A stretch of 64,000 bases of DNA from an uncultured bacterium (GCA_965372795.1 CBDVDR010000017.1:1-64000); one strand, 5' to 3'. Shown: positions 1 through 64,000, numbered from the stretch's first letter. The notes: generated by a model not told the origin, from the letters alone. Numbers and translations: made by a program.

Positions 1-21
1 CTGCACTTCAGCAGGCAGGAT

Positions 22-429
22 TTACGGTATTGTCAGAATTTTATTATCTTGTTTTATAGATTGATCAATTGCAACTTTATAATAAATTTCTGCATTAGCA
101 TAATTACATTTTATTAATTCAATATTTCCAATTTTGAGAAGTATCTCTATATCAAGTGGATCATTCATTTCTATTTTATTATCGTAAACTATTTTAGCAC
201 TATCATGTTCTTTAGGTATATCAATATTCGACAAATCTCCATTACTAACAGGAACTTCATTGTAGACTTTAACAATAGTGACATTATTAGAGTTGCATTG
301 AAAAATATTGTTTTTATTAAAAATAAAAAGACTAAATAATAGAACCACCAAAGCGATTAGAGCAATCGTATTCCCTTTTTTTTGCTCTCTTAATTGTTCT
401 TTCTGAACTTTATCTCTCTTCCCCATCAA
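22..429 (-). CDS. Hypothetical membrane-anchored protein (AT-rich orphan)
   Basis: 135-aa ORF with one hydrophobic segment (TIALIALVVLLFSLFIF), GGAG RBS upstream, no recognised family. Confidence 0.55.
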   Translation of the reverse strand: MMGKRDKVQKEQLREQKKGNTIALIALVVLLFSLFIFNKNNIFQCNSNNVTIVKVYNEVPVSNGDLSNIDIPKEHDSAKIVYDNKIEMNDPLDIEILLKIGNIELIKCNYANAEIYYKVAIDQSIKQDNKILTIP

Positions 430-456
430 CCTCTCCTATGTATCAAAGTGACAATG

Positions 457-774
457 TCACTTGCCCATTTCGTCTAAAACCCAGCTGACATAAGACGGCA
501 TTCCTTCGGCAACCGGCATCGTTACAACCTCGGGAATTTTATGGGGATGATGTTTTTTCACAAACGTAATCAACTGTTCTACTTTTTGCTGAGTAGTTTT
601 AACAACGATTAGAGATTCATCGGCGGTTTCGACCTTTCCTTTCCACCAGTAATATGATTTAACATTCGGCAGAATATTAACACAGGCAGCCAGTCGAAAA
701 TCGACAATCGCTTTCGCCAGATCATTAGCTTTATCAGTCGGCGTGGAGATAAAGGCAACTCGAAGATTTTCCAT
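457..774 (-). CDS. cutA: Divalent-cation tolerance protein CutA
   Basis: RLAACVNI, SYYWWKGKVE and HPH-x-x-PE motifs typical of CutA1. Confidence 0.92.
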   Translation of the reverse strand: MENLRVAFISTPTDKANDLAKAIVDFRLAACVNILPNVKSYYWWKGKVETADESLIVVKTTQQKVEQLITFVKKHHPHKIPEVVTMPVAEGMPSYVSWVLDEMGK

Positions 775-1082
775 TATTTTTTTACCCCTCGTCTTAATAG
801 GTTTTCGATTGATTTAATTTTACCTTCTAAGCGATTCTCTGCGTTGCGACGATCATCAATTGTTATGCTTATATAAATACGGTCATGATTTCTTTTTAAT
901 TCCAGACGGGCTTTATTGATTACTCTCATCACTTCATCCCACTCGCCCTCAATACTTGTCGACATGGCTGACAATTTGTAGGGCAGTCCTGATTTATCAA
1001 TTATGTCGATCACTTTTGCAACATGTTTCGAAACTGAAGTCCCAGCCCGGCCAGTGGGAAACATTGTCAATTGAAACAACAT
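774..1082 (-). CDS. Thiamine-binding protein, MTH1187/YkoF family
   Basis: SVSKHVAKVIDIIDKSGLPYKLSAMSTSIEGEWDEVM pattern, ~100 aa. Confidence 0.85.
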   Translation of the reverse strand: MLFQLTMFPTGRAGTSVSKHVAKVIDIIDKSGLPYKLSAMSTSIEGEWDEVMRVINKARLELKRNHDRIYISITIDDRRNAENRLEGKIKSIENLLRRGVKK

Positions 1083-1084
1083 TG

Positions 1085-2341
1085 TTAAACCTCTTCCATT
1101 CTTTCTTTATACAGTGGAAATTTTTCACAGAAGATTTTGACTTCATCAGCTATTTTTAGAAGTTCTTCTTCTTTCCTTCGATTTGAAATTGCCCGATCAA
1201 TAAATTCAGCGATAACCTTCATATCATCGGTACCCATGCCACGAGTTGTGATTGCCGGTGTGCCGATTCTTACTCCGGATGTTACAAACGGTTTTTCAGG
1301 ATCAAATGGAACTGTGTTTTTGTTGGCTGTCATTCCGGCAAGATCCATCGCTTTTTCAATTTTCTTCCCGCTCACTTTCGGAACATCAATAAACGACATC
1401 AACATCAAATGAGTATCGGTGCCATTTGAAACAAGCTTGTGGCCTTTTTCCATTAATGCACCAGCCAGAGCCGAGGCATTTTCGACAACTCTTTTTTGAT
1501 AGACTTTAAATTCATCGGTCAACGCTTCTTTGAAAGCTACGGCTTTGGCAGCGATTACATGCATCAACGGTCCGCCCTGAATTCCCGGCATTACCGTCCG
1601 GTCAAGATCAGCGGCATATTGTTCTTTGCACATCACCACTCCCCCGCGCGGTCCGCGTAGAGTTTTATGGGTTGTCGATGTTACAAAATCGGCAAACGGA
1701 ACCGGTGAAGGATGCAGCCCGGCGGCAACCAGTCCGGCGATATGTGCGATATCCACCATCATGATGGCTCCGCAGGTATCGCAGGCTTCTCTGATTTTTC
1801 CAAAATCCCAAACTCGCGGGTAGGCAGAAGCTCCGGCAACAATCATTTTCGGTTTTATCTCTTTAGCAGTTTCAATCAGTTTATCATAGTCGATTACTTC
1901 GGTCTCTTTATTGACCTGATAGCCGACAAAATCATAAAGCATCCCTGAAAAATTTATCGGGTGTCCATGAGTCAAATGACCTCCGTGCGAAAGGTCGAGT
2001 CCCATAACTTTATCGCCCGGTTTCAAAACTGTAAAATAAGCCGCCATATTTGCCTGTGATCCGGAATGAGGTTGGACATTGGCATGGTCACAATTAAAAA
2101 TTTGTTTAAGTCGGTCACGGGCGAGGTCTTCGGCAACATCCACAAATTCACAACCGCCATAATATCTTTTACCGGGGTACCCTTCGGCATATTTGTTGGT
2201 CATGATTCCGCCCATCGCCTCGAGGACGGCTTCGGATACAAAATTTTCCGAGGCGATCAGTTCAAGTTTCGTTGACTGACGGTTGGTTTCATTGTTGATT
2301 GCGTTATATATTTCGGGGTCGCTATTTTTTAAATATGACAT
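1085..2341 (-). CDS. glyA: Serine hydroxymethyltransferase
   Basis: [25 protein letters not shown] and PLP motif [12 protein letters not shown]. Confidence 0.98.
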
Positions 2342-2452
2342 AATTTAAAACTCCAAAAATCGGTTTATAATCTTGAAACTCTATATGGCGGAATGTACGG
2401 ATATGTTTAGGTCAGGTCAATATAATGTATGGAAATAACAAACCCCTGCGAA

Positions 2453-2911
2453 TCAGTTCTGTTTCTCCCCTAACCCCTGTTCGGCTTTGATGATTTTCTC
2501 GACCCGTTGGATATGGCGACCGCCCTCAAAATCGGTGCTAAGAAAAGCATCTATAATTTCTTTCAATTCACTTTCGTTGGTATACTTCGATGAAAGGGTT
2601 AAAACATTGGCATTATTATGTAACCGGGTATAATATGCCATCTCGGTATTCAACGCCAATCCGGCACGGATGCCTTTTATTTTGTTGGCGGCGATATTCA
2701 TACCGTTACCCGTCATGCAAATTGTAATCCCAAAATCGACTTCTCCATCGGCAACTGCATGGGCAACTTTGAAACCAAAATCAGGATAGTCGACCGAATC
2801 ATCGCTATTGGGACCAAGGTCTTTTACCTCGTGTCCCAAAGATTTTAAAATCTCAATAACTTTCTGCTTGTAATCAACACCACGATGATCGGCACCAATG
2901 GCAATTTTCAT
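2453..2911 (-). CDS. rpiB: Ribose-5-phosphate isomerase B
   Basis: IAIGADHRG, DYPD, C-x-TG-x-G, HNNAN, FEGGRH. ATG at 2911 overlaps the ilvE stop (TGATG). Confidence 0.95.
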   Translation of the reverse strand: MKIAIGADHRGVDYKQKVIEILKSLGHEVKDLGPNSDDSVDYPDFGFKVAHAVADGEVDFGITICMTGNGMNIAANKIKGIRAGLALNTEMAYYTRLHNNANVLTLSSKYTNESELKEIIDAFLSTDFEGGRHIQRVEKIIKAEQGLGEKQN

Positions 2912-3849
2912 CAAACTTTCACTCCTTCATATTCAGACACATAGGTCAGCCAGCCGAATTTATCTTCTGCCTTACCTTCTACGATATCAAAATAAGCCTT
3001 TTGAAGTTTTTTTGTAATCGGACCACGCTCACCATTGCCGACTTCAATATTATCAATACTTGAAATCGGAGTAACTTCAGCTGCTGAACCGGTAAAGAAA
3101 ACTTCATCGGCAAGATAAAGAGCCTCACGCGGAACATTGCTTTCGATTACATTTATCCCCATATCTTTTGCAATTGTAATAATTGAACTGCGGGTAATCC
3201 CCGGTAAAATAGATGCGGCAAAAGTTGGTGTTATCAATGAACCTTTTCTGACCAAAAAGATATTTTGAGCCGAACCCTCGGAAACATTTCCATAAACATC
3301 CAATGCTATACCTTCGGCGTATCCATGAGCCAAAGCTTCCATCTTAATCAATTGGCTGTTCATATAATTAGCACCGGCTTTAGCCATGGCCGGCATTGTA
3401 TTCGGAGCAATACGATTCCAGGATGAAAAACAGACCGAGACTCCTTTTTCGACGGCATCTTTTCCAAGATACGCACCCCAGGGCCAGACAGCGATAGCAA
3501 TATCAATTGGACAATCTGAAGGGTCGACACCCAGCGTTCCATAACCACGATAAGCAACCGGACGAATATAGCATGAATCTAATTTGTTAACTTCAATCAA
3601 TTGCATAATAGCATTATTAATTTCATCTTGAGAAAAAGGAATTTTCATGCGATAAATTTTGGCTGAATTCAACAAACGCTGAGTGTGGTCATCCATTCGA
3701 AAAACAGCCGGACCTTTTGGAGTACTGTATACCCGCATTCCTTCAAATACCGATGAACCGTAATGTACCACATGAGAAAGGACATGTATTTGAGCATCTT
3801 CCCATTTCACCAATTTCCCATTCATCCAGATATATTCAGTCGTAGTCAT
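2911..3849 (-). CDS. ilvE: Branched-chain amino acid aminotransferase
   Basis: HYGSSVFEG, YIRP, AKAGANY, ILPGITR, EVFFTGSAAEVTP. Confidence 0.96.
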   Translation of the reverse strand: MTTTEYIWMNGKLVKWEDAQIHVLSHVVHYGSSVFEGMRVYSTPKGPAVFRMDDHTQRLLNSAKIYRMKIPFSQDEINNAIMQLIEVNKLDSCYIRPVAYRGYGTLGVDPSDCPIDIAIAVWPWGAYLGKDAVEKGVSVCFSSWNRIAPNTMPAMAKAGANYMNSQLIKMEALAHGYAEGIALDVYGNVSEGSAQNIFLVRKGSLITPTFAASILPGITRSSIITIAKDMGINVIESNVPREALYLADEVFFTGSAAEVTPISSIDNIEVGNGERGPITKKLQKAYFDIVEGKAEDKFGWLTYVSEYEGVKV

Positions 3850-4003
3850 ATTTGTAGTCCTCCAATTTATTTCATGATATTATTTTCACATGTCACATTA
3901 TAATCGAAATCATGAGCGATTTCAAATGAATAATGAGCCTGAGGTTCTATTATTATACGTATAAACAGGACAAAGGGTTAGGTTTATTTAATCGCTTCAA
4001 AAA

Positions 4004-4576
4004 TCACTTTTTGCCGACAAATTTCCATACTGATGGTAAAATTACCGATGCTACTATGATTTTCACAACCGCCCCCGGTAAATACGGATAAAAACCCAAC
4101 ATCATCACACTCTCGCCACCGATAAATCGACTCAGCCAGATCAACCCAAAAACGAAAATTAAAGCTGTTCCGAATATCATGGCAAAAACAGATGTTGCCC
4201 AGTGTTTATCCCAGCCCCTATCAGCCAGATATCCGACTAAATAAGCTGAGGCTAAGAACCCTAATAGATATCCTCCGGTTGGTCCCATCAAAGCTGCCAT
4301 GCCCGATTTACCGCCGGCAAAAACCGGTAATCCCATAGCTCCTTCGGCTAAGTAAGCCAATACAACGGTACTACCACGGGTTTTGCCAAGTGTCATGGCA
4401 ATTAGGAGAACTCCAAAAGTCTGTCCGGTTATTGGAACCGGTGAAAACGGGATATTTAAAGTTAGATAAGAAGTAGCAATTAAAAGCAGATTAAAAGTTA
4501 ACAGAACCGGAATTTCCATCAACTTTGAAGATGGTTTTATATATGTATCGTATACTGATAAAGCTCTTGCTGACAT
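4004..4576 (-). CDS. bioY: Biotin transporter BioY
   Basis: PVPITGQTF, GLPVFAGG, GPTGGYLLGF, hydrophobic. Confidence 0.95.
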   Translation of the reverse strand: MSARALSVYDTYIKPSSKLMEIPVLLTFNLLLIATSYLTLNIPFSPVPITGQTFGVLLIAMTLGKTRGSTVVLAYLAEGAMGLPVFAGGKSGMAALMGPTGGYLLGFLASAYLVGYLADRGWDKHWATSVFAMIFGTALIFVFGLIWLSRFIGGESVMMLGFYPYLPGAVVKIIVASVILPSVWKFVGKK

Positions 4577-4700
4577 ATTGATTTCCTTTCAATGTTTGAC
4601 TGAGTTTAATATGATTAACCTTCAAAATCAAGATGAAATGTTAATTTTATAAATTTACCTTGCCAAATATCAAATTTCGCTTATTTTCACAAAAACTTAT

Positions 4701-4754
4701 GCAGGGGATGGAGTCCCCCTTTGCCCGCCAGAAATGGCTGATGACTCCTGCCAA
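4701..4754 (+). ncRNA. Fluoride (crcB) riboswitch aptamer
   Basis: GGGGATGGAGTCCCCC...GCTGATGACTCCTGC matches the fluoride riboswitch consensus (GATGGAG P1 loop pairing with CTCC in the pseudoknot), directly upstream of crcB. Confidence 0.9.
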
Positions 4755-4819
4755 TGATTGAACGATATCTTGTATTACCATTTTGGCAGGTGATTTACAT
4801 CTGCAAGGAGGAACTTACT

Positions 4820-5221
4820 TTGACTCAGAAAATTCTACTCATAGCCTTAGCCGGTGCCTTTGGCACTCTTGCCCGATATGGATTAGTCTCGTTGTTACAA
4901 AAAAGCGGTAACAATATTCTCCCTTGGGGAACGCTATCGGTCAATTTGATCGGTTGTTTTCTGGGCGGTATTGTCTGGGCAATCACCGAACAAAAATTTC
5001 ATCTTAGCAACGATACCAGAGCAATTATTCTGATCGGTTTCATGGGTGCCTTTACGACTTTCTCATCGTTCATTATGGAAACTTCGGTGTTGATGCGTGA
5101 TGCCGAATGGATTCGGGCGGCAAGTAATGTTTTGATGCAAAATGTTGTGGGTGCGATGGCTTTGTTCGGCGGATTTTCTATGGGACAGAAATTGCTTGAG
5201 AAGATGCAGAGTATCGGTTAG
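4820..5221 (+). CDS. crcB: Fluoride channel CrcB/Fluc
   Basis: GAFGTLARY, PWGTLSVN, GFMGAFTTFSSF. Start moved from 4754 to TTG 4820, which follows the AAGGAGG SD at 4805-4811. Confidence 0.95.
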   Translation: MTQKILLIALAGAFGTLARYGLVSLLQKSGNNILPWGTLSVNLIGCFLGGIVWAITEQKFHLSNDTRAIILIGFMGAFTTFSSFIMETSVLMRDAEWIRAASNVLMQNVVGAMALFGGFSMGQKLLEKMQSIG

Positions 5222-6240
5222 TTTTTAATTATCTCAACTAGCTTGTTATAAAACACTTTATATTCAAAACCTTTTTCTTCGAAAGTAAAACCCATCTGTT
5301 CGTTTACTTCCTGCATTGGTTTATTCACTGCCCGCATATAAGTCACAACTTTTTCAAGACCAGCAAAATCTTCACAAAGTTTCTCAAACATCGTCGCCTT
5401 CAACCATTTGGAAAGACCTCTCCCCCGATACTTTCTGGTTACCCCAGTCATTAGTTGATTGGCTTCTGATTGAATACTCAAATTTATCTGGGCTGTAGAA
5501 AAACCTATCAATTGATCGTCTGCGTTAATCAGAAACATATTATAGTTCATCACATCATTTTTCATGCGCCATTCATCAATCTGCTTTTGTTCCTCAACGG
5601 TTGTATGAAAATCAAAGGCAGATCCTTTATCACTGGGCATATCCTCAAAAGATGTAATCAGCATGTCAACATGTTGTTGATAATATTCATCCGGAATTTC
5701 TGCATAAAATTTGATTTTCAAATCCGGATTTTGTTCCGGGATTTTGGTCGTCCAATTTATAATATTATTTCTGTTAGCATTTTCTTTTAACAAAATAAAT
5801 TTATTCATATACCCCTGAAGATCCCCATCCCATTTTTTTATAACAGTTTCTATTCTCTGGTCGTATATAAACATTCCGAAAGACTCGACAGAGTAACCTT
5901 TAAAATATTCAACAATTTCATTTGTAATAAGTTTTTCTAAATCGACTGGAATTTTTTCATGCAAAAAATCAAAATCAACATAATAACTTTGATTCTTTTT
6001 TCCGTAATTATCAATATCTAAAAGAATAAGGCCGATGATTGTTTCATCTTCATATATAAAACGGAAATCATACCCTTCGATCATCTCAAGGCGCGAGAGA
6101 AGTTTCTTTTTAACTTCCTGCCAACTGGTTGCATGAAATTGTGAGTTATACTTTTCTTTAAGAGTTATCCTGAGCTTGAAGTATTCCTCCCACTCTTGAT
6201 CAGTCGGTTTAAATTTTCTGAGATTCTTTATTTTGAACAT
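5218..6240 (-). CDS. GNAT-family N-acetyltransferase
   Basis: C-terminal TGVTRKYRGRGLSKWLK acetyl-CoA motif and N-x-PM-x-x-VN-x-x-MGF. Likely start ATG 6240. Confidence 0.8.
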   Translation of the reverse strand: MFKIKNLRKFKPTDQEWEEYFKLRITLKEKYNSQFHATSWQEVKKKLLSRLEMIEGYDFRFIYEDETIIGLILLDIDNYGKKNQSYYVDFDFLHEKIPVDLEKLITNEIVEYFKGYSVESFGMFIYDQRIETVIKKWDGDLQGYMNKFILLKENANRNNIINWTTKIPEQNPDLKIKFYAEIPDEYYQQHVDMLITSFEDMPSDKGSAFDFHTTVEEQKQIDEWRMKNDVMNYNMFLINADDQLIGFSTAQINLSIQSEANQLMTGVTRKYRGRGLSKWLKATMFEKLCEDFAGLEKVVTYMRAVNKPMQEVNEQMGFTFEEKGFEYKVFYNKLVEIIKN

Positions 6241-6271
6241 AATTATACTTAAGCTTTTAAAGTGGCTTATA

Positions 6272-6889
6272 CTATTCCCCAAATTCATATCCAGACGAAT
6301 TTATTTCTGATTGAAACTCTCGAAGATACATAATACCAGTAATTATATGTTCAAGAGATATTGACAATTTTACCATATGATCAGAAAACCTACGAATATT
6401 AATGTGTGTTACCCCTGTAATAGATTTATCTCCTTTTTTTGTTGTTGGATATCTAAAGTTCATAGAGTTAGGATCAATTTGTGAAAATTCATTTATTACA
6501 TGTTCGGCGTGATCAAGTTCAAGCTGTTCATCTTCATCCTCGAAAACTTTAATAGAAATCGGCTTAGCTATATTCCACAATTTTATAATGTCATGATGCT
6601 TCGGAAAAACACCTTCTTCTTCTAAAAGGATGCGACCTTCTTTTATTATCTTTTTTAACCTCAACTCGATATAGTGGCGGTATTGAAAGACAATAGGATA
6701 GATTAGTACATCTTGTTCCATTTCATTTGAAAGAGCAAACTCTACGAGTCTATCACCTCCATATTTATAGCCAGTTATGTATAGTTCTGAGTCATCATGC
6801 ATATAGTTTAAGCAAGCATTTGCCTTCCAATCATCATCCGCAAAAAACTGATTCAAACTTTTCTTTACTTTTCGACATATCTCCCTCAA
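6272..6889 (-). CDS. Hypothetical protein, HEPN-like fold
   Basis: RHYIELRLK...HDIIKLW...FRYP resembles the HEPN E-x-x-LK / HDL / RYP pattern, AT-rich. Confidence 0.55.
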   Translation of the reverse strand: MREICRKVKKSLNQFFADDDWKANACLNYMHDDSELYITGYKYGGDRLVEFALSNEMEQDVLIYPIVFQYRHYIELRLKKIIKEGRILLEEEGVFPKHHDIIKLWNIAKPISIKVFEDEDEQLELDHAEHVINEFSQIDPNSMNFRYPTTKKGDKSITGVTHINIRRFSDHMVKLSISLEHIITGIMYLREFQSEINSSGYEFGE

Positions 6890-6894
6890 ATATT

Positions 6895-7575
6895 TTAGGA
6901 TTGTTTCACTTCTTTAATTATTATATGGTCTTGCATTTGATTCTTATTTGCTATAAATGTGCCATCCCAAAACACTTCTACAAAATAAGTATGATTCTTC
7001 TTAATATTATCTCCAACTACTTCAATTTTGTATCTAACTGTCTCACCAGAATTAACATAACCTTGAAAATTACCCGGAAATGCATAAAGAGAAGGCTTAA
7101 AGCAATTTGTTTGTTGATTAATGTAACCGAGGTCAATGTATCTATCTGACCCTACAGTGGGTAATAATACATTAAATTTAGAAAAAGCCCATGTCATTTG
7201 CATAGGTATAATATATGTTACTAATTCGAATTTTCCAGTATTGACATTTTTTTTTGATATTTCTGATAATAAAACTCTAACATTTGTAGCTGAGTGTTTT
7301 TTTAAATTTACTAATTTCAAATGATAATAGAATGTTGGAACTCCAGTATTATGATGATAGTTTAAATCTCCAGTAAAATTGTGCTTAGAAAGAACTAAAG
7401 CTGGTTTGAAAAAATTTTTCTTTATCGAATCTCCATAGATTGCGATAACAGCAAGTATGAGAGTCCCAATCGCAGCTATAAAAGTTGCTATATCTTTTAA
7501 GCTACATGAAGTAATAATTTCGGGTTGCCCTAAATTCGCTAAAACAAATTGCTCTAACACTTTTGATTCAAACAT
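6895..7575 (-). CDS. Hypothetical membrane-anchored protein (AT-rich)
   Basis: 226-aa ORF, N-terminal TM (IATFIAAIGTLILAVIAIYG), beta-rich remainder. Confidence 0.6.
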   Translation of the reverse strand: MFESKVLEQFVLANLGQPEIITSCSLKDIATFIAAIGTLILAVIAIYGDSIKKNFFKPALVLSKHNFTGDLNYHHNTGVPTFYYHLKLVNLKKHSATNVRVLLSEISKKNVNTGKFELVTYIIPMQMTWAFSKFNVLLPTVGSDRYIDLGYINQQTNCFKPSLYAFPGNFQGYVNSGETVRYKIEVVGDNIKKNHTYFVEVFWDGTFIANKNQMQDHIIIKEVKQS

Positions 7576-7667
7576 ATTCGCACCCCTGCTTTATTCAAAT
7601 TTCAATTCAATAAAGGCGAACTTCTTCGCCCAAAAAATACAAAATTCAAACACACTGCGTGTGTGTC

Positions 7668-8825
7668 CTATATCAAGTAACCCTGCTCTTTGGTCGCTTT
7701 CAAAATATCACGGGCGATAACAAGCCGTTGGATCTCTGATGTACCCTCGCCGATCTCACAAAGTTTCACATCCCGCCAGATTCTTTCCGCCGGATAATCA
7801 CCAACATTATATCCCACCGCGCCAAGAACTCCAATCGCTTTGGATGCTGTTCGCGTGCCAACCTCTGAAGCATAAACTTTACACATCGCTGATTGTCGCG
7901 AGAATGGCACTCCGGCATCTTTCATCGCCGAAGCTTCATAAATCATCAATCGTGCCGCCTGCACTTCGGTTGCCATATCTGCAAGGGTATGCTGGATAGC
8001 CTGAAAACTTGAAATCGGTTTCCCGAACTGTTTACGATCACTGGCATATTGCAAAGCACAATCAAGCGCACCCTGTGCCAGACCGAGCGCCATAGCCCCG
8101 ATAGAAATACGACCGCCGTCTAAAGTGATAAGCATCTGCTTGAACCCATCGCCGATATTTCCAAGTAAAGCATCGTCCCCGGTTTTGATATCATCAAAGT
8201 GAAGGGTAGCGGTATCACTCCCCCGCAGTCCAAGTTTATTTTCTTTCTTACCAACCGAATAACCTTTCATAGCTTTTTCAAGGATGAAAGTTGTGATCGC
8301 CGTATCGCTGGGATCTTCTGTGGTCTTGGCTGTAGAAATAGTTGCCAGCGCAGGTGTTGCAGATGTGATAAAACATTTCGTCCCGTTTATCACCCAGCCA
8401 CCATCAACTTTTTTTGCATAAGTCTTAGTCGCTCCAGCATCCGAACCGGCATCCGGTTCGGTCAAACCAAAAGCCAACAGTTCGCCCTCGGCTGCTTTGG
8501 GAAGAAATTTCTTTTTCTGTTCATCAGTACCGAACTTCAGAACCGGAAAAGTCCCCAAAGAATTATGAGCCGCAACCGTTATCCCGGTTGACCCGCAAAC
8601 GCGCGACAATTCTTCTACCGCGATAGAATACGAAACGGTATCAACTTTTTGCCCGCCGTATTCTTCGGGAATGAGCATGCTGAGCATGCCCATTTTTGTT
8701 AGCGGTTCAATATGTTCTGAGAGAAACAATTGTTTCTCATCAAAAATCTTTGCCGTCGGTTCAATTATCTCAAGTGCAAATGCACGGATTTTTTCACGAA
8801 ATTCAAGATGTTTTTTTTCAAGCAC
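7668..8825 (-). CDS. Acyl-CoA dehydrogenase
   Basis: FGLTEPDAGSD, INGTKCFIT, GRISIGA, RKQFGKPI, EIGEGTSEIQR. Confidence 0.95.
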   Translation of the reverse strand: MLEKKHLEFREKIRAFALEIIEPTAKIFDEKQLFLSEHIEPLTKMGMLSMLIPEEYGGQKVDTVSYSIAVEELSRVCGSTGITVAAHNSLGTFPVLKFGTDEQKKKFLPKAAEGELLAFGLTEPDAGSDAGATKTYAKKVDGGWVINGTKCFITSATPALATISTAKTTEDPSDTAITTFILEKAMKGYSVGKKENKLGLRGSDTATLHFDDIKTGDDALLGNIGDGFKQMLITLDGGRISIGAMALGLAQGALDCALQYASDRKQFGKPISSFQAIQHTLADMATEVQAARLMIYEASAMKDAGVPFSRQSAMCKVYASEVGTRTASKAIGVLGAVGYNVGDYPAERIWRDVKLCEIGEGTSEIQRLVIARDILKATKEQGYLI

Positions 8826-8828
8826 TAT

Positions 8829-9971
8829 TTAGTCCTTCAACAATTCACGTGAGATTACCATCTTCTGTGCTTCGGTAGTTCCTTCATAAATTTCAGTAAC
8901 CCGAGCATCACGGAAATATCGTTCAACCGGATATTCCTTCATATAACCATAGCCACCATGAATCTGAACCGCTTCATTGGCAACAAAGTTTGAAGTCTGG
9001 GAACAGAAAAGTTTCGCCATCGATGCTTCCTGATGAAACTCCGCCCCTTCATCCTTCAACAATGCTGCCCGATAGGCAAGCAGACGACCGGCATCAATAC
9101 GAGTTGCCATGTCTGCCAGTTTAAATTGAATAGCCTGAAATTGGCTAAGTGATTTACCAAACTGTTTACGTTCTTTCGAATACTTAATCGCTTCATCCAA
9201 AGCTGCCTGAGCAATTCCTGTAGCCTGGAAAGAGATTCCCAATCTGCCTGAATTTAAAATAGTCACGGCCATTTTAAAACCGCTGTTTAATTCACCCAGT
9301 AAATTCTCTTTTGGAATTATTACATCCGCAAAATTAACTTCCCGGGTATCAGACGCTTTCAGACCGCATTTTTTCTCAGCCACGCCAATTGCAATACCGT
9401 CTAATTCGGCATCAACGATAAAACAGCTCAACCCTTTGTGACGGGTATCCGGGGTTGTCCGTGCAAACACGATAAACATTCCGGCAAAAATAGCATTGGT
9501 CACAAATGTTTTAGTTCCATTAATTAACCAATGGTCACCTTTATCATCTGCGGTAGTTGCAATCGAGCCAACATCAGTCCCGGCATTTGGTTCGGTCACA
9601 CAATAAGCGCCGAGCCTTTCACCGATTGCTAACTGAGGAAGGTATTTCTTCTTTTGGTCTTCAGTGCCAAAAATTCGGAGAATCTCGCCGACTAATGATA
9701 CTTCAACCGAAAGTAATACTGAGAAACCGGCGCAGGCTTTACTGAATTCTTCAATGACACCCATGAATGAAACCGAACTTAATCCCATACCGCCGTATTC
9801 TTCCGGAATACAAAATCCGAAATAACCTAACTCGGCGCATTCTTTTATAAGTTCTTTTGGCGTTTCACCTTTTTCATCAAATTCAAGAGCGTACGGGAAT
9901 AATCTTTTTTCCGCAAACTCTTTTGCCATTTCTTTAAATTCTAAAGCTTCTTCGGACAAATGAAAATCCAT
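8829..9971 (-). CDS. Acyl-CoA dehydrogenase (butyryl/branched-chain-like)
   Basis: TEPNAGTD, RKQFG, QIHGGYGY, EIYEGTTE. Confidence 0.95.
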   Translation of the reverse strand: MDFHLSEEALEFKEMAKEFAEKRLFPYALEFDEKGETPKELIKECAELGYFGFCIPEEYGGMGLSSVSFMGVIEEFSKACAGFSVLLSVEVSLVGEILRIFGTEDQKKKYLPQLAIGERLGAYCVTEPNAGTDVGSIATTADDKGDHWLINGTKTFVTNAIFAGMFIVFARTTPDTRHKGLSCFIVDAELDGIAIGVAEKKCGLKASDTREVNFADVIIPKENLLGELNSGFKMAVTILNSGRLGISFQATGIAQAALDEAIKYSKERKQFGKSLSQFQAIQFKLADMATRIDAGRLLAYRAALLKDEGAEFHQEASMAKLFCSQTSNFVANEAVQIHGGYGYMKEYPVERYFRDARVTEIYEGTTEAQKMVISRELLKD

Positions 9972-9982
9972 GAAATTCTCCT

Positions 9983-10846
9983 CTATGAATCATAAGTATA
10001 AAAGCCACGACCGGATTTTCGTCCCAGATATCCTGCCTGTACCATTTTCTTCAAAAGCGGACATGGACGGTATTTTGGATCACCCAAACCGTCATACATA
10101 ACTTCTAAAATTGAAAGGCAAACGTCAAGTCCTATAAAGTCTGCCAATGCAAATGGTCCCATTGGATGAGCCATTCCTAATTTCATAACAGAATCTATAG
10201 CCTCAACTGTTCCCACCCCTTCCATATGAGCAAAAATAGCTTCATTGATCATCGGAAGCAAAATACGATTTGCAATAAATCCCGGGAAATCATTAACTTC
10301 AACCGGAATTTTTCCCAGTTTCTTGGCAAGTTCATCAATCAACTGGAATGTTTCATCAGATGTTGCCATTCCGCGAATAAGTTCAATCAGCTTCATCATC
10401 GGAACCGGATTCATAAAATGCATACCAACAAATTTCTCAGGACGGCTGGTTGCAGAGGCTAATTGGGTAATCGGAAGTGATGAAGTATTCGAAGCAAAAA
10501 TTGTGTCAGCCGAACAAATCTTTTCAAGCTTAGCAAAAATATCAAGTTTTACACTCAATGTTTCTGTCACAGCTTCAATTACTAATTGAGAATCCTTGGC
10601 AACACCCATATCAGTTGTAACATTTATTAAACTCAGAGTTGCTTTTTTATCAGCTTCGGTGATTCTCTCTTTTTTAATTAAGCGATCCATGCTTTTTGTT
10701 AAATTTGCGATCGCTTTGTCTAAAAATTCCTGTTTAATATCTATAAGATTTACGGATATTCCTTTTTGGGCAAACACCTGAGCGATGCCATTTCCCATTG
10801 TGCCACAGCCAATAATTGTGACATTTTTGATATCATCAACGTTCAT
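9983..10846 (-). CDS. hbd: 3-hydroxybutyryl-CoA dehydrogenase
   Basis: GCGTMGNGIA Rossmann motif, ASNTSS, GMHFMNPVP, GFIANR, HPMGP. Confidence 0.95.
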   Translation of the reverse strand: MNVDDIKNVTIIGCGTMGNGIAQVFAQKGISVNLIDIKQEFLDKAIANLTKSMDRLIKKERITEADKKATLSLINVTTDMGVAKDSQLVIEAVTETLSVKLDIFAKLEKICSADTIFASNTSSLPITQLASATSRPEKFVGMHFMNPVPMMKLIELIRGMATSDETFQLIDELAKKLGKIPVEVNDFPGFIANRILLPMINEAIFAHMEGVGTVEAIDSVMKLGMAHPMGPFALADFIGLDVCLSILEVMYDGLGDPKYRPCPLLKKMVQAGYLGRKSGRGFYTYDS

Positions 10847-10866
10847 AATTTATCTCTCCCTTATAA

Positions 10867-12054
10867 TTAACTTAATTCAATTGCTAATGCGACAGCGTTG
10901 CCGCCGCCAAGACATAAAGTTGCCAGACCGGTTTTCAATCCGCGATCTTTAAGAGCATAAATCAAGGTGGTCAGAATTCTTGTACCCGAGGCTCCAATTG
11001 GATGACCAAGCGCAACAGCTCCGCCATTGACGTTTACTTTATCCCAATCCCATCCGAGTCCTTTGCCATCGGCAAGAGCCTGAACAGAAAAAGCTTCATT
11101 AGCTTCAATAAGATCGAAATGATTGATATCAACATTCATTTTCTTCATCAGTTTTTCAACTGCAAAAATCGGTGAAAAGAAAAGTTCTTTCGGTGGCGTT
11201 CCAACAACCGCATATTCAATAATTTTAGCCAGCGGTTTCAAACCTTTTTCATTCAAATATTTTTCTGAAACAACAACTGTGGCAGAACTTCCATCGTTTA
11301 ATCCCGGAGCATTACCGGCGGTGACGGTACCGTCTTTAACAAATGCCGGACGAAGTTTAGCCAGTTTTTCTGCTGATAGTCCTGGTCTCGGACATTCATC
11401 TTTATTAAAAATGATCGGGTCTTTTTTTCTTTGAGGAACTTCAATGGCGAAGATCTCTTCATCAAATTTTCCAGCTTCAGCCGCAGCAACAGCTTTTTTA
11501 TGTGAGTTAGCAGCAAATTCATCCTGCTCTTCGCGGGTTATACCGGATTTTTCCTGAGTATATTCAGCAGCATTTCCCATATGGAAATTGTTAAAACTAC
11601 ACCAAAGCCCATCAGAGACCATTATATCGTCCATTTTCTGATGTCCGAATCTTACACCAGTCTTTGCGCCACGAAGGATTAATGGAGTTTGTGACATAGA
11701 TTCCATACCACCGGCAATAATAACGTCCTGATCTCCGGCACGAATAGATTGAGCCGCCAACATCACAGTTTTTAGCCCGGAACCGCAAACTTTATTAATT
11801 GTCATCGCCGCAGCAGTATCTGGAACTCCCCCATGAATCGCTGCCTGACGAGCCGGAGCCTGTCCTGCACCGCCCTGAACTACATGTCCCATAATAACTT
11901 CTTCGATATCAGCAACGTCAATCCCGGATCGGGAGATTGCTTCTTTGATTGCAAAAGCGCCTAATTGTGGTGCCGTAAACTTGCCCAATCCTCCATGCAA
12001 TGTACCAATCGCACTGCGACAAGCAGATACTATATAAGCATTGTTTTCAGCCAT
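10867..12054 (-). CDS. thlA: Acetyl-CoA C-acetyltransferase (bacterial-type thiolase)
   Basis: NKVCGSG, NEAF, GHPIGASG, LCLGGG. Confidence 0.95.
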   Translation of the reverse strand: MAENNAYIVSACRSAIGTLHGGLGKFTAPQLGAFAIKEAISRSGIDVADIEEVIMGHVVQGGAGQAPARQAAIHGGVPDTAAAMTINKVCGSGLKTVMLAAQSIRAGDQDVIIAGGMESMSQTPLILRGAKTGVRFGHQKMDDIMVSDGLWCSFNNFHMGNAAEYTQEKSGITREEQDEFAANSHKKAVAAAEAGKFDEEIFAIEVPQRKKDPIIFNKDECPRPGLSAEKLAKLRPAFVKDGTVTAGNAPGLNDGSSATVVVSEKYLNEKGLKPLAKIIEYAVVGTPPKELFFSPIFAVEKLMKKMNVDINHFDLIEANEAFSVQALADGKGLGWDWDKVNVNGGAVALGHPIGASGTRILTTLIYALKDRGLKTGLATLCLGGGNAVALAIELS

Positions 12055-12133
12055 TATGAATCCCTTTATATATGTTATATTTAAGTTCTAAATCCAATTA
12101 GTTACTTATATACCATATAGTCACATCCAAATC

Positions 12134-12151
12134 AAGTGAACAATTTCACAA
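12134..12151. promoter_or_regulatory. Putative Rex operator upstream of the thiolase-hbd-ACAD operon
   Basis: AAGTGAA-CAAT-TTCACAA versus Rex consensus TTGTGAA-N4-TTCACAA (12 of 14 defined positions), ~80 bp upstream of the thiolase start. Confidence 0.45.
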
Positions 12152-12277
12152 AATGAAGATGAATACAGTGTACAATCATAATTTGATGAATATTTAATTT
12201 TCATTAAGTGGTAAAGTTTCTAAATGAAACAGTCGATTTAAAAGGTATCACTTATTTAATTTAAGAAAGGATAAATA

Positions 12278-12865
12278 ATGAAAAGATTATTACTCACTCT
12301 TAGCCTTGTAATGGTTTTTGCCATTGCTGGTTCTGCACAGGTTCCTCAACCATTTAGTTTTTACGGTGGCGGAGCAATAACTATTCCGGCATCTCCGGAT
12401 GGTTTTGATGCTTTATACAAAACCGGTTGGCATGGTATGGCTGGCGTTGGCTACAAAATGGCTCCTAAAATGCAAGTCGTTGGTAAATTTGAATATCATA
12501 ACTTTGCTACCGATTTTGAAGGTCTTTCAATTGACGGTGGAAATAACAAATATGCCATGTTTGGTGCTGACGCAAGATTCAGCCCAAGTGTACCGGCATT
12601 ACCGTTTAAACCTTTTGTGTTTGGCGGCATGGGATTAGCCCATATCACTTATGATGATTTTACCGGAACTGACCTGATGACCAGCGTTTTAAATGCTGCA
12701 ATTCCTGATGCTCAGAATAAAGTATATTATAACTTCGGCGCCGGCTTTGATATCACTGCCGGACCAGCCTGGAGTTTGTTTGTACAAGGACGTTACGTCT
12801 CAATCGCCACGGAAGGTGCTTCGACTGCATTTATACCTTTTACACTCGGTGTTAAGTTTTTCTAA
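12278..12865 (+). CDS. Outer-membrane beta-barrel protein
   Basis: Signal peptide, alternating beta-strands, C-terminal LGVKFF, AAGGA RBS. Confidence 0.85.
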   Translation: MKRLLLTLSLVMVFAIAGSAQVPQPFSFYGGGAITIPASPDGFDALYKTGWHGMAGVGYKMAPKMQVVGKFEYHNFATDFEGLSIDGGNNKYAMFGADARFSPSVPALPFKPFVFGGMGLAHITYDDFTGTDLMTSVLNAAIPDAQNKVYYNFGAGFDITAGPAWSLFVQGRYVSIATEGASTAFIPFTLGVKFF

Positions 12866-12884
12866 AATAACGCAGTCGACCTAT

Positions 12885-12918
12885 AAAACCGGAGTGGTTT
12901 ATCTACTCCGGTTTTTTT
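12885..12918 (+). terminator. Intrinsic terminator
   Basis: AAAACCGGAGT-loop-ACTCCGGTTTTTTT. Confidence 0.8.
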
Positions 12919-12996
12919 ATTGCTTGTTTTTTCTCTCCACATTTTACTTATTAGACATAAGTATCAATTATTCGTAAATACTCCAATAGGTAAGGA

Positions 12997-13617
12997 TTGA
13001 AAATGAAGAAATTTGTTCTCGTATTAGCAATTCTAATTCTGGGTTCTTCAATTGCAGCTCAGGTTCCAAAACCGTTCAACCTCTATGCCGGTGGAGGCTT
13101 TACAAAACCATCCAAAATTGATATCTCAACTATTGAGATTTCCCAATTTGATGTTTTTGATGACCAATGGAAGTCTGGTATTAATGGATTTGTGGGAGTC
13201 GGTTTTAAAATGATGCCTATGCTGGAAATAATAGGTAAAATTGAATACCATCGCATGAAATTTGATTGGGATAGAACCGGATTCTCAAACCTTGCCAGTG
13301 GTATAAATTATCAGGTTTTAGCCTTTGGGGTTGAAGGTAAAGTCGCCATGGGCGCACCGGCAAGTCCAATTACTCCCTATCTGTTTGGTGGCGGAGGAAT
13401 CGCAGCTGTAACTTTCTCAACCCTTGATTTAGGAGGATTGAATATTTTTATCCCTCCACCGGGTAACATCACCAAACCATACTACAATATTGGGGCTGGT
13501 GTAGAGCTTAACTTAATACCAATATTTAAAGTTTTCGTACAATTTCAGACCATGAGAATTGCGACCAAAGACGAAACGACAAGTTTGATACCGTTTACAA
13601 TCGGACTAAAATTTTAA
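12997..13617 (+). CDS. Outer-membrane beta-barrel protein (paralog of 12278..12865)
   Basis: Shares AQVP-x-PF-x-x-Y-x-GG start and IPFT-x-G-x-KF end with the upstream gene. Confidence 0.85.
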   Translation: MKMKKFVLVLAILILGSSIAAQVPKPFNLYAGGGFTKPSKIDISTIEISQFDVFDDQWKSGINGFVGVGFKMMPMLEIIGKIEYHRMKFDWDRTGFSNLASGINYQVLAFGVEGKVAMGAPASPITPYLFGGGGIAAVTFSTLDLGGLNIFIPPPGNITKPYYNIGAGVELNLIPIFKVFVQFQTMRIATKDETTSLIPFTIGLKF

Positions 13618-13635
13618 GAAATTATATTAATTAAT

Positions 13636-13673
13636 AAAAAAGGCATCGAATTTCATATTCGATGCCTTTTTTT
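13636..13673. terminator. Bidirectional intrinsic terminator between convergent genes
   Basis: AAAAAAGGCATCGAAT-loop-ATTCGATGCCTTTTTTT. Confidence 0.85.
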
Positions 13674-14358
13674 ATTTGCAAACTGATGTTATAAGTTCAT
13701 CCAAATTATTAATTTCAAAGTCTGCAATAATTTTAGAATTATTTTTAATTTGTTTAGGATTAAACCAGCAGGTGTCAATACCATAGTCTTTACCACCTTT
13801 TATATCAGAGGTTAAACTATCACCGACAATCAACACTTCATCTTTAGAGGGAAACTCCATTCTTTCAAAACATATATCAAATATTTTCTTATCAGGCTTT
13901 ACCGCATCAACTTCATTTGAAATCACATAGTCTTGAAAGTAATGACCTATATCAGAATTATCAAATTTTCTTCGTTGCACTAATTTATTGCCATTGGTAA
14001 TAATCATTAAACTGTAATTTTGTGAAAGAATTGATATAGTTACCTTAGCATTATCAATTAATTTTGCTTCTAAAGTTAAAAGTTCAAGATAAGTTTTACT
14101 GAATTCGGAAGGATTGCATTTAAATCCAAAATGATCTATTAAAATTTCAAATCGCTTGATGCTTAATAAACTAACATTAAGTTCTTTGTTCTCAATATAA
14201 CTCCAAAGCTGGTCATTGATTTCTTCAAACTTACTATGATGTTCTTCGCCAAATTCTAATCCAAATCTATCAAATAACTTTCTTAGCGAGGTCAACGAGG
14301 CATGTTCATAGTCGAAAAGAGTGCCGTCAGCATCAAACAACAACCATTTATATTTCAA
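13672..14358 (-). CDS. yjjG: YjjG-family HAD nucleotidase
   Basis: LLFDADGTLFD, ITNG, KPD, VGDSLTSDIKGG. Confidence 0.85.
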   Translation of the reverse strand: MKYKWLLFDADGTLFDYEHASLTSLRKLFDRFGLEFGEEHHSKFEEINDQLWSYIENKELNVSLLSIKRFEILIDHFGFKCNPSEFSKTYLELLTLEAKLIDNAKVTISILSQNYSLMIITNGNKLVQRRKFDNSDIGHYFQDYVISNEVDAVKPDKKIFDICFERMEFPSKDEVLIVGDSLTSDIKGGKDYGIDTCWFNPKQIKNNSKIIADFEINNLDELITSVCK

Positions 14359-14366
14359 ATCCCACC

Positions 14367-14867
14367 CTATTCCTCGTCAAGCTCCAACTCAATTATCGGA
14401 GTCTCGGTATCAACCTGATCGCCGGCTGAAAAATTAACCGCTTTAACTTTTCCCTTAGCTTTGCACATCACCACGTTTTCCATCTTCATCGCTTCCACAA
14501 TCACCATCTGTTGTTTCGGCTCTACCGCCTGTCCGACTTCAACCATGACCTTAACAATTTTCCCGGGCATCGGAGCGAAAATTTTATCCTTCTCACCCCC
14601 GTGATCCCCGGCTCCTCCGGCAAACCCGTCTTCTGATGGATCTTTCACTTCAAACTGAAGCGAATCAAAATCAATATAATAAGTGCCATTATTTTTTATC
14701 ACAGCAACAGAGGATTTTCGACCATTAATCAAACATGAATAAAGATTGTCGGCAACCTTAATAAAGTTGAATTCTTTTTCACCCGAACGAACTTTGACAC
14801 TTCCTTTTTCTACTTCAACCGAGGCTTCAATATTTTCACCTTCGAAAATAAAATCAAAGTTATTCAT
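14367..14867 (-). CDS. Biotin carboxyl carrier subunit
   Basis: APMPG and EAMKMEN biotinylation motif. Start moved to ATG 14867, which overlaps the upstream stop. Confidence 0.9.
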   Translation of the reverse strand: MNNFDFIFEGENIEASVEVEKGSVKVRSGEKEFNFIKVADNLYSCLINGRKSSVAVIKNNGTYYIDFDSLQFEVKDPSEDGFAGGAGDHGGEKDKIFAPMPGKIVKVMVEVGQAVEPKQQMVIVEAMKMENVVMCKAKGKVKAVNFSAGDQVDTETPIIELELDEE

Positions 14868-16380
14868 GGATGGATGCTCCGATCTGCCAACTCCCGAGAA
14901 TATCCCATGGTGAAGCAAGCGTTTCCTGTTGTCCGTTATTTCTATTTCCATTTGAGTTAGAAGCTCCAACCGTTCCCAACGCTGCCACCGAGGCGGCAAG
15001 CTCTTTATAATCGAGCATATCAATTTGACGGTCGCTCATATTTTTTTCTATAAAATTAGTAAAGGTTTTACCTGAGATAAAATCTTTATGACTCATTACA
15101 TCAATCATAAATCGCTTGGAGGTTCTCACACCCAAAATTTTATAATTATTCAAAGCATCAATCATTTTCTGAATCGCTGCTTTCCTGTCAGAAGCGTGCA
15201 CAATCAGTTTTGCCATTATCGGATCATAATCAATCGTCACTTCTACCCCGCCGACAACACCCGAGTCAACTCTGATTCCCGGACCTGATGGTTCGGAGTA
15301 CAAAAGGATTTCACCGATAGACGGCATAAAATTATTCTCGCCATCCTCGGCATAAATACGACATTCAATCGCATGGCCTCTTTGAGTAAGATTCATATAA
15401 CTATCATCAAGTTTCTCTCCGGCAGCAATACGAATTTGTTCCACTACCAGATCAACCCCAACGACCATCTCGGTAATCGGATGTTCCACTTGAATCCGTG
15501 TATTCATTTCCAGAAAATAATAATGTCCGGTTTCATCAAGCAAAAACTCTACTGTACCGGCATTAGTATAGTTTGCAGTTTGTGCAACCTTGACCGCATC
15601 CTTACCCATCTTGTCCCGAAGCTTATCATTAAGGGCAACCGATGGCGTCTCTTCGATAATTTTCTGATGTCGGCGTTGAATTGAACATTCCCGTTCAAAA
15701 AGATGCACCGTATTTCCATGACTGTCAGCAATCACCTGAAATTCTATATGACGGGGATTTACAATATATTTTTCAAGATAAACCGTATCATCACTAAAAG
15801 CATTCATCGCTTCCCGTTGAGCTGCCTCAATTGCGCCGACTAATTCCTCAGGCTTATTAACGACCCGCATCCCTTTACCACCGCCACCGGCGGCAGCTTT
15901 GATAATTACCGGATAACCGGCTTTGGTCGCAGCTTCTTCAAACTCTTTTATATCATTGCTGGAGCTTTTCATTCCGGGAATCAAAGGAATTTTTGCATCC
16001 GCCATTTTAATCCGCGACTCGACTTTATTGCCAAGCAACTTGATAGCCTCAGGTGTTGGACCGATAAATGTGATCCCTTCATCGATACATCTTTGACCAA
16101 ACTCGGGATTCTCTGCTAAAAATCCGTACCCCGGATGAATTGCATCACACCTGTTATTTTTGGCTGCTGTAATAATTTTATCAATATCCAGATACGATTC
16201 TCTTGGCGGAGGAGGTCCGATATTGACCGACTCATCCGCAAAATGTCTATGCTTGCTGTTTTCATCTGCATCGGAATACACTGCCACCGAAGGAATTCCT
16301 AAAACCCGACAGGCGTTCATCACCCGCACCGCGATTTCCGAACGGTTAGCAATCAGAATTTTATTAAAGAGTTTTTTCAT
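14860..16380 (-). CDS. Biotin carboxylase subunit (3-methylcrotonyl-CoA carboxylase alpha-like)
   Basis: KILIANRSEIA, HPGYGFLAEN, GGGGKGMR, RECSIQRRHQK, EMNTRIQVEHP. Confidence 0.95.
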   Translation of the reverse strand: MKKLFNKILIANRSEIAVRVMNACRVLGIPSVAVYSDADENSKHRHFADESVNIGPPPPRESYLDIDKIITAAKNNRCDAIHPGYGFLAENPEFGQRCIDEGITFIGPTPEAIKLLGNKVESRIKMADAKIPLIPGMKSSSNDIKEFEEAATKAGYPVIIKAAAGGGGKGMRVVNKPEELVGAIEAAQREAMNAFSDDTVYLEKYIVNPRHIEFQVIADSHGNTVHLFERECSIQRRHQKIIEETPSVALNDKLRDKMGKDAVKVAQTANYTNAGTVEFLLDETGHYYFLEMNTRIQVEHPITEMVVGVDLVVEQIRIAAGEKLDDSYMNLTQRGHAIECRIYAEDGENNFMPSIGEILLYSEPSGPGIRVDSGVVGGVEVTIDYDPIMAKLIVHASDRKAAIQKMIDALNNYKILGVRTSKRFMIDVMSHKDFISGKTFTNFIEKNMSDRQIDMLDYKELAASVAALGTVGASNSNGNRNNGQQETLASPWDILGSWQIGASIHE

Positions 16381-16387
16381 AGTTGAA

Positions 16388-17173
16388 TTATTCTATTACC
16401 CATTTTGGTTTTCGTTTATTTAAAAAGGCGTCCATCCCCTCCTGACCTTCATCGGAGATGCGCAGTTTTGCTATCATTTCTGCCGTGTATGGTTTAAACT
16501 GATCCGGTGACATAGCCGGAACTTCACTGACAAGTTTTTTCGCCATCGTTATTGCTTCAGGACCGGATGAAAGAATCATCTTCACCAACGAATCAACCTC
16601 GGCATCAAGCTCGACATCGTCAACAACCTTGTTAACCAATCCGACTTTGTATGCCCGCTTGGCATTCATTCGTTCTCCGGTTATAAAAAGCTCTCTTGCT
16701 TTACCTTCGCCCATTTTCTTAATCACATACGGTCCGATACAAGCCGGCACTACCCCGATCTTGACCTCTGAAAAAGAAAACTTCGCCGACTCGGCCGCAA
16801 TTGCAATATCACAAACCGCAACAAATCCGGTTCCCCCGCCAATCGCCGCACCATTAATCCGACCTATCACAGGACGCGGGAAGGAATACACTTTGTAAAA
16901 CAGTTCCGCTAATTTATTTGATTCATCCAGATTTTGCTCATAAGATTGATCGACAACCGAACGCATCCAATTCAAATCAGCTCCGGCGCAAAATGATTTC
17001 CCTTGACCGCTCAACACTATAACTCGAAGGTCATCATCTTTTAACAGTTCGTCAAAAAGATGTGACATCTCCTCAATTACTGTTGAGTTGAAAGCGTTAT
17101 GAATTTCCGGACGAGCAAAATTTATCCGTCCGACATTCCCGGTTTTTCTGTATTCAATAGTCGTATATTTCAT
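16388..17173 (-). CDS. Enoyl-CoA hydratase, methylglutaconyl-CoA hydratase (LiuC)-like
   Basis: RPEIHNAF, FCAGADLNWM, AIGGG, FSEVKIGVVPACIGPYV, EGQEGM, MCC operon context. Confidence 0.88.
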   Translation of the reverse strand: MKYTTIEYRKTGNVGRINFARPEIHNAFNSTVIEEMSHLFDELLKDDDLRVIVLSGQGKSFCAGADLNWMRSVVDQSYEQNLDESNKLAELFYKVYSFPRPVIGRINGAAIGGGTGFVAVCDIAIAAESAKFSFSEVKIGVVPACIGPYVIKKMGEGKARELFITGERMNAKRAYKVGLVNKVVDDVELDAEVDSLVKMILSSGPEAITMAKKLVSEVPAMSPDQFKPYTAEMIAKLRISDEGQEGMDAFLNKRKPKWVIE

Positions 17174-17824
17174 TTAGATATCCAATTTTTCTTTAACTGC
17201 ATTTTTAAAGTTATAAAATAATATTTTTTTATCCTTCCTACATGCAGGATGGAAATAACTAAAGACATGTCTTTCTCCATCCAATAAATATGATATACCA
17301 TTATTTATATTAATCCATTTTGGTTTGCCATCAAATAAAATCTCAGAGTAAAAATTACCTGTCCCTCCACAGACAATAATATTGGGATTATATATGTTGA
17401 TTTGTTCAATTAATTTCTCTTTATGAATCTTACATGAATCTAAAATTTCAGAATCAATCGCTGTACCACTACCAGAAATCTTTTTTAAATTCATGATAGA
17501 TATTTTCTTCAAATAAAAAGCTCTATCTTCTTGATTCAATAAATCTAAAACATCCCAATTCACTTGGTTATCGAGAATCGAAGCACTCCAACGTACAACA
17601 TTATTCCATGTATAACCATTCTTGATAGCACCTTGATTTAAAAATTCTTTAAAACTAACTATTTTATCGTTATAATCATTAGGTTCTTTCAATACAAAAA
17701 CTATCTTAATATTTGCATTTTCGTATCCGTCAAAATCAACTATTCCATCTCTTACAAATCCTCTTATACCATTCCCCCACTTCTCAAACAGCTTATCTTC
17801 TTCTTCTTTCATTGAACTCTTCAT
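17174..17824 (-). CDS. Uracil-DNA-glycosylase-like superfamily protein (AT-rich insert)
   Basis: VFVLKEPN, MNLKK, PNIIVCGG and YFHPA motifs in UDG-fold order. Confidence 0.6.
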   Translation of the reverse strand: MKSSMKEEEDKLFEKWGNGIRGFVRDGIVDFDGYENANIKIVFVLKEPNDYNDKIVSFKEFLNQGAIKNGYTWNNVVRWSASILDNQVNWDVLDLLNQEDRAFYLKKISIMNLKKISGSGTAIDSEILDSCKIHKEKLIEQINIYNPNIIVCGGTGNFYSEILFDGKPKWININNGISYLLDGERHVFSYFHPACRKDKKILFYNFKNAVKEKLDI

Positions 17825-17829
17825 AAGTC

Positions 17830-19437
17830 CTACATTCTGAATACACCGTATTTCTGATCTGGTATCTCTGCATTCAATGACATCGAAATCCCCAACGCCA
17901 ACGCCTGACGAGTATCGGTCATCCCGATCAAACCATCATCCCAAATTCTCGCACCGCTAAAATAAGGAGTCGATTCACTTTCATATTTATCTATAATCGG
18001 CTGTCGAATAGCATTGATTTCTTCGGAAGTAAGTTTTTTACCTTCGGCTTCAAGCTGATTAATTTTTACCGTTGCCAGAACATCAGCCGCCTGTTCGCCG
18101 CCCATAACACAAATTTTTGAATTGGGCCACATCCACATCATCCGGGGAAAATATCCGCGTCCGCACATAGCATAGTTACCGGCTCCATAAGATCCACCAA
18201 CGACAACTGTAAATTTAGGTACATCAGCATTCGCAACCGCATGAACCATCTTGGCACCATCACGGGCAATACCGCCGGCTTCGTATTGTCGGCCGACCAT
18301 AAAGCCTGAAATGTTCTGCAAAAATATCAATGGAATTTTTCTTTCGGTGCAAAGCTCGATAAAATGAGCACCCTTCACCGATGACTCTGCAAACAGAACC
18401 CCGTTGTTACCGATGATCCCCACCGGGTAACCCATAATTCTGGCAAAGCCGGTTACAAGAGTCGTGCCATATAACTCTTTAAATTCATGAAAACGGGACC
18501 CATCAACAATTCGGGCAATCACTTCTTTAACATCAAACGGTTTCCGAAGATCATTTGAGACGACGCCGTATAATTCTTCAGCCTCATAATATGGCTCTTC
18601 AATTTCTTTAATATCCATCGGAGTCTTATTGGTACGATTCAAATTCTCGACTACGTTACGACAAATTTGAATCGAATGTTCATCATTTTGAGCATAATGA
18701 TCGGACACCCCTGAAGTTCGACAGTGCACATCCGCCCCGCCTAATTCTTCCGGTGTGACTTCTTCCCCGGTAGCAGCTTTGACAAGCGGAGGACCGCCAA
18801 TAAAAATAGTACCCTGTTTACGAACAATAATTGTTTCATCCGACATTGCCGGAAGATACGCACCGCCGGCAGTACAGGATCCCATCACAACTGAAATTTG
18901 AGGAATATTTTTCGCCGACATTCTTGCCATGTTATAAAAAATACGCCCGAAATGATCTTTGTCCGGAAAAGTACCCGATTGCAGAGGTAAAAATATACCG
19001 CCTGAATCTACCAGTGAAACACAAGGCAGATGATTCGTCTCGGCAATTTCCTGGGCGCGGGCATGTTTCAAAATTGTCATCGGGTAATAAGTTCCGCCCT
19101 TGACCGTCGCATCATTGACAATCACCATGACTTCTTTTCCGTGCACTCTGCCGATTCCGGTAATCAATCCTGCCGCAGGTGCGTGATTGTCATACATATC
19201 AAAAGCGGCAAGTGGACTTAGTTCCAAAAAAGGACTATTGCGGTCAAGCAGTTTTGCCAGCCGTTCACGCGGAAGAAGTTTCCCCCGGTCGATATGACGT
19301 TTTCGGGAACGCTCGGGTCCGCCTTGTTTTACTTTGTCGAGTCGTTCTTTAAATTCAAGATGCTGGGCTTTGTTAGCCTCAAAATTGTCTTTGTACTGTA
19401 CAGATTTTAAATCAACCTTAGTTTCAAGTCGGAACAT
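17830..19437 (-). CDS. 3-methylcrotonyl-CoA carboxylase carboxyltransferase (beta) subunit
   Basis: [52 protein letters not shown] end. Confidence 0.93.
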
Positions 19438-19439
19438 AT

Positions 19440-21245
19440 TTATTTTTTCCCCGGTGTTGTTTTTAAAAGAGATGATGGCACCTGGACTGTCATTTGAAGC
19501 AATGCTTGTGCTAATGTTTTCCCTTGAGGGTCGATCATCAATGACTTGGTTCCGCCTCCGCCAAGGGTCTCTTCAAGCAGAAAATTTAAACCATGCAATA
19601 TATCTAATTCATAGCGAAGTACTTTACCAAAGGTTATCCCTTCAAAGAATTTTTTAACTTTGTCGGCTGTAAGATATTCAACCAGCCAGTTATATATCTC
19701 CGGCGAACGGGCAAGCACTCCAATATTACAGGTGTCCCCTTTGTCACCGGACCTTGCATAACAAAGCTCCTGTAGCTTTACCATTTTCGCTTTTCCAGAA
19801 GGCTTTTTATATTTTTCTCGTTCTTTAGGCTTAAACAATTCGTCCTGTCGTACCGAGCGAACTCTGATCGGAAAAGAGATTTCATGGAAATCCTCTTCAC
19901 CATTCGTGTCAACCACCAATACTTTGGCATTCACCCGACTGCGATGCATCAACGCCGGCCAATAAGCAACGACCATTTGCGGTTTGGGTCGACCTCCGGT
20001 AGTAACAGCCATTCCTGCTGGACCAGACAGAATCAATGTAGACAATGCTTTCCCGAAATCTTTAACTTTATTAACATCTTTATCACGAACTCCAAAACGC
20101 AGCATGATTTCGTTAGTTTCACATTGAGAAAGTTGTTCTGGCCATATTGAACCGGAACCGATCATACTCGTTTGAGTCGCTTCATATTTATGTTTTAATT
20201 TTTCCCAGAAAATATCAGCGATGATCTCAGCTTTCCGCTCAACCTCTGGTCCGCAAACCAAAACGGCGCCGGATGCTTTCCAGCCATCTTCATACGACAT
20301 TGAAACTTTAAGGAAATCTGGTTCCGGTTTTCCTTTGATTCCAAAAACTTTAACTCGGTTGTTCCCTTCATCGGTAAGTTGAATCGTATCAAACCTGGCA
20401 ATGCCATCGGGTGAAATATAATTTGAGGGATCACCCATCTCATAAAAGAGTTGTTCTTTAACCGTTTTTTCAGAAACCATCCCACCGGTATTTTTATGTT
20501 TGGTCACATAGAAATTTCCGGATTTCTCTATCTCGACAATCGGATAACCGATATTATTAAAATTCTTGACCTCGTGCCAGTCGGTGATATTCCCGCCGGT
20601 AGCCTGTGCCCCGCATTCGATCATATGTCCGGCGACAATCCCCGATGCCATCTTATCCCAGTCATCCATCGCCCAGCCAAATTCATAAATCATCGGGGCT
20701 AAGGTTATCCCGGTATCAGTTACCCTTCCGGTAACAATCACCTGGCAGCCAGCTTCAAGAGCTTTCACGACCGGTTCCGCACCAAGATAAATATTTGCCG
20801 ATGAAATTCTTGAACGGACTTTGTAAAAATCTTCTCCGGTTTCCATATTGGAGAATCTCTCTCCCGCGGCAGACAGTTCATAAAGCTGATCAACAATATT
20901 ATCACCGTAAACAACGCCGACTTTCAAATCCAAGCCCATTTTTTTAGCCATCTCAACAATTTTCCGACCCATTCCGATAGGATTTATTCCGCCTGCGGAT
21001 GCAATAACTTTGACTTTCTTTTTACAAATCAGAGGCAGACATTCGGCAAGCTGATCGAGAAAATCAACCGCATACCCAAGTTCAGGATTTTTGGCGCGCT
21101 GCCTTTGAAGGATTGACATCGTAATTTCAGCTAAAAAATCGATCGTTATATAATCAAGCGGACCACCGGTTAGTTGTCTTTTCAATGCTGTTAAATCGTC
21201 TCCCCAATATCCACCCGCGTTTCCAATTCGGATTTTCTTTTTCAA
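19440..21245 (-). CDS. atuA: Acyclic terpene utilisation AtuA-family protein (DUF1446 plus C-terminal domain)
   Basis: [16 protein letters not shown]-x-TM, GH-x-x-ECG-x-[15 protein letters not shown]-x-QGK. Confidence 0.88.
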
Positions 21246-21354
21246 TTTATAATCCTTTAAATTTTTCCCGATTTATACAGTTATATACCAAGAAGCTAAT
21301 ATATGCCAAAGAGTTGGATTTGTAAAGCAAGGCAGGAAATTGGTCGCAAACCGG

Positions 21355-22404
21355 CTAATCTTCGAGTTCGGCGGTCGTCACCCTTGTAATTTCCTGATAA
21401 ATATTTTCAGTGAATTTAAAACAACCGTCATTTGTCAAATGACATATATCATTAAAATGAATTCCATCCTTGGGAATCAATTGATTTTGATCTACAAACA
21501 GAACCTGATTATGATTTTTAGAAATATTAGATAAAACTTGATTATGAACGCCTAAGCCTTTAATAATATTTTCAAATTGCCCCCATATCTCAATTGGATA
21601 CTGATTGGAACTATATTCAAGAGATTTTTCTGCAAACGATTCAAGAGAATAATTATCCGGAACGAAAGATGCAAAACTCATCATAAGAATCTGTTCATCT
21701 TTCTGTTCAGCCAAATCTATTATACTTTCTAAATTATCTGAAAATGATTCTGCTGTTTTAATATCTGAACCGTACTGAAGCCATTCCTGGCGGGGTTGGT
21801 TCATTTCAATAAACTCTCGACCATTGATGAAATTATTGAACCGATTATAAAACAGTCTCGATACTGCAGGAATTGCAGAATACTCGAGCGATGAACAACC
21901 TGTCAATAAATTGAGTTCGTTATACCAATCATAGTGTGAGTAATCTGTTTGAAATATATCCGGCGGACAATTGTTCGCCCGTAATTCGTTGATACCATGA
22001 TAAAGAACAACAAGATCAAAATTTATATTAATTAGTTGCGAATATTTATAGTAGCTGTCCAAAGATGTATGTGCCCGTTCGGCAAGATTAAATATTTCAA
22101 CATACTTACCGGTCGCTTCAGAAAGCATCTTCCCCATCGCAATTTGAATGTTCCCAAAATCATTATTCATCACCGAACCGCCCAGCAAAAGCACTTTATA
22201 TGCATCTTTTGGTGATCGGTTTATCCCCCGCTTGATATGTTTTAATTCAGGATAATACTTATAGATGTAATCTATTGGAGTTATAAAAGATGTTTCATAT
22301 TTCTGGACAAAGTAAACACGGGAAAGAATCTCTATCAAAAACAGAAAATAGATTGCAATTAAAAAATAAAAAATCGGCTTCCGCTGCCTCGTCTTAATCT
22401 CCAC
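21355..22404 (-). CDS. Membrane-anchored SGNH/GDSL hydrolase
   Basis: LGGSV, YHGINE and FNDICH blocks, N-terminal TM. Confidence 0.75.
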   Translation of the reverse strand: MEIKTRQRKPIFYFLIAIYFLFLIEILSRVYFVQKYETSFITPIDYIYKYYPELKHIKRGINRSPKDAYKVLLLGGSVMNNDFGNIQIAMGKMLSEATGKYVEIFNLAERAHTSLDSYYKYSQLININFDLVVLYHGINELRANNCPPDIFQTDYSHYDWYNELNLLTGCSSLEYSAIPAVSRLFYNRFNNFINGREFIEMNQPRQEWLQYGSDIKTAESFSDNLESIIDLAEQKDEQILMMSFASFVPDNYSLESFAEKSLEYSSNQYPIEIWGQFENIIKGLGVHNQVLSNISKNHNQVLFVDQNQLIPKDGIHFNDICHLTNDGCFKFTENIYQEITRVTTAELED

Positions 22405-22522
22405 TATTCCCCTCGATTATATGTAGCAAGTTCATCCTGAAGCTTGCGGTATATTTATTTGAAAAAGTTACAATGCGATCACTTAGTTGTCAACAATGTG
22501 GTTAATAATATTTCGAAATATT

Positions 22523-23572
22523 CTATTGATTGGACAACTCAATAACTTCCAATAGATTATCGACAAACTTCACACACCCCGAATCTGTTAAATGGCAGGC
22601 ATCGTTAAAATATAGTTTCCGCTTCGGGATTAAAAGATTTTGATCAACATAAAATGTCTGTGGATTTTCCAGATGAAGCGATGCTATTACTTGGTTATGC
22701 TCTTTCAACCCTCGCCTGACATTCCCCGGATGGCCCCAAATTTCTACCGGATACTTATTGTCGCTATACTCAAGAGCCAATTTCTTAAAATCACTCAAGT
22801 TATAACTTAACGGGAGATAAAAAGCATAAGACGCAAGAACCAATTTTTCAGTTTTCGACTCAGCCAAATCAATTATCTTTTTATAATTTATAGCAAAGGC
22901 TTCTGCTGTCTTAATTGTAAAACCAAACTTCAGCCATTCATCTTTAATATAACTCGGGTCAAAAACTTCTTTCCTGCCGGAACTATGAAGATACTGCGCG
23001 TAAATCAACTTAAACGCTATCGGCAAAGTCAGCAAATTATTAAACGTATCAGTACTCAATGTATTCAGTTCGGCATACCAGCCATAATGACTATAATCCA
23101 ATTTAAATAATTCCGGCGGACAATTGTTGGCGCGAAGCTCATTAATCCCATGATACAAAATCACCAGATCAAATTTATAATCTTCCAACAGTTTATATTT
23201 ATAATAACTGTCTAAACTTGTATGAGCCATCTCGGCCAGATTAAAAAGCTTTACTGTTTTACCTAATGAATTGCTCAGCCTCTGTTCTAAAACTTCCCCA
23301 ATACTTCCAAACTCCGGATTCAATACCGACCCGCCCAGCATCAAAACTTTATACTCAGCCTCAGAATTTTGATTTTCTTCTTCAACCTCTAGTAATTCAG
23401 GATAAAAATGATAGATCGAATCTGTCGGTGCGATAAAACTTGCATCATATCGGATTACAAAATAAACCCGCGAAAGAATTTCAAGCAACACCAGACAATA
23501 AATTGCAAATATTAAATATTTACCATATCTCTTGATTGAGCTGTTCTTATATTCAATTGGTCGAGTTTTCAT
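22523..23572 (-). CDS. Membrane-anchored SGNH/GDSL hydrolase (tandem paralog)
   Basis: LGGSV, YHGINELRANNCPP (identical in the neighbour), FNDACH. Confidence 0.75.
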   Translation of the reverse strand: MKTRPIEYKNSSIKRYGKYLIFAIYCLVLLEILSRVYFVIRYDASFIAPTDSIYHFYPELLEVEEENQNSEAEYKVLMLGGSVLNPEFGSIGEVLEQRLSNSLGKTVKLFNLAEMAHTSLDSYYKYKLLEDYKFDLVILYHGINELRANNCPPELFKLDYSHYGWYAELNTLSTDTFNNLLTLPIAFKLIYAQYLHSSGRKEVFDPSYIKDEWLKFGFTIKTAEAFAINYKKIIDLAESKTEKLVLASYAFYLPLSYNLSDFKKLALEYSDNKYPVEIWGHPGNVRRGLKEHNQVIASLHLENPQTFYVDQNLLIPKRKLYFNDACHLTDSGCVKFVDNLLEVIELSNQ

Positions 23573-23620
23573 ATCTATGAAGTTAATATATTATTATTTC
23601 AATCCATGTCAACTTTAACC

Positions 23621-23690
23621 CACACACTTCGTGTGTCTATTTTTCGTGTGTCTATTTTTCGTGTGCCTATTTTTCGTGTGTCCATTTTTT
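23621..23690. repeat. 15-bp tandem repeat (~4 copies) attached to a CACAC-TTC-GTGTG palindrome
   Basis: Unit TTTTCGTGTGTCTAT with variants ...GCCTAT and ...GTCCAT. Confidence 0.85.
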
Positions 23691-23722
23691 GTAAGTAATT
23701 ATTAAACCATATTGAACCATAC

Positions 23723-23751
23723 TTGACAGAATGAGTTATTTTTTATATTCT
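23723..23751 (+). promoter_or_regulatory. Putative sigma70 promoter of cysK
   Basis: TTGACA-N17-TATTCT about 40 bp upstream of the start. Confidence 0.5.
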
Positions 23752-23792
23752 AATAATGGAGCAAAAATCTTTCATTTAAACAAGGGATTCAA

Positions 23793-24896
23793 ATGGATAA
23801 ATCTACCCAGCGCAGACTTCAATCTTTGTCATTTTTGGTAGGAAACACTCCCCTTTTAGATATTTCATTTAATTATAACGGCACAAAAAGGCATATCTAT
23901 GCCAAAGCTGAGAATTTAAACATGACCGGCTCCATCAAAGACCGCATGGCGCTTCATATTCTCAAAAGAGCCTACGCCGAGGGACGACTCAAACCCGGCG
24001 ATACCATTATCGAGGCTACCAGCGGAAACACCGGCATCTCGTTTGCAAGTATCGGTCGTGCGATGGGTCATCCGGTTACTATATTCATGCCGGACTGGAT
24101 GAGTCGCGAACGGGTCGATCTGATTCAAAGCCTAGGCGCCACAATCAGACCGGTCACCCGTGATGAAGGCGGCTTTGTCGGAAGTATCAAAATGTCAGAA
24201 GAACTCGCTTTGCAATCTGAAAACAATTTCCTGCCTTGCCAGTTCTCCAATAACGACAATGTCGAAGCCCATTACGAAACAACTGCTCCGGAACTTTGGT
24301 GGCAGTTGCGATTCCATGATAAAACCCCTGATGCTTTTGTTGCCGGAGTCGGCACCGGCGGAACCATTATGGGGATTGGCAAATTCTTAAAAGAACAAAA
24401 CCCGGGTATCCGTGTTCATGCTATGGAGCCGGCAAGTTCCCCCACTCTTCGAATCGGTAAAAAAGTTGGTTCGCATCGGATTCAGGGAATTTCCGATGAA
24501 TTTATTCCTGCGATTTTAAATTTGAATGACCTTGATGATATAATAGATGTCCATGACGGCGACGCTATTATTATGGCGCAGAAACTTTCTGCCGAACTTG
24601 GTTTGGCGGTTGGTATTTCTTCCGGTGCAAATTTCCTTGCCGCCTTGTTAGTACAGGATCAGATTGCCCCGGATGCGATAGTTGTTACGATTTTCCCGGA
24701 TGATAATAAAAAATACTTAAGCACCGATTTACTTCGCGTGGAACCGATCAAATCAGATTACCTCTCCCCTTCGATTGAACTGTTTGATTTCAATTCCTTT
24801 AAACGCACTTGCCATACTTGTTGTGATTACCATTATTGCACCCAAAAAATAGTCCCCATCGAATCAGACATTGAGGCGATCAAACATACCCACTAA
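23793..24896 (+). CDS. cysK: PLP-dependent cysteine synthase family protein
   Basis: [45 protein letters not shown], plus a Cys-rich C-terminal tail. Confidence 0.9.
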
Positions 24897-24912
24897 ATTC
24901 TTATTAGCACAA

Positions 24913-25052
24913 GTAGGGCAGTGATCCCTGTGATCCTGCCATTTATGATTTCTTTCATGTTCTGTTGGGTCCTGATTTACCAAAGGTAAATTGTGACCCG
25001 ACAGCACAAGTAGGGCAGGTCTCAACCAACCCTCGGTTGATAAAAACCTGCC
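24913..25052 (+). repeat. Cluster of REP-like palindromes
   Basis: GTAGGGCAGTGATCCCTGTGATCCTGCC (24913), CTGTTGGGTC..GACCCGACAG hairpin (24962-25004), GTAGGGCAGGT..ACCTGCC plus T-run (25010). Confidence 0.75.
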
Positions 25053-25127
25053 TTTTTTTTTGAATTCGAATACAAATTTCCGTATAAAAAACAACAATGA
25101 TAATTAATAACATGAAAGGATATTATT

Positions 25128-25961
25128 ATGGAATTTGATAACATTTTAGAAAAACTAATTGAGTGGGGTGCACTATACGGCACCAAAATTATCGGTGCCT
25201 TTGTAATTTTAGTCATTGGGAGAATTGTTACAGGAATAATTTCAAAACTTGTTCATCGACTTATGGTAAAATCAAGTTTGGATAATGCTCTGGTACAATT
25301 TGCTACAACTCTGACAAGAATCACGATGTTAACTTTTGTAGTTCTGGCTGCGTTAAGCTCACTTGGGGTTGAAACAACTTCTTTTATTGCTATATTGGGT
25401 GCTGCCGGTTTAGCGATTGGTTTTGCTCTGCAGGGATCGTTATCTAATTTTGCTTCGGGAATCATGTTGATTATTTTCCAACCCTTCAAAAGTGAAGACT
25501 TAGTTGAAGCTGGAGGGCATCTTGGGGTTGTAAGAGAAATTAATGTTTTTCATACTGTCATAATTTCATTGGATAATAAAAGAATTATAATACCTAACGG
25601 TAAAATTACAGGTGATAGCATTATAAATTATTCAGCTGAAGGATCTCTTCGTGTTGATATGGTTTTTGGTATCGCATATCATGATAATATCAGCAAAGCA
25701 AAAGGTATATTGGAAGACATCTTAAAAGCTGACGGCCGTGTTTTAGACGATCCGCCATTTACGGTTGTGGTAAAAGAACTGGGAAACAGTTCGGTTGATT
25801 TTGCAGTCAGACCGTTTGTTAAAGTTGCAGACTACTGGGCTGTGTATTATGATACAACCGAAAAGGTGAAAAAGGCTTTTGACGAAAAAGGTGTTACGAT
25901 ACCATTCCCTCAACGCGATGTTCATTTTTACAAAGATTCAACCGAACCAATTTTGGAATAA
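25128..25961 (+). CDS. mscS: Small-conductance mechanosensitive channel
   Basis: GAAGLAIGFALQGSLSNFASG, IPNG, IPFPQRDV. Confidence 0.95.
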   Translation: MEFDNILEKLIEWGALYGTKIIGAFVILVIGRIVTGIISKLVHRLMVKSSLDNALVQFATTLTRITMLTFVVLAALSSLGVETTSFIAILGAAGLAIGFALQGSLSNFASGIMLIIFQPFKSEDLVEAGGHLGVVREINVFHTVIISLDNKRIIIPNGKITGDSIINYSAEGSLRVDMVFGIAYHDNISKAKGILEDILKADGRVLDDPPFTVVVKELGNSSVDFAVRPFVKVADYWAVYYDTTEKVKKAFDEKGVTIPFPQRDVHFYKDSTEPILE

Positions 25962-25962
25962 T

Positions 25963-26080
25963 AGCCCGTAGGGCAGGACTCTTTAGCAGTTTTGCCAATC
26001 AGCCCGTAGGTCAGGTCTCTTTAGCAGTTCTGCCAATCAGCCCGTAGGTCAGGTCTCTCTTCTCTTGGAGACCTGATCTG
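25963..26080 (+). repeat. Tandem REP-like units (38-bp period, 3 copies)
   Basis: AGCCCGTAGG(G/T)CAGG.. at 25963, 26001 and 26039. The third copy is the GGTCTC..GAGACC type also found at 26338 and 43761. Confidence 0.85.
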
Positions 26081-26094
26081 CATACTGTATTTTT

Positions 26095-26282
26095 CATAAA
26101 ATAAATCATTTTCTTCTAAAAAAATCCGTGTAACTCTTTAATTTATTTAGCAATACAGCGAAATGGGTTCGTTTCAACACTTCGTGTTTTTGACTCTGGC
26201 GAAACTTGCATACATGGAGTGATTTTCAAAATGGGTTCGTTTCCTCATTTTTATACTTGCGTATACTTCGAATGTTCTTGAT
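26095..26282 (-). repeat. Dispersed non-coding element, copy A
   Basis: Reverse complement aligns by eye to 48020-48265. Contains two exact AAACGAACCCATTT (minus strand, 26161-26174 and 26229-26242) and CAAGTTTCGCCAGAG. Confidence 0.8.
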
Positions 26283-26334
26283 ACCGTAAATATTGTTTTC
26301 AAATACATTCTTATTTTTTATTTGAAATAAAACT

Positions 26335-26635
26335 CCCGTAGGTCAGGTCTCTCTTGGCTTCGAGACCTGATCTGCATCCTGTATTCTCAAAGTATAGTTT
26401 CTTAGTTTTTCTCATAATTTTAGACATAACTTACCGTTCCTCTTTTCATAGAGAGGTATGAATTCTTATTCACTAATGAAATGATGTTGAATTTGTAAGT
26501 GAGTGAAGGAAGATTTCTTCGTAGGGTTCAGGCATGCCTGAACCATTTTGTGGGCGGCAGACGCCAACCACACCTCGTGTGCTCGTCTGCCCCATCTTCA
26601 CAATAATCGGGTGCCCCACTCCTTGGGGTGGGTTT
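26335..26635 (+). repeat. REP-like palindrome cluster
   Basis: GTAGGTCAGGTCTC..GAGACCTGA (26338), GTAGGGTTCAGGCATGCCTGAACC (26521), GTGGGCGGCAGACG..CGTCTGCCCC (26550), GGGTGCCCCACTCCTTGGGGTGGG (26609). Confidence 0.8.
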
Positions 26636-26860
26636 CTATTCATCTTAACCAACTGAACACATCAGTACTATCTAGACATACTCTACTTCTACTTGATATG
26701 AATATATTAATAATTATTGACAAAAAATTTCAACATTATATCTTAATATTGAAACACGCACATCATAGTAGTCACATTTAAAGCTTGATTGACATAAACC
26801 TAACTTAAGAGTTGTCTTTTGAAAAGATTGTAATTCAACACTTTCAATAGTGGAGGAGAT

Positions 26861-28216
26861 ATGTTAAATATTTCGGAATGTCAATCAGATCTCAATGAAG
26901 AAGAAATATTACAATGTCACTCAGAACTCATAGAGGACCTAAACTTTTTCCAAAGCACAGAATTTACAACCAAATTTCGCGATAATTTTAATTTAAAAAA
27001 ACTTACACGAAAAAAGGGTATTAATGATCTGCAGAATAGAATTTCGAATTTCAGTTCAGAACCTTATTGTCATCAATTGTACTCATACATTGATGAATTA
27101 AGGATGTGGGGCAAACAACAAATTTTTTTATATAAATTTAAACCTGCTGATAAAAATGACACCTTTCTAAATGAGCTCTCCAAACCGGCATATATTCAAG
27201 AAAATTTAAAGAATAAAAACGTCGAAAATGTATTTGAAAATAATATTTGTTACTTAAAATCTGAAAAGCCTATTTTGGCTCATGTATATTACGAAAACAA
27301 AAATAATAAAACTGTTAAATTGATATTCAAATGGATAATGACTCGCAAGTACTTTAAACTTGTTGGTAAAACGTATATGCCAAGAGAAATACGATCGACC
27401 AGTTTTTTTGTTGTAAATTTGCTTGATGGCTTCGCAGAAATACGTCTACAACAATTACCACCCAACCCAAATTTGAATCCGATGCAAGAACGCGATATGT
27501 ATATAAAAGAAATTAACAAATATATCGACTTTCATAAATTTTCGTTGATAGAACTTAAACCGATTATGGAAATAATTCTGAAAAAAGCAATCTTTACAAA
27601 TAAAGCTGTAAATATTGTAAGTAGTAATAAGCCAGGTCATTTAATTTTTAAAAATTTATTTCCACGGTTTTACAAACACCCTGTTGCTAATAGTGTTTCA
27701 GCATATTGGACTTGTAAACAGGACATTATAGGTAAATCAAAAATTAATTTTACATTATTTAGAGAAAGTAACAGCATTAAATTAACGGGTGTAGTTGATC
27801 CTAAAAAATTAAATAAAATTTTAAATAAAATTTATGAAATCCATGAAGGTAATACTGATCCAATCGATCATATTCCATTTATAAGAAATGGTATTGTAGG
27901 TACAACGCTTAAACTTGTAGAAAATAAAGAAAAAACTGAGACTGTCCTGGTAACAACAGGGAGCCTCGGCGCATTTCTAATTTGGACTTTATGGGAGTTT
28001 TTGGTTGAATATATTAACCTTAAATTAACAGAACAGATTACTTGGCTCGATACAAATTATACTAAAAGTGTTGTAGAAATTTCATATATAATATTGTACT
28101 ATGGAATTGACCGGATTATTCTTAGCATAAAATTTCTATTTATTCAAAGTCCTTTTAAGCTCATAAAGTTGATTGCGGATTCAAAAAATAAGAAGATTAC
28201 AGATTTGAGAACATAA
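26861..28216 (+). CDS. Hypothetical protein (AT-rich orphan, C-terminal hydrophobic segments)
   Basis: 451-aa ORF, GGAGGAG SD, no recognised family, flanked by direct repeats. Confidence 0.75.
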   Translation: MLNISECQSDLNEEEILQCHSELIEDLNFFQSTEFTTKFRDNFNLKKLTRKKGINDLQNRISNFSSEPYCHQLYSYIDELRMWGKQQIFLYKFKPADKNDTFLNELSKPAYIQENLKNKNVENVFENNICYLKSEKPILAHVYYENKNNKTVKLIFKWIMTRKYFKLVGKTYMPREIRSTSFFVVNLLDGFAEIRLQQLPPNPNLNPMQERDMYIKEINKYIDFHKFSLIELKPIMEIILKKAIFTNKAVNIVSSNKPGHLIFKNLFPRFYKHPVANSVSAYWTCKQDIIGKSKINFTLFRESNSIKLTGVVDPKKLNKILNKIYEIHEGNTDPIDHIPFIRNGIVGTTLKLVENKEKTETVLVTTGSLGAFLIWTLWEFLVEYINLKLTEQITWLDTNYTKSVVEISYIILYYGIDRIILSIKFLFIQSPFKLIKLIADSKNKKITDLRT

Positions 28217-28348
28217 GATTATTGTTTAAGAGAACAGAAAAGATGGGACATTGCCATACAAAATGATTTGTCACTATAATAGTTTTACTGATCCGTTTGA
28301 TGTATCCGACAAACCATGCGTTTAAGCAACTACATACCATTGTCCCAA

Positions 28349-28375
28349 GGGTGCCCCACTCCTTGGGGTGGGTTT
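28349..28375 (+). repeat. Palindromic repeat identical to 26609..26635
   Basis: GGGTGCCCCACTCCTTGGGGTGGGTTT, exact 27-bp copy. Confidence 0.9.
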
Positions 28376-28379
28376 ATGT

Positions 28380-28616
28380 TCATCTCAACCAATAAATCAC
28401 ATTCAATATCGACCCCACCGCAAACAACACCCACGCCAATCGAAACAAGTTGTAACCAAGCGGAGTAAACATCGCTTTATGCTTTTTCATGTTTTGCATG
28501 TCAAGCTTCACTGTCTCTCCGGGTGGATTATCCATTTTAAGTTTGTGGGTTGATACTGCCATCAGAATGAAGGCACAGAACCAGCATAATAGTGCGAGCA
28601 CGAGAAGTATTTCCAT
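28380..28616 (-). CDS. Small two-TM hypothetical protein
   Basis: 78 aa, two hydrophobic helices, AGAGGA SD. Confidence 0.6.
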   Translation of the reverse strand: MEILLVLALLCWFCAFILMAVSTHKLKMDNPPGETVKLDMQNMKKHKAMFTPLGYNLFRLAWVLFAVGSILNVIYWLR

Positions 28617-28656
28617 CGTCAGTCCTCTTTATAAATCCTGCGTTTATTTAAGTTTG

Positions 28657-29217
28657 TTATAAAATAGTATCTACATCATTAATAAAAAGCCTAAGAATAT
28701 CCCCTTTGTTTAATCCTTTATTTGAATGCCCTAAATCTTTCCTTATTGCAAACAATAACTCTTCTAAACTTAGTAGCAGTAATGGACTTTTGGGATCAGT
28801 TGCTGTTATTGTAGTTTGTCTAAATGCAACGAATGAATTTACAACTTGATCACCACCCCAAGGTATTAACTCTTGCATAAAACCTACTAAAAATGCTATA
28901 ATTTCTTCATTTGTTTTTTTCTTTTCCTTTAACTCACCTGCAAATAAAGTATCAAATATAAAGTATATAAATTTTGTATAAATATCTCTTTTTTTCTCAC
29001 TTTGCTCTTCTCTGATTATTTTTTTCTTCTCATATAAATTTGCAATTATTAATGAAAATACAGAAATCATTATTGTTCCACTAACTGCCACTACTGCGAT
29101 AACTATATCATTATTCATACTCAAAATTTTATCTAAAACTAATTCGATTATTTTATAAATAAAGAATCCTGAAATTATTACAACAATAAGACTAAAAAAC
29201 ATACTACTATTTTTCAT
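28657..29217 (-). CDS. Hypothetical membrane protein (two N-terminal TMs)
   Basis: 186 aa, AT-rich, C-terminal IRKDLGH motif, AAGGA SD. Confidence 0.7.
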   Translation of the reverse strand: MKNSSMFFSLIVVIISGFFIYKIIELVLDKILSMNNDIVIAVVAVSGTIMISVFSLIIANLYEKKKIIREEQSEKKRDIYTKFIYFIFDTLFAGELKEKKKTNEEIIAFLVGFMQELIPWGGDQVVNSFVAFRQTTITATDPKSPLLLLSLEELLFAIRKDLGHSNKGLNKGDILRLFINDVDTIL

Positions 29218-29240
29218 AAATCCATCCTTCTATTAAAATT

Positions 29241-29305
29241 TGAGCAGGTTAGAAGCCCTACGCTCACGACAATTGTTTGGCAGCATCACAGGGATGCCGC
29301 CCTAC
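29241..29305. repeat. REP-like palindromes downstream of the KAP NTPase
   Basis: Minus-strand GTAGGGCGGCATCCCTGTGATGCTGCC (29279-29305, same family as 24913 and 43431) and TGAGCAGGTTAG..GCTCACGACA (family of 43300 and 43490). Confidence 0.75.
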
Positions 29306-29310
29306 TTGAA

Positions 29311-31032
29311 TTAAGACACTCTATCCTGAAAGTAATATTTAATGATTTTTACATTTTCATCAATTTCCTCAAAATTACTAAACAAAACTGAGGTATAGTT
29401 TAATTCCATAAATATTTCTGGTAATTCAGTGGCAGCTAAACCTGGTAATATCACTAATAGAATTTCTTTTTGTTCAAATTTATCAGAATGAAGATATTCA
29501 ATTAATTTTCTATAAAGAGATTCATCAATATTTGAATCAATAAAAAACAAAAAGGCTAAACTATTGGAAATATAACTTTCTGCTAAATATCTATTTGGGT
29601 CAAAACTTTCTAAGAAACTATCAGAATACGTCATGTGATTATAGCCAGACTCATTAAACATTTCAATTAATTTTGACAAGAATTCTTGAGGTATTGATTT
29701 CTCATTAAATATACTAACTCTAGAAAATGATTTAAGTTTTTTAGAATAATTTTCTTTCTTTCTTTGAGTCATCAGGAATTGAGTTGTTGTGGTTCTTTTG
29801 ATGTCGTTTGACAACCACTCTTCACCAAATCCGGAACTTAGCAATTTGTATAATTCTGGATCAGAGTTACATTTCTTTGCAATAATTCTAATTTTATCAT
29901 CAGGTGAGTCAATTGGAATTTTATTTTTATTTATCCATTCTATAATTTCTGCACATAGATATTTGTGTTTAATAAGTAAATCAAAGATATATTCCCACCT
30001 TGATTGTAAACTTCTTGAAATTGCAAAGTATCCTATTGGAATTTTATCATCTTCATTCGAATTTATTTCATTAAATATCTCACAATCAATAAGAAGATTA
30101 TTTACGAATCTAATAGTTGTTCTTGGATTGTTTCCGCACGCTGTACCAATAATTGGCAAAATTACTTTAAATGCATCACTATTCTCTATCTCTAATTGCT
30201 CAATCAAACTATTTGAGAAGTTTTCCATTCGTTGGTCATGAGGTGGAATTGGAAAAGGTAACTGCACCATTTTGTCTAAGTATTTACTCCCCTCGTCACC
30301 TTTTAGCCCAAATTCTTTCTCAAACCTATGTTGCAAATATCCTTCAATAATTGTTCTGGCAACTCCAAGTATGAATACGAAACCCTTTTGTGATAGAACT
30401 AATTTGATGCTTTCAAGTAGCTTGACAGCGTTATCTGGAAAACATCTATCCAAATCATCTATTAGTACTACGACTTTGAATTCAGAATCAATCTCAATCT
30501 TTGAAAGAGTTTCAAATGCATCAAAATATAAACTTTTATCAAGCAAAGGATCAGTTCTCTGTTTATCACTATGATCGATCATATCTTTCGCAACAAATCC
30601 TGCTTCTATTTCAGCAAAACCCGGAATCTTTATTTTTGATTTTGCCGAAAATCCATAGGCAACTGCTTTTAATCCTCTAACAAAAGATTTAAGTTGTCCT
30701 TTAAGCTTTTGGTCTTCACTTTTAAAATTTTCTAATCCTTGTACAATAGTTGCAACAAGGGGTACAATAGGATGATCTTCCTGTTCAAAACGCCAGGCAT
30801 TAAACCAAATCGTAATAATATTATTATTTTCCTCTAAATGCTTTTGAGTCAGTCTCAACAGGCTGGTCTTGCCTGAACCCCATTCACCGAATACACCTAT
30901 CGTAAATGGTCCGGTCGTTCCAGCCGCCGCATCGCCTAAAACTTTTGCATAAGTATGAAATCCAAGCCCATCTGTCTTAGAGTTATCATGCTCGCCGATT
31001 GCTTGATCTGATAATAATTTGAGTTTTCCCAT
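29311..31032 (-). CDS. KAP-family P-loop NTPase with a C-terminal TIR-like region
   Basis: Walker A GEWGSGKT, WFNAWRF, Walker B VVVLIDDLDRC, YLDKMVQLPF-x-IP, NPR. Confidence 0.88.
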   Translation of the reverse strand: MGKLKLLSDQAIGEHDNSKTDGLGFHTYAKVLGDAAAGTTGPFTIGVFGEWGSGKTSLLRLTQKHLEENNNIITIWFNAWRFEQEDHPIVPLVATIVQGLENFKSEDQKLKGQLKSFVRGLKAVAYGFSAKSKIKIPGFAEIEAGFVAKDMIDHSDKQRTDPLLDKSLYFDAFETLSKIEIDSEFKVVVLIDDLDRCFPDNAVKLLESIKLVLSQKGFVFILGVARTIIEGYLQHRFEKEFGLKGDEGSKYLDKMVQLPFPIPPHDQRMENFSNSLIEQLEIENSDAFKVILPIIGTACGNNPRTTIRFVNNLLIDCEIFNEINSNEDDKIPIGYFAISRSLQSRWEYIFDLLIKHKYLCAEIIEWINKNKIPIDSPDDKIRIIAKKCNSDPELYKLLSSGFGEEWLSNDIKRTTTTQFLMTQRKKENYSKKLKSFSRVSIFNEKSIPQEFLSKLIEMFNESGYNHMTYSDSFLESFDPNRYLAESYISNSLAFLFFIDSNIDESLYRKLIEYLHSDKFEQKEILLVILPGLAATELPEIFMELNYTSVLFSNFEEIDENVKIIKYYFQDRVS

Positions 31033-31123
31033 TTTCCCTCTCGTTTATGAGGATTAGTTTTAGCCTCACATTTTATTTAAATGTACAAACAAGTCCCCCA
31101 CAAATCAAGACCTTTCCCACCAC

Positions 31124-31198
31124 AAAAAAAGGCAGTCCGCCTTGGTGGACTGCCCTACTTAAATCTAACACTGGATTCCTGCTTTCGCAGGAATGACA
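31124..31198 (-). repeat. REP-like hairpin with T-run (likely terminator of the HMGS operon) plus GTCATTCC..GGAATCCAG repeat
   Basis: Minus strand: TGTCATTCCTGCGAAAGCAGGAATCCAG (family of 43716), then GTAGGGCAGTCCACCAAGGCGGACTGCC-TTTTTTT. Confidence 0.75.
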
Positions 31199-31290
31199 AT
31201 TTGCTTTACATGCGAAGCAATAGACTAACCTCGTTAGTGGCTATGCCACTCGACACATGCGAAGCATCAAACCGATTATATCGGTGTCAC

Positions 31291-31692
31291 CTAGTACCAT
31301 TTGGGGACGAATTTGTGTCCATAACTGATCACGCCATGATGCGCCTCTTTCTGGACCAGTCGGAATTCCAAACGGACTTCCATTCCGATCTTGACTTCCT
31401 CAACATCACAATCCGTCATCTGTCCAAAGACACGAGTACCATCGGTCAGCTCAACAATTGCCAACGCATAAGGACCCAAATCACCCCATTCTGCAGGAGC
31501 AATCCGTATCACAGTAAAGGTTACGATCTTGCCGGTATCAGGAAGGACCACCGTTTCCGATTCGGTCTCGCCTGTTTTGGGATCGATCAAGCGTTTTGGA
31601 AAATATACGTTTCCGCTTTCTTTGAACTTGCATGCTTCACGGCGGTAACGCTGGGGATATTCACGCCAGTTACGAGAACTAAACATAGTCAT
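31291..31692 (-). CDS. DUF35 (Zn-ribbon/OB-fold) scaffold protein, archaeal type
   Basis: R-x-WR...RY, VYFP-x-R, GKIVTFTVI, PYALAIVELTDG, IGMEV, I-x-YG-x-KF. Confidence 0.9.
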   Translation of the reverse strand: MTMFSSRNWREYPQRYRREACKFKESGNVYFPKRLIDPKTGETESETVVLPDTGKIVTFTVIRIAPAEWGDLGPYALAIVELTDGTRVFGQMTDCDVEEVKIGMEVRLEFRLVQKEAHHGVISYGHKFVPKWY

Positions 31693-32852
31693 TACGCCAC
31701 CTCCATGATATGGACAACCGAAGAACCACCGGAACCACCCATGTTCTGAGTCATGCCGATTTTAGGTGAGCCGGGAATCTGACGCCCGTTCTCAGCCTGT
31801 CCGGTTAACTGTTTGTACGCTTCGACCATTTGTGCAACACCGGTTGCACCGACCGGATGACCTTTGGATTTCAAACCGCCGGATGAGTTCATCGGGAACT
31901 TGCCATCAAGTGCGGTTTCACCGGCAAGGATCGCCGGACCGGCTTTACCCGGTTCAAAGATTCCGATAGATTCAGCGACAATTATTTCAGCAATAGTGAA
32001 ACAATCATGCACTTCGGCAAACTGCATATCTTTGATAGTTTTGCCAGCCATCTTAAATGCCCGATCAGCGGCGATAGTAGCGGCTTTGATGGTTGTCATA
32101 TCTTCACGCTGGGCCAGCTGAATGGTATCAGTGCCGACACCGGTGCCGATGATTTTGATATATGGTTTACCAAGTTTCTTGGCAACTTCTTCAGATGTTA
32201 AAATAACAGCTGCGGCACCATCGGTGATTGGTGAACAGTCTAAAATATGAAGCGGATCGGCAACCATGACAGAATTGGCGACCTGTTCCATTTTAAGTTT
32301 GAACGGATACTGTGCCACCGGATTCATCGAACCGTTAAAATGGTTCTTCACTGCTACAGCCGAAAGCATATCACGAGTCGTGCCATACTTGGCAATGTGA
32401 ACATTCGCCATCATAGCATAGAGTCCCGGGAAGGTTGCGCCGTGGAAAACTTCATATTCCTGATCGGCGGCGGCGGCAAGTGCCTGAGTGGCTTCTTCAC
32501 CGTCACAGTCGGTCATTTTTTCAACTCCGGAAGCCATCACGATGTCTGACATCCCTGAGGCTACTTCGATAAAGGCTGCCCGGATTGCCATTCCGCCCGA
32601 GGCACAAGCTGCCTCAACGCGCATCGCCGGTAATCCCGACATACCCATGTAATCAGTTAACAATGAAGCCAGATGTTCCTGTCCGACAAACATACCACCG
32701 GACATACAACCGGTATACATTCCGTCAAGATGGTCAACTCCAGCATTTTTTATCGCTTTAAGAGCGGCATCGGTGTGGAGATCACGAAGTGACTGTCGCC
32801 ATACTTCGCCCCACTTACTCATACCAACGCCAACTACACAAACATCTCTCAT
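31692..32852 (-). CDS. Archaeal-type acetoacetyl-CoA thiolase (SCP2-like class)
   Basis: MRDV..G..K-W-GE-x-[54 protein letters not shown] 32852 after GGAG. Confidence 0.92.
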
Positions 32853-32863
32853 ATCATTCACTC

Positions 32864-33913
32864 CTAATCGTTCTTGATGATTTTGTGTCTGAACTTGGCG
32901 TAGGTGCCATAGTCGATGTAGGTCAAATTCTCCTCGAGAAGCTTTTGGGTTTTAACCGCAAGGTCTCGTACTTCGTTGATGCGATCAGTTACTTTCCAGA
33001 TGAAAGCATCCGATCCCGCACCCGAACCATAGGAGCACATAAAGATCATGTCGCCCGGCTGGGAAACATCCAATGTAGCCGTTAAGCCGATTGGTGAGGC
33101 ACCCGAGTAGGTATTACCCAGTGTCGGAGCCAGCCAGCCCGGATCAATCTGTTCCTGCGTGAAGCCAAGTTCAAATGCGACGCGCTGGGGGAATTTACCG
33201 TTAGGCTGATGGAAAATAGCATATTTGAAATCAGATGGTTTCATTCCGGCTTTTTCCAATATAGCATTTGATGCTCCTTTGGTGTGAGCAAAGTAAGCTT
33301 CTTCACCGGTGAATCGTCCGCCATGCTGGGGATAGAACTGGTGTTCTCTCCGCCAGAAATCAGGCATATCGGTCATGTATGAATGAGTATGTTCAATTGA
33401 TGCGATCACATTATCATTACCCATAATAAAAGCACCGGCACCGGCAGCAGCAGAAAATTCAAGGGCATCCGAAGGAGCACCCTGAGAGGTATCAGCTGCG
33501 ATTGCCAGAGCATATTTCATCTCGCCTGCTTTGATATGGCTAAGAGCAACATACATTGCCTCTGAACCGGCTTTACAGGCAAATTCAAAATCAGCACAAT
33601 GAATATCCGGGGTCGCGCCGAGTGCTTCGGCAACAGTTGTACCGGATGGTTTTACGGCGTACGGATGAGATTCCGAGCCGATATAAATTGCTCCGATATC
33701 TTTTGGATCAACTCCCCCGGAACGCTTGAATGCGTTACGGGCAGCCTCTACAGATAACGTAATGGTATCCATATCCGGCGGAGGGACAGATTTTTCACGA
33801 AGCATCAGTCCTTTTTTGTAACTTGGGGCATCGGCTCCCCATACCTTAGCGATCTCTTCCACCTTAATCCGATGTCTGGGAAGATGGGCGCCATAGCCAA
33901 CAATTCCTGCCAT
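32864..33913 (-). CDS. Archaeal-type hydroxymethylglutaryl-CoA synthase
   Basis: [49 protein letters not shown], ~350 aa. Confidence 0.93.
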
Positions 33914-34159
33914 AAGAGCCTCTTATATTTTATAGTTCTATTTAAGTGTCCAATTTCAAAAAACGTACGAAATTCAATAATAACCGTTTCTATGCGAAAA
34001 ACAAGTTTCGGACGATAAATATTGTGAAAATATTATTTATGTGATCTTAAAAAATGTTTTATAAGAGGGCTTTACAATTTGAAAAGCAGGATAATATGGG
34101 TAATAAATTAATTCAAACCGATGTAATTAGTAAGGTTCAGGATGCCGATAATAATAATT

Positions 34160-34786
34160 ATGCATAAGAATATATTATTTCTCTCAATAATTATCATTGC
34201 AACTATTACTTTAGGCGACAGCCTGTTTGCCGTTGATAGTTATGAGGTTACGAGCACGCCTAATAAAGACACTCAGTTTGACAAAAATACTGCTTTCTAT
34301 GAAGGTGACTCGCTCAACTATATTTTCTCTCCCCCGGATGGATTTAAACTGGAGCTTGAGCCGGCGATAAACGATGGTTATTCGTTCGCTTTCATTAAAG
34401 AAAATGAAAAGTATAGTTCATCAGATGTTACCCTTACGATCAATATATTCAAACTGGAAGCTAACCAGTATAATTTTGATATTGAGGGATATATCACCCA
34501 TGACACCTCATCAATCAAAGATCATTTTGGCACCCATGTCGTTATTGATCAGATAGATTCGATCTTCAATTCCAACGGCAGAGAAATCACAACTTACTAC
34601 ATCAACGACAAAACCAGGTTTATTCCGAACGTGATGATTTCTTATTATAATGCCGGTAATGAGTTCTTGATATTCGAACTTGTTATATCGCCGGGATATC
34701 CCCGTTTTCAGGCTGAGGATGAATATATCGCTATGATCCGCAATTTCAAGACCCTCATTAAAGGCAGTTTTGGCAAAAAGCCATAG
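34160..34786 (+). CDS. Hypothetical exported protein
   Basis: Signal-peptide-like N-terminus, no recognised family. Confidence 0.65.
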   Translation: MHKNILFLSIIIIATITLGDSLFAVDSYEVTSTPNKDTQFDKNTAFYEGDSLNYIFSPPDGFKLELEPAINDGYSFAFIKENEKYSSSDVTLTINIFKLEANQYNFDIEGYITHDTSSIKDHFGTHVVIDQIDSIFNSNGREITTYYINDKTRFIPNVMISYYNAGNEFLIFELVISPGYPRFQAEDEYIAMIRNFKTLIKGSFGKKP

Positions 34787-34869
34787 TCTCCCCTGTTTCA
34801 GATTTGCAACCTTTCAATAACTTACCCGTATATCTATATTATAAGAGGAAAAAAATGTGAGAGGTAGTT

Positions 34870-35457
34870 ATGAAAAGGTTATCAATCTATTTACTGATGG
34901 GGTTGCTGTTGTTTGCCTTTGTGGGTCCTGTTGAAGGTAAAACCAGCAAGTACAAAAAAAGCAATCGCGACTATGATCGTTATGACAGTAAGACTTCAAT
35001 TGACATTGAAGATGGTTCGGTGATCGTTGAGTATGATGATCGTAAAACTTATGACAAAATAGAAATCACCGAGGATTACGAATTATTTATCAATGACGAT
35101 CTGATTGATTGCAACGCCGACCAGACTAAACTGGTCAAAGAATTCCATACCAAGGTTTTTAAGATTAAAAAGTATGCCGTCAATATTGGCTGGGAGGGTG
35201 CGAAAATTGGTGCCGAGGGTGCCAAGCTCGGACTTAAAGCTATTGGTCGGGTTATAAAACTGATCTCGGCTGATTATGATTCGGATGATCTTGAGCGTGA
35301 CATGGAACGTGATGCCAAGAAGATTGAGAAGAAAGCTGATAAGCTTGAAAAAAAGGCTGAGATAATTGAGCGTATGGTTGAAGATCTTGACGATCTCGCC
35401 TATGAGATGAAAGAAGAAATCCCGGAACTTGATGAACTCGATTGGTTTTGGTTATAG
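34870..35457 (+). CDS. Exported protein, DUF2884/YggN-like
   Basis: Signal peptide, LFIND..Q-x-x-LV, EGAKIG, coiled-coil region, IPEL end, GAGG SD. Confidence 0.6.
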   Translation: MKRLSIYLLMGLLLFAFVGPVEGKTSKYKKSNRDYDRYDSKTSIDIEDGSVIVEYDDRKTYDKIEITEDYELFINDDLIDCNADQTKLVKEFHTKVFKIKKYAVNIGWEGAKIGAEGAKLGLKAIGRVIKLISADYDSDDLERDMERDAKKIEKKADKLEKKAEIIERMVEDLDDLAYEMKEEIPELDELDWFWL

Positions 35458-35566
35458 CCCACACCCTTCGGGTGTTTTATTTAAATAATTAGATCAGTTG
35501 GTTTGTTTGACAAGTGGTTTAGGTTGATATTTGTGATTAAGGTTTGAATCTTCCACGCAATTTGTC

Positions 35567-35600
35567 TGTAGGCAGGTATCATTGATACCTGCCTTTTTTT
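35567..35600 (+). repeat. REP-like hairpin / terminator
   Basis: GTAGGCAGGTATCATTGATACCTGCC followed by a T-run. Confidence 0.7.
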
Positions 35601-35652
35601 ATTGTTAAATTCTCACTTGAATTGTAATAATTGATTACATATACTATTACCA

Positions 35653-36402
35653 ATGCAGAAAAATAATAGTAAAAAATGTATCGGTAGAAATCTAAACTTT
35701 AAACGATGTAATCGATCAATAAATCGGGGATTCTTTTGCCATGACCATAATAGGCAACCCGTGAGATTCCTATATTCAACAGTTATGTTATTACTAAGCA
35801 TTATGGCTTTTTTTTCATATTGTATTCCACCTTCACAAACAATTCAAGTTCAATCAAATCATGAGAGGGATCTTATCATTTGTGATCATTATTCTTTAGC
35901 TCTTAGTTTATTCTTAGCAAGATTTAGATTTAATTTATATATGCTTCCCCTATCAGATCCAATAGAAACTACAATTTTAGAAGCATTTCAACCTGGAAAA
36001 GATTTACTACATACAAAACCAGACTTGGATAAAATAACACCAGATGTGATAAAAATAATCTTTACCACCTATGATTTCTCAACAACTTTATATAATTATG
36101 AACCAATACAAGGTGGCAGATTACCAACGAATGTCGAAATGCTAAAAGGTGACATAAAAACATTAAATGACAACTGTATAGATATATTGAGTAAGTATGC
36201 AAGTAGCGGCGATCCAAAATTAATTCAATCAATTGAAGTTATGAGAAATAGAACTGATAATTTACTTGGTCCATTTGGCATATCAAATCTTTCAAAACCC
36301 AATAAACACGAAATAGCAGATCTAATAGAATTATTTGAATTATTGCTCTCATCATATAAAACAATTGATGAAATCAAGAGTCGTACAGAAAATACTGATT
36401 AA
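35653..36402 (+). CDS. Hypothetical protein with N-terminal C3H motif and TM segment
   Basis: C-x9-C-x9-C-x2-H (CIGRNLNFKRC..FFCHDH) followed by a hydrophobic helix, AT-rich. Confidence 0.6.
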   Translation: MQKNNSKKCIGRNLNFKRCNRSINRGFFCHDHNRQPVRFLYSTVMLLLSIMAFFSYCIPPSQTIQVQSNHERDLIICDHYSLALSLFLARFRFNLYMLPLSDPIETTILEAFQPGKDLLHTKPDLDKITPDVIKIIFTTYDFSTTLYNYEPIQGGRLPTNVEMLKGDIKTLNDNCIDILSKYASSGDPKLIQSIEVMRNRTDNLLGPFGISNLSKPNKHEIADLIELFELLLSSYKTIDEIKSRTENTD

Positions 36403-36405
36403 AAT

Positions 36406-36446
36406 GAGATTCTGTGGTCTTGGCAAACGAGGTCGACAGATCCCAC
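36406..36446 (-). repeat. GTGG-headed REP-like imperfect palindrome between convergent orphans
   Basis: Minus strand GTGGGATCTGTCGACCTCG-TTTGC-CAAGACCACAGAATCTC. Confidence 0.5.
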
Positions 36447-36458
36447 TTCCCATCATTA

Positions 36459-36962
36459 CTAAGCTTCAAATAGATTATATTTTTTCATAATTTTAGCAAA
36501 TGATTTATCAATATTTGTAAATATTTCTGTAATTTTTTCAAATGCTATAGATTGTGCTCTGTATCCAGCTTCTGATCCATTAAAGCTTGCAAAAGTCATA
36601 TTTGTAAAAGGAATAATCAATTTCCTTAAATCTTCTGGTAAATAAAACAAGTTCTTTTCCCAATACTCACGCGCTTCGACAACATCCTCATAAATCTTTT
36701 TTTTAATTTCATCACTAGCTCCACCAAATGAATTTAATGCTCTATTTATCATGTGAGCAAGATGATAAGATTTAGCCATTATTTTAATCGATTCCTCTGA
36801 AATTATTTTTTCAATTTGAAAGGATCTATCTTTTTCACGATCTGCTATTTCAAGTTCCTTTAATTTTCTTGTATATCGTAATGTATAAATTGGCAACCCA
36901 AAACCTACGAAGAATGGTAACATTTTTTCAAACGCTTTTAATATTTCTGTAAAGAATTCCAT
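36459..36962 (-). CDS. Hypothetical membrane-anchored protein (AT-rich)
   Basis: 167 aa, N-terminal hydrophobic stretch, AAAGGA SD. Confidence 0.65.
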   Translation of the reverse strand: MEFFTEILKAFEKMLPFFVGFGLPIYTLRYTRKLKELEIADREKDRSFQIEKIISEESIKIMAKSYHLAHMINRALNSFGGASDEIKKKIYEDVVEAREYWEKNLFYLPEDLRKLIIPFTNMTFASFNGSEAGYRAQSIAFEKITEIFTNIDKSFAKIMKKYNLFEA

Positions 36963-37002
36963 ATTGTTTCCTTTATTATTTTAATTTCCTGCGGTTTACT
37001 CA

Positions 37003-38805
37003 CTACTTCAACCCCTTCAAAATCATCTCCGCTAACTTCTCAGTGATGCCCTTCTCCTGTGAGAGTTCTTCAACCGACAGCTCTTTTATCTTGGCAACCG
37101 ACTTATATTTTTTCAACAGCATCTTCCGGCGTGCCGGACCAATCCCCTTAATATCATCAAGTGCCGATTTGATCGTGCGTTTACTCCGCACCTTACGATT
37201 ATACTCAATCGCAAAACGATGCGCCTCATCACGAACCAGCTTTAACAAAATCAACCCCGGTGAAGCCTTACTGATAATCAACGGATCACTCCTGCCCGGC
37301 AGGAAAACTTCCTCTAATCTTTTCGCCAGTCCAATCACGGTTTGATCATGGAACCCCAGATGTTCAAGTTCGGTTTTCGCCGAGGACAACTGCCCCTTTC
37401 CCCCGTCAACCACCAGCAGATCAGGTGGCGTTGTCGATTCTTCTTTGATCCTGAAAAAATATCGTCCGATAATTTCACGCATCATTTTGTAATCATCCTG
37501 CCCCGTAACACCTTTGATTTTAAAATGACGATACTGGCTTTTTTTCGGTTTCCCATTCTCAAAATAAACACATGACCCGACCGCATCGGTTTCACCGGTG
37601 TTGGAAATATCAAAACAGACTACCGTCTTGGGTGAACTGTTCAACCCAAGATCGCTTTGAAGTGCAGTGACCATTTTACTGGTACGTTCAGATTGTTTTT
37701 GTTTTTGAATCAGAAGTTCATCAAGCAGAAGTCTTGCATTTTTAGCCGCCAGATCAACCAACTTAACTTTCTGCCCAATTTTAGGTGTAATAAGATGAGT
37801 CTTTGACTCTTTGAACCATTGTTCATACAATTTTTTATCTGTTACTTCAAGCGGCAGGTAAATCTCTTTCGGCATATTCGGTTGATGATTATAGTACTGA
37901 CTCAAAAACGTATGCAAGATTTCATCATCGGTGTCATCGGTATCGGCATTGATCTGAAAATCCTGCCGTCCAATTAAGATGCCTTCCCTAATCTGCAAAA
38001 TAACCGCCACCACATATTTTTCTTCCCGTGCAAAAGCGATCATATCCCGATCAACAATTTCACCGACATCAACTTTCTGTTTTATCATCACCGATTCAAT
38101 AGCTTCGATCTGGTCACGGATTTTACACGCCTCTTCATATTCCATATTGTCAGAGGCAAACTTCATCTTTTCAGCCAGACGTTTGATCAACTCTTTTGAT
38201 TTTCCCGAGAGAACCAAAATAACCGAATTAACCAGTTCGGCATATTCCTCCTGACTCTGAAATCCCTCGCAGGGTCCCCCGCAACGATCAATCCGATAAT
38301 CGAGACAGACCTGATATTTTTTACCATCGGGATGAGGAATCATAAACCGGCAGGTTCTGATTCTAAAAAGACGGGTCAGAAATTGCACGGTACGACGCAT
38401 CCCCTTAGAAGATGTGAACGGGCCAAAATATCGGGCGTTGTCCTTTTCAACTTTTCTGACGATTAAAACCTGTGGAAATGGTTCATTGGTTATTTTTATA
38501 TATGGGAAATGTTTATCATCGCGTAAATCTACATTGTAGCGGGGCTTATGTTCTTTGATCAGATTCGCTTCAAGAATCAGAGCCTCGACCTCGCTGTCGG
38601 TAACCATCAGTTCAAAATCAGTTACTTTGGCAACCAGTCGCAAAGTTTTTGGATCGTGCCTGGACGGGGATTGGAAATAAGTACGAACGCGGTTTTTTAG
38701 ATTTTTAGCTTTCCCGATATATATGATTTTTGCCTGTTTATCTTTGAACAGATAAACACCCGATGAGGTCGGCAGATTTTTTAATTTTAGCTGAAAATCG
38801 GTCAT
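37003..38805 (-). CDS. uvrC: Excinuclease ABC subunit C
   Basis: GIY-YIG (GVYLF..IIYIGKAKNL), FDIS, DGGKGQ, RDEAHRFAI, HhH GIGP. Confidence 0.97.
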   Translation of the reverse strand: MTDFQLKLKNLPTSSGVYLFKDKQAKIIYIGKAKNLKNRVRTYFQSPSRHDPKTLRLVAKVTDFELMVTDSEVEALILEANLIKEHKPRYNVDLRDDKHFPYIKITNEPFPQVLIVRKVEKDNARYFGPFTSSKGMRRTVQFLTRLFRIRTCRFMIPHPDGKKYQVCLDYRIDRCGGPCEGFQSQEEYAELVNSVILVLSGKSKELIKRLAEKMKFASDNMEYEEACKIRDQIEAIESVMIKQKVDVGEIVDRDMIAFAREEKYVVAVILQIREGILIGRQDFQINADTDDTDDEILHTFLSQYYNHQPNMPKEIYLPLEVTDKKLYEQWFKESKTHLITPKIGQKVKLVDLAAKNARLLLDELLIQKQKQSERTSKMVTALQSDLGLNSSPKTVVCFDISNTGETDAVGSCVYFENGKPKKSQYRHFKIKGVTGQDDYKMMREIIGRYFFRIKEESTTPPDLLVVDGGKGQLSSAKTELEHLGFHDQTVIGLAKRLEEVFLPGRSDPLIISKASPGLILLKLVRDEAHRFAIEYNRKVRSKRTIKSALDDIKGIGPARRKMLLKKYKSVAKIKELSVEELSQEKGITEKLAEMILKGLK

Positions 38806-38826
38806 TGTTTCTGACTTGCTTATATT

Positions 38827-39348
38827 CTAATTCCCAATAACTCTTTTGGCACCGACAAAATATTTCGACCAGTATTTTTCTCTAAGGCTCGATATAATAA
38901 TTCCGTTGGAAGATGAAGCATGGATAAATTTATTATTATCTAAATAGATTCCGACATGGGAAATTTTACTGCTGTTGATTTTGAAAAAAACCAGATCACC
39001 ATAATATAAATTCTTATTCTTAACTTTTTTGCCTATTTGAAATTGATCATTGGCAGAACGGGGAATGTTCGTCTGATTATACTTTTTGAAAACCTCCGAT
39101 GTGAACAGCGAACAATCAAGCCCCGGATCAGTTTTAGACCGTCCTTTGTACGGTCGGCCCAAATATCTTTGCAAAATCGACCCAAGCCGCATATTATCAT
39201 TGGTCGTCAGTGATGATAACTGTTTGGATTTGATCGCCCTTGGCTGTTCTTTGGAGGTCGAGCTATATCGGGGTGCACTCTGGCATCCGATGAACAGTAA
39301 TAAACATAAAGCTGCCCCAATAGATATATATAACATATCGCACTCCAA
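38827..39348 (-). CDS. NlpC/P60 family peptidoglycan endopeptidase lipoprotein
   Basis: Lipobox FIGC, GLDCS, GDLVFF, HVGIY, FIHASSS. Confidence 0.92.
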   Translation of the reverse strand: MECDMLYISIGAALCLLLFIGCQSAPRYSSTSKEQPRAIKSKQLSSLTTNDNMRLGSILQRYLGRPYKGRSKTDPGLDCSLFTSEVFKKYNQTNIPRSANDQFQIGKKVKNKNLYYGDLVFFKINSSKISHVGIYLDNNKFIHASSSNGIIISSLREKYWSKYFVGAKRVIGN

Positions 39349-39361
39349 ATTTTTGATTTCC

Positions 39362-40273
39362 TCAAGCAGCCTGGGGGTATTTTATCCCAAACCTCTTCAG
39401 GTAATATATACGAGTCAAAAGAAGTAAAACAACTATAAACCCGATGTAGGCGGGAAAATAGAATCCGGCTAAAAGCGTCAGAAGTAAAATCGGAAGTTTC
39501 GTTGCAAACAGGCAGAGCCTGTCTGAACTAATTATCACAGAAGCTAAAATAATCAGACTTGATATGATCGAGATATAAGTAAGCAGCGGGAAATTTGACC
39601 AGTTGGCAACAAATGCCGAGGCAGCCATGAATGCCAGAGCTAAAATTTTTGCCGTGCGAATAGACATGATCGTTGCGATAGTTTTTTTACCTGTCGCCAG
39701 GTCCCCTTCCCGGTCCGGGATTGTGGTCATGACATGAATAGATGCCACCGCCAAAAAGAAATAGAGCGGGCTATCCCAACCTAACAAACCGGCGTTGTTA
39801 ATATTTAATTCGGGCATCACCGTATAAGGGATCAACCAGCCAAAAGTAAAAGCATTAACAAACAGTCCGGCAATTGGACGATCTTTGAGTCGCAGTGGCG
39901 GAGCTGAATATAAAACCCCTAACACAAATTGCTGGGCGAAAATCATGAATATCCAAAAACTATAAACCGGAGTGATGGCAAACGGGATAATTGATGCAAT
40001 AAAAAAAGCTTTCCACAAATGACGGGAACGCAGAATTTTCATTTGTAAAAATCCAAGTTTCTTATTTATGCGGTCAGATTCATAATCGTAAATTTGATTC
40101 AAATAATATGCTCCGGCAACAATCAAACTCAGACAGACAATCATTAACAAATTATATATTGAAAAAGAATCGTTTGATAGTTCCAGATGATAATGCAGAC
40201 TGACAAGATAAATTGACCAGACCGGCAGATGTAACAGCGGTCGGGCAGCAAAGAACAGATCAAATATTTTCAT
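39362..40273 (-). CDS. UbiA-superfamily membrane prenyltransferase
   Basis: NQIYDYESDRIN, YSAPPLRLK, DREGD-x-x-x-GK-x-T, multiple TMs. Confidence 0.88.
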   Translation of the reverse strand: MKIFDLFFAARPLLHLPVWSIYLVSLHYHLELSNDSFSIYNLLMIVCLSLIVAGAYYLNQIYDYESDRINKKLGFLQMKILRSRHLWKAFFIASIIPFAITPVYSFWIFMIFAQQFVLGVLYSAPPLRLKDRPIAGLFVNAFTFGWLIPYTVMPELNINNAGLLGWDSPLYFFLAVASIHVMTTIPDREGDLATGKKTIATIMSIRTAKILALAFMAASAFVANWSNFPLLTYISIISSLIILASVIISSDRLCLFATKLPILLLTLLAGFYFPAYIGFIVVLLLLTRIYYLKRFGIKYPQAA

Positions 40274-41121
40274 GATAAAAATAATTTAAAGTACAAAAAC
40301 AAAAACGGCGCCGCAAACAGAAGCGAATCAAATCTATCCAAAATCCCCCCATGCCCGGGAATAATCCCCGATGAATCTTTGATATTTAACGAGCGTTTCC
40401 ACATCGACTCGACCAGATCACCGATTTGCCCGGAAACCGAAGCACCAAACCCGACGATTAAAATATGTATCATCGGCAGATGCTGCAATCGCCAGAAATA
40501 TATCACAACCGTCACAACCATCGCACCCACTATCCCCCCGATAAAACCCTCAACCGTTTTGTTCGGTGATACTGCCGGGGCAAGTTTGTGTTTACCGAGC
40601 CATTTCCCAAACCCCAAAGCCGCCGTATCCCCAGACCAGAGAATTGCAAACAGGAAAAACATAGCATCCCCGCCGTTTATGGACTGGAGATCATTCCCGA
40701 CTTTGTAAACAAACGGGTACAACATCCCCAGATATATGACACCCCAGAGCAACCGACTTTGCCTTTTGAACAACTCTGATGGATCGTCTTTACCAAGAGC
40801 ATATAATTTGGTGGTGATTACAAAAAACAGAAAAAGCAGTATCAACAGGGCGGTGTTATTATCAGGAATTTGCGATATAAATTGAGTGACTTGAATATAT
40901 CCGGTTGAAATTAATATCGAAAGAATGACGGTCCCGGATGCAAACCAGAAAAAAATATTAGAAAGCGGGAAACCTTCTTTTGTAAAAAATTCATAACAAC
41001 CCAAAGTTGCCAGCAACAGCACCAGCCCCAAAAGCCAGGTACCGCCCTGATAACAAATCCATAAAATTGCGGGGATTGCCACAACAGCGACTGCGATTCT
41101 GGCAAAGAGATTTTTACTCAT
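40270..41121 (-). CDS. cdsA: Phosphatidate cytidylyltransferase
   Basis: SPNKTVEG, GDLVESMWKR, KDSSGIIPGHGGILDRFDS. Confidence 0.96.
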   Translation of the reverse strand: MSKNLFARIAVAVVAIPAILWICYQGGTWLLGLVLLLATLGCYEFFTKEGFPLSNIFFWFASGTVILSILISTGYIQVTQFISQIPDNNTALLILLFLFFVITTKLYALGKDDPSELFKRQSRLLWGVIYLGMLYPFVYKVGNDLQSINGGDAMFFLFAILWSGDTAALGFGKWLGKHKLAPAVSPNKTVEGFIGGIVGAMVVTVVIYFWRLQHLPMIHILIVGFGASVSGQIGDLVESMWKRSLNIKDSSGIIPGHGGILDRFDSLLFAAPFLFLYFKLFLS

Positions 41122-41134
41122 TAGCTATCCCGGG

Positions 41135-41875
41135 CTACTTCCCAAATCTTCGTTCACGCTTTTGATAATCAGCAACTGCTTTGTAAAGTTCCAATTCATT
41201 AAAATCAGGCCAGAGGGTGTCTATAATATAAAGCTCGGTATAATTGGTTTGCCATAACAGAAAATTTGACAATCTCATTTCACCGGAGGTACGAATCAAC
41301 AAATCAGGATCAGGAATTCCGGAGGTATACAAAAAACTTGAAAACAACTCTTCATCAATTTCATTCAGATTCACATAACCGGCTTTTACCGAATTTGAAA
41401 TCGCTTTCACCGCATCAAGTATTTCTGTCCGACCGCTATAATTCAGAGCCAGATTCAAAACCAGCCCTTTATTGCTTTTGGTTTTTTCAACCGCTCGAGC
41501 CAGTACCTTTTGACGGCTTGATGAAAGTCCTGTTATGCGTCCGGTTGTGATGAGCTTGACATCATTCTTTATCAGTTCATTAAGTTCATTACGGGTCGTG
41601 CGGGATAAGAGCGACATCAACGCCGCCACTTCGGATTTTGGTCGTTTCCAGTTTTCCACCGAAAAAGTATAAAGGGTAAGATATTTCACTCCGATATCAG
41701 AGGCTGCCCTGACAACGTCCTTCACAGCCTTTACTCCGGCTTCATGACCAAAAGTACGCGGTTTATCCCTCATCGCAGCCCACCGACCATTGCCATCCAT
41801 TATGATTGCTATATGAGTCGGAATCCGGTCTTTTTGAGCAAAAATGGTGTCTTTTAGTTTGTCAATTTTATCCAT
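41135..41875 (-). CDS. uppS: Undecaprenyl diphosphate synthase (cis-prenyltransferase)
   Basis: HIAIIMDGNGRWA, FSVENWKRP, DLLIRTSGEMRLSNFLLWQ. Confidence 0.97.
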   Translation of the reverse strand: MDKIDKLKDTIFAQKDRIPTHIAIIMDGNGRWAAMRDKPRTFGHEAGVKAVKDVVRAASDIGVKYLTLYTFSVENWKRPKSEVAALMSLLSRTTRNELNELIKNDVKLITTGRITGLSSSRQKVLARAVEKTKSNKGLVLNLALNYSGRTEILDAVKAISNSVKAGYVNLNEIDEELFSSFLYTSGIPDPDLLIRTSGEMRLSNFLLWQTNYTELYIIDTLWPDFNELELYKAVADYQKRERRFGK

Positions 41876-41934
41876 ATCTAATTACCAAATTAAGAATTGA
41901 TCAAAGTGATAGCAAGCTCAATAAAAAAGAGTTT

Positions 41935-42609
41935 TTACCGCAGAATATTAAAGTCGTAAATACTGGTCTCTATACGATAATATTCGGTCGAGAGCGTTGT
42001 CGATTTAGCCCCCACAACCCAAATCGAATCCGGCATCACTATTCCTGAATAGTCCGTAAAACGGAATGATTTGGAATATCGATCATGTAATTTATCATGG
42101 GGAAAATGCAAAAATAGCCAGTGCATAAAATAATGATTCCGGTCAATAATAGCCAGCCCCACCGGAATTTCGGCAACCGTTGTATCAATATCAAAACCGA
42201 TGGCTAAAAATGTACCGCCGGTGTCATTGGGGTAAAAATTATATTCATATTCAGTATTAAATATATTAGGATAATTCCAATCAATTTCAACTTCCTTACT
42301 TGAATTGACCGAATCCCAGATCAACGAATCAAGGTTGCCATAACTGTAAAATTGGGTTGTGAATGAAGAATCGGTTTTGACAATCACCCCTTTTTTATTA
42401 ACCTTTTTATAATAGGACCTGGTCTGAAAAGAAAAATTTAAACCGCTCTCAATCGGATTTCTACTATCTGAAACCGATTTTGCCCGCTCGGTATAAAATT
42501 TTAAAACCGGATCTGTATCATCGGTATCCTCAGGCACCGCAACAGAGTACAACCCCGCTATTAATAAGACAATCGTAATCCATGATGTTTTATATATTTT
42601 CACTAACAT
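41935..42609 (-). CDS. Hypothetical exported protein
   Basis: 224 aa with signal-peptide-like N-terminus, beta-rich. Confidence 0.65.
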   Translation of the reverse strand: MLVKIYKTSWITIVLLIAGLYSVAVPEDTDDTDPVLKFYTERAKSVSDSRNPIESGLNFSFQTRSYYKKVNKKGVIVKTDSSFTTQFYSYGNLDSLIWDSVNSSKEVEIDWNYPNIFNTEYEYNFYPNDTGGTFLAIGFDIDTTVAEIPVGLAIIDRNHYFMHWLFLHFPHDKLHDRYSKSFRFTDYSGIVMPDSIWVVGAKSTTLSTEYYRIETSIYDFNILR

Positions 42610-42716
42610 GTTGATACTATTATACGTATCTATTATACAATTGCCAAGTCAACAATTTTGGCGACATCATAGCTTTAGAATGAATTACATATATATAGAA
42701 TTATAAAGAGGTCTTT

Positions 42717-43157
42717 ATGCATGTTAATGAAGTATTGAATAAAAAAGGGATCAATGTTATTACAGCCGGACTGGATATGAAACTGCGCGAGGCTATGAAG
42801 ATTTTGATTTCCAACAAGATTAGTTGTTTGCCGGTATTGAACAGTTCTGATGATCTGGTTGGAATTATTAGTGATAAAGATATTTTTAAAGCGATATATA
42901 ACAATGCTGAGGCGATTGATGAGGCGGTGGTTGAAAATCATATGACAACTAATTTGATCGTTGGGTTGATTGATGATGACATTAATTTTATTGCCGGACT
43001 TATGACAAAAAATAAAATCCGCCACATTCCAATTATGGAAAATGATAAATTGTCCGGGGTGCTTTCGGTTGGAGATATTGTCAAGGTCCAGATGACTGAC
43101 ATGGAGGTTGAAAATAGATATTTGAAAGATTACATAGACGGCGCCTACCCGGGGTAA
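42717..43157 (+). CDS. CBS-domain pair protein
   Basis: LPV..LVGIISDKDI and IRHIPI..GVLSVGDIVK, GAGG SD. Confidence 0.9.
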   Translation: MHVNEVLNKKGINVITAGLDMKLREAMKILISNKISCLPVLNSSDDLVGIISDKDIFKAIYNNAEAIDEAVVENHMTTNLIVGLIDDDINFIAGLMTKNKIRHIPIMENDKLSGVLSVGDIVKVQMTDMEVENRYLKDYIDGAYPG

Positions 43158-43190
43158 GGATAACAGTGTTAATAAACACACTATATGTTA

Positions 43191-43798
43191 GTGGGCGGCA
43201 GACGCCCTCGTCTGCCCCATCCTTTTGTCATTTCGTGGGCGGCTGACGTCAACCACACTTCGTGTGCTCGTCTGCCCCATTCTCCACGTAGTATGTTCTT
43301 GAGTAGGTTAGTCCGCCAAGGCGGACGCGCTCCTGACAATTTTATATATTATATCGAACAGATTTGAGGGGTAAAATGTTCGATACTAGGAAGGCAGGAT
43401 TATTATAGTCCTGCCTTTTTTATATTCTTTGTAGGGCAGGATCCCTGTGATCCTGCCATTTTATATGTTTCTTCGTAGGGCATGTTCTTGAGTAGGTCAG
43501 TGAGCCCCGTGCTCCTGACATCTGTCATTGCGAGCGAAGCGACGCAAGCTCAGTTCGTTGTTTCGTGGGCGGCAAACGTCAACAACACCACGTGTGCTCG
43601 TCTGCCCCACTCTCCGTAGGGAACTGGCATGCCTGTTCCACCCCAAAAAACACACAACGTGTGTCATTGCGAGCCATGCGACGTAATCTCAATTTTGATA
43701 TTGTATTGTAATAATTGTCATTCCCACGAAGGCGGAAATCCAGTATTTTCCTTTAGTCCCGTAGGGTATGGTCTCTCTTGACTTCGAGACCTGATCTG
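43191..43798 (+). repeat. Mosaic of ~12 REP-like palindromes from several families
   Basis: Units at 43191, 43235, 43565 (GTGGGCGGC..CGTCTGCCCC); 43288, 43475; 43392; 43431; 43523, 43662 (TGTCATTGCGAG); 43616; 43716; 43761. Confidence 0.85.
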
Positions 43799-43834
43799 TC
43801 AGCAGAAAATTTCGAATATAATTCTTAAGTAGTC

Positions 43835-45595
43835 TTAATCTAAAATTACATATTCCAGATTCAAGTTTCTAATGCTTTCTAGAACCTCTTCATTTACATT
43901 AGGGATACTTATAAACAAGATTCTTTTTGCGCGACTCAAAGCCACATAGTAAATCCTTGCATCATCAGAATCGGCATCAAGATGCTCGGAAGCATTTAGC
44001 ACATAACGTTGGAAGTCTCGCAATTCATCATAGTACACCAAGACTTTTTCAAATTCAGTACCTTTGGCACTGTGAATTGTGCGAATGGTGTCCTCAGACT
44101 TCGTGTCTACTCTGATATATCCCAGCAAGCTTGATACGCTATTGTTTTCGTAGAATGTCTTCGGACTTCCGGGCCGAAACGTTGAGCCTAATAGGAAAGA
44201 ATGTTGAGCATGTATTCGATTCCTCAAATCTGTGTAATATTCGTATAGCGAACGTTGTCTTGTTCCATTCGCATTCAGGTCATCCAAAATACCAATTGCT
44301 GTTTTTCGTAGCTCCAGTAACGAAACTCCTTTTCCCGCTTTGGATTTCAATGGTATCAGAACCTGCCTAATGCTGTCTTTATAAAGACCTTTTTGGTAGA
44401 ACTTGAAACCCTTTAGAATGTCATGGATAACTTTAGCTCTGGCTGAATTCGAATCAGAAGCATAAAGCCCCTTGAGTAGATCGTCGCCACGTATTTCTGC
44501 TAGATTCCTAAGTACTTCAACCTCGCTATTCCTTCTCGCCAAAAGAAATACGTCTTCATGCCCGTTTTCCCCAAGCCAACCAAGCATTTGGGGAGTTGAT
44601 CCCACCAAAACCTTAACCGAATCTCCATTGATTGCGCTTGATGCTGGCTCTTGTTGAATATCAGTTCTCATGCTATTTAACAATTCTATAATTCTTCTTG
44701 AAGAACGGTGATTCTTATCTAATTTGAAATCCCGTAAATTCTCCAATTGGAAATTTTCAAAGTCACTTCGCGATGCACCTGCGAATTTATATATTGACTG
44801 ATATAAATCTCCGATTACACCTACCTTTGTATCGATTTCTGCAATCTTTTTGATAATCCACGTCTGTAATTCTGTAGTGTCTTGAAACTCGTCGATAAAG
44901 ATATAGGGGAACCTATTCCTGACGAACTCTAATACTCTTGGGCTTTTGGTTATGATTAGGTATGAGAAATAAAGAACGTCCTCATGATGCATTATTCCGT
45001 CAAGCCAATATTTGCTTTTATAAATCCACAATTCGCGATTGCTAACCGGTATTGGTGCGCCCCTATTAGCCCGGCATAATAAATCAATCTCACTTCCGAC
45101 AAAGGTATAATCCAAACTAGACAGTTGTTTGAATATTCGTATCTTATTGTCTGCGTAATTGAAGTGGATGTAACTTCTACCGTTTTCTTTCTCAATCGTT
45201 GTTTTCCATCTTCTAATTTTATCACTGTGTGGGATATGATCTTCATGTCCATTGAGTAGGTCTGTATTAAACAACGCATTACCATCATTATCTTTCTCGA
45301 TTAGATGACAAAATGGTTTGACAATATTGCGGTAGAGAAAGCTGTGAATGGTAGAGACATCAAATCTAGATTTATCGCAAATTAGTCGATCACGAATTTC
45401 TTCTGTAGCCACATTTGTGTAGGTGATACAAGCAATCTTCCTAGTAGTATTGAGCCTTTGTGATTCTGTTAAGACTCTCGCCAGATGAGCTACCAGTGCC
45501 CTTGTTTTTCCCGCACCTGGACCCGCAAAAACACGGAAGTTTGTTTCGATATTATCTAAATCAGAAAAGAGGGGAAGTGAATTGATATCTACCAT
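43835..45595 (-). CDS. gajB: UvrD-like SF1 helicase, Gabija GajB-like
   Basis: AGPGAGKT, IFIDEFQDT, GD-x-x-QSIY-x-F, NHRSS, TIHSAKG-x-EF, YVALSRAK, directly downstream of an OLD nuclease. Confidence 0.85.
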   Translation of the reverse strand: MVDINSLPLFSDLDNIETNFRVFAGPGAGKTRALVAHLARVLTESQRLNTTRKIACITYTNVATEEIRDRLICDKSRFDVSTIHSFLYRNIVKPFCHLIEKDNDGNALFNTDLLNGHEDHIPHSDKIRRWKTTIEKENGRSYIHFNYADNKIRIFKQLSSLDYTFVGSEIDLLCRANRGAPIPVSNRELWIYKSKYWLDGIMHHEDVLYFSYLIITKSPRVLEFVRNRFPYIFIDEFQDTTELQTWIIKKIAEIDTKVGVIGDLYQSIYKFAGASRSDFENFQLENLRDFKLDKNHRSSRRIIELLNSMRTDIQQEPASSAINGDSVKVLVGSTPQMLGWLGENGHEDVFLLARRNSEVEVLRNLAEIRGDDLLKGLYASDSNSARAKVIHDILKGFKFYQKGLYKDSIRQVLIPLKSKAGKGVSLLELRKTAIGILDDLNANGTRQRSLYEYYTDLRNRIHAQHSFLLGSTFRPGSPKTFYENNSVSSLLGYIRVDTKSEDTIRTIHSAKGTEFEKVLVYYDELRDFQRYVLNASEHLDADSDDARIYYVALSRAKRILFISIPNVNEEVLESIRNLNLEYVILD

Positions 45596-45598
45596 AGG

Positions 45599-47731
45599 CT
45601 AACTCAGAATAAACGTGATTGCATCAGAAATATACTCTGGTACAACAAATGCTTCACGATCTTCGCCTTTCTCTAAGTTATCCCTTAGCTGTTGCTCTAA
45701 ATAGAGTGCATGTTCACCTTTTCTCTTCTTCAACGCCTGAGAGTAAACAGCTGCAATCAAAGCTTTCTTCTTTCGATCATCTTCCCACAGGCAACCTTCA
45801 AGTGAGTCTATGATCTCAGAGTGATTAGAAAGGGCTTTAATTTCGGTGAGTGACTTTATCTGTTTGTGGGCATCTACAAGACTTATCATTACTTCTTTTC
45901 TGTTTTTGCCACGAGATGGAAACGAGTCAGTAATAAGTGATAAACAGTTGGGGTTATTGAATATCAAGTCATACTCAAGTGTCATGCCCACGCCTGCCGG
46001 TGACGAATATATGCTAATGTTTTGACTGCTTTCAACTGTAGACTGCAATATGCCTACATGCTTTGCCATCGACTTGTATTCATATGCCTCAGTGTCTTGA
46101 TCTAGTTCGAAAGGATAACAACTATGCCATCTAACTTTCTTTCCGTGCTCATTAACGTCTGATCCTGGTGGGGGCTTATCTTTTCTGCATGGGTCTGTGT
46201 CAGTTATGCAGGCAACTTTCTTATTGATTGCAAAGCGTTTTGAATCCTTGTTATAAGTGAATAGTTTCAGGAAGTGGTCGAAAGTGCGACTGTCAACACT
46301 CACTATGCAAACATGTTTGTTCAACAAGTCTTCTTCCTTACTCAAGTAAGAAGCAAGGCAGGGTAGTAATACTTGTTCAGCGAGCCCTTCAACAAGAATC
46401 ACTCTTTCCGCGAATAGCATATTCGACTTTGTAGCGTCTAGGAACCGTTTTACATAATTTTTGGAGTTCACATCTTCTGGCGTGTCTGTGAATACTTTGC
46501 CAGGATAACCCACCTGTTGCTTTCCCTCAATATCTTCGTACAAGCAAATCACCGCATCCAAATCCACTGCGGCAGTAATGTGTGTAGAATGTGAAGTGAT
46601 GAATAATTGTCTTGCCTGCTCCTGCTTTTTGAGGTTATTGTCGAGAAACTGTAGAAATTTATATTGCATCGATGGATGCAGATGAGCTTCCGGTTCTTCT
46701 ATTGCTAAAATGGGGAACACTTTTGCATTGTCGCCCATAAACCCCGAGCGTTGCATTTGCATCTTTGCAAGGATTAGGGCTATGAATAGCAGATTGTTGT
46801 ATCCCAAACCGTTATGCGTAATCGGAAATGTAAAACCTGATTGCTCTACGATGAGCCTCAATGCGAAAAGTATTTCATGCTCGCTGATTGTAGCATCGAA
46901 ATCTGGTTTACCGCCTTTATCTGCCCCTGTTTCTTGCGAGTATTCAAGGATTTTCTCTTTTGAGATACGGTCTATTAGGTGCTGTAACAGAGCTTCCGAT
47001 TTCTCGGAAAACTCTCGTTCTCTGTCTCTAAGGATTGACTTTGTCGCATCGTCTAATTCCTCAAATTGCTTCCCGTTAGAAACATCATAATCAAGAAAAT
47101 AACGGAGTACATCTCTCAGTAGAGTATTGTTGCCATAGAACATTTGTCTTTCTGCGTCGCGGATCGCGTCGAGAAATTGAAAATCAAATCGATCAAGGTT
47201 TTCTGACTCCGCTCTCTCCTCGCGCTTTGGGTCACCTCCAAATATTTGTGATACATACTTATTGATAAATCTCTTACCTATTACGCTGAAGCAATCCTTC
47301 TGGATATAATTTCCTTCTGCATCTTTGTGTTCTTCGATAACTTCCTTATATTCTTCCAAATGCTTACTGGGCAAGAAGAATGTATATGTTAATTGAGCTT
47401 CATATGGAGGTCCTTCGTTGATCAGCCAATCATATATTACATTCTTGTCATCGGGCTTTTCAGCATCAGGATGCTCAGTTATAGTAACTCTTATATCTAT
47501 GCGTGGTGGACTTGAAAAGTCATCGTATGTCTTATTGAAATCATCAATTGTTGGCCTGTTTCTTTGTTCCCTAGCAAATACAAATTGTAAAGCCCTCAGC
47601 ACATTCGTTTTACCGGCATTGTTGTGACCAATTATTACATTTAGCCCAGGGGTAAATATGACTGATGTATCAATAAAGTTCCTAAAATTGGAAATTTGAA
47701 TATTAGAGATATACATTACATTTTCACCCAA
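45599..47731 (-). CDS. gajA: OLD-family ABC ATPase/TOPRIM nuclease, Gabija GajA-like
   Basis: GHNNAGKT, GLGYNN signature, IEEPEAHLHP, ITSHS, TOPRIM ILVEGLAE and DTD. ATG 47716 is an alternative start. Confidence 0.88.
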   Translation of the reverse strand: MGENVMYISNIQISNFRNFIDTSVIFTPGLNVIIGHNNAGKTNVLRALQFVFAREQRNRPTIDDFNKTYDDFSSPPRIDIRVTITEHPDAEKPDDKNVIYDWLINEGPPYEAQLTYTFFLPSKHLEEYKEVIEEHKDAEGNYIQKDCFSVIGKRFINKYVSQIFGGDPKREERAESENLDRFDFQFLDAIRDAERQMFYGNNTLLRDVLRYFLDYDVSNGKQFEELDDATKSILRDREREFSEKSEALLQHLIDRISKEKILEYSQETGADKGGKPDFDATISEHEILFALRLIVEQSGFTFPITHNGLGYNNLLFIALILAKMQMQRSGFMGDNAKVFPILAIEEPEAHLHPSMQYKFLQFLDNNLKKQEQARQLFITSHSTHITAAVDLDAVICLYEDIEGKQQVGYPGKVFTDTPEDVNSKNYVKRFLDATKSNMLFAERVILVEGLAEQVLLPCLASYLSKEEDLLNKHVCIVSVDSRTFDHFLKLFTYNKDSKRFAINKKVACITDTDPCRKDKPPPGSDVNEHGKKVRWHSCYPFELDQDTEAYEYKSMAKHVGILQSTVESSQNISIYSSPAGVGMTLEYDLIFNNPNCLSLITDSFPSRGKNRKEVMISLVDAHKQIKSLTEIKALSNHSEIIDSLEGCLWEDDRKKKALIAAVYSQALKKRKGEHALYLEQQLRDNLEKGEDREAFVVPEYISDAITFILS

Positions 47732-47958
47732 TCTACTTTTATTAAATGTTAATCTTCCTACGCTTTTATGCCTTGCGACTATTTAAAATTGTTTATCCCG
47801 TAGTCGATCCATAAATCTACAATATTATTATCCTTTTTGCTAATAATTATTCAATAAATATGCTCCTCCCCCACTTTCCCCACACTTTCAATGGTGAATG
47901 CGATAACGCACCCCTTTATAAAAGGAGGAACGGTAAGTTATGCCCAAAATCCCAACCA

Positions 47959-48265
47959 CGAAGTATGCGTAAGTATACAAAATTCACAAAATCACACCCT
48001 GCGACAAAACACTCTTTTATGCAAAAACACTCGAAGTATGCGTAAGTATAAAAAGTGAGCAAACGAACCCATTTCTACATATCACATATAGTGTCCAAGT
48101 TTCGCCAGAGAAAAACACACGATGTGTGAAAAATGTGCCTTTAAAGTACCGTAACAGTCGAAGTATGCGTAAGTATAAAAAGTAACAAAACGAACCCATT
48201 TTGGTTGTACAAACATTGCCAACAATGACTTACAGCGAAAAAAATTATATTTTAGGGAGAAAAAC
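47959..48265 (+). repeat. Dispersed non-coding element, copy B, with internal direct repeats
   Basis: CGAAGTATGCGTAAGTATA x3 (47959, 48032, 48159), AAACGAACCCATTT x2 (48061, 48188), homologous to the reverse complement of 26095-26282. Confidence 0.85.
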
Positions 48266-48277
48266 ACACTATGCCAC

Positions 48278-48307
48278 AAAAAAACCGCATCGTTAAATGC
48301 GGTTTTT
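48278..48307 (-). terminator. Intrinsic terminator after frr
   Basis: AAAAAAACCGCAT-loop-ATGCGGTTTTT. Confidence 0.8.
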
Positions 48308-48330
48308 AGAATAATCATTTTATTGAAAGG

Positions 48331-48888
48331 TCAGACTTCCATGACATCTTTTTCTTTAGCATCAAGCATTTTATCAATCCGTTGAATATGACCATCAGTC
48401 AATTTCTGGATTTCATCATGTCCGTCAGCTTCCTGGTCCTCAGAGATTTCTTTATCTTTCTGAGCTTTCTTAAAGATGTCGTTATATTCTCTGCGGATAC
48501 TCCGCAAAGAAACACGCCCATCTTCAGCAAGGTGTTTACAATGCTTAACCAGTTCTTTACGTCGTTCTTCATTCAGCGCCGGAATCGGGAGTCTAATCAT
48601 TTGTCCGTCGACTAAAGGATTCAACCCCAGATCGGCAGCCTGGATTGCTTTTGTGATGTCAGCAACCGTTGATTTATCAAAAGCCTGAACGATTAGCAGT
48701 CTTGGTTCGGGCGAGTTGATGGTTGCCAACTGATTTAATGGCATCTTTGAACCATAAGCATCAACTTTGATGGTGTCCAACAGTTGCGGAGTTGCTTTTC
48801 CGGTTTGAACCGCCATAAATTCTTTTGAGATGGCTTCGATGGTTTTATCCATCCGTTCATTTGCATCTTTGTATGATTGATCGAGCAT
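48331..48888 (-). CDS. frr: Ribosome recycling factor
   Basis: VDAYG, LNQLA, DLGLNP, EERRKELVK, position after pyrH. Confidence 0.96.
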   Translation of the reverse strand: MLDQSYKDANERMDKTIEAISKEFMAVQTGKATPQLLDTIKVDAYGSKMPLNQLATINSPEPRLLIVQAFDKSTVADITKAIQAADLGLNPLVDGQMIRLPIPALNEERRKELVKHCKHLAEDGRVSLRSIRREYNDIFKKAQKDKEISEDQEADGHDEIQKLTDGHIQRIDKMLDAKEKDVMEV

Positions 48889-48928
48889 AATTTGATTCTC
48901 CTATCTCAGATAATTCCAATTTATCTTC

Positions 48929-49654
48929 TCAGGAAATAAGAGTACCGACCTCTTCACCCAGAACCACTCTTTTGAGATTACCGGGTACATTCAGATTGAT
49001 AACTCTTACAGGGATTTTATTATCTTTTAAAAGCGACACTGCGGTTGAGTCCATCACTCTTAATTCTTTTGTCAAAACTTCCATATATGTTAATTCCGGA
49101 AGGAATACAGCATCTTTATCTAATTTCGGATCAGCAGAATAAACACCGTCAACGTTGGTTGCTTTGACCATCATTTCAGCATTTATTTCCATAGATCTTA
49201 AAGCCGCCGCCGTATCGGTAGTAAAATATGGGTTACCGGTTCCAGCCGCAAAAATAACGAGCCTTCCCTTTTCCATATGTCTTTTGGCTCTACGACAAAT
49301 ATATTGTTCGGCAAAATCCTCAATTTTAACCGCCGACATGACTCTGGTAAAGATGCCCATATTCTCAAGCGTATCCATCATAGCCAGCGAATTGATCACA
49401 GTAGCCAGCATTCCCATTTTATCGCCGGTAACGCGGTCGATACCTCGAGCGGCAAGGTTGACGCCCCGGAAAATGTTGCCACCACCGAGAACGATTGCTA
49501 TCTCGGTGCCGAGATCTTTAATTTCTTTGATTTCTTTACAGATACGTTCGAGCGTATTCGGGTCAATGCCGAATTCGGTCTCTCCGAGGAGGGCTTCCCC
49601 GGAGAGTTTTAATAAAATTCTTTTAAAAGCAGGCGACGAGCCATCGCTATCCAT
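48929..49654 (-). CDS. pyrH: UMP kinase
   Basis: RILLKLSGEAL, GGGNIFRG, GNPYFTTD. Start trimmed to ATG 49654, just after the tsf stop. Confidence 0.96.
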   Translation of the reverse strand: MDSDGSSPAFKRILLKLSGEALLGETEFGIDPNTLERICKEIKEIKDLGTEIAIVLGGGNIFRGVNLAARGIDRVTGDKMGMLATVINSLAMMDTLENMGIFTRVMSAVKIEDFAEQYICRRAKRHMEKGRLVIFAAGTGNPYFTTDTAAALRSMEINAEMMVKATNVDGVYSADPKLDKDAVFLPELTYMEVLTKELRVMDSTAVSLLKDNKIPVRVINLNVPGNLKRVVLGEEVGTLIS

Positions 49655-49655
49655 A

Positions 49656-50249
49656 TTATTCACCAAGTCTAAAACGGGAGAACCGTTTGATCTGAATATT
49701 TTCACCGATAGTAGCAATCATGTTTTTCACAAAAATACCAATTGTTTGATCGGTGTCTTTGACAAAAGGCTGTTCAAGCAGAACTACTTCGGCGTAGTGT
49801 TTCTCAATTTTACCATCAATAATTTTATTGATAATTTTTTCCGGTTTGCCTTCGTTAATCGCCATTTGTTTGTAAATTTCGCGTTCTTTGGCAATATAAT
49901 CAGCATCGACTTCTTCACGTTCAACATATAACGGTGAAGCAGCGGCAACATGCATGGCAATGTCTCTGCCAAAAGCTTTAAAGCCATCAGTCCGGGCAAC
50001 AAAATCAGTTTCGCAATTGATTTCTACCATCGTACCTAATTTATCACCATAATGAATATACATTGCAATAATGCCTTCAGCCGTAGTTCTTCCTTCTTTA
50101 GAAGAAGCTTTAGCAATACCTTTTTCTCTTAAGTAATCGGCTGCTTTTCCAAATTCACCTTCACACTCAACAAGAGCTTTTTTACAATCCATCATGCCAG
50201 CTCCGGTTTTTTCGCGAAGCTCTTTAACCATCTTAGCAGTAATTTCCAT
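49656..50249 (-). CDS. tsf: Elongation factor Ts (short form)
   Basis: VKELREKTGAGMMDCKKAL, NCETDFVA, LLEQPFVKD. Confidence 0.97.
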   Translation of the reverse strand: MEITAKMVKELREKTGAGMMDCKKALVECEGEFGKAADYLREKGIAKASSKEGRTTAEGIIAMYIHYGDKLGTMVEINCETDFVARTDGFKAFGRDIAMHVAAASPLYVEREEVDADYIAKEREIYKQMAINEGKPEKIINKIIDGKIEKHYAEVVLLEQPFVKDTDQTIGIFVKNMIATIGENIQIKRFSRFRLGE

Positions 50250-50250
50250 C

Positions 50251-51045
50251 TTATTTCACTCTCTTATTTTTATCATCGGCTTTCACAACATCTTGGGTTG
50301 TATAAGTTGTCACTTTGTGTTCACGGTCTTCATCAACATTTGCTTCAATCATTTCCTGAGTAAGGTGATGTTTCGCATCAATCCCGGCTTCGACCAGTTC
50401 TTTTAAAAGGACTCTAATAGATTTGATCGCATCATCATTACCGGCAATCGGGAAATCAATCGGATCCGGATCAGCGTTGGTATCAATAATAGCAATGATT
50501 GGTATACCGAGTTTATTAGCTTCGGCAACAGCAATTTTTTCTTTTCTGGCATCAACGATAATGACTAGACCCGGCAGATAGTTCATCTCTTTAATTCCAC
50601 CGAGAACTTTACGAAGTTTTTCAGCAGAGTTCATAATCTTAGCTGCTTCTTTTTTGGTGAATTTTTCGAGGGTGCCATCGGTGCTCATTTTTTCAATATC
50701 TTTTAATTTCTTAATCGAATTTTTAATAGTATTGAAATTCGTAAGCATGCCACCAAGCCATCGTTCGGTGATATAGAACCCGTCGATTCTCGAAGCCTGT
50801 TCCATAATAACTTCTTTTGCCTGTTTTTTAGTTCCGACAAAAAGAATAGAACGACCGCGTCCGACCGTTTCACGAACCTTAGCTTTAGCGATTTCTAAAG
50901 CATTAAGAGTTTTTTGGAGGTCAATAATATAGATACCGTTTCTTGCAGTAAAGATAAACGGCTTCATTTTCGGGTTCCAACGACGAGTCTGATGCCCGAA
51001 ATGTACTCCTGCTTCAAGGAGTTCCTTGATCTTTGGATTTAACAT
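50251..51045 (-). CDS. rpsB: 30S ribosomal protein S2
   Basis: LLEAGVHFGHQTRRWNPKM, RWLGGMLTN, GNDDAI. Confidence 0.98.
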   Translation of the reverse strand: MLNPKIKELLEAGVHFGHQTRRWNPKMKPFIFTARNGIYIIDLQKTLNALEIAKAKVRETVGRGRSILFVGTKKQAKEVIMEQASRIDGFYITERWLGGMLTNFNTIKNSIKKLKDIEKMSTDGTLEKFTKKEAAKIMNSAEKLRKVLGGIKEMNYLPGLVIIVDARKEKIAVAEANKLGIPIIAIIDTNADPDPIDFPIAGNDDAIKSIRVLLKELVEAGIDAKHHLTQEMIEANVDEDREHKVTTYTTQDVVKADDKNKRVK

Positions 51046-51049
51046 ATTC

Positions 51050-51140
51050 TACCTTGGTTATGTAGTTATTCTTTATCCCGGCTTCAACCCTGAATCCACC
51101 CTGAAAAGGGACCGCATCCAAGTCGGCTGGAACTGTTTAT
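51050..51140 (-). ncRNA. Possible S2 (rpsB) leader / t44-like structure
   Basis: GC-richer nested imperfect hairpin (TTCCAGC..GCCGGGA enclosing CCCT..AGGG) in the rpsB 5' region, the known position of S2 leaders. Confidence 0.35.
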
Positions 51141-51167
51141 TTCCCCCAAAGGGGATGATTTTCCTTT

Positions 51168-51560
51168 TTAACGCTTTGAGAACTGGAAGCGTTTACGCGC
51201 TTTCGGCTGGCCATATTTCTTCCGTTCAACTTCACGAGCATCACGGGTAAGAAATCCGCCTTTTCTCAATGCATTTCGCAAATCAGGATCTCTCAGCAGC
51301 AATGCGCGAGCGATTGCTAAACGAATAGCTCCAGCTTGTCCTGATAAACCGCCGCCACGAGTACGACATCTGATATCGAAACTTCCCATTAATTCTGAGT
51401 CAACCAAAGGTTTTTGAGCGTGATCAACTAAGGTCTGACGTTTCAGATAGTCCTTAATATCACTGCCATTGACAACAATTTTGCCTTTTCCTTCAGAGAG
51501 TTCGATTCGAGCCGTAGATTCTTTCCGGCGACCAGTTGCAGCAAATGAATTTTTGTTCAT
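51168..51560 (-). CDS. rpsI: 30S ribosomal protein S9
   Basis: TGRRK, GGG-x-SGQAGA, ERKKYG..ARKRFQFSKR. Confidence 0.98.
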   Translation of the reverse strand: MNKNSFAATGRRKESTARIELSEGKGKIVVNGSDIKDYLKRQTLVDHAQKPLVDSELMGSFDIRCRTRGGGLSGQAGAIRLAIARALLLRDPDLRNALRKGGFLTRDAREVERKKYGQPKARKRFQFSKR

Positions 51561-51568
51561 ATCTCTTT

Positions 51569-52006
51569 CTATTTACTAAGCTTTAAAACTTCTGGTTTCT
51601 GTGCCTGATGGGGATGTTTAGCATCTGCATAAACATGCAGTTTCTTAAACATTTTTCTTCCGAGACGATTTTTAGGCATCATTCTTTTGACTGCCAGTCT
51701 AAAAACCTCTTCAGGCCTCTTCTTCATCAACTGAGCAAAAGTTGTAGTAGTTAAACCACCGGGGTAACCACTATAACGATAGTATCTTAATTGATCAGGT
51801 TTATTTTTCCCCAACACTCTTAATTTTTTGGCATTGATAGCTATAACATGCTCGCCAGTATCAAGGTGCGGAGTAAAAATAGGTTTGTCTTTTCCACGCA
51901 AAATATTTGCGACTTTGACAGCAGTTCTGCCCATAATCACATTATTAAGATCAATCAAGATCCATTTGCGATTGTCCGTTTCCACTTTAGGAATATAAGT
52001 TTTCAT
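51569..52006 (-). CDS. rplM: 50S ribosomal protein L13
   Basis: LRGK-x-KP-x-FTPH-x-D-x-G, SGYPGG, HPHQAQKP. Confidence 0.98.
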   Translation of the reverse strand: MKTYIPKVETDNRKWILIDLNNVIMGRTAVKVANILRGKDKPIFTPHLDTGEHVIAINAKKLRVLGKNKPDQLRYYRYSGYPGGLTTTTFAQLMKKRPEEVFRLAVKRMMPKNRLGRKMFKKLHVYADAKHPHQAQKPEVLKLSK

Positions 52007-52245
52007 TCAATTACCTTAGCTTAAATCTACGCCAATATTACAAAAGCCTCAAAATTTACACATATTTTGTTGAATGTCAACACTTTCAATAAAAAAAAAT
52101 GAGCTTTTATTAAGCTCTTTCCCATTGAAGATATCGGCACATCCCGCAATACATTTAACAACATTGATTTAGGGGGATTTATACGAATTTGTTAACTTGG
52201 TTAATAGTCCCATTTTTTTTAAAAATAGGACTATTAAATAACTAT

Positions 52246-52809
52246 TTATATCTTACCAACCAGATCTATTCCAGGTTTTAGAGTATTTTCACCCGGTTTC
52301 CAACTTGCCGGACAAACTTCTCCGCCATGTTCATGCACAAATTTGGCTGCTTGAAGTTTCCTTAAAAGCTCAACCGATGAGCGACCGATTGAATTATCAT
52401 TTATTTCAAATGACTTTATGATTCCATCCGGGTCGATAATAAATGTTCCACGAAGTGATAAGCCAGCTTCTTCAATCATCACCCCATAATCACGGCATAG
52501 ATTACCGGTTGGATCCGCAAGCATGGGGAATTTAATCTTTTTAATAGTTTCTGAACTTTCGTGCCAGGCAAGATGACTAAATTCAGTATCAGTTGAAGCA
52601 GACAAAACCTCTGCCCCTTGTTTCTTAAAAGTTTCATAATAATCAGCTAATTCACCAAGTTCTGTCGGACAGACAAAAGTAAAATCAGCCGGATAGAAAA
52701 ACAGAATCACCCATTTTCCTTTATAACTCTCAAGATTAACATCAATAAATTTTCCGTCTTGAAAGGCTTTCAAATTAAACTTTGGAGCCTGTTCATTGAT
52801 CTTCACCAT
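52246..52809 (-). CDS. ahpC: 2-Cys peroxiredoxin AhpC
   Basis: FYPADFTFVCPTE and EVCPASW. Confidence 0.96.
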   Translation of the reverse strand: MVKINEQAPKFNLKAFQDGKFIDVNLESYKGKWVILFFYPADFTFVCPTELGELADYYETFKKQGAEVLSASTDTEFSHLAWHESSETIKKIKFPMLADPTGNLCRDYGVMIEEAGLSLRGTFIIDPDGIIKSFEINDNSIGRSSVELLRKLQAAKFVHEHGGEVCPASWKPGENTLKPGIDLVGKI

Positions 52810-52949
52810 TTTGGACTTCCTTTCTCTATATTATTTAACATTCAATTCATTTCTTAACAAAGAATTATTGAAGAGGTTCCAAAAATCAAGCAAATTATAC
52901 ACTATAGTTACAAACCATGTTGCCGATATATATATTCAGAGGAAATATT

Positions 52950-53249
52950 ATGGAAATATATTTAAAATTATTCGAACAAGCGATTCAAAAGCAGATAGAA
53001 TTAGTAGGGGAAGATGTAGCTTTTGAACAGGCTAAAAAAGCTGGATTAGGGGTCTCCTCTGACGGTCATATCGTTAGTTGTACCGGGAATCCTCAATTAG
53101 TTCTTATGCGACTGATTAAGTTTTTCACTACCGGTGGTCATTTGAAAGCACTGGTAGAATGCACGCCATTAATCAATGAGTTGATTCGACGCGGACAAGA
53201 TGAAGAGACTTTAGAAGCCGAGCAAAAAGCTCATTTATCTGTGAAATAA
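52950..53249 (+). CDS. Small hypothetical protein
   Basis: ATG 52950 after AGAGGA SD, 99 aa. Confidence 0.6.
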   Translation: MEIYLKLFEQAIQKQIELVGEDVAFEQAKKAGLGVSSDGHIVSCTGNPQLVLMRLIKFFTTGGHLKALVECTPLINELIRRGQDEETLEAEQKAHLSVK

Positions 53250-53255
53250 GATTCA

Positions 53256-53873
53256 CTATTTCTGAATTAGTTTCAATTTGAAACGGGTATTAAATTTACC
53301 ATTTGAGCATTTCCCGCAAGATGCCATCCGGAATCTTTTCTGTCTCGGATATAATAACCCACAATTAGGACATATATAATTATATCGTGGTGTTTTTCTT
53401 AATGACGGGTGACCACGGGCTTTGAGGGTTGTTCCTACCCGTTTCGCTTCCCTTTTAAAATCAGTGTCATGTTTGAAGTGTAATATGTGAATCATTTCAT
53501 GCTTCAGGGTATCGGTTAAATCTTCGGGGAATATGTCATGATATTTCACTCCGATTTTAATCAGCTTATGGATCGGAGTATAAGAACCAGCAGAAAACAT
53601 CCGCTTGGAATATGCAATCCGAACCCGGGGTAGTTTTCCATCCCAATACAAAAGGTTGAGCCGATCAAACATCTGATATAGAATCTCAATTGTAGGAAGA
53701 GTTTTTAGCGGCTCTTTTAAAACTGTTTTGCGGTTGTTATCTTTGTCATGTGAAAGAATCTTTATGTCAGGTACAGGAACAGGCGGTTTCGCTTGCACAA
53801 GATTAAAGAGATCAAGGTTTAGAGCCCGGAACGCCCGTTTTATCAGTTTTCGTTTCATACGCCTAATATTCAA
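53256..53873 (-). CDS. SprT-like zinc metalloprotease
   Basis: TLKHEMIH zincin motif, H..F, C-terminal CPNC..CGKC zinc ribbon. Confidence 0.88.
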   Translation of the reverse strand: MNIRRMKRKLIKRAFRALNLDLFNLVQAKPPVPVPDIKILSHDKDNNRKTVLKEPLKTLPTIEILYQMFDRLNLLYWDGKLPRVRIAYSKRMFSAGSYTPIHKLIKIGVKYHDIFPEDLTDTLKHEMIHILHFKHDTDFKREAKRVGTTLKARGHPSLRKTPRYNYICPNCGLLYPRQKRFRMASCGKCSNGKFNTRFKLKLIQK

Positions 53874-53931
53874 GATTGATGTACTTAAATAATAGTTATG
53901 GATTTTTTTTCAACATTTCAACTAAAAGAAA

Positions 53932-54930
53932 TTATCTTCCGCCGCGAGTCAAACCTTTATCAGTAATGTAAAATGAAACGAGTTCTTGCGGGGTAACATC
54001 AAATGCCGGTGAATAGACCTCAATATTATCAGGAGCCGTCTGCATTCCAAATCCGTAAGTAACTTCAATTGAGGATCGTTCTTCAATTACAATATCGTCA
54101 CCGGTTTTGATCTTATTATCAAAAGTTGAGTATGGAGCAGCAATATAAAAGGGAACCTTATTTTCTTTGGCTAAAACAGCAACCGAATAAGTACCGATTT
54201 TATTGGCGAAATCACCATTGGCAGCCACCCGGTCAGCACCTACTATCACATGATCGATTTTCCCCTGCTTCATTAACATGCCGGCAGTATTATCACATAT
54301 CAAAGTAACTTTAATATTCTCCTGTTGAAGCTCCCAGGCTGTCAAACGGGCACCCTGAAGTAAAGGTCGGGTTTCATCCGCATAGATATGGTTTTTCTTG
54401 TTTTGATTATGACAAGTATAAATAACCCCAAGCGCAGTGCCTATCCCTCCGGTTGCAAGGGCTCCGGCATTACAATGAGTTAAAATTGAGTCGCCTTTTT
54501 TAATGAGCTCTGAACCATGGATTCCTATTTGTTCACAAAGAAATTTATCTTCAGAATGAATAGCCTCAGCCTCACTCCACAAACTTTTTATAACCTGATC
54601 TATGTCAGTTGAAGAAATTTCATTGAACTTGCTTATCATCCGATCAATAGCCCAGAAAAGATTAACAGCTGTGGGTCGCGAGGCTTTGATTTCATCGGCT
54701 GTTTTATAAACAAAAGCTTGATCAATATTTTGATGCTGATTTATAGCAGCTGCCAATGCATAAGCGGCAGCGATTCCGATTGCCGGGGCTCCGCGTACTT
54801 CCAGTCGCTTGATTGCTTCGATAAGTCGTAAATAATCAGCCGACTCGATATAGACGATTTCAAGGGGAAGTTTGGTTTGGTCAATCCATTTAATTGCATT
54901 TTCAGTTCTGCAAATTGTGGTAAAATTCAT
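53932..54930 (-). CDS. mtnA: S-methyl-5-thioribose-1-phosphate isomerase
   Basis: VRGAPAIG, RPTAVNL, THCNAGALAT, DETRPLLQGARLTAWEL, ANKIGTY. Confidence 0.95.
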   Translation of the reverse strand: MNFTTICRTENAIKWIDQTKLPLEIVYIESADYLRLIEAIKRLEVRGAPAIGIAAAYALAAAINQHQNIDQAFVYKTADEIKASRPTAVNLFWAIDRMISKFNEISSTDIDQVIKSLWSEAEAIHSEDKFLCEQIGIHGSELIKKGDSILTHCNAGALATGGIGTALGVIYTCHNQNKKNHIYADETRPLLQGARLTAWELQQENIKVTLICDNTAGMLMKQGKIDHVIVGADRVAANGDFANKIGTYSVAVLAKENKVPFYIAAPYSTFDNKIKTGDDIVIEERSSIEVTYGFGMQTAPDNIEVYSPAFDVTPQELVSFYITDKGLTRGGR

Positions 54931-54982
54931 AGCTCAGAGATATAAGAATATCGAATTAAAGTCAATGATATAATAAAGGGAA

Positions 54983-55399
54983 TTAGTCGCCAATGATCTG
55001 AATGACGACCGAGCGCTCTCTGGGACGATTATCAAACTCTAAAAAGACGACCTGCTGCCAGGTGCCTAAAGTTAGTTTTCCACTCACAAAAGGGACGGTG
55101 ATATCAGGACCTATCAAGGCTGCCCGAAGGTGTGAAAAGCCGTTGCCGTCATGCCAGGTAGCGTCATGTTCATAGGTGATATTTGAAGGGACTAGTTTTT
55201 CCATCAGGTTCGGAATATCTTTTAATAATCCCGGTTCATATTCAATGGTAGTAATTGCGGCGGTTGAGCCCGGCACAAAAGCAGTTACAGTACCGGAATT
55301 TATTTCTGATTTTGAGACTAATTCTATTATCTGATTGGTTAGGTCGACAATATCGCCGTCACCCGAAGTGTTGAATTTAATTTCCCGCGTATGAACCAT
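54983..55399 (-). CDS. yjbQ: YjbQ/UPF0047 family protein
   Basis: YEH..H-x-x-NG-x-SH, LGTWQ, EFD-x-x-PRER. Confidence 0.9.
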   Translation of the reverse strand: MVHTREIKFNTSGDGDIVDLTNQIIELVSKSEINSGTVTAFVPGSTAAITTIEYEPGLLKDIPNLMEKLVPSNITYEHDATWHDGNGFSHLRAALIGPDITVPFVSGKLTLGTWQQVVFLEFDNRPRERSVVIQIIGD

Positions 55400-57064
55400 T
55401 TAATTATACAAAAATCTTTTAACTTTTTTGGTCGATGTTTTTTCAAGCTCATTTATTTGAACTTCAAAATTTGTTATCCTTTTGTAATCAGCCATTTGAG
55501 TATTTACATTAGTAACAATTTCTTTAAAAACATTATTTAAAATTTTCATATCAGGGTTATTCAGATTTAGCTCGTGATAGGCTTTGACTTCATCCAAATC
55601 AGGAACGATAATTGCGACGACCTCTTCACCCTGTTTACTTTTCTTTTTTCTGCCGAAGACCACTGTCTCGAGAATCATATTCGATTCATGCAGTTTATCC
55701 TCGATCTCTTCGGGGTAAATATTTTTACCGGCAGCGGAAACAATTAGATTTTTTGCTCTTCCGGTTATCCAGAGATGCCCTTTTTTGATACAGCCTAAAT
55801 CACCGGTATGAAGCCAGCCATTTTTTAATAACTCAGATGTTTTTTCAGGGTTGTTTCTATACCCGGGAGTTACATTCCCACCGCGAGCGATGATCTCTCC
55901 CACCCCTTTTTTATCCGGATTTTCAATGCGAATTTCTACATTAGCAACTGCCTGACCGACAGAACCAAACTTGATATCATCAGGACGCTGAGCCGATAGA
56001 ACCGGTGATGATTCAGTCATGCCATACCCTTGAATAAATACCAGTCCGATGTAATTAAAAAATTCTGCTATTCTTGAGGGAACCGCCGCACCTCCTGAGA
56101 CAAACATTCGGATCGATCCAAGCCCGGCTTTTTCCCGCAGCGGCTGGAATAGTTTTACTCCTATGCGATTACCAACTTTCCAACCAAGATTAGAAAGCGA
56201 ATAAAGAGATTTAAACATAATCCGCTTGGTCACCGGCGCATTATTTATCGCCCGATTGATTGAATGGAACATTTTTTCAAATAAAAGCGGCACCCCGATT
56301 AATACTGTTATCTGATTGTTCACGATATCTTCAATTATCTCTTTGGATTTTAATGAACGGGCATATACAATTTTACAACCGATATACAAAGGTGTGAAAA
56401 AGCCGCAGGTTGCTTCAAATGTATGATGAAGCGGGAGAATCGATAAGAAAACATCATTTTCTTTTACTTCCAACGCCTCCTCAATGCTGGCTAAGTTGCA
56501 CAACAGATTCTTATGAGTAAGTTCAACAGCTTTTGGATCTCCGGTTGTACCGGAAGTATAGATCAGGACAGCAGTTTCACTTTGTGACGGTGTTAAACCG
56601 GAAGGATCAACAAACAAAGACTTATAAGAAGTGTGTGAGTTTTCATCAAATGAGAAGAGTTTTAAATCTTTATCAAATCCGTTAAGAGTTTCAATAAAGT
56701 TTGAGGAAGTAAAGACCACCTCTAAATCAGCATGGTTTATAATATTTTCAATTTCATTAGGTTTCAGATTAGCATCAATCGGAACAACCGTCCCACCGGC
56801 AGCAAGGATTGAAAAATAAGCTATTCCCCATTCCGGGCGATTTTCACTTAATAAGCCAATTTCCTTTTTTTGAAGAAGGGAATGCTTTTGAAGACCGGCT
56901 GCTATTTTCCTAACTGATGAAAACAGCTCTGAATAAGTATAAGAGGCACCTTTACCGCCTTTTCCAAGAAAAGCTATTCGGTTTTGTCTTCCTGATGCTC
57001 TGCTTTCGAGTGTAAAAAATAGATTATCAGTCAGACCAATTTTATTTTGAGCATTTACTGACAT
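55400..57064 (-). CDS. Long-chain fatty acid--CoA ligase (AMP-binding)
   Basis: YTSGTTGDPK, QGYGMTE, GWLHTGDLG, GRAKNLIV, IYPEEIE. Confidence 0.92.
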   Translation of the reverse strand: MSVNAQNKIGLTDNLFFTLESRASGRQNRIAFLGKGGKGASYTYSELFSSVRKIAAGLQKHSLLQKKEIGLLSENRPEWGIAYFSILAAGGTVVPIDANLKPNEIENIINHADLEVVFTSSNFIETLNGFDKDLKLFSFDENSHTSYKSLFVDPSGLTPSQSETAVLIYTSGTTGDPKAVELTHKNLLCNLASIEEALEVKENDVFLSILPLHHTFEATCGFFTPLYIGCKIVYARSLKSKEIIEDIVNNQITVLIGVPLLFEKMFHSINRAINNAPVTKRIMFKSLYSLSNLGWKVGNRIGVKLFQPLREKAGLGSIRMFVSGGAAVPSRIAEFFNYIGLVFIQGYGMTESSPVLSAQRPDDIKFGSVGQAVANVEIRIENPDKKGVGEIIARGGNVTPGYRNNPEKTSELLKNGWLHTGDLGCIKKGHLWITGRAKNLIVSAAGKNIYPEEIEDKLHESNMILETVVFGRKKKSKQGEEVVAIIVPDLDEVKAYHELNLNNPDMKILNNVFKEIVTNVNTQMADYKRITNFEVQINELEKTSTKKVKRFLYN

Positions 57065-57112
57065 CTAAATAAGTTAAGAAAGTATACTCCCACATGCAAT
57101 AATTTAGTCAAT

Positions 57113-57144
57113 AAAAAAACCGCCTGTCAAATACAGGCGGTTTT
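57113..57144 (-). terminator. Intrinsic terminator
   Basis: AAAAAAACCGCCTGT-loop-ACAGGCGGTTTT. Confidence 0.8.
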
Positions 57145-57163
57145 GATAAATCGAGGTAAAGTT

Positions 57164-59569
57164 CTATGGAACAGTGATATCGACTGATACTGCAGCGGTG
57201 CCAGCATCGGAACTAACGGAAATTAGTCCGGTATAATCACCGGCAACTAATCCAGAACGGTCAACAGTTACTGTTATTATATCAGTTTCAGTAGTTGTTG
57301 TGCCGGCAGCAAGATCAGTTGTAATCCATGTTTTATCATCACTAATTGTCCAGATAATTGTACCACCGGATCCAGAATTAATAAGATTAAATGTCAGATT
57401 AGTGGTAACGGCTCCAAAACCAAGAGCTGTTGGAGTAGCATTTAAAATCGGATTAGTATTAATAGTAACCTGTTTTGAAAGCGTAATTCCACCGAGCGGG
57501 TCGGTGTCATCGATAGATATTGTAACAGATTCAGCACCGGTTGCAGCGGCGGGCATTGTAATTATAAATTCTGCATAACCGCCTGCATCAGTTTCTGCTG
57601 TTGCAGGAAGGACTGTAGCGCCGTTATTAACGGTTGGAACAAGAGTATGATCTCCAAGAGGATTACCCCAACTGTCAGCATACTCAATTTCAATTCTAAC
57701 TTCAGCATCATAATCGGCTGTGGTAGGCACGGCCGTAATTGTACAATTCTTACGGAATGTTTTACCTGTTAGAAGATTTATTGTATGTGTTGTAACTCCC
57801 CCACCACCATCATCAGCTCTGAAAGAAACAGTAGTAACAGCACCAATTCCATCATCATTTCCACCTGTCAATGACCTATCTGCATCAAGTAGTACAGATT
57901 GAATAGTCGAAAAATCTGAAGCAGCCCCACAACCATTTTCAAAAACTCCAGAAGATACTTTTAATAAAGGAGAAAATCCTTCAAATCTTGATCCGCTAAT
58001 TACAGGATTTCTATTTAGATCATATCCACTAACTTGAACTTCTACTTTCTCTTTGCCATCAGCATTCATAGAATTTGGTATATTAATACTAAGGCCAATT
58101 GAATCTATAAAGTGAGTATTGTAAAACACTGAAGTGTCAGCTACAGTTCCACCGGCTGTTTCGGCATAGATAAGAACTCTACCATCAGCAGTAGCAACAT
58201 TATTACCAGCAAACCATATAGTTTTAGCGATGCCTTCATGTTCTGTCGTACGTTCTTCATGAGATTTCATGGTACCTTCATCAGTTGAGAAATATACAAC
58301 GGTTGAATCATTAACAGGATTCAAGAAAGTATCAGATACAACAGCTGTTATTCTAACTTCATTACCAACATTATCCCAATAATCAACATTACAATCAAAC
58401 GCACCGACTACAATATATTTTGGTGGACCGGCTGAGACGAGGACCTGAGTAGCATTTGAAAGGACCGTATCAGCATCAGCTCTGATTCTGATGGTACCTG
58501 AAACTGTTCCTGAATGAATTGTTACGGTTGCCACACCCTGATTATTAGTCTGGGCGACATAAGGACCATAGCCAACGTTTCCAAGATGTTCTCCCCCGCC
58601 GGGTCCGTCAAGGATGCGGAAATTGACCGACAATCCTTCAGGGACGACATCACCGTTATAATCATAACAAATGGCTCTTATAGTTCCGGTTTCGATTCCG
58701 CCTGTCTGCTTAACAGAAAGACTCATCGAATCAGAGGCAAGGTAAATTGAATTTATAGCTGCATTCGGGTTCAGCTGAATACTTGATTCAACATGACCGG
58801 AAATACCATTATCGTTTACGGTTGCTTTAATATAAACTGTCTGGGCATCGTTTCCGGAGACAAAATTAACCATTGCAACTCCGGCTCCACCGGTTGTAAA
58901 AGCAGTTGATGAAATAAATCCGACAGCATCCCAAATTCCGTTTGCATTAGCATCGTAAATCACGGAGTCGATACCGTTTGACCAGTATCCATTGCCATCA
59001 ATATCATCAAATTTTTCACCGGCAGCGAGGAATATCAGAGTTGAATCCGGAGCAGGTTCACCGTTAACATCACGAACAGTAATAGTCAAAGTAGCAGTAT
59101 CTTCACCATTAGCTAAGAGCAATGATGGAGAAATATTCATGTTCAGATTTCCAGTACCTTCTTGTTCTTCTTCGGTGATAGTTATGCCAGTTGACCGTTC
59201 AAGGGAACTGCCTAAAACAGACACCGTTAAAGTGGCTTCACCGGTCGTGGTTGCAGTAAAGACAGTTGCAACCGCGCCGTCAACATCGGAAGTATCGGTA
59301 GCTGGTGAAAAATAACCGGCAGTTGAAGGAGCAACTGAGAACGCTACTATTTGATTGGGAATTGCTAAGGAGCCTTCCCGAAGAGTAGCTTCTATCACAG
59401 AAGTATTCCCTATAGTGACAGATGGTGGGTTAACAACAACTGTAATATCAGTTGATGTTGATAGTTCATTTGATACTGATTTTGATGAACATCCGGTGAT
59501 ATTCATTAAAACAAAAAGCATCAGAATTGAAGCTATAATTGAAAAAACCTGTAAATTACGCCTAAACAT
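57164..59569 (-). CDS. Large lipoprotein with invasin/Big-1-like Ig repeats and a C-terminal BACON-like domain
   Basis: Lipobox ITGC, repeated T-x-x-x-G-x-A and L-x-ANG-x-D motifs, D-x-(D/N)-x-NG-x-W Ca-loops, terminal W..VTVDRSGL-x-x-G-x-Y-x-G-x-I. Confidence 0.75.
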   Translation of the reverse strand: MFRRNLQVFSIIASILMLFVLMNITGCSSKSVSNELSTSTDITVVVNPPSVTIGNTSVIEATLREGSLAIPNQIVAFSVAPSTAGYFSPATDTSDVDGAVATVFTATTTGEATLTVSVLGSSLERSTGITITEEEQEGTGNLNMNISPSLLLANGEDTATLTITVRDVNGEPAPDSTLIFLAAGEKFDDIDGNGYWSNGIDSVIYDANANGIWDAVGFISSTAFTTGGAGVAMVNFVSGNDAQTVYIKATVNDNGISGHVESSIQLNPNAAINSIYLASDSMSLSVKQTGGIETGTIRAICYDYNGDVVPEGLSVNFRILDGPGGGEHLGNVGYGPYVAQTNNQGVATVTIHSGTVSGTIRIRADADTVLSNATQVLVSAGPPKYIVVGAFDCNVDYWDNVGNEVRITAVVSDTFLNPVNDSTVVYFSTDEGTMKSHEERTTEHEGIAKTIWFAGNNVATADGRVLIYAETAGGTVADTSVFYNTHFIDSIGLSINIPNSMNADGKEKVEVQVSGYDLNRNPVISGSRFEGFSPLLKVSSGVFENGCGAASDFSTIQSVLLDADRSLTGGNDDGIGAVTTVSFRADDGGGGVTTHTINLLTGKTFRKNCTITAVPTTADYDAEVRIEIEYADSWGNPLGDHTLVPTVNNGATVLPATAETDAGGYAEFIITMPAAATGAESVTISIDDTDPLGGITLSKQVTINTNPILNATPTALGFGAVTTNLTFNLINSGSGGTIIWTISDDKTWITTDLAAGTTTTETDIITVTVDRSGLVAGDYTGLISVSSDAGTAAVSVDITVP

Positions 59570-59638
59570 GTTTTCTCCTAATATTATTTAATATTTCCAT
59601 TTACTATTCGCTAAATTATTTAATTCGTTCAATTTATT

Positions 59639-59665
59639 AAAACCCCTCAGTTTAAACCAAGGGGT
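59639..59665 (-). terminator. Possible terminator after pilQ
   Basis: Minus strand ACCCCTTGG-loop-CTGAGGGGTTTT. Confidence 0.5.
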
Positions 59666-59677
59666 GTAATCTTTGAC

Positions 59678-60967
59678 CTAATTACCTTCCATCGCCAAAC
59701 CATCTTCGATGATTGTCGGTGTAACAAAAATCACCAGATCCCGGCTTTCCATACGTTTGTTTGTATATTTGAAGAGTAATCCTAAGATTGGAATATCTTT
59801 AAGAATTGGAACGCCAACTTCTGATTCAACTTCATCCTGGGTAGTCAAACCACCGATAACAGCCGTTTGTCCATTCTCAACAATAACATTTGTTTCAGCA
59901 GTACTGATATTAATTATGACACCATTTGGATCAAACATATAGGTAGAACGTTCCGGCTTAAGATACATTAGAATCTGATTTTCAGCTGTAATATGCGGAG
60001 TGACTTCTAATATTGTACCAACTTCTTCAAAAACAATTACTACGTTTCCGGATTCATCAAACTGTTTGACAGGAATTTTCTGACCCATTTGAATTCTGGC
60101 TGTTTTGTTGTCGACTGTAGTAATTTCAGGATGAGCAATAACTTTACCTTTACCGGAACTAACAATAGTATTTACCACCGCATCAACAGTCCAACCTTTT
60201 TGTAAAGCGGTAACAGCATAAGTTCCAGCAGGATCAGCGGTTCTATCATAGACCTGACCTTTTTGCTCGAATGAACGGCCGGATTCGGTAGTGAAGGTTC
60301 CTGCTGCATCCCAGCTAATGCCTAACTCTTCAATATCAGTATTAAAAATTTCAAGCATTTGAGCAGAAATTTTGATCTGTTTAGCAGGTCGATCCAGTTC
60401 AGATATATACTCAATGATTGATCCCATATTTGACGGAATCTCTTTGATGATAATAGAATTTGAACGGCTATCAGAAATAGCTTCTCCACGCTCAGTCATC
60501 AGCGACTTAACAGATTTCACAATATCATCGGAAGTTGAGTTTGAGATTCGCACGATTTGAGTAATTAGCGGAACGATTTCCCTTTGTTCTTTATTATGTT
60601 TCTCAAGTTCAGAAACTTCATTTCGATAATCTTCAGATTTCAGAACCCTGATGAATTTTTCACCTTCATTTACAACGGCGAGGTCATAAGTTCGGCCGAT
60701 AATATCCATTGCTTTGCGCCAAGCTACATCAGTTAATTTAATGGTAACCAAACCCTTTACTTCAGGAGAAATCACAACATTAACATTACCATAATCAGCA
60801 AGGAAAGTGAGTACTGAAGTAATTTCGGCACCCTGGAATTGTAAATTTTTAATCAGTTGAGTCGGGTCGCTCTTTTTTTCTACAGCAATAACCGGACTTA
60901 AGAACGCAACTACCAGGATTAGAACCGTCATAGCAGTTATCGTTTTATTCCAACTCTTTAACATCAT
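59678..60967 (-). CDS. pilQ: Type IV pilus secretin (short, no AMIN domains)
   Basis: N0/N domains, LDRPAKQIKI, P-x-ITT-x-DN-x-x-A, GQTAVIGGL, VPILKDIPILG-x-LF, LVIFVTPTI. Confidence 0.9.
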   Translation of the reverse strand: MMLKSWNKTITAMTVLILVVAFLSPVIAVEKKSDPTQLIKNLQFQGAEITSVLTFLADYGNVNVVISPEVKGLVTIKLTDVAWRKAMDIIGRTYDLAVVNEGEKFIRVLKSEDYRNEVSELEKHNKEQREIVPLITQIVRISNSTSDDIVKSVKSLMTERGEAISDSRSNSIIIKEIPSNMGSIIEYISELDRPAKQIKISAQMLEIFNTDIEELGISWDAAGTFTTESGRSFEQKGQVYDRTADPAGTYAVTALQKGWTVDAVVNTIVSSGKGKVIAHPEITTVDNKTARIQMGQKIPVKQFDESGNVVIVFEEVGTILEVTPHITAENQILMYLKPERSTYMFDPNGVIINISTAETNVIVENGQTAVIGGLTTQDEVESEVGVPILKDIPILGLLFKYTNKRMESRDLVIFVTPTIIEDGLAMEGN

Positions 60968-60986
60968 TATAGCCGTCCTTTCGCTA

Positions 60987-62480
60987 TTAATCATTTTCAA
61001 GTTTTAAAGCTACGGTTCTACTCCAACCATATTCAAATATCTGGAAATAAACTCGTTCGTTTTCCACTCTTAAGACATAGCCTTTTTTAACTTTATCACC
61101 AGATTTCAGAATGTAGCCATATCCTGTTTTATCTTCTAATAAAGCTCTGTTGTTGCCACCAGTAGATTCAATGACACCTACTAATTTAAGACCTTCAACA
61201 TTCGGCTTCCTTCTTTCAACTATAGTGTTATTAACTTTAGTTTCATTTATAAGAGTTTCAAACGGATCACGTCTATTACGACTTTTATATTTTATAACTA
61301 ATCGCTTCGGAAATTCCGCTACCATGGTTCCTTTAATTTTATTTGAAGCAACCGGAGATCTGCGGAATCTTGAAGTTTTTGATTTATTTACTTCTTTTTT
61401 CGCTAATACTTTTTTAGTTGGCTTCTTCTTAGGAGCAGCTTTAGCTACTGCTTTGGTAGTTTGTTTCTTAGGGGAAACTTTAGCCACTGCTTTGGTAGTT
61501 TGTTTCTTAGGGGAAACTTTAGCCACTGCTTTGGTAGTTTGTTTCTTAGGAGCAGCTTTTGCTATAACCGCTTTTTTCTTCTCAGGTTTAGATTTTACAG
61601 CAACAGATTTCGTTTGAAATTTCTTTTTCTCGGCAAAAACCGGTTTAGTTTTTAATTTCGGTTTTGGTGCTGGTCCAATTTTCACTTTATTTTTATCAGT
61701 ATTATCAACTTTTGCTTTGGATGATTTTCCTGATTTCTTTATAACCTGAACCGGTTTTACTTCTTTAGCAACCGGCTTTACTTCACGTTGCTCTGAAAAA
61801 TTTAGTGCAAAGGCAGAATTCGACCACTTCGTTTCTTTTTTAGCAACCGTTACAACTGGTTTTGATTTCGGTTTTGTTACCGCAACTTTTGATGACTGTA
61901 AACTGGATTGACGATCAGACTCTATCGACTTATTCAGTTGAGCAACCGTTTTTGAGGATTTTGATAAAACTTCTTTTTTTACGATTACTTTAGGAGTTTT
62001 CTTTAGTTGTTTCTTTTGTTTTAGCTCCTGTTTCAGGGCGACAACAACTGTTTTTGTAGTCCAGTTACTGAATGACTTATATGAATTTCCCGGAATGGTA
62101 ACCCTTACCTGCTTAGAATCAGAATCAATACTATAGACAGTTTCTTTTTTCATATCAAAAACTAAGCGGACAACTTTTTCAGGTGTAACAGAGTATTGAC
62201 TGGTTCTTAGTTTACTGATTGAGCAATTCGGTAATGCCATAAAATTTTTGGCGCCAATTTCATGAGTAGCCGAAAGGATATCTACAATAACTCTGAATGG
62301 CTTTCCATCTTTGGCTTCCACAGTCTGGTGTGTGTATCTGATGGTTCCATTAATATCAACAGCTGCCACCGTCTCTCCATTTTTATGACTCAGCTCAACA
62401 TTAGTTACCTCGGCGGCATTGACATGCATTCCCAACAGAAACACAGTCGCGAGGAATATAAAGATCTTATTGTATTTCAT
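60987..62480 (-). CDS. pilP: AMIN-domain / Lys-Ala-Pro-rich linker / PilP-like fusion protein
   Basis: Signal peptide, PFRVIVDI and VVRLVFDM (AMIN), RRDPF..LKLVGVI..ALLED..GD (PilP), lies between pilO and pilQ. Confidence 0.75.
   Translation of the reverse strand: MKYNKIFIFLATVFLLGMHVNAAEVTNVELSHKNGETVAAVDINGTIRYTHQTVEAKDGKPFRVIVDILSATHEIGAKNFMALPNCSISKLRTSQYSVTPEKVVRLVFDMKKETVYSIDSDSKQVRVTIPGNSYKSFSNWTTKTVVVALKQELKQKKQLKKTPKVIVKKEVLSKSSKTVAQLNKSIESDRQSSLQSSKVAVTKPKSKPVVTVAKKETKWSNSAFALNFSEQREVKPVAKEVKPVQVIKKSGKSSKAKVDNTDKNKVKIGPAPKPKLKTKPVFAEKKKFQTKSVAVKSKPEKKKAVIAKAAPKKQTTKAVAKVSPKKQTTKAVAKVSPKKQTTKAVAKAAPKKKPTKKVLAKKEVNKSKTSRFRRSPVASNKIKGTMVAEFPKRLVIKYKSRNRRDPFETLINETKVNNTIVERRKPNVEGLKLVGVIESTGGNNRALLEDKTGYGYILKSGDKVKKGYVLRVENERVYFQIFEYGWSRTVALKLEND
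61441..61557. repeat. Coding tandem repeat, 39 bp x3 (13-aa unit KKQTTKAVAKVSP)
   Basis: TTAGC(T/C)ACTGCTTTGGTAGTTTGTTTCTTAGG.. at 61441, 61480 and 61519. Confidence 0.92.
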
Positions 62481-62491
62481 GCTTTAAACTC

Positions 62492-63115
62492 CTAAAGGGA
62501 TAACTCTGTGAGACGTTCATTGTCCTTCACAAAGTAGGTTGTGAGGGTAAATGAAGATTTCATAGTTTCTTGTTTTTTAAGATTATCCAATTGAGTGCTT
62601 TTTCTTTTGGATTTCTCTTCAGTTATAGTCAGCTCAAGAGCTTCTATTTGAACATTCATGACATTTGTTATAAATGGGAAATTAGCCACATAACTGGTAA
62701 ATTTACCAAAATCATGAAATCTGCCGGTCAGTTCAATATCAAAAGAGGCAATATTATAAAACTCATTAGAGGAAATTTCGGATGGTTTTACTTTTGTAAT
62801 TTTAGTCCCGGTCAAAGATGATGCCATATGGAGTTGAACCAGAAATGACGGAATCTGCTTTACTTCGGGAAGCAAGGCTTCAATCTTATCATATCTTTCA
62901 ATAAGATCGACATATTCAATTTTTAAAGCTTCCAGAGATTTTGCTTTCATCTCAACATTGCGTAAGTTCGTCGTAATAGTTTCGAATTCCTGAGCTTTTT
63001 GAGTAATCTGGTTGTCATACATCGAGTAGACTCTTGAGTACCAGAAATATACTACAATAAAAAAGGCCAGAACTCCTAAGGCTATTCTTTGAACTTTTGA
63101 ATCTTTAAAGTCCAT
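62492..63115 (-). CDS. pilO: Type IV pilus assembly protein PilO
   Basis: TM plus coiled coil, LLP-x-x-x-QIP, G-x-FHDFGKF, operon position. Confidence 0.85.
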   Translation of the reverse strand: MDFKDSKVQRIALGVLAFFIVVYFWYSRVYSMYDNQITQKAQEFETITTNLRNVEMKAKSLEALKIEYVDLIERYDKIEALLPEVKQIPSFLVQLHMASSLTGTKITKVKPSEISSNEFYNIASFDIELTGRFHDFGKFTSYVANFPFITNVMNVQIEALELTITEEKSKRKSTQLDNLKKQETMKSSFTLTTYFVKDNERLTELSL

Positions 63116-63126
63116 GCTATAATTCC

Positions 63127-63879
63127 CTAATTTAAAACTTTATGGCTTGTTTTTGAGCCTTTGTTTTTATTATCAATTTTTGTCGAAGCTATGAGATTGC
63201 GCAGTTTTTCATCTGAAAGAAAATGCAAATCACAGGTTATGACAAAGTTATATGCTTTGTGGCTATCGTCACTGTCGAGTTTCTTTTCTTCAGAGGATAC
63301 CAGTTCAACATTTTCAAAATAATCTGAGCGCATCATGTTGATCATAAAAGATGCCAGAGCATTCAGAGTAAATGAGTATCCTTCAATTTTAACTTCTTTT
63401 ACCGGAGCATTAATACTCGCAGCAACAGAGTAGGCATCAATTTCTTTTTTCTTTTTCTTTTTGCTATTCTTGTTTTTATCAGCTTTAGCAACCGGTGCAG
63501 ATTTTGGTCCAAGTTCTTCAAATTTTTGAATCCAAACAAATTCAGGAACATTTCTTGCGATATCTTCAAGAACTTTTACCCATGATGACCGATGACTATC
63601 TAATTTTTCAACGGCTTCCATTCGCTGGGTAATTTTAGTTTTTACATCAATCAATCCATCAACAAGCTGGATATCTTTTTTCAGCATGGCAGCACGCTGT
63701 TTTGCTTTGGCAATGTTATCATCCAGAATTGTAAGTTGATGAGATTGGTAGAACGTGACGGCTAAAAGCATCACTACGACTCCGGCGGCACCGATCATGC
63801 CATAAATACCGGTTTTCCCCATCGAGAAAGAGATGGATTTTTTTCTATATCCTTTGGGAAGTAGATTTATCTCTATCAT
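63127..63879 (-). CDS. pilN: Type IV pilus assembly protein PilN
   Basis: MIEINLLP start, TM, VP-x-x-VW, F-x-NVEL. Confidence 0.9.
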   Translation of the reverse strand: MIEINLLPKGYRKKSISFSMGKTGIYGMIGAAGVVVMLLAVTFYQSHQLTILDDNIAKAKQRAAMLKKDIQLVDGLIDVKTKITQRMEAVEKLDSHRSSWVKVLEDIARNVPEFVWIQKFEELGPKSAPVAKADKNKNSKKKKKKEIDAYSVAASINAPVKEVKIEGYSFTLNALASFMINMMRSDYFENVELVSSEEKKLDSDDSHKAYNFVITCDLHFLSDEKLRNLIASTKIDNKNKGSKTSHKVLN

Positions 63880-63885
63880 AGTATA

Positions 63886-64000
63886 TTACCTTACCTTCCG
63901 CATTGCTAAGCCAATTGGTACAGCTAAAAGCGGTGCAATTTTTTCCGGTTGGAGATATTGGAATAATTCCGGGTCGTAATCTACATTCCTGAGCGGGTTT
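63886..64000 (-). CDS. pilM: Type IV pilus assembly protein PilM (3' end only, truncated by window edge)
   Basis: Reads NPLRNVDYDPELFQYLQPEKIAPLLAVPIGLAMRKVR*, matching the PilM C-terminal AV-x-x-GLA-x-R motif, upstream of pilN. Confidence 0.8.
   Translation of the reverse strand, partial: NPLRNVDYDPELFQYLQPEKIAPLLAVPIGLAMRKVR

Follow-up and report, generated by a model that had tools for sequence, protein, structure and literature searches.

Two copies of an intergenic element in the window

The window analysed here is a stretch of 64,000 nucleotides (contig C17) from the genome of an uncultured bacterium, called G000 below, whose assembly comprises 3.35 Mb in 69 contigs at 38% GC. Two inverted copies of an intergenic element lie within it. 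Copy B is found between the start of gajA (47731), a gene of the Gabija system, and the frr terminator (48280-48307), which we do not count as part of the element. Copy A is found on the other strand, between an mscS-like gene ending at 25961 and a group of orphan and KAP genes. The original prediction had placed copy B between frr and Gabija and copy A before the orphan/KAP genes, and had recognized the two copies by a set of words in common order, all of which are present where it had placed them. The 19-mer CGAAGTATGCGTAAGTATA occurs exactly at 47959, 48032 and 48159 (+), with spacings of 73 and 127 and an expectation of 0.01 matches by shuffling, and with 2 mismatches at 26252-26270 (-) in copy A. 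For the 14-mer AAACGAACCCATTT there are exact copies at 48061 and 48188 (+) and 26161 and 26229 (-), and for CAAGTTTCGCCAGAG at 48096 (+) and 26194 (-). The extent first proposed for copy B (47959..48265) proved too short, because a conserved head of about 75 nt precedes these motifs; copy B extends over about 47868-48282 (+) and copy A over about 26501-26118 (-).

Copy B opens with the 5' part of the head (47868..47944, +), which matches a leader profile with an nhmmer E-value of 1.1e-21 and contains a C-rich box, TTTCCCCAC (47875-47883), the word TTTCAATGGTGAAT (47886-47899), TATAAAA (47917-47923), GGAGG (47924-47928) and an ATG (47940-47942). A complete head unit, running from the Shine-Dalgarno (SD) sequence and ATG through an A-rich filler to a first core, covers 47923..48074 (+; positions 1-154 of a head profile, E 6e-25) and includes the first two copies of the 19-mer (47959-47977 and 48032-48050) as well as core 1 (48061-48074). 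It is followed by a linker (48096..48128, +) made of words common to copy A and other loci, namely CAAGTTTCGCCAGAG and then GAGAAAAA with a small hairpin CACACGATGTGTG. A second, partial head unit (48109..48202, +; profile positions 45-155, E 7e-15) is a tandem duplicate of the 3' part and carries the third 19-mer copy (48159-48177) and core 2 (48188-48201). The tail (48203..48282, +), with GGTTGTAC...CTTACAGCGAAAAAAA and a degenerate GAGAAAAACACAC word, adjoins the frr terminator.

Copy A has the same plan, with its head split. The 5' part of the head, with leader, SD and ATG, lies at 26423..26501 (-; leader profile E 2.1e-16), and a GC-rich REP-type hairpin inserted at 26335..26375 (-) breaks the head profile into 26443-26384 and 26295-26229. 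This hairpin is a passenger outside the element family. The 3' part (26118..26295, -) contains the 19-mer variant, a core (26229-26242), CAAGTTTCGCCAGAG (26194-26208) and, in what the profile search identified as a second partial unit, another core (26161-26174) and the tail. REP-type hairpins of several GC-rich families (GTGGGCGGCAGACG..CGTCTGCCCCA, GTCCGCCAAGGCGGAC and GTAGGGCAG..CTGCC) are dense in G000; they are found at 43157-43835 and 26520-26640 of the window and at many other loci, where they insert into or between elements and cause spurious long-range matches between loci.

The head of each copy faces a small islet of accessory genes. For copy B this is the Gabija pair GajB and GajA (43835..47731, -; PADLOC E 1e-163 and 5e-253, respectively), and for copy A it is a 451-aa orphan, a 186-aa ORF and a KAP-family NTPase (26861..31032; Pfam KAP_NTPase E 6e-40, QatA/PDC-S20-like in PADLOC). 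Four relatives show the arrangement of the copy B region with no core between frr and the next gene: frr is followed by a convergent CBS gene and then by uppS, cdsA and so on. Neither was a core present in the 20 metagenome frr loci scanned of 37 returned, the closest of which is 72% identical; the contig of a genome of the same genus (G001) ends 254 nt after frr. In G000 the genes CBS-uppS-cdsA-ubiA-nlpC-uvrC are present at 37-43 kb, and the block between CBS (ending at 43157) and frr consists of 650 nt of REP-rich DNA, GajB, GajA and copy B. None of the other 159 genomes of the order has a GajA homolog at E<=1e-30. Gabija is unique to G000 and is therefore foreign cargo beside an element native to the order. 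We rejected the idea that copies A and B bracket a single island of 21.5 kb, since uppS-cdsA-ubiA-nlpC-uvrC between them is conserved core synteny; each copy thus marks an islet of its own. Two ORFs overlap at the CBS position, 42675-43181 (-) and 42717-43157 (+). Synteny with the relatives identifies the + strand, 146-aa CBS-domain-type gene as the real one, and its lack of a Pfam match is explained by the - strand ORF having been scanned.

A family of gene-less mosaic elements

The element had been thought to be present twice, whereas it belongs to a family of about 30 loci. The 11-base core AAACGAACCCA has 53 exact copies in G000, against 1.6 expected from base composition, and these fall into 31 same-strand arrays (15 singles, 10 doubles and 6 triples). 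The arrays are preceded by the conserved head of about 75 nt, with the layout ..CCCCC..TTTCCCCAC..TTCAnTGGTGAAT..N17-18..TATAAAAGGAGGAACGGTnAGTTATG, except for two (C1:154190 and C2:295591) that have an ORF in its place. A search with the leader profile returned 26 loci at E<=1.5e-8 plus a few weaker ones. The commonest complete head measures 207 nt from C-box to core (6 copies), and two heads measure 227 nt owing to an optional insert of 20 nt. This insert is the 19-mer of the original prediction, of which G000 has 6 exact copies; it falls in a CGAAGTRTR word family with 135 genomic copies, 54 of them no more than 700 nt from a core. The modules downstream are, by profile search, tandem duplicates of the 3' part of the head. 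Spacings range from 63 to 336 nt and the linkers are homologous between loci, features that led us to reject a CRISPR array. The element strand is A-rich (42% A vs 21% T) and its C and G contents are similar (0.188 vs 0.179), on which ground a Rho-loading (C>G) function was rejected. Elements begin at a sharp 5' boundary and vary at their 3' end. Across different families of the order the boxes and the TATAAA-like box keep an approximately constant spacing, and the SD and ATG are conserved.

It is thus well supported that G000 carries about 30 gene-less, one-directional mosaic elements, each composed of a head, an A-rich filler and one to three tandem modules ending in a core. That fixed motifs stand among drifting linkers had been noticed from the two copies and holds for the family at large: the core is invariant across an order and the linkers vary. 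The earlier description would have been refuted had there been two copies only, with motifs no better conserved than the linkers; the number of loci and the invariance of the core show the opposite.

Several identities were considered and set aside. The family's own words are A-rich and linear, and GTAG-type GC hairpins occur only as insertions that split copies, so that the element is not of the REP, BIME or REPIN type. Nor is it a small protein gene: in 8 heads the differences at codon positions 1, 2 and 3 number 246, 335 and 295, and stops follow 6 to 47 codons after the ATG. The initial impression of neither a REP hairpin nor a credible ORF was therefore sound. With respect to a structured RNA, RNAalifold gave 0 consensus pairs over 15 heads, and inspection found no covariation in the TGTA..TACA stem, in the AAA/TTT flanks, or in a hairpin closing the core (AAA/TTT or GT..CAA/TTG..AC). 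An Rfam search, one of the checks proposed with the original prediction, found no family at the element, where the best match (E 0.26) was far below cut-off. The one family above its gathering threshold in the window is a fluoride riboswitch (crcB motif; 4695-4757, +), at 46 bits vs a gathering score of 34. Among the identities first offered, a structured ncRNA family is thus disfavoured, and a non-autonomous element agrees with the reading that we prefer below. A CsrA site was rejected as well, as GUACAAGGA is present in some modules and most read ACAGCGA. An integron attC site was also rejected: the module arms GTTGTA...TACAAC are in the reverse of the RYYYAAC ... GTTRRRY order, and the tyrosine recombinases are not beside arrays.

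Gene X and the ends of the element

The ORFs that take the place of the head at two arrays of G000 belong to one gene, which we call gene X (C1:153676-154215, before the array at C1:154190, and C2:295077-295607, before that at C2:295591; the L156/L157 pair). Its product begins ..KKQKLANQRNAKKSTGPKTPEGKAKSSQNAIKHGL and is about 200 residues long; a long helical hairpin comes after the motif ANxRNAxKSTGPKTxEGKxxSSxNAxKHGL. The region upstream of gene X is the 5' half of the head: the leader profile, which was built from G000 heads, matches it at the two loci with E 1.9e-4 and 1.8e-3, and matches immediately before X, at E<1e-3, in 10 of the 31 X loci examined. Judged by this similarity, the 5' part of the copy B head and the upstream region of gene X with its start are homologous. 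At the other end, the 3' end of the ORF contains the core in G000, and 29 of the 31 loci have a core-like motif (<=2 mismatches) between -60 and +200 nt from the end of X homology. The motif follows the stop codon in 15 loci and lies inside the ORF in 14, in frames 2, 0 and 1 (8, 3 and 3 loci); since it may stand after the stop or in any frame, it is a nucleotide-level signal.

The two X loci of G000 have 594 nt in common at 91% identity, beginning exactly at the C-box of the head, and their neighbours are unrelated (an NB-ARC STAND gene in one case and Hachiman HamA/HamB in the other). From these alignments X, head and core form a discrete unit at both loci. That both element ends are common to a protein-coding unit could not have been seen from the window's sequence. 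The repeats keep both ends of this unit without its coding part and are therefore gene-less derivatives of it, a derivation that we regard as well supported; in G000 heads and X genes number about 29 and 2.

Gene X has no Pfam or NCBIfam family. A search at E<=0.001 gave 184 relatives, for none of which a Pfam domain had been precomputed, and those bearing a source name among the matches listed (at least 120) are all called 'hypothetical protein'. The predicted structure is confident (pLDDT 84) and made of long helices. No informative match was found by Foldseek (best E 0.28), by a VIA-wide search, in which the best Z of 8.1 fell on generic coiled coils, or by a PDB sequence search, and no catalytic domain was recognisable in the Pfam, NCBIfam, PDB and fold searches. 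A full-text literature search, judged by title and abstract, gave no description of the X motifs, of the core and its complement, or of Zixibacterial intergenic repeats; the papers listed as containing the core string apparently concern, by the same measure, unrelated uses such as primers. The protein family, which is without annotation, deserves a family entry.

Distribution within the order and in other phyla

The 14-mer AAACGAACCCAWWT is present in 106 of 160 genomes of the order, with backwards-read controls at 0-1 per genome. Core copy number ranges from 0 to 55 per genome and is patchy within genera (for example 44 and 45 vs 0, 0, 1 and 1), a pattern that is accessory-like. Gene X is found in 86 of the 160 genomes: in 63 of the 78 with at least 6 cores and in 23 of the 82 with fewer, giving an odds ratio of about 11 that ignores kinship and involves some circularity, X itself contributing 1-2 cores. 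The remaining 15 genomes with at least 6 cores are without X.

Beyond the phylum, multiple copies of the core were found in a Terriglobia genome (9) and in an alphaproteobacterial genome (4), with backwards-read controls at 0. X occurs in 4 of 4 core-bearing genomes of other phyla and an exact or near-exact core stands downstream of 5 of 6 X genes there, so that X plus core spans three phyla besides the Zixibacteria. In the Terriglobia genome (G160, L087-L094) the word CTTTGTTTTCAAC comes 5-7 nt after the core and repeats, imperfectly and in inverted orientation, a TGACAAAAC stretch that spans the core's 5' edge; the site in this genome is therefore palindromic, and two of its loci have two cores 42 nt apart. 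In the alphaproteobacterial genome (G164, L096/L097) a core stands some 30 nt before an X gene and directly behind a DUF968/HNH-like gene, the 3' end of which is present in duplicate at two loci; the order of parts is unlike that in Zixibacteria. A further genome, recorded as Ignavibacteriales (G161), has core coordinates identical to those of G063, which is placed in the window's own family; some Zixibacteria MAGs thus appear to be labelled Ignavibacteriales. The extended core had 0 matches in a viral contig collection. A pattern scan of the contig collection gave 44 stretches, mostly chance-level single matches, and undercounts relative to a genome-by-genome search.

These data bear on two alternatives. 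The first is that the repeats are inert remnants, the heads being decayed X pseudogenes, locally duplicated in gene-poor variable regions, and their nearness to islets reflecting former X sites. The reading frame from the ATG is indeed broken at different points in different copies, the codon positions show no coding constraint, REP hairpins are inserted in many copies, and there are the genomes rich in cores and devoid of X. We nevertheless think this explanation unlikely. Six copies keep a head of 207 nt and two one of 227 nt, with conserved internal words, unlike what independent decay would leave; the core is invariant in 53 copies, and is the same across the order and in other phyla, coding or not; and the heads far outnumber the X genes in G000.

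The second alternative is packaging, in which X would resemble a small terminase and the core arrays would be pac-like, so that a phage-derived capsid system or a helper phage would start one-directional headful packaging of the islet. The position of the core at the end of X and the polarity of the arrays are as in pac sites; the PHROG families that attract the largest number of X members are annotated 'terminase small subunit' (three families, matched by 5 of 39 members with a best E of 0.0019); and the HK97 small terminase is among the weak fold matches of X. On the other side, no terminase match is significant after 39 scans, the fold matches are to generic coiled coils, X is patchy in the order and accompanies the core in other phyla, and viral contigs gave no match to the core pattern. 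We consider packaging very improbable.

Genomic neighbourhoods and polarity

Both flanks were annotated for all 31 arrays of G000, and merging of pairs gave 27 neighbourhoods. By our own tally, known defence or toxin-antitoxin (TA)-type genes stand on the head side in 13 of the 27 and on the array side in 0. The head-side genes comprise Gabija; Shedu with KAP; KAP; EcoRII with Dcm and Vsr; AbiEi/Eii; SoFic with Fic; Fic; Hachiman; a HamB-like helicase with PDC-M48B; two NB-ARC STAND genes; SocA-Panacea; and DUF4238. About 8 of the 27 neighbourhoods have ORFans or unknowns on this side, and about 6 have ordinary or core-like genes such as BipA, an ABC-F ATPase or LRR-Roc-COR. The array side is mostly of housekeeping type (frr, gyrA, secA, cdaA/folP/ftsH, mnmA, proS/recO, gatD/E, glnA and queA), with unknown or surface-type proteins in some cases; three generic PADLOC matches on array sides were disregarded, and no specific defence match was found there. 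In our reading of 19 checked arrays, 14 point at the 3' end of a convergent gene and end at its terminator. The elements thus mostly sit where core genes meet accessory, often anti-phage, genes.

Five outward-facing pairs less than 5 kb apart bracket islets of 1-3 genes in G000, in which no other close configuration was found; most islets have an element on one side only. Close pairs in three other genomes (G021, G028 and G039, taken together) are outward in 2-3 cases, tandem in 5 and inward in 1, so that the outward bias is weaker there. G039, from another family of the order, shows the same polarity trend in weaker form and with fewer recognisable defence genes on the head side. This side has mostly ORFans together with a C5 methylase, an integrase, an ORF6N gene and a Y1 gene inside a pair adjoining glmS; the array side has IleS/LspA, RarA, GlmS and PDH-E1. 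The pair in question (C20:83244-85720, L144) faces outward just downstream of glmS, the classical attachment neighbourhood of Tn7; between its arrays lie an unknown gene of 376 aa and one for an IS200-like Y1 transposase, and no Tn7 genes are present at it. Upstream neighbours of X at 23 loci of other genomes include TIR, caspase, SocA-Panacea, M78/IrrE and CAAX protease genes, and in 13 of the 23 are without a Pfam family. A GmrSD_N match beside X is weak, at 23.9 bits and under the 33.2-bit cutoff of Pfam.

The direction of the arrays also bears on a regulatory or decoy RNA. The head would then be the promoter of a short, unstructured, A-rich RNA with 1-3 cores, obtained from the X mRNA by removal of its coding part, and the transcript would titrate or guide X, provided that X binds the core in RNA form, or another factor, and tune the neighbouring accessory genes. 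We regard such an RNA, and equally this role for it, as somewhat unlikely. The two conserved boxes and the TATAAA-like box at near-constant spacing are consistent with a promoter, the conserved SD and ATG with an mRNA origin, and the sharp 5' boundary and variable 3' end with a transcription unit; the core is a linear motif in tandem on a strand of skewed A content, and most of the arrays checked run into a convergent gene from its 3' side, stopping at the terminator. Yet the head is not called in a sigma-70 promoter scan, neither a consensus structure nor covariation was found, the AAA/TTT flanks and the TGTA/TACA stem included, and a decoy RNA by itself leaves unexplained why heads face accessory genes and why outward pairs bracket islets.

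Persistence of the elements was followed in genus g21, where identity between species is 88-95%. In three of its species two tandem arrays and the intervening gene occupy orthologous sites, and one array of an outward-facing pair is orthologous in two. The other array of this pair is inside a 3.1-kb segment found only in G021, which replaces a different 2-kb segment of two sister species; the limits of the G021-only segment do not match the element boundaries and no coinciding junction was caught. A 3.8-kb cassette of two genes (575 and 629 aa; L199 7425-11043, G021 C5) is likewise specific to G021 and lies inside an array-bracketed region; at its site G083 is empty with 60 nt left and G085 carries a 501-aa gene instead. 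Elements can therefore be inherited for long periods and the regions that they border turn over.

A possible mode of action

The retention of both ends of the X unit recalls the way in which non-autonomous elements keep the ends of an autonomous one, and by this analogy we arrive at the reading that we tentatively prefer, with somewhat less than even confidence: the repeats may be non-autonomous end-modules of an undescribed cargo-linked element, on which X would act in trans to insert or exchange the adjacent cargo. Small blocks of accessory genes, frequently anti-phage, would have the X unit or its gene-less form as their end-module. Both retained ends would be cis sites, acted on by X supplied from a full copy, and X would work together with some host or unlinked enzyme. 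The element would mark, and probably mediate, the insertion or exchange of blocks beside core genes, with its head towards the cargo and its cores outwards. In favour of this reading are the size of the family, the two ends common to X and the repeats, the company of X and core in other phyla, the discrete X unit of G000, the co-occurrence of X with high core numbers, the patchy copy number, the core-free frr-CBS site of relatives together with the Gabija pair found in G000 alone, the polarity of the neighbourhoods, the outward-facing pairs and the accessory-type neighbours of X elsewhere.

The search for a co-occurring recombinase that had been suggested with the original prediction found none linked to the elements in G000, and we rejected the mobilisers considered one after the other. 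A Tn7/Mu-type enzyme is contradicted by 0 matches to PF00665 (rve) in G000, which is 98.65% complete, when control genomes score. G000 has 4 tyrosine recombinases, none next to arrays, and 3 Y1 genes, none near arrays. Dependence on RAYT/Y1 was rejected since Y1_Tnp is found in 141 of the 160 genomes whatever the core count; it has no match in G020, G054, G104, G121 and G138 despite 9-18 cores, some of these assemblies being fragmented. A MITE with terminal inverted repeats was rejected as well, as repeat searches and alignments gave no terminal inverted pair and the head is unlike the core and tail. Neither the two X loci nor copy B showed a target-site duplication; the right ends are blurred by REP insertions. 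The missing linkage to a transposase or integrase, the lack of a recognisable catalytic domain in X, the ends that are not mutually inverted, the one-sided state of most islets, the weaker outward bias in the three other genomes, the sparser defence genes at G039 heads, the core-like head sides in G000, the arrays at orthologous g21 sites and the genomes rich in cores but devoid of X all count against the end-module reading and temper our preference for it.

A broader proposal, possible in our view and rather doubtful, is that X, head box and 3' core together form an unrecognised unit, common to several phyla, that may move, exchange or package accessory blocks without a classical transposase or integrase. 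If it were true, the gene-less copies of Zixibacteria would be non-autonomous landing or end sites, and the unit would offer a new route by which defence islets are assembled beside core genes. The family gives a testable handle on how small, integrase-less defence islets arrive and turn over in chromosomes. Even if the elements are passive, core and head are markers of variable, defence-rich spots in Zixibacteria and probably in others.

Comparison with known systems

Mosaic intergenic repeats are known from the BIMEs of enterobacteria, the BOX elements of pneumococcus and the NIMEs of Neisseria, which consist of dRS3 plus RS. The family described here is like them in its small set of words in fixed order, its variable number of modules, its location at gene ends and its REP-type passengers. 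The dRS3 elements have a short invariant word, variable linkers and a position near variable genes, and in these respects too the family resembles them. The present elements differ in having no GC palindromes, no dependence on RAYT/Y1 and a head that comes from the 5' region of a gene, and their core is conserved across an order and in other phyla, which is far deeper.

CsrB and RsmZ are multi-site decoy RNAs, and the ToxI repeats are type III antitoxins. By analogy with these, a short motif in tandem behind a promoter could bind a cognate protein; in contrast to them, the elements have no conserved hairpin presentation or processing signal, and the repeat lies downstream of the protein gene and not upstream. 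Pac sites usually lie within the small-terminase gene or at its end, and their action is one-directional. The core would be analogous as a cis signal that closes a small helical gene of DNA-binding type, works in one direction and has gene-less copies that might be used in trans. The terminase likeness of X is weak, however, with no link to capsid genes and no occurrence in viral contigs.

The ends of Tn7-like and Mu-like elements hold several transposase-binding repeats each and can enclose defence cargo. The elements similarly present 1-3 direct sites of about 20 nt per end, and two ends that belong together stand in inverted orientation; anti-phage genes are frequent in the cargo, and housekeeping genes lie upstream of the insertion, with one pair in G039 adjoining glmS. 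The differences are the absence of an rve transposase in G000, site spacings of 60-230 nt in place of about 20-40, and the one-ended state of most islets.

With respect to MITEs, the elements differ in lacking terminal inverted repeats and a detected target-site duplication, in having a variable tandem array at one end, and in a putative autonomous unit that encodes a small helical protein without a recognisable transposase fold. They are nonetheless like MITEs in the relation of the short form to the long one: gene-less copies keep both ends of a longer, gene-bearing unit and outnumber it (about 29 to 2 in G000), they co-occur with the full unit across genomes, and they can persist where it is absent.
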